Source: Chiloscyllium plagiosum (Eukaryota). From it: a stretch of 22,373 bases of DNA. Shown piece after piece: positions 1 to 22,373 of the stretch (positions within the stretch are counted from its first letter, which is position 1; every line of letters starts with the position of its first letter). The stretch is from assembly GCF_004010195.1 (NCBI RefSeq), contig NC_057753.1, positions 434,536 to 456,908 of the forward strand, read 5' to 3'. The notes under the pieces are model-generated. The model did no database searches, was not told where the DNA came from, and was given only the letters and a program-made list of their open reading frames with translations. Made by a program: the position numbers and the translations under genes.

Positions 1-340
1 GATCCTGAGGAGTCTTTGACGGGGTAGACGTGGAGGGGATGTTTTCACTCCTGGGAGAAGCTAGAACTCGGGAGCACTGTTTAAAAATCAGGGGATTCCC
101 AGTTAAAACAGAGATAAGTTGAAATTTCTTCTCACAAGGTTATTTGGAACTCTCTTCCAGTGGAAGCAGAGTCTTGAAAAGTTTAAGGCAGAGGCAGATA
201 CATTCTTGATGAGAAAGGGTGTGGAAAGGGGAAGTGGGAAGATGGATTTGAGGTTACAATATGATCAGCTATGCCCGCATTGAAGGTCAGAGCAGGTGTG
301 AGGGACCGAATGGCCAATCCCACTTCCTTATTCGGACATG
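1..340 (+). mobile_element. Degenerate CR1-clade LINE 3' end
   Basis: Decayed ORF2 C-terminus (TGGAACTCTCTTCC = WNSLP) followed by a CR1-type 3' motif GGGACCGAATGGCC at ~302-315. Confidence 0.7.
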
Positions 341-345
341 AAGAG

Positions 346-667
346 ATTACATTACATTATTACATTACAGTACAGTGTGGAAACAGGCCCTTCGGCCCAA
401 CAAGTCCACACCGACCCGCCGAAGTGCAACCCACCCATGCCCCTACATTTACCCATTACCTAACACCAAGGGCAATTTAGCATGGCCAATTCACCTGACC
501 TGCACATCTTTGGACTGTGGGAGGAAACCGGAGCACCCGGAGGAAACCCACGCAGACACGGGGAGAATGTGCAAACTCCACACAGTCAGTCGCCTGAGGC
601 AGGAATTGAACCTGGGTCTCAGGCGCTGTGAGGCAGCAGTGCTAACCACTGTGCCACTGTGCCGCCC
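346..667 (-). mobile_element. HE1-like tRNA-derived SINE
   Basis: Minus strand reads GGGCGGCACAGTGGCACAGTGGTTAGCACTGCTGCCTCACAGCGCC...GGTTCAATTCC (A and B boxes), core TTTGCACATTCTCCCCGTGTCTGCGTGGGTTTCC, LINE-shared tail GGGCCGAAGGGCCTG and a (TAATG)n tail. Homologous to 18596-18900. Confidence 0.92.
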
Positions 668-726
668 ACAAGAGGAGCCGTTCCAACAGGCAACATTGTG
701 CCCACTGGCCGAAGGATCTCCGCGAT

Positions 727-1000
727 GATGGGGCACAGCCTGAGGATTACAGCCAGACTTTTCTGGAGTGAAAAGAGGAGAGACTTCCATACCCAGAGAG
801 TGGTTAGGCTTTGGAACTCTCTTCTACAAAGGCAAGTTCATTGGTGATCAATTCTGTGTTTTAACACTGACAGAAAGAGATTTTTGTTATCCTGAGGAAT
901 ATGGGGTAAAGTTGGGGAGAGGCGATGGTATTTTATGGAGGGAGGTAATCCCAATGGATGGTGAACAGGTTTGAAGCAGAATTCTTGGCTCTGCTAACTC
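727..1000 (+). mobile_element. Old CR1 LINE 3' fragment
   Basis: Translates GHSLRI...RRDFHTQRVVRLWNSL, the CR1 ORF2 C-terminal motif, followed by a decayed 3' UTR. Confidence 0.7.
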
Positions 1001-1669
1001 TGCGAAGGGGATAATTTGCCAGTCTGATGTGATTGTGAGCTGATTGTTCAGTGGAGAGGAGTCGTTGACACAAAGGCTGCTGATATTAAACATACACGCC
1101 CATAAGACGTCTTTGTTCCACACAAAATCTCATCATTCCCCAAAACCCAGCCTTCCGACAGTCCACTCCTGGAGGGCCGACTCCTCAGGCCGACAATCTT
1201 CAATGGCAGGGGTTGTCCCAGAGGGACTGTTGGGAGCTTTGGGCTGTGTGTTGTTAGGAACCATAGTACTGTTACACATACAACAATTCATATACACACA
1301 CACACGTAGGGAATTCAAAATTCAAAGACATTGCAGGTGCCTCTCTATCCAGAGACCAATTGTCCCAGCAGTTAACAGGCTCAAGCAAGCTTGCCCATCT
1401 CCTACTTTAAAGTGAACTTCAAAAGATTCATTGGCCTTTTTTTCAAGTGTCTGTCTTAAGACGGTAGACTCAGGAGCATCGCAAAGCATGCCAAACCTCC
1501 ACAGGATAATTACAAGGTTAATTTTAGACCGGACACTTAAACCTGCCATCTCACTTTCATCAGGAACAGATCCCAGTTTGAGACCAATCTCTGATTTAAC
1601 AGCACATTTCCAGCATTCACCGTTGTTCTTACAGTCTCGAAATCTGCTTGTAAAGGGGTTTGTGTTATC

Positions 1670-2253
1670 GAGTCAGTCGGCATGAAAACAGAGCCTTTGG
1701 TCCACCAAGTCCACGTCGACCATGTTCCCAAAGCAAACTAGTCCCATCTGCCTGAGCTAGGTCCCTATCCTTCCAAACCTTTGCTATTCACGAACTTATC
1801 CAAATGTCTTTTCAATGGACTAACTGAACCTGCATTCACCACTTGCTTTAGCAGTTCATTTCACACGTGAACCACTGTCTTGCCCTTTTCAAATCTTTTT
1901 CCTCTCACCTTAAAAATGTGCCCACTGGTTTTGAACTCCCCCACCCCTGGGAAAAGACCCTAGTTCATTCACCTTACCTATGGCCCTCATGGTTTTATAA
2001 ACCTCAATAGGGTCACCCCTCAAGCTACTACACTCCTAGAAGGCCTATTCCTTAAGCCTACAATCTTCAAGGGCAGGGGTGAAAGAAGTCCCAGCCTTTT
2101 CAGCCTACATTTTTTTTATCTGAAACCCTCCATTCTCGACAATGTCCTAGTAAATCTCTTCTGAACCCTCTCCAGTTTAATAATATCCTTCCTATAAGAG
2201 GGTGACCAGAATTGCACACAGTACTCTAGAGGAGGCCTCACCAACATCTTATA
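1670..2253 (-). mobile_element. CR1/HER1-like LINE 3' fragment
   Basis: Colinear with 14381-14780. Minus strand encodes LVRPPLEYCVQFWSP-like and GDPIEVYK motifs, with indels. Confidence 0.85.
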
Positions 2254-2529
2254 TCCTTTTAGACCCTTTCTGGGAGCTCTGACCCATGGGAGAGCGTGGT
2301 GTGGACATGTTTCTTACACACCTTAGGATTAACCCTCACGGGATTGTGCTGCCAGTGAAGAGAGGTGAGAAAGACCACAGTGCCGTTTGTTCCTCTCAGT
2401 GTGACCCTGGAGGACCACTCCCAAGGCTGAATATGTGTTCCTGCTTTGTGATCCTCCCGCCCCTCCCCCACCCCCAGACTGTCCTTCCTGAGCTCCAGCC
2501 AAGCGATGGTCAACACTTGGGTGGAAAAG

Positions 2530-2724
2530 GTAAAAACAAGGACCGCAGATGCTGGAAACCAGAGTCTGGATTCGAGTGGTGCTGGAAAAGCACAGCAGAT
2601 CAGGCAGCATCTGATGAGCAGGAAACCCTATTCCTGATGAAGGGCTTTTGCCCGAAACGTCGATTTTCCTGCTCCTCGGATGCACCCTAACCTGCTATGC
2701 TTTTCCAGCATCACTCTAATCTAG
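2530..2724 (+). mobile_element. Short palindromic non-autonomous Penelope-derived element
   Basis: Inverted arms ~2563-2625 and ~2665-2727. Flanked by the direct repeat ACTTGGGTGGAAAAG at 2515-2529 and 2725-2739. Related copy at 7648-7803. Confidence 0.8.
2630..2665 (+). ncRNA. Minimal type I hammerhead ribozyme motif (PLE-type)
   Basis: CTGATGA (2634-2640), extra A, stem II GGGC-TTTT-GCCC (2642-2653), GAAA (2654-2657), CG-TC. Palindromic ACGT replaces helix III; putative cleavage after C2661. Helix I is weak. Confidence 0.7.
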
Positions 2725-2772
2725 ACTTGGGTGGAAAAGACAGAAAATGTGTTTAAATTAAAGCTGACTCAC

Positions 2773-3475
2773 TTGAAATTTATCCAGAGTAGTCAATTGC
2801 GGGTCCAGTAATTTAAATCAGTAACATCCCTCAGCAGCAAACTTGAAGCATTGAAACGAGTGGTGGTTCGGTCAGGAACGTGTTTAGCAGCAGCGATAAC
2901 AGCGAAGGCCCAGTCGTGTGTGGACTTGCTGGTGCCTCAGCAGGTGAAGTGGCCGAACAAAGCTCTTGGCACACAGGGGGACCAGGTGAACGGACGCTCC
3001 CCGGTGTGGCTGCCCTGGCGTGTCAGCAGACCCCGTGGGCTCTTCAAGCTCTCGTCACACCGGAAAGGTCTGTCAACTGTGTGACTGTGGAGGTGGGTTT
3101 CCAGCTGGGAGGGAGAATTGAATCCCTTCCCACAATAAGAACATCTACACGGTCTCTCTCTGTGGTGCTCACGTCCTTGCATCCCTCCAGGTTGGCAGTT
3201 AGCTGAAGCCTCTTCCACGTGCACTTTTCTCCCCACTATGGACGGTGCGTTGTTCTCTTCAAGCTGTGTAATTGGTTAAAGCTCTTTCTACAGTTAGTTC
3301 ACTGGAACACTCTCACTTGGGTGCATGTCTTGGTGCTTCCTCCAGTCACACCAAAGTTTAAAATCTTCTGAAGCAGACTGACCAGGTAACATTATTCAGA
3401 GGCTGTGCTGAGCGTCTCCCAGGTCTTGACATGATGCTGTGGAATTCTGCCTGAAGATCTTCCCCTTTGAATATC
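2773..3475 (-). pseudogene. Decayed C2H2 (Kruppel-type) zinc-finger exon
   Basis: One intact finger CSYCGKGFNSPSQLETHLHSH (3143-3081), linker HTGERPF, neighbouring fingers broken by stops and frameshifts. Acceptor TTTTGTATTCTCCTTCTGCAG|G at 3476/3475; candidate donor CAA|GTGAGT at 2773/2772. Confidence 0.8.
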
Positions 3476-4000
3476 CTGCAGAAGGAGAATACAAAAAGTC
3501 ATCAGTGTCAGTCCTGGACAGAAATCAGAACAGACAATTCTCATTTCTGTGAACTTCAGCACTCCCCAAAAGCTGTAAATCCCTGCCTCTCACATACACA
3601 CATACGCTCACATCCTCCCTGGGCTGAAATGCACTGTCTCCATCACCCCTTTCCTCCCTTCCCAGTTTTCTCCCTCCCTCCGCTCTGGTCGGGTTCAGTT
3701 CTCCAGCCCCTTCTGGCAGATCAAGACAGAGGCAACGGGGGGTCAATCGTTTCCTCTCCTGGCCAGTGGGAGCCTCAAGCTCTGCCCACCCTGTTCCCTC
3801 CCCAAGGCAGCCTGTTCCCTGTAGCGCCTTGCCAGCCACTCCCAGGATGGCAGACAGAGGGTTGTCTGAGTAACTCGGCCCGTCCGTGGGGAGCAACTCC
3901 TAACACAGTTTTGGTTTGTATCCTGAGGCCCAGCCCAGCCCTGTCACTGCACCAATACCTCCCTTTGTGCCCACAATGGTCACCTGTCTCCTGGGTATTG

Positions 4001-7000
4001 AGGAAATGATAACCTAGTGGCATTTTCAAGAGACTATTAATCAAAAAACTCAGCTAATACTCTGGTTCGAATCCCACCACATGGCAGATGGTGGAATTCA
4101 AATTCAATGAAAATCTGGATTAAGAATCTACTGGTGACCATGAAATTATTGCAGATTGTTGGAAAAATCCATCTGGTTCACCGATGGCCTTCAGGGAAGG
4201 AAATCTGCCATCCTTACCTGGTCTGGCCGACAAGCAGCTCCAGAACCACAGCAATGCAGTTGACTCTCAGTTGCCCTCTGAAATGGCCTAGCAAGCCAGT
4301 CAGTTGTACCAATTCCCAGAAAGTCTCAAAGAAATGAAACAGGATGGATCACCTGACATCGACCATGGCACCAGAAAAGACAATGGCAGAAACAGTCGAC
4401 CCTGCAAAGTCCTCCTCACTAAGGTCAGGGAGCTCGTGCCAACATTGGAAAGGCTGTCTCACAGACTAGTCAGCAACAGCCTGACACAGTCATGCTCACG
4501 GAATCATACCTTACAGATAATGTCCCAGACACCACCATCATCATCCTCCGATATGGCCTGTCTCACCGGCAGCGACAGACCTAGCAGAGGAGGCGGATAC
4601 AGTGGGATACAGATGTGGGAGTAGCCCTGGAATGACTCAACATTGACTCCGCACCCCATGAAGTCTCGTGACTTCAGGTTAAACACGCCCAAGGAAGCCT
4701 CCTGCAGATTACCACGTACTGTCCTCCTTCGGCTGATAAAATGGTACTCCTCCACCTTGAACAACCCTTTAGAGGAAGCACCGAGGATGGCAAGGGCATG
4801 AAATGTACTCTAGGTGGGGAATTTCAAAGACCACCACCAAGAGTGGCTGGGCAGCAGTGCCACTGAACAAGCTGGTCAGGACCTAAAGGGCAGACTGGGT
4901 TGGCAGCAGATGGTGAGGGAGCGAACAACAGCGCAAAACCTTATCCTTACCAACCTACTGGCAGCAGATGCAACTTTTGTTTTGGCAGTATCGCTAAGAG
5001 TGACCACTGCAGAGTCCTTGTGGAGGCGAAGTTCCATCTTCACGTTGAGAATAGCCTCCATTGTGTTGTCTGGCACTATCACTGTGCTAAACGGGACAGA
5101 CTTCAAACAGATCTAGAATGAGGAAAGTTTGTCCAGCAGGCTAAGATAAAAGATAGGGAGGAGGGACTTGGGGGAGGGGCGTCGGAAATGTGATAGGTGG
5201 AAAAAGGTCAAGGTGAGGGTGATAGGACAGATTGGGGTGGGGGCGGAGAGGTCGGGAAGAAGATTGCAGGTTAGGGAGGCGGTGCTGAATTTGATGGATT
5301 TGACTGAGACAGGCTGGGGGGAGGGGAAATGAGGAAACTGGTGAAATCCGAGTTCATCCGGGATGAACCATCAAGCCAAGGGTTACCATCAAGCCAAGGG
5401 TTCAATCTTGGTTCAGTGAACAGTGCAGGAGGGCATGCCAGGAGCACCGAGGCATACCTGAAAATGAGGTAACAACCTGGTTGAAGCTACCAAACAACAT
5501 TACATGCGTGCTAAACAGAATAAGCAGCAAGTGGTTGACCGAGCTAAGCGATTCCACAACCAACGGATGAGATTGAAGCTCTGCAGTCCTTCCACATCCA
5601 GTTGTGAATGGTGGAGGACAATTAAGCAGCTCACTGGAGGAGGAGGCTTCATAAATATCCCCATCTTCAATGATGGAAGAGCCCAGCACATCAGTGCAAA
5701 AGATAAGGCTGTAGTATTCACAGCAATCTTCAGCCAGAGGTGCCAAATGGATGAACTATCTCGGTCTCCTCCAGTGGTCTTCAACGTTAAGATACCAGCC
5801 TTTAGCCAACTTGATTCACTCCACATGATACCAAGAAACAGTTGGAGACACTGCATATTGGAAAGGCTATGGGCCCTGACAACATTCCAGCAATAGTACC
5901 GAAAACTTGTGCGCCAGAACTTGCTGGTCCCCTGGTGAGCAGTTACAAAACTGGCATCTGCCCGACAATGTGGAAAATTGCTGAGGTACATCTTCTGCAT
6001 AAAAAGCAGGACAAATGCAATCCAACCAATTACTGCCCCATTAGTCCACTCTAGATCATCAGTAAACTAATGAAAGGGGTCAACAATGCAACCAAGCAGC
6101 ACCCACTCAGCAATAACCTGCTCAGTGATGTCTAGTTTGGGTTCCCCCAGGGCTACTCTGCTCCTGATCTCATCACAGCCTTGGTTCAAACATGGACAAA
6201 AGAGCTGCATTTGAGAGGGGAGGGGAGAGTGACTACCTTTGACATCAAGGCTGCATTCAGACGAGTGTGGCATCAAAGAGGCCTGAGCAAAACTAGGAGT
6301 CAATAGGTATCGGGGGCAAACTCTCTGCTGGTTGGAGTCATACATAGGAGCTAGCACATAGGAAGGTGATTGTGGTTGTTGGAGGTCAGTCATCTCAGCT
6401 CCAGGACATCACTGCAGGAGTTCCTCAGGGTAGTGTCCTAGGCCCAACCATCTTCAGCTTCTTCATCAATGACCTTTGCTCCATCATAAGGTCAGAAGTG
6501 GGGATGTTCGCCGATGACTGCACAATGTTCAGCACCATTTGCGACTCCTCAGATGCTGAAGTGGTTCATCTTCAAATGCAACACATTCTGGAAAATATCC
6601 AGGCCTGGGCTGAGAAGTGGCAAGAAACATTCGTGTGACACACATGCCAGGCAATGAATATCACTAATTGTCTCTAATTAGTTCCTCTTGACATTCAACG
6701 GTGTTACCATCACTGAATAGTCCTCATCAACTTCCTGGGGTTTACTACTGACTATATAGTCTCAACTGGACTCGTCACAACAACACAGTGGCTATAACAG
6801 CAAGTCAGAGGCTAATAATACTGCACTGCATAACTCACCTGACTATGCACAGCCTGTCCATCATCTACAAGGCACAAGTCAGGAGTGTGATGGAATACTC
6901 CCCACTTGCCTGGATGAGTGCAGCCCCAGGGACACTCAAGAAACTTGACACCATCTGGGACAAACCAGCCCCCTGTATGATTGGCACCACATCCACAAGC

Positions 7001-7375
7001 ATCCACTCCCTCCACCACCGATGCTCAGTAGCAGCAATGTGTAATTTGCAGAAATTCACCAAAGATCCTCAGACAGCACCTTCCAAACCCCCAACCCCGT
7101 CCATCTAGAAGGATATGGGAGCACCATCCCCTGCAAGTTCCCCTCCAAGCCACTCACCATCCCAACTTGGAAATATATCACCCATTCCTTCACAGTCGCT
7201 GGGTCAAAATCCTGAAATTCCCTCCCGAATGACATTGTGGATCAACCCACAGCAGGTGGACTGCAGCAGTTCAAGAAGGCAGCTCACTCCCCAACCTTCT
7301 CAATGGCAAATAGGGCTGGGCAATAAATCCTGGCCAGCAAGACACTCGCATCCCACAGATGAAATTTAAAAAAAT
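4001..7375 (+). mobile_element. Near full-length decayed CR1-group LINE (APE endonuclease + RT) with tRNA-like 5' head
   Basis: A-box-like TAACCTAGTGG (4010-4020) and B box GGTTCGAATCC (4064-4074). Endonuclease motifs DRPSRGGG and GNFKDHHQEW. RT motifs KAMGPDNIP, NYCPISP, GVPQGSVLGP, MFADD; C-terminal YKAQVRSVMEY. A-rich tail. Many stops and frameshifts. Confidence 0.88.
5116..5359 (-). mobile_element. Penelope-like element 3' fragment nested in the LINE
   Basis: Interrupts the LINE ORF. Minus strand reads MNSDFTSFLISP (resembles the PLE GIY-YIG C-terminus), then a C-rich UTR ending in CCTCATTC, similar to CCTATTC just before the HHR core at 2627-2633. Confidence 0.65.
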
Positions 7376-7377
7376 AT

Positions 7378-7647
7378 ATGAAGCAGTCTGTGACCATATG
7401 CAGCAAGACCTGGACAAAATCTCCTCTGTCTCCTCAGATATTGAAGCAGTCCGTGAACATGTACAGCAACACATGGACACCACTCAAGCTTGAGCTGGTA
7501 AGTAAGGTTTAAGCTACACAAGGGCTAAAAGTTGACACCACCAAGAAAAAAAACCATCTAAGCTCCCTCCCCTTACGTTCTATTGCATTTTGCCCATGAA
7601 TTCCCCACTGACCAGAAAGTGAACTGGATTCGCCAGCTAAATACAAT
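7378..7647 (+). mobile_element. Older fragments of the same LINE family (RT thumb region)
   Basis: GAAGCAGTC...CAGCAA..C.TGGACA occurs twice (~7380, ~7443) and is homologous to 6550-6620. Confidence 0.6.
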
Positions 7648-7803
7648 GATTAGAGTGGTGCTGGAAAAGCACAGCAGACCAGGTAGCATCCACGGAGCAG
7701 GAAAAGTCCTGATGAAGGGCTTTTGCCTGAAAGTTCAATTTTTCCTGCTCTTCGGATGCTGCCTGGCCTGCTGTGCTTTTCCAGCACCACTCTAATCTTG
7801 ACT
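7648..7803 (+). mobile_element. Palindromic Penelope-derived element with degenerate HHR core
   Basis: Perfect 30-bp inverted repeat 7648-7677/7768-7797. Core CTGATGA-A-GGGC-TTTT-GCCT-GAAA-GTTC at 7709-7736. Confidence 0.8.
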
Positions 7804-7839
7804 GCCTACTGTAAGAATAGCAAGTCTAAACACATTCCA

Positions 7840-8740
7840 GTGGTGTTCAGTATCACTGCCATCATCAACATCTCTCACCAACAACATTAGAAGATCACCA
7901 TTTGACCAGCCATATTAATATTGTGGCTACAACGTCAGGTCAGAGGCTGGGAATTCTGCTGCTCGTAACTCAACTCCTGTCACCCCAAGGCCTGGCCAAG
8001 ATCTACAAGGTACAAAGTGATGGAGTGCTCTCCAGTTTCCCGGATGGATGCAGCTCTGACAACACACAGGAATCTCCACAGTATCCCAGACAAAACTGGC
8101 CACTTGGATTGGCACCACATTCTTCCACCTTCAAAATTCCTTCACTTCACTGCCGACTCACATGGGGCAAGGGCGCGTACCGTCTACAGAATGTGGTTCA
8201 GCAGCTCACCTAGGCAACACCAAGTGGGGCTTCCAAAGCCAAGACCTCTGCACACCTAGAACACGGTTTCCCAGCTTCAGGACCCCAAGCAAGGTCAAAT
8301 CTTGGGGGCGACAATCTCCAAAGCGGCAAAGGCCAGTCACCTCCTTTTCCCCTTTCTTTCACTAAACTTCTTCCCCTTATCCTTCCTCGCCCTCACCAGC
8401 CACTGGCTTTTACACTTCTCGCTCAGGAGTTGGAACAATTTCCAGGCTTCAAAACCTGTTCCTGTGGAGGAAGAGCAATCTGAGCAATGGACACGGGGAG
8501 CAGGTACATGTGAACACCACTACTTGCGAGCTCCCCTTCCAAGCCGCACAATATCTTGATTTGGAACAATGTTCTTTCAGCATGAAAGGCCTTGGCACTA
8601 AGGCAAAGTACTTGAACTCCTTAACGGCACTGCAGCGATTCAAGGAAGCAGCCCTTCATCACTTTTCCCAAGGGAAATGAAAAATGGGCACTAAATCCTG
8701 GCCTAGCCAGTGATGCCCAAGTCCGAAGAACGAAGAGAAA
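7840..8740 (+). mobile_element. Old 3' fragment(s) of the 4001-7375 LINE family
   Basis: Homologous to 6700-7370 (GGTCAGAGGCTGGGAATTCTG, ATCTACAAGG, TTCAAGGAAGCAGC...CCTGGCCTAGCCAG tail). Confidence 0.7.
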
Positions 8741-9017
8741 GAAAATCCGACCAGCCTTTCAATATTTTAAAATATTTTCCTGAAGACATTGTAAGCAAGT
8801 TTGAAGAAAGCTAGACCTCCGCAGAGAACTTTCTCTTCCAAAGCACCGAGAATGTGCTACGGAGGGAGACATCCACTGGAGTGGGCACTCCCTCAAACAC
8901 ACAGTCGACAGTGCAAGGGAGCAGCGTGAGAAAGCAACTGCCTGCATCTCTTTTACATGCTGGCGGAGTGGGAGGGGGAGATAAAGTGTTTGGCCACAGT
9001 GGATTGGGGTTGTTTAG

Positions 9018-9080
9018 CGTGGACTCTCCCGCTCCTTGGATGCTGCCTGACCGGCTTTTCCAGCACCACACTTTTTGACT
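9018..9080 (+). mobile_element. Single right arm of the palindromic PLE-derived element
   Basis: GCTCCTTGGATGCTGCCTGACC...CTTTTCCAGCACCAC matches 7747-7790. Confidence 0.65.
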
Positions 9081-9282
9081 TGGAAATGTATCACCGTTTC
9101 TTCATTGTCGTTGGATCAAAGCCCTGTAACTTCCCGCCTAACGGCGTTGTGGGTTTCCCAACAGCACGTGGACTGCAGCAGTTCAAGAAGGCAGCTCACC
9201 ACCACCTTCTCAAGGGGCAACTAGGTGTGGGCATTAAAGGCTGGCCCAGCCAGCGATGGCCACGTTCATAAAAGAACAGAAA
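9077..9282 (+). mobile_element. LINE 3' tail fragment (4001-7375 family)
   Basis: GGACTGCAGCAGTTCAAGAAGGCAGCTCAC is shared with 7258-7287. Confidence 0.8.
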
Positions 9283-10169
9283 AGTAACCTGCCCTTCAAA
9301 CCATTGGCAATAGGTTGGTGACCTGTTTCAGGAGAATCCAGTTATGGAGACAGATGGAAACAGCTGTACACAGTTGTCTTGAGAAGAAAACTGAAGATCA
9401 GAGATGGTACAGCCATCTAAACACTGGTGGAAGTGGCTGTAGCCATGGAAGACAGCTTATTCTTTGGTTGAACGGCTGATAGCTCCGAGCAACAGGAAGG
9501 GAATAGCTCGAAACCCAAAGAATATGTGTTCGACAAACAAAGAGCAACTGACTATGAGTTCCAGTTGGTGTTTAGGATTCTCACCATTCCTCACTTCAAA
9601 TGCCGATTCAAATACCAAAGGACCAGGCACCTAATGACATTTGATTAATAACTTTTATGAATAAAAACATCGAGTGCGACCGACTCCATCCATGGCATTG
9701 ATGCCACGTCAACACCAAGACAAAGAATTCAGCAAGACTAGTTGGTTGCTTCTCTCTGCAAGTTATTAAGATATGTGCCCTAATCTTATGACACTGACTA
9801 TGAGCCCAATAGCCCAGCACATTCAGTGCAGCTCTGTCCTGCTCATTCATTGTCAAAGGGGCTGGTTTCTTGTTCTGTGGGGCGTAGGGGAAACTGTCAT
9901 CATTCACTTGCAATGTCCATTGTTGTATTTTCTTTACAACACCACACAGAAGCCTTCACCACTTGAGCCGGAGACCTTCAAACACCCCATCTCTTCCAAA
10001 CAGCGTTCCAAAAATAATGCAAAGCTCTTGCCAAACTGCCCCACCGTCCTTTATATACCCCGCTGCCAACACATTTCACCTTCACATTCAAAACAGGACA
10101 TTTGATCAGCATTGGAGAGACATTGGCTTGCAGGTGTTATGGAGTTCCAGTAATAGCGCACCTCATTTG

Positions 10170-10583
10170 GGGGGTGTGTGCGTGTGCGTGGTTGTCGCTC
10201 GGTTTTTGCGTTTATGTGTGACGATAAGTTTGCATCTGTGTTTGTCCCAGTAAGAGCACTCATTTGTCTGTGTTTGTCCTGTGTTCGTTTGCTCCAGTAT
10301 GCATGTGTGTTTATCCCTGCGTGTGTCTGTTTGCTCCTGTATCTGTGTCTGTGTTTATCCCTGTGTCTGTTTGCTCCTGTTTGCGTGCCTGTGTTTGTCC
10401 GTGTGTCCCTGTTTGCGTGCCTGTGTTTGTCCCTGTGCATGTCTGTTTGCTCCTGTATGCGTGTCTGTGTTTGTCCCTGTGCATGTCTGTTTGCTCCTGT
10501 ATGCGTGTTTGTTCCTGTGGGTGTGTGTTTGCTTCTGTATGCGTATCTGTGTTTATCCCACTGTGTTGTCTGTTTGCTCCCGT
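10170..10583. repeat. TG-rich minisatellite (~38-44-bp units), left part
   Basis: Recurrent GTCTGTTTGCTCCTGTATGCGTGTCTGTGTTT; 44-bp period between 10441 and 10485. Confidence 0.9.
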
Positions 10584-12527
10584 AAGAGTTATAGCTGGGG
10601 GAAAGGCAATTACGATGCGATTAGGCAAGATTTAGAAAGCGTAGGATGGGGAAGGAAACTGCAGGGGATGGGCACATTAGAAATGTGGAGCTTATTCAAG
10701 GAAAAGCTCCTGTGTGTCCTAGATAAGTATGTACCTGTCAGGCAGGGAGGAAGCTGTAGAGCNNNNNNNNNNNNNNNNNNNNNNNNNNNNNNNNNNNNNN
10801 NNNNNNNNNNNNNNNNNNNNNNNNNNNNNNNNNNNNNNNNNNNNNNNNNNNNNNNNNNNNNNNNNNNNNNNGACAGCATTCACTCTAGAAAACGACAATG
10901 TTGTCGAGGAGAGTACTGAGATACAGGCTACTAGACTAGGTGGGATTGAGGTTCACGAGGAAGAGGTATTAGACATCCTGCAGAGCATGAAAATAGGTAA
11001 GTCCCCTGGGCCGGGTGGGATTTATCCTAGGATCCTCTGAGAAGCCAGGGAGGAGAGTACCGAGCCTTTGGCATTGATCTTTAAATTGTCATTGTCTACA
11101 GGAATAGTGCCAGAAGACTGGAGGATAGCAAATGTGGTTCCCCTGTTCAAGAAGGGGAGTAGAGACAACCCTGGTAATTATAGACCAGTGAGCCTTACTT
11201 CAGTTGCTGGAAAAGTGTTGGAAAAGGTTATAAGAGATAGGATTTATAATCATCTAGAAAAGAATAATTTGATTAGGGATAGTCAGCACGGTTTTGTGAA
11301 GGGTAGGTCGTGTCTCACAAGCCTTATTGAGTTCTTTGAGAAGGTGACCAAACAGGTAGATGAGAGTAAACCGGTTGGTGTGGTGTATATGGATTTCAGC
11401 AAAGCGTTCGATAAGGTTCCCCACAGTAGGCCATTGTACAAAATGCGGAGGAATGGGATTGTGGGAAATATAGCAGTTTGGATCAGTAATTGGTTTGCTG
11501 TAAGAAGACAGAGGGTGGTGGTTGATGGGAAATGTTCGTCCTGGAGTCCAGTTACTAGTGGTGTACCACAAGGGTCGGTGTTGGGTCCACTGCTGTTCAT
11601 CAATCTTATAAATGACCTGGATGAGGGCGTAGAAGGGTGGGTTAGTAAATTTGCAGACGACACTAAGGTCGGTGAAGTTGTGGATAGTGACGAAGGATGT
11701 TGTAGGTTACAGAGAGACATAGATAAGCTGCAGAGTTGGGCTGAAAGGTGGCAAATGGAGTTTATGCAGACAAGTGTGAGGTGATTCACTTTGGTCAGAG
11801 TAACCAGATTGCAAAGTACTGAGCTAATGGTAAGATTCTTGGTAGTGTAGATGAGCAGGGAGATCTCAGTGTCCAGGTACACAGATCCTTGAAAGTTGCC
11901 ACCCAGGTTGACAGGATTGTTAAGAAGGCTTACAGTGTATTAGCTTTTATTAATAGAGAGATCAAGTTCCGGAACCATGAGGTTATGCTACAGCTGTACA
12001 AAACTCTGGTACGGCCACACTTGGAGTATTGTGTACAGTTCTGGTCACCACATTATAAGAAGGATGTGGAAGGGGTGCAGAGGAGATTTACTAGGATGTT
12101 GCCAGGTATGGAGGGAAGGTCTTATGAGGAAAGGCTAAGGGACTTGAGGCTGTTTTTGTTGGAGAGAAGAAGGTTGAGAGGTGACTTATAGAGACACACA
12201 AGATAATCAGAGGGTTAGATGGGGTGGACAGGGAGAGCCTTTTTCCAAGTATGGTGACAGTGAGCACGAGGGGGCATAGCTTTAAATTGAGGGGTGATAG
12301 ATATAGACAGATGTCAGAGGTACTTTCTTTACTCAGAGAGTAGTAAGGGTATGGAATGCTTTAACTGCAACGGTAGTAGATTCGCCAACTTTAAGTGCAT
12401 TTAAGTCGTCATTAGACAAACATATGGGCATACATGGAATAGTGTAGGTTAGATGGGCTTCAGATTGGTATGACAGGTCGGCACAACATCGAGGGCCGAA
12501 GGGCCTGTACTGTGCTGTAATGTTCTA
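10584..12527 (+). mobile_element. 5'-truncated HER1-like CR1 LINE (RT), inactive
   Basis: KSPGPGG, PGNYRPVSLTS, QHGFVKGRSC, YMDFSKAFDKV, GVPQGSVLGP, KFADD, LVRPHLEYCVQFWSP. Premature TGA at 11038-11040 and frameshifts. 3' end GGGCCGAAGGGCCTG is shared with the HE1 SINEs. Contains gap 10763-10871. Confidence 0.95.
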
Positions 12528-13780
12528 CGGATGCGTGTCTGTGTTTATCCCTCTGTGTGTCTGTTTGCTCCTGTATTCGTGTCTGTGTTTATCCCTGTGT
12601 GTGTCTGTTTGCTCCTCTATGCATGTCTGTGTTTATGTCTGTTTGTTCCTGTATGCGTGTCTGTGTTTGTCCGTGTGTGTCTGTTTGCTCCTCTATGCAT
12701 GTCTGTGTTTATGTCTGTTTGTTCCTGTATGNNNNNNNNNNNNNNNNNNNNNNNNNNNNNNNNNNNNNNNNNNNNNNNNNNNNNNNNNNNNNNNNNNNNN
12801 NNNNNNNNNNNNNNNNNNNNNNNNNNNNNNNNNNNNNNNNNNNNNNNNNNNNNNNNNNNNNNNNNNNNNNNNNNNNNNNNNNNNNNNNNNNNNNNNNNNN
12901 NNNNNNNNNNNNNNNNNNNNNNNNNNNNNNNNNNNNNNNNNNNNNNNNNNNNNNNNNNNNNNNNNNNNNNNNNNNNNNNNNNNNNNNNNNNNNNNNNNNN
13001 NNNNNNNNNNNNNNNNNNNNNNNNNNNNNNNNNNNNNNNNNNNNNNNNNNNNNNNNNNNNNNNNNNNNNNNNNNNNNNNNNNNNNNNNNNNNNNNNNNNN
13101 NNNNNNNNNNNNNNNNNNNNNNNNNNNNNNNNNNNNNNNNNNNNNNNNNNNNNNNNNNNNNNNNNNNNNNNNNNNNNNNNNNNNNNNNNNNNNNNNNNNN
13201 NNNNNNNNNNNNNNNNNNNNNNNNNNNNNNNNNNNNNNNNNNNNNNNNNNNNNNNNNNNNNNNNNNNNNNNNNNNNNNNNNNNNNNNNNNNNNNNNNNNN
13301 NNNNNNNNNNNNNNNNNNNNNNNNNNNNNNNNNNNNNNNNNNNNNNNNNNNNNNNNNNNNNNNNNNNNNNNNNNNNNNNNNNNNNNNNNNNNNNNNNNNN
13401 NNNNNNNNNNNNNNNNNNNNNNNNNNNNNNNNNNNNNNNNNNNNNNNNNNNNNNNNNNNNNNNNNNNNNNNNNNNNNNNNNNNNNNNNNNNNNNNNTTTG
13501 CTCCTTTATGCATGTCTGTATTTATCTCTCTGTGTATCTGTTTGCTCCTGTACACGTGTCTGTGTTTACCCAGTGTCTGTTTGCTCCTGTATGCGTGTCT
13601 GTGTTTGTCCCTGGGTGTGTCTGTTTGCTCGTGGTTATGTGCCTGTGTTTGTCCGTGTGGTCTGTTTGCTCCTCTATGCGTGCCTGTGTTTATCCCTCTG
13701 TGTATCTGTTTGCTCCTGGATGCATGTCAGTGTTTGTCCGTGAGTGCGCATCTGTGTTTCTCTGTGCGCATCTGTGTCTG
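12528..13780. repeat. TG-rich minisatellite, right part (spans gap 12732-13497)
   Basis: Same unit as 10170-10583 on both sides of the gap. Confidence 0.88.
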
Positions 13781-14109
13781 TTCTTCTCTGACCTTGCACA
13801 GCTGTTCCTTCCTGCCCGTTTGTTTCTATGTTTGCCCCTATACCCTGTTGGTTGGTTCCCTCCTCTCTCTCACAGTTAAATCATGAATCAACTGACCATG
13901 GCACACATGTGGACCCAGGGCTTGCCTGCAAATGCTTCCCTCCTTTCGGAAAATCCTGAAGGTGAAGCCAGAAGATTTCCACTTCAGTATCTGTGATGGC
14001 AGGTGGCTTTGTGATGCAGCGGGTTCGAGTCCCATTTCAAGACGCGAATAGCAGGCAAAGTGCGTTCTAAACATGGCCAAGCAAGTTGATTCTCAACCTG
14101 TAAATTATT

Positions 14110-14378
14110 GTCTCAGCACCTTCTAAACTGGGACGTTTACCCAGTTTAGATGCTCCAGATGCATGGGTACACCACCCCATGTAAATTATCCTCCAATACA
14201 CCATCCTAACTTGGAAATAAATCACCATTCTTTCGTTGTTGTTGGGTCAAAGCCCTGGAACTCCCTGCTTAACAGTGTTGTGGGTTTCCCAGCAGCACAT
14301 GGACTGCAGCGATTCAAGCAGCAGCTAACCACCACCTTCTCAAGGGGCAACTAGGTGTGGGCAATAAACACTGGCCCA
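14110..14378 (+). mobile_element. LINE 3' tail fragment (4001-7375 family)
   Basis: Colinear with 7075-7335 and 9077-9250 (TTGGAAAT...CCACCACCTTCTCAAGGGGCAACTAGG). Confidence 0.75.
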
Positions 14379-14380
14379 AA

Positions 14381-14780
14381 GAGTAGGTCATAGAGATGTA
14401 CAGCATGGAAACAGACCCTTTGGTCCAACCGTCCATGCCGACCAGATATCCCAACCCATTCTAGTCCCACCTGCCAGCACCCGGCCCATATCCCTCCAAA
14501 CCCTTCCTATTCATAAACCCATCCAAATGCCTTTTAATAGTTGCAATTGTACCAGCCTCCACCACATGCTCTGGCAGCTCATTCCATACACGTACCACCC
14601 TCTGCATGAAAAGGTTGCCCCTTAGGTCTCTTTTATATCTTTCCTCTCTCACCCTAAACCTATGCCCTCTCATTCTGGACTCCCCCACCCGTGGGAAAAG
14701 ACTTTGCCTATTTATCCTATCCATGCCCCTCATGATTTTGTAAACCTCTATAAGGTCACCCCTCAGCCTCCGACGCTTCA
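14381..14780 (-). mobile_element. CR1/HER1-like LINE 3' end (runs into gap 14781-15299)
   Basis: KRRRLRGDLIEVYKIMRGMDR...GHRFRV...QRVVRVWNELP. Confidence 0.92.
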
Positions 14781-15299
14781 NNNNNNNNNNNNNNNNNNNN
14801 NNNNNNNNNNNNNNNNNNNNNNNNNNNNNNNNNNNNNNNNNNNNNNNNNNNNNNNNNNNNNNNNNNNNNNNNNNNNNNNNNNNNNNNNNNNNNNNNNNNN
14901 NNNNNNNNNNNNNNNNNNNNNNNNNNNNNNNNNNNNNNNNNNNNNNNNNNNNNNNNNNNNNNNNNNNNNNNNNNNNNNNNNNNNNNNNNNNNNNNNNNNN
15001 NNNNNNNNNNNNNNNNNNNNNNNNNNNNNNNNNNNNNNNNNNNNNNNNNNNNNNNNNNNNNNNNNNNNNNNNNNNNNNNNNNNNNNNNNNNNNNNNNNNN
15101 NNNNNNNNNNNNNNNNNNNNNNNNNNNNNNNNNNNNNNNNNNNNNNNNNNNNNNNNNNNNNNNNNNNNNNNNNNNNNNNNNNNNNNNNNNNNNNNNNNNN
15201 NNNNNNNNNNNNNNNNNNNNNNNNNNNNNNNNNNNNNNNNNNNNNNNNNNNNNNNNNNNNNNNNNNNNNNNNNNNNNNNNNNNNNNNNNNNNNNNNNNN

Positions 15300-16936
15300 A
15301 AGGAGAGAGCTCAGAAGAGCCAGGAGGAGACATGAGAAGTTGTTGGCAGATAGGATCAGGGTAAACCCTAAGGCTTTCTATAGGTATTTAAGGGATAAAA
15401 GAATGACGAGAATAAGATTAGGCACAATCAAGGATAGTAGTGGGAAGTTGTGTGTGGAGTCAGAGGAGACAGGGGAAGCACTAAATGAATATTTTTCTGA
15501 CAGCATTCACTCTAGAAAACGACAATGTTGTCGAGGAGAGTACTGAGATACAGGCTACTAGACTAGGGGGTGGGATTGAGGTTCACAAGGAAGAGGTATT
15601 AGAAATCCTGCAGAGCATGAAAATAGATAAGTCCCCTGGGCCGGGTGGGATTTATCCTAGGATCCTCTGGGAAGCCAGGGAGGAGATTACCGAGCCTTTG
15701 GCATTGATCTTTAAATTGTCATTGTCTACAGGTATAGTGCCAGAAGACTGGAGGATAGCAAATGTGATTCCCCTGTTCAAGAAGGGGAGTAGAGACAACC
15801 CTGGTAATTATAGACCAGTAAGCCTTACTTCTGTTGTTGGTAAAGTGTTGGAAAAGGTTATAAGAGAAGGATTTATAATCGGCTAGAAAAGAATAATTTG
15901 AATAGGGATAGTCAGCACGGTTTTGTGAAGGGTAGGTCGTGCCTCACAAACCTTATTGTGTTCTTTGAGAAGGTGACCAAACAGGTAGATGAGAGTAAAC
16001 TGGTGGTTGTGTTGTATATGGATTTCAGCAAGGCGTTCGATAAGGTTCCCCACAGTAGGTTATTGTACAAAATGCGGAGGAATGGGATTGTGGGAGATAT
16101 AGCAGTTTGGATCATTAATTGGCTTGCTGAAAGAAGACAGAGGGTGGTGGTTGATGGGAAATGTTCATCCTGGAGTCCAATTACTAGTGGTGTACCGCAA
16201 GAGTCAGTTTTGGGTCCACTGCTGTTTGTCATCTTTATAAACGACCTGGATGAGGGTGTAGAAGGATGGGTTAGTAAATTTGCAGATGACACTAAGGTCG
16301 GTGAAGTTGTGGATAGTGACGAAGGATGTTGTAAATTAGAGAGAGACATAGATAAACTGCAGAGCTGGGCTGAGAGGTGGCAAATGGAGTTTAATGCAGC
16401 CAAGTATGAGGTGATTTACTTTGGTCAGAGTAACCGGAATGCAAAGTACTGATGGTAAGATTCTTGGTAGTGCAGATGAGCAGAGAGATCTGTGTCCATG
16501 TACACAGATCCTTGAAAGTTGCCACCCAGGTTGACAGGGTTAAGAAGGCTTACAGTGTTTTTGCTTTTATTAATAGAGAGATCGGGTTCCGGAGCCATGA
16601 GGTTATGCTACAGCTGTACAAAACTCTGGTGCAGCCGCACTTGGAGTATTGTGTACAGTTCTGGTCACCGCATTATAAGAAGGATGTGGAAGCTTTGGAA
16701 AGGGTGCAGAGGAGATTTACTAGGATGACAGATGTCAGAGGTAGTTTCTTTACTCAGAGAGTAGTAATGCTTTGCCTGCAACGGTAGTAGATTTGCCTAC
16801 TTTAAGTCGTCATTGGACAAGCATATGGATGTACATGGAATAGTGTAGGTTAGATGGGCTTCAGATTGGTATGACAGGTCGGTGCAACATCGAAGGCCGA
16901 AGAGCCTGTACTGCGCTGTAATGTTCTATATTCTAT
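15300..16936 (+). mobile_element. HER1-like CR1 LINE (RT), inactive, internally deleted
   Basis: Closely similar to 10872-12527. Frameshifts near 15870 and 16450. Lacks ~208 bp equivalent to 12099-12306. Tail TGTAATGTTCTATATTCTAT. Confidence 0.95.
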
Positions 16937-16949
16937 CTCACCATTTGTG

Positions 16950-18070
16950 GAGAGAGAGTCAAGTATGACTTTTCTCTGGAACTAAAAGAAGCTTGCTTCA
17001 TCATTATCTAGGTTTAACGTGAGCATTGAATTCACTGCTTCTCTCTTTTGGCATATGTTGCCCGAACCTGCTGTGTGACTCCAGCATTTCCGGTGTTTAT
17101 TTCAGATTTCCAGCAATCACAGCATTTGGCCTTTGATTTAGTGAAGAGGAGTCAGGCTGGACTCGAGGTGGTAATTCTGCTTCTCTCTCCACAGATGTTG
17201 CTCGACCTGCTGAGCTTCTATGTACTATGCTTGTTTCAGATTTCTTCAGTATTTTGCTTTTATTTATTGAAGCAGAGTCATACTGGATTCAAAACATTAC
17301 GGGCTGGGGCTCCTTCCCTCCTTCCACAGATGCTGCCAGGCTCAGTCAGTTTCTCCAGCGTTTTCTGCATATGGTTCAGATTTCCAGCATCCCACAGTAT
17401 TTTCCTTTTATTCTTAACCCCACTAAAAAGAGAATCACACCAGACTCCAAACGTTAACTCCGTTTCCCTATCCGCAGATGCTGCTTGACTCGCTGAATGT
17501 TGCCCGCTGTTGCTGATTTTCTTGCAGTATACCCTGTGCTTCTTTCAGATTGCCAGCCTTCACAACATTTGGCTTTCATTTATCATGGAAGAGTCATAGG
17601 AGAGTCGACACGTTGCTTCTGGGGCTTTTCCCCTCTCCCCACAGATGCTGCCAGACCCATTGACCCATTTTCAGCATTTGTTTCAGATTTCCGACATCCA
17701 CAGTGTTTTGATTTTTTCATGCCCCACCCTCAACCCCAACCCCAACAATAAGAATCATAGCAAACACAAAACATCAACTCTGGGTCACTTTCCTTCTCTC
17801 CACAGATGTAACAAAACCTGCTGAGTTTCTCCAACATCTTCTGTGACTGTTTCAGATTTCCATCAATATTTCCTTTTTATTCCCACTCCCTCCCCCAGAG
17901 TAGAATCACACTGGACTTGAAACATTAACTCTGCTTCTCCCTCTGCTGATGTGGCCAGACCTGCTGAGTTCTCTAGCATTTTCCGTGTTTGTTTCAGAAT
18001 TCCAGATCTGTACTATTTTCCTCTTAATTTACTCAAGAAGAGTCTCTCTGGACCCAAAACACTGTATCGT
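16950..18070 (+). repeat. Degenerate tandem array (134-169-bp units) with hammerhead-like cores
   Basis: Anchor TTCAGA at 17101, 17235, 17375, 17544, 17682, 17851, 17993. Units carry CAGATGCTGC...ACCTGCTGAG-like and GAGTC-N6-GACTC-GAAAC-like motifs. Confidence 0.8.
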
Positions 18071-18095
18071 GGTTTATTTCCCTCTGTCCTCGGAT

Positions 18096-18165
18096 GCCAC
18101 CAGGGACCCAGGTTCCACCTTCGGGCAGTTTGCACATTTTCCCAGGGTCTGTGCGGGTTTCCTTC
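18096..18165 (+). mobile_element. Degenerate HE1-like SINE fragment
   Basis: CCAGGGACCCAGGTTC...GTTTGCACATT...GTCTGTGCGGGTTTCC matches 18639-18720. Confidence 0.6.
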
Positions 18166-18595
18166 TGGTCTGGCCCAGCACAGTGTGGCATCCTTTTGTC
18201 CTGGCATGACGGTCTCCCAGCCCAGCATGGTGGTCTCTTGGTGGCCCATAGCAGTCTTTTGCCCTGTTGTAACCTCAGCGTGGACTTCCACCTCAAGGTG
18301 ATTCCAGTGTGGTCTCTCGGCCTCTAGTTGAAGCCCAGCGTGGTCTGAAGGCTAGCTGCCAGTGTGGACTGGGTTGGAAAGACTGGCGTTCTGAACTTTT
18401 TATTTTCCCTATTTTCCAACTTATTCCTCCGATCTGCAATGCTGGACTTTTTGTTTCTTGATTTGTCTTAATCTTTTCCCCGAAGAACTTGCACTGAACT
18501 GTCCACACCTGGGTACCTTGTTCCGAAGATGGCACCTTAAATGGTGACTTGTAAACCTTTTTGTTTCAGGGATTCCATTTTCTGTCACCGTGTTA

Positions 18596-18900
18596 GGCAG
18601 CACGGTGGCCCAATAGTTAGCACTGCTGCCTCACAGCGCCAGGGACCCAGGTTCGATTCCAGCCTTGGGCAACTGTCTGTGTGAAGTTTGCACATTCTCC
18701 CCGTGTCTGCGTGGGTGGGTGCTTCCACAGTCCAAACATGTGCAGGTCAGGGTGAATTGGCCACGCTAAATTGCTCATAGTCTTAGGTGCATTAGTCAGA
18801 TGGAAACGGGTCTGGGTAGGTTACTATTTGGAGGGTCGGTGTGGACTTGTTGGGCCGAAGGGCCTGCTTCCACACTGTACGGAATCTAACTAATCTATCT
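18596..18900 (+). mobile_element. HE1-like tRNA-derived SINE
   Basis: GGCAGCACGGTGGCCCAATAGTTAGCACTGCTGCCTCACAGCGCC, B box GGTTCGATTCC, tail GGGCCGAAGGGCCTG, then short simple repeats. Confidence 0.92.
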
Positions 18901-18958
18901 TTACCAGATGACGCAATCTCATAACAACATTACTCTGCTCATCTGTTGGACTTCCCCA

Positions 18959-19634
18959 TGTAAGGTATAGGGTTAAAATTGTGCAGAATAAGGGAACCGG
19001 TGTTGCTTCTGCAAAAGCTTGCATTATAAAATTAGGCTGCACATGCAAATACTCAACAGTGATAAGCGAAAACAGATAGAATTATCTATGACTAATACGG
19101 CAAAGCAATCGTGGAGCGGGATGTACCAGGCATAGGAAAACAGAAGTAGCAAAAACAAGTAGAATTATCTCTAATAGGGCAGAGCGACTGTGTAGCAGGA
19201 TGTACCAGTAACAGGAGAATAGTGTGCCAGTCTCAGGAGGGATGTGGCCAACGGATGGAATTTAGTTTGGCAGGATGATCGCACGAAGACAACAAACTAT
19301 GCCAGGATAGTCACATCTAAGGAACGAGATAAATAAGAGTAAGGGTCGACAGGCTCAGAGTAATGGGAGAAGTAAACAGAGGCGGAGAGAAGCGAGACAA
19401 AGGTGGAGCGAAGCTAGAGCTTGTGACTGGCTACTTTTACTGTAGCACGTAGCCTATGGGGTGAAAAGGGAGGACCGAGAGATGCAGCTGAACAGCACAA
19501 ATCAGAATGTAACCCTCAGATCGGGGTGCTTACTCGTTGGGCACCCGTTCTTGCAAGTACGTATCAATAAAATTCACTGCTTCAGAATTTCACTTGGACT
19601 GAAATTTATTAATATGTGAGTTTTGTTTCTCACA
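18959..19634 (+). mobile_element. Probable solo LTR (endogenous retrovirus/LTR retrotransposon)
   Basis: TGTAAG...CTCACA termini; near-TSD CCCA (18955-18958)/CGCA (19635-19638); AATAAA at 19566-19571; hairpin GGGTGCTT/GGGCACCC 19524-19546; internal ~80-bp duplication (AGAATTATCT at 19078 and 19161; GGATGTACCAG at 19119 and 19198). Confidence 0.65.
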
Positions 19635-19899
19635 CGCAGAAGCAGAATTTGAAGAATTTGAAGAACAGTAATCATTGCCCCAGTAAACTCAAACCCACCA
19701 CACATCAGGAAAACAACAATTTCAAGAGCCACTGCATTCAAAGTGGTAAGAGACAACAGACATAAGTTAGCAACAAAAGCAGTTCTAATTTTAAAAAAAA
19801 CAAACCTGACACGTCCCTGGACAAACTTGGAAACTTTTCACTGCTCACATGTGACATTAAAGCGAATTCAATTCATTCAGCATTTTCGCTGAGTCCCTC

Positions 19900-20590
19900 C
19901 CCTGGCAAGAGGCGATGCCCCGCCCCCTCACGCTGCTGCCCCGCCCACCTCGTGCGGCCGCGCCCACTCCCACTCCCGGCGGCAAGGGCTCTGACTCCGG
20001 CCCCGCCCACTCCATGCGGGCCCCGCCCAGCTGCTTCATGCCCCGCCCATTACCAGCGAGGAGCCCCTCACGAGACAGCCGCGCAGGCGCCCCCTACCTA
20101 AGATGGCGGCGACCGGTCAACGGTCTTCGATCCCGACCCGCGAAAATGGCGGCTGCTCCGCTCCAACGGGCCGGCCTCTTCCCGCCCCAAAAGGTGGGAT
20201 AAGTACATATTAAAACAACAGAGATCTGTTCTCCGCCCTTTCTCTCCGCTCCGCGCACAAAGTCTTCGGAAAGCTGGCGAGCCCCCAAACATCCCGAGGG
20301 TTTCCGTTCCGCGATCACCGTTCCTACCCGCATGTGCGTCCTCTCCTCCCCCCAGATGCCCGGCGACGCGGCGCATGCTCCCAGCGTAGCCGCCCCCCGC
20401 GCGCCGACACCGCGGCCACGCCCCACCCAGCCCCGCGCGCCGACACCCCGGCCACGCCCCACCCAGCCCCGCGCGCCGACACCCCGGCCACGCCCCACCC
20501 AGCCCCGCGCGCCGATACCCCGGCCACGCCCCACCCAGCCCCGCGCGCACTAACGGCCCCCCGCGCGCCGAGCTCCCCTAAGTCCCCCGG
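19900..20590. promoter_or_regulatory. CpG-island promoter
   Basis: Very GC- and CpG-rich. Several CCCCGCCC GC boxes at 19918-20048; YY1 motifs AAGATGGCGGC (20100-20110) and AAAATGGCGGC (20143-20153); E2F-like TTCCCGCC (20179-20186); NRF1-like CGCATGTGCG (20329-20338) and GCGCATGC (20371-20378). Confidence 0.8.
20395..20548. repeat. 36-bp GC-rich VNTR, ~4.3 copies
   Basis: Unit CCCCGCGCGCCGACACCCCGGCCACGCCCCACCCAG starts at 20395, 20431, 20467, 20503, with a partial copy at 20539. Confidence 0.95.
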
Positions 20591-20594
20591 CCTT

Positions 20595-21951
20595 CCAGTG
20601 ACTGTATGACTGTAACATTGTAGAGGAGCATTGCTCTGTGTCTGACCCTGTGCTGTACCTGTCCAGGGACTGTATGATGGGAACAGTGTAGAGGAGCATT
20701 GCTCTGTATCAGACCCTGTGCTGTACAAGTCCAGGGACTGTATGACTGTAACAGTGTAGAGGAGCATTGCTCTGTATCTGACCCTGTGCTGTACCTGTCC
20801 AGGGACTGTATGACTGTAACAGTGTAGAGGAGCATTGCTCTGTATCTGACCCTGTGCTGTACCTGTCCAGGGACTGTATGATGGGAACAGTGTAGAGGAG
20901 CATTGCTCTGTATCTGACCCTGTGCTGTACCTGTCCAGGGACTGTATGATGGGAACAGTGTAGAGGAGCATTGCTGTGTATCTGACCCTGTGCTGTACCT
21001 GTCCAGGGACTGTATGATGGGAGCAGTATTGAGGAGCATTGCTCTGTATCAGACCCTGTGCTGTACAAGTCCAGGGTCTGTATGACTGTAACAGTGTAGA
21101 GGAGCATTGCTCTGTATCTGACCCTGTGCTGTACCTGTCCAGGGACTGTATGACTGTAACAGTGTAGCGGAGCTTTGCTCTGTATCTGGCCATGTGCTGT
21201 ACCTGTCCAGGGACTGTATGACTGTATCAGTGTAGAGGAGCTTTGCTCTGTATCTGACCCTGTGCTGTACCTGTCCAGGGACTGTATGACTGGAACAGTG
21301 TAGAGGAGCATTGCTCTATATCTAGCCCTGTGCTGTGTCTGTCCAGGGACTGTATGACTGTAACAGTGTAGCGGAGCTTTGCTCTGTATCTGACCCTGTG
21401 CTGTACCTGTCCAGGGACTGTATGACTGTAACAGTGTAGAGGAGCATTGCTCGGTATCTGACCCTGTTTTGTATCTGTCCAGGGACTGTATGACTATAAC
21501 AGTGTAGAGGAGCATTGCACTGTATCTGACCCTGTGCTGTACCTGTCTAGGGACTGTATGAATGTAACAGTATAGAGGAGCATTGCTGTGTTTCTGACCC
21601 TGTGCTGTACCTTTCCAAGGACTGTATGATTGTAACAGTGTAGAGGAGCATTGCTCTGTATCTGGCCCTGCGCTGTACCTGTCCAGGGACTGTATGCCTG
21701 TAACAGTGTAGAGGAGCATTGCTCTGTATCTGACCCTGTGCTGTACCTGTCCAGGGACTGTATGATGGGAATAGTGTAGAGGAGCTTTACTCTGTATCTG
21801 GCTATGTGCTGTACCTGTCCAGGGACTGTATGATGGGAACAATGTCGAGGAGCATTGCTCTGTATCTGACCCTGTGCTGTGTCTGTCCAGGGACTGTATG
21901 ACTGTAACAGTGTAGAGGAGCTTTGCTCTGCATCTGGCCCTGTGCTGTACC
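20595..21951. repeat. 68-bp satellite, ~20 copies
   Basis: Unit CCAGGGACTGTATGACTGTAACAGTGTAGAGGAGCATTGCTCTGTATCTGACCCTGTGCTGTACCTGT; starts at 20663, 20731, 20799 and onward. Confidence 0.97.
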
Positions 21952-22373
21952 CCGCGCTGGCCTATTACCTGCCCTCGGCCTCTTCATTTCCAACTGCCGC
22001 CGGGACATTAACCGCCTCAACCTGTCGACCCCCCTCCCCCACTCCAACCTCTCACCCTCACAACGTGCAGCCCTCCAATCCCTCTGCTCCAATCCTGACC
22101 TCACCATCAAGCCAGCAGACAAAGGGGGCGCAGTGGTAGTCTGGCGCACTGACCCCTACATCGCTGAAGCCAAACGCCAACTCGAGGACACATCTTCCTA
22201 CCGCCCCCTTGACCATGACCCCACCCCCCATCACCAAACCATCATCTCCCAGACCATACAGAACCTCATCACCTCAGGAGATCTCCCACCCACAGCTACC
22301 AACCTCATAGTCCGGGAACCCCGCACTCCCCGGTCCTACCTCCTTCCCAAGATCCACAAGCCCGACCACCCTG
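21950..22373 (+). mobile_element. Penelope-like element reverse transcriptase, 5'-truncated, continues past window end
   Basis: Open frame from 21950: PRAGLLPALGLFISNCRRDI...NLSPSQRAALQSL...TIKPADKGGAVVVW...YLLPKIHKPDHP. ADKG and LPKIHK are PLE RT hallmarks. Absent from the ORF track. Confidence 0.92.

Follow-up and report, generated by a model that had tools for sequence, protein, structure and literature searches.

We identified seven head-to-tail units, a truncated further body and an inverted copy between positions 16940 and 18103 of a 22,373-nucleotide stretch of the Chiloscyllium plagiosum genome (the window). With a probability of roughly 55%, they are diverged copies of the hammerhead-bearing 3' end of a Penelope-like element (PLE), multiplied by local DNA-level amplification of one fragment and subject to neutral decay since. 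The anatomy is read directly from the DNA, and each step of the proposed origin is reconstructed from it.

Anatomy of the tandem array

The seven units measure ~126-161 bp and are accompanied by a stub and the inverted copy. Cut at the predicted cleavage site, units were 56-77% identical to one another and 73-86% identical to the majority sequence. The seven cores quoted in an earlier note on this DNA were confirmed at 17141, 17267, 17432, 17591, 17752, 17903, and 18032, and its spacings of 134, 140, 169, 138, 169, and 142 bp were reproduced with the body anchor TTCAGA(A/T)TT; from stem II to stem II, the spacings were 126, 157, 159, 161, 151, and 137. The alternation of 140 and 169 could not be kept as a higher-order period, as the two 169-bp spacings stem from different indels, one a private 21-nt insert in unit M3 and the other a long C tract in M4. 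Against 100 dinucleotide shuffles, all 21 pairs among the seven long segments U0 to U6 stood out strongly (z 6.6-25.5), and the short last segment, U7, gave z of 0.8-8.2. TRF at score 30 did not detect the array because its units are too divergent.

The layout is body followed by core, repeated seven times, plus an extra first body and a truncated last body. The extra first body (17030-17140) has no recognisable core ahead of it. A profile built on six units placed it at 17035-17137, followed the last stub to 18103, and left a weak trace on the inverted copy (E 0.52). All units lie on the plus strand and were scored by core letters (of 11) and stem II pairs (of 5). Four were assigned to type A: M0 (17030-17172; core 17141-17172; 7/11, 5/5), M1 (17173-17298; core 17267-17298; 8/11, 5/5), M3 (17456-17614; core 17583-17614; 6/11, 4/5), and M6 (17927-18063; core 18032-18063; 8/11, 4/5). 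The body of M0 runs from about the predicted cleavage site to an ATTTA junction and matched the profile from node 43 on (E 9e-16). Type B comprises M2 (17299-17455; core 17424-17455; 5/11, 4/5), M4 (17615-17775; core 17744-17775; 6/11, 2/5), and M5 (17776-17926; core 17895-17926; 7/11, 4/5). A truncated eighth body with a B-like insert follows on the plus strand at 18064-18103 (profile E 4e-07 together with the core of M6). The array's right end is cut by a SINE-like fragment, with 18127-18169 matching a dispersed repeat at 535-577 in reverse.

At the left end, a minus-strand copy of the same element occupies 16940-16983, and the inverted core reported earlier is clear at 16956-16983. It reads through the 5' strand of helix I (AGTT, 16983-16980), a decayed 5' box, and stem II (AAGTC/GACTC) into the start of the body, with the GAAA region deleted. 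Behind 16955, two related organisms, B and C, have 12 extra letters in which a decayed GAAA-like segment is present, and the 12-nt deletion at 16955 is likely recent in this lineage. The inverted copy appears to be interrupted by a LINE remnant on the plus strand (15300-16938; RVT_1 E 1.9e-24 at 15844-16449; near-copy at 10939-12527), the 3' end of which cuts it. Both array ends are thus cut by later insertions, and a target-site duplication is unreadable there. The two LINE copies (10939-12527 and 15569-16928) are 92-96% identical, lie 4.6 kb apart, and adjoin assembly gaps; a 44-bp TG-rich tandem repeat at 10265-13742 is interrupted by the LINE.

Hammerhead ancestry

A minimal-hammerhead descriptor of 15 scored positions, scanned over 41,574 window positions, reached 15/15 at two places only, 2634 and 7709. 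The best two array units scored 12/15, a level reached by 41 of the 41,574 positions, and single units do not stand out as hammerheads. For the family, descent from a PLE-type ancestor that carried a minimal type I hammerhead is nevertheless upheld by three independent lines: the register shared with sister elements, CpG decay, and stem II covariation.

The first line comes from a sister PLE-end family with an intact minimal core on the plus strand at 2634-2661 (15/15; inverted arms 2558-2625 and 2665-2732) and a second sister core, also on the plus strand, at 7709-7736 (15/15; inverted arms 7648-7705 and 7740-7797), both with 11/11 scored core positions. The array profile matches the arms at 2634 (E 3.8e-05 and 0.0044) and those at 7709 (E 0.0003 and 0.0067), and GAAACGT stands in register between the profile and both sister elements. 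The stem II sequence differs from that of the 2634 family, as the earlier note had stated. The inserts themselves (2558-2732 and 7648-7797) are palindromic PLE ends with the intact core in the loop, and in the insert at 7709 the arms pair into a long helix I that encloses the core (fold z -3.0).

Second, the states at the two core CpGs are those of CpG decay. The first reads CA in 3 units, CG in 2, TG in 1, and CC in 1 (6/7 within CG, CA, or TG), and the second CA in 4, CG in 2, and TG in 1 (7/7), which points to CG as the ancestral state; the decay products CA and TG explain much of the damage, in agreement with the earlier proposal.

The third line is stem II, where G10.1 is kept in 7/7 units, C11.1 in 6/7, and 28 of the 35 pairs of the 5-bp stem are present. 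Among the 24 of 2,412 rows listed, paralog loose-end consensuses (hundreds of contigs; agreement ~0.5) have either G-C or A-T at stem II pair 2, a compensatory change, and they also include GAAAC, AAAAC, and GAAAT variants.

The 5' box is the weak part of this ancestry, with C3 in 2/7 units, U4 in 3/7, and G5 in 2/7. The CpG-aware consensus of all seven units has 9/11 core letters; that of type A has 10/11 (C3 missing) and 5/5 stem II pairs, and the B-type consensus has 5/11, with a shared G10.3>A that leaves an A-C mismatch in stem II. The ancestor proposed earlier, CUGANGA/GAAA, is borne out by the A-type consensus except at C3, but CUGA finds no majority among the seven cores. The palindrome given with it, AACGUU, does not stand: in the minimal-hammerhead numbering of PMC4209133, the functional palindrome is A15.1-C-G-U16.1. 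No copy is intact, as had been noted (0/7 units complete, 5-8/11 core letters each), and the sequence comparisons point to hammerhead ancestry for the family rather than for any single copy. A search with Rfam covariance models gave no hammerhead match to E 10 and missed the intact cores at 2634 and 7709 too, the search being blind to this motif. When the seven core regions were folded, no minimum structure resembled a hammerhead, and none of the regions folded clearly better than its shuffles (z -1.8 to +1.1).

Junctions, unit types, and mode of amplification

A type I hammerhead requires helix I, beginning at pair 2.1-1.1. This pair closes at 0/7 junctions and is absent from the A and B consensus also, position 2.1 being A or C and position 1.1 being A or G in 7/7 units. 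C3 is present at 1/4 A junctions. In minimal hammerheads, helix I has 4-5 bp (PMC4209133); for this family it is obtainable only by combining the AGTT of the inverted copy with the array majority AACT. At 4/4 A junctions, ATTTA stands right before the box in the same register, and dispersed copies end in letters that match it, which suggests a join that linked the 3' end of the element to the catalytic box and cut out the arm. In tandem form the ribozyme probably never worked, and since the junctions lack the helix I arm, the array likely multiplied as ordinary DNA.

The two unit types bear on the same question. M2, M4, and M5 share a C-rich linker, stem II GAATC, and a G-rich insert of 8-9 nt that follows the cleavage site; none of the three occurs in M0, M1, M3, or M6. 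All three characters mark the same 3 of 7 units, a coincidence of 1/35 for each added character, and the units run A A B A B B A before the B-like stub. As the B characters are linked across the junction and the B consensus is broken, a dead ribozyme would have been copied at least three times along with its junction. The B-type features look local: summed depth at 17783 was 155, 86, and 573 in three runs, compared with 38,507, 43,299, and 98,542 for the bin, and contigs covering 17783 often lack the B insert.

These observations leave unsupported the self-cleaving rolling-circle origin that the earlier note had put forward, in which tandem RNA of a non-LTR retrozyme self-cleaved into ~135-nt monomers or circles that a PLE reverse transcriptase then copied into this site as a multimer. 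Helix I is kept in the inverted copy and closes at none of the array's junctions, the broken B variant was copied together with its junction, a single circle would yield one unit type, and dispersed copies appear not to run on into a core. We consider such a relic somewhat unlikely, even though the tree is near-star, the first body begins at about the cleavage site, the unit size is near the small end of reported families with seven units being typical, such elements are reported in one chondrichthyan (bioRxiv 10.64898/2026.07.22.740005), and a PLE reverse transcriptase lies in the window. The earlier note's own counter-reading, local duplication of one dispersed repeat, fits better than a retrozyme through the junction and B-variant evidence.

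The trees carry less of the argument. Between-unit distances are 0.29-0.63 substitutions per site, and internal branches make up 15% of the length of a substitution-only tree. A first tree gave the B clade a support of 90/83, inflated by columns beside the insert, and was set aside; in the stricter tree relied on here, made without indel-adjacent columns, support was 69/38 for the B clade and 90/79 for M2+M4, and in the strict analysis the best trio by shared states was not B (p 0.056). Given this weak support, two indels and one or two substitutions carry the unit hierarchy.

Deep, star-like divergence, together with a family found on thousands of contigs, would also fit serial independent insertions, with each PLE end piece arriving separately in the T-rich tail of the copy before it. 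Such a series would have to produce four junctions identical in register and without the helix I arm, characters that co-segregate on both sides of the junction (1/35), A at 10.2 in 7/7 stems although paralog consensuses often have G, and repeated capture of a B insert that is rare among paralogs, and we regard it as quite improbable.

We therefore return to DNA-level amplification of one fragment, for which the following course is proposed. A PLE enzyme would have placed a short end fragment here, accompanied by the inverted 5' copy that is usual for such insertions. One event would then have joined the T-rich 3' end to the 5' catalytic box, either as a PLE partial tandem or by DNA duplication, two routes that are not separable here. 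Unequal crossing-over or slippage would have expanded the resulting unit, copying variant B three to four times with its 5' box and one stem II pair already lost; local amplification of pLTRs through unequal crossover is discussed as a model in bioRxiv 10.64898/2026.07.22.740005. Neutral decay with CpG loss would have followed, and later LINE and SINE insertions would have cut both ends. The array has likely been inert since amplification.

Several features speak against this route. The substitution tree is near-star and the B clade weak in its strict form; the start of the first body falls at about the predicted cleavage site, and the linkage of characters extends from cleavage site to cleavage site, as in a retrozyme monomer. 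Two indel variants are known from coral retrozymes as well (PMC7229834), and a few contig joints from body to core, among the 15 of 301 listed, could represent tandem pairs at other loci. Unit divergence could in principle hide an ancestral helix I, though four junctions agree. A shark retrozyme array could instead have formed at the RNA level: a PLE reverse transcriptase would have copied multimeric or circular ~135-nt end-piece RNA from the cleavage site on, switching between two monomer variants, and the junction, with the 3' end joined to the catalytic box, would need no helix I in cis. We hold this version to be unlikely; were it true, the array would be a snapshot of how a pLTR becomes a retrozyme and would show that broken monomers can hitch-hike.

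Genomic context and relation to known elements

The family is dispersed and very abundant. In three runs, 8,135, 11,038, and 10,411 contigs aligned at 80% likeness to 16930-18600, a range that includes other repeats right of 18100, and one body bin had a summed depth of 155,507 compared with 13-32 for single-copy contigs of the same run, a rough sign of copy number. Dispersed copies leaving the match at 17862 run into TTTTA and then A/T-rich sequence, not CTG (297, 437, and 395 contigs). Body-to-core joints are few among the 15 of 301 joints listed (17392 to 17912 and 17200 to 17911) and may be tandem pairs at other loci. Opposite-strand joints among contigs correspond to inverted pairs elsewhere, and PLE insertions with inverted pairs have been described (PMC8557442). 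Family patterns were absent from the viral contigs, metagenome contigs, and prokaryote genomes searched, as expected of a shark repeat.

The array is present at the same place in organisms B and C (~4% different). Four single-copy contig pieces span it in B (3.8% different), and three single-copy pieces represent it in C (4.3% different), with 17636-17909 not among the listed pieces. Array pieces differ by 4.1% (B) and 4.7% (C), compared with 3.2% and 3.9% for a piece mostly outside. Divergence in the array is not under that of its flank and hence gives no sign of constraint. Set against the ~4% between organisms, the unit distances would make the array roughly ten times older than those splits. 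From a polyA single-cell RNA run (~2% read), we recovered 594 partial reads, of which 541 were <90% alike and 3 were >=99% alike; they did not pile up at starts or ends. The reads represent paralog transcripts, uninformative on the array locus and on circles.

Retention of the array for a host function, as intronic RNA structure or as regulatory DNA near a CpG-island promoter, is highly improbable. Its presence in three organisms and a CpG island 2 kb away would suit such a role, but the organisms differ in the array at least as much as in the flank, and no core region clearly outfolds its shuffles. The island spans 19800-20600 (o/e 0.9-1.2), and a C2H2 zinc-finger coding remnant (2937-3490) and a splice-acceptor-like site (3477) lie on the minus strand. 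If remnant and island belong to one gene, the array would be intronic and the gene antisense to the hammerhead strand. At the island's edge, a 36-bp GC-rich unit recurs in 4.3 nearly identical copies (20395-20548); 20594-21951 holds 20 copies of a 68-bp minisatellite (~90% alike, almost CpG-free), followed by a PLE reverse transcriptase fragment. This fragment, the N-terminal part of an open reading frame on the plus strand (21962-22373) that the window end truncates, is 92% identical to a Chiloscyllium punctatum protein, which points to a bamboo shark or something closely related as host; longer relatives carry PF00078 and PF01541 (reverse transcriptase, GIY-YIG). The fragment indicates PLE enzymes in the genome and is not linked to the array family.

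Minimal type I hammerheads in the pLTRs of metazoan PLEs were published by Cervera and De la Pena (2014, PMC4209133). As described there, they share with the array an extra nucleotide between A9 and 10.1, G10.1-C11.1, a palindromic 15.2-16.2 (CG), and the lack of helix III, as well as many solo copies from truncated PLEs, nearby opposite-strand copies, and strong variation of stem II between families. The array differs from that description in a motif decayed in every copy, the seven-unit tandem, and junctions without the helix I 5' strand. Like the PLE insertions of Craig et al. (2021, PMC8557442), in which partial tandems stand next to an inverted 5'-truncated copy, the array has an inverted copy on the 5' side of its direct series of 3'-end pieces; unlike them, it has seven to eight short units, no ORF, and two locally derived types.

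Metazoan non-LTR retrozymes, as characterised in PMC7229834 and by Li, Clavereau and Pollet (2026, bioRxiv 10.64898/2026.07.22.740005), likewise consist of short head-to-tail units, non-coding, low in GC, derived from PLE pLTRs, and with a type I hammerhead motif. Their definition calls for at least 2 consecutive units with complete hammerheads, whereas the array has head-to-tail units with a decayed motif, 0/7 of them complete, and its reconstructed unit has no helix I to close a junction. The definition in Cervera and De la Pena (2020, PMC7229834) adds self-cleavage and circular RNAs, and coral retrozymes in that account likewise occur as two indel variants. According to the preprint (bioRxiv 10.64898/2026.07.22.740005), 20 of 31 vertebrate genomes carry pLTR-derived tandem non-LTR retrozymes, among them that of the sole chondrichthyan sampled, 75% of families have at most seven units, and 1 of 9 tested dimers cleaved. 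Our literature search found no publication on this family or locus; the supplements of the preprint, outside that search, may list the family. A further candidate, PMC6155905, was discarded, as its 'shark' describes the shape of the hammerhead motif and not the animal.

The array adds another remnant to the hammerhead-bearing PLE ends with which this genome is filled. It offers a worked case for the question raised by the 2026 preprint, namely whether pLTR tandems arise by RNA rolling-circle or by unequal crossover. In this array, both the junction and the duplication of a broken variant speak for the DNA route, a warning that hammerhead-like units in tandem do not by themselves count as evidence for a retrozyme. 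Should the RNA route prove correct instead, the array would be an old vertebrate example of the birth of a retrozyme from a pLTR.
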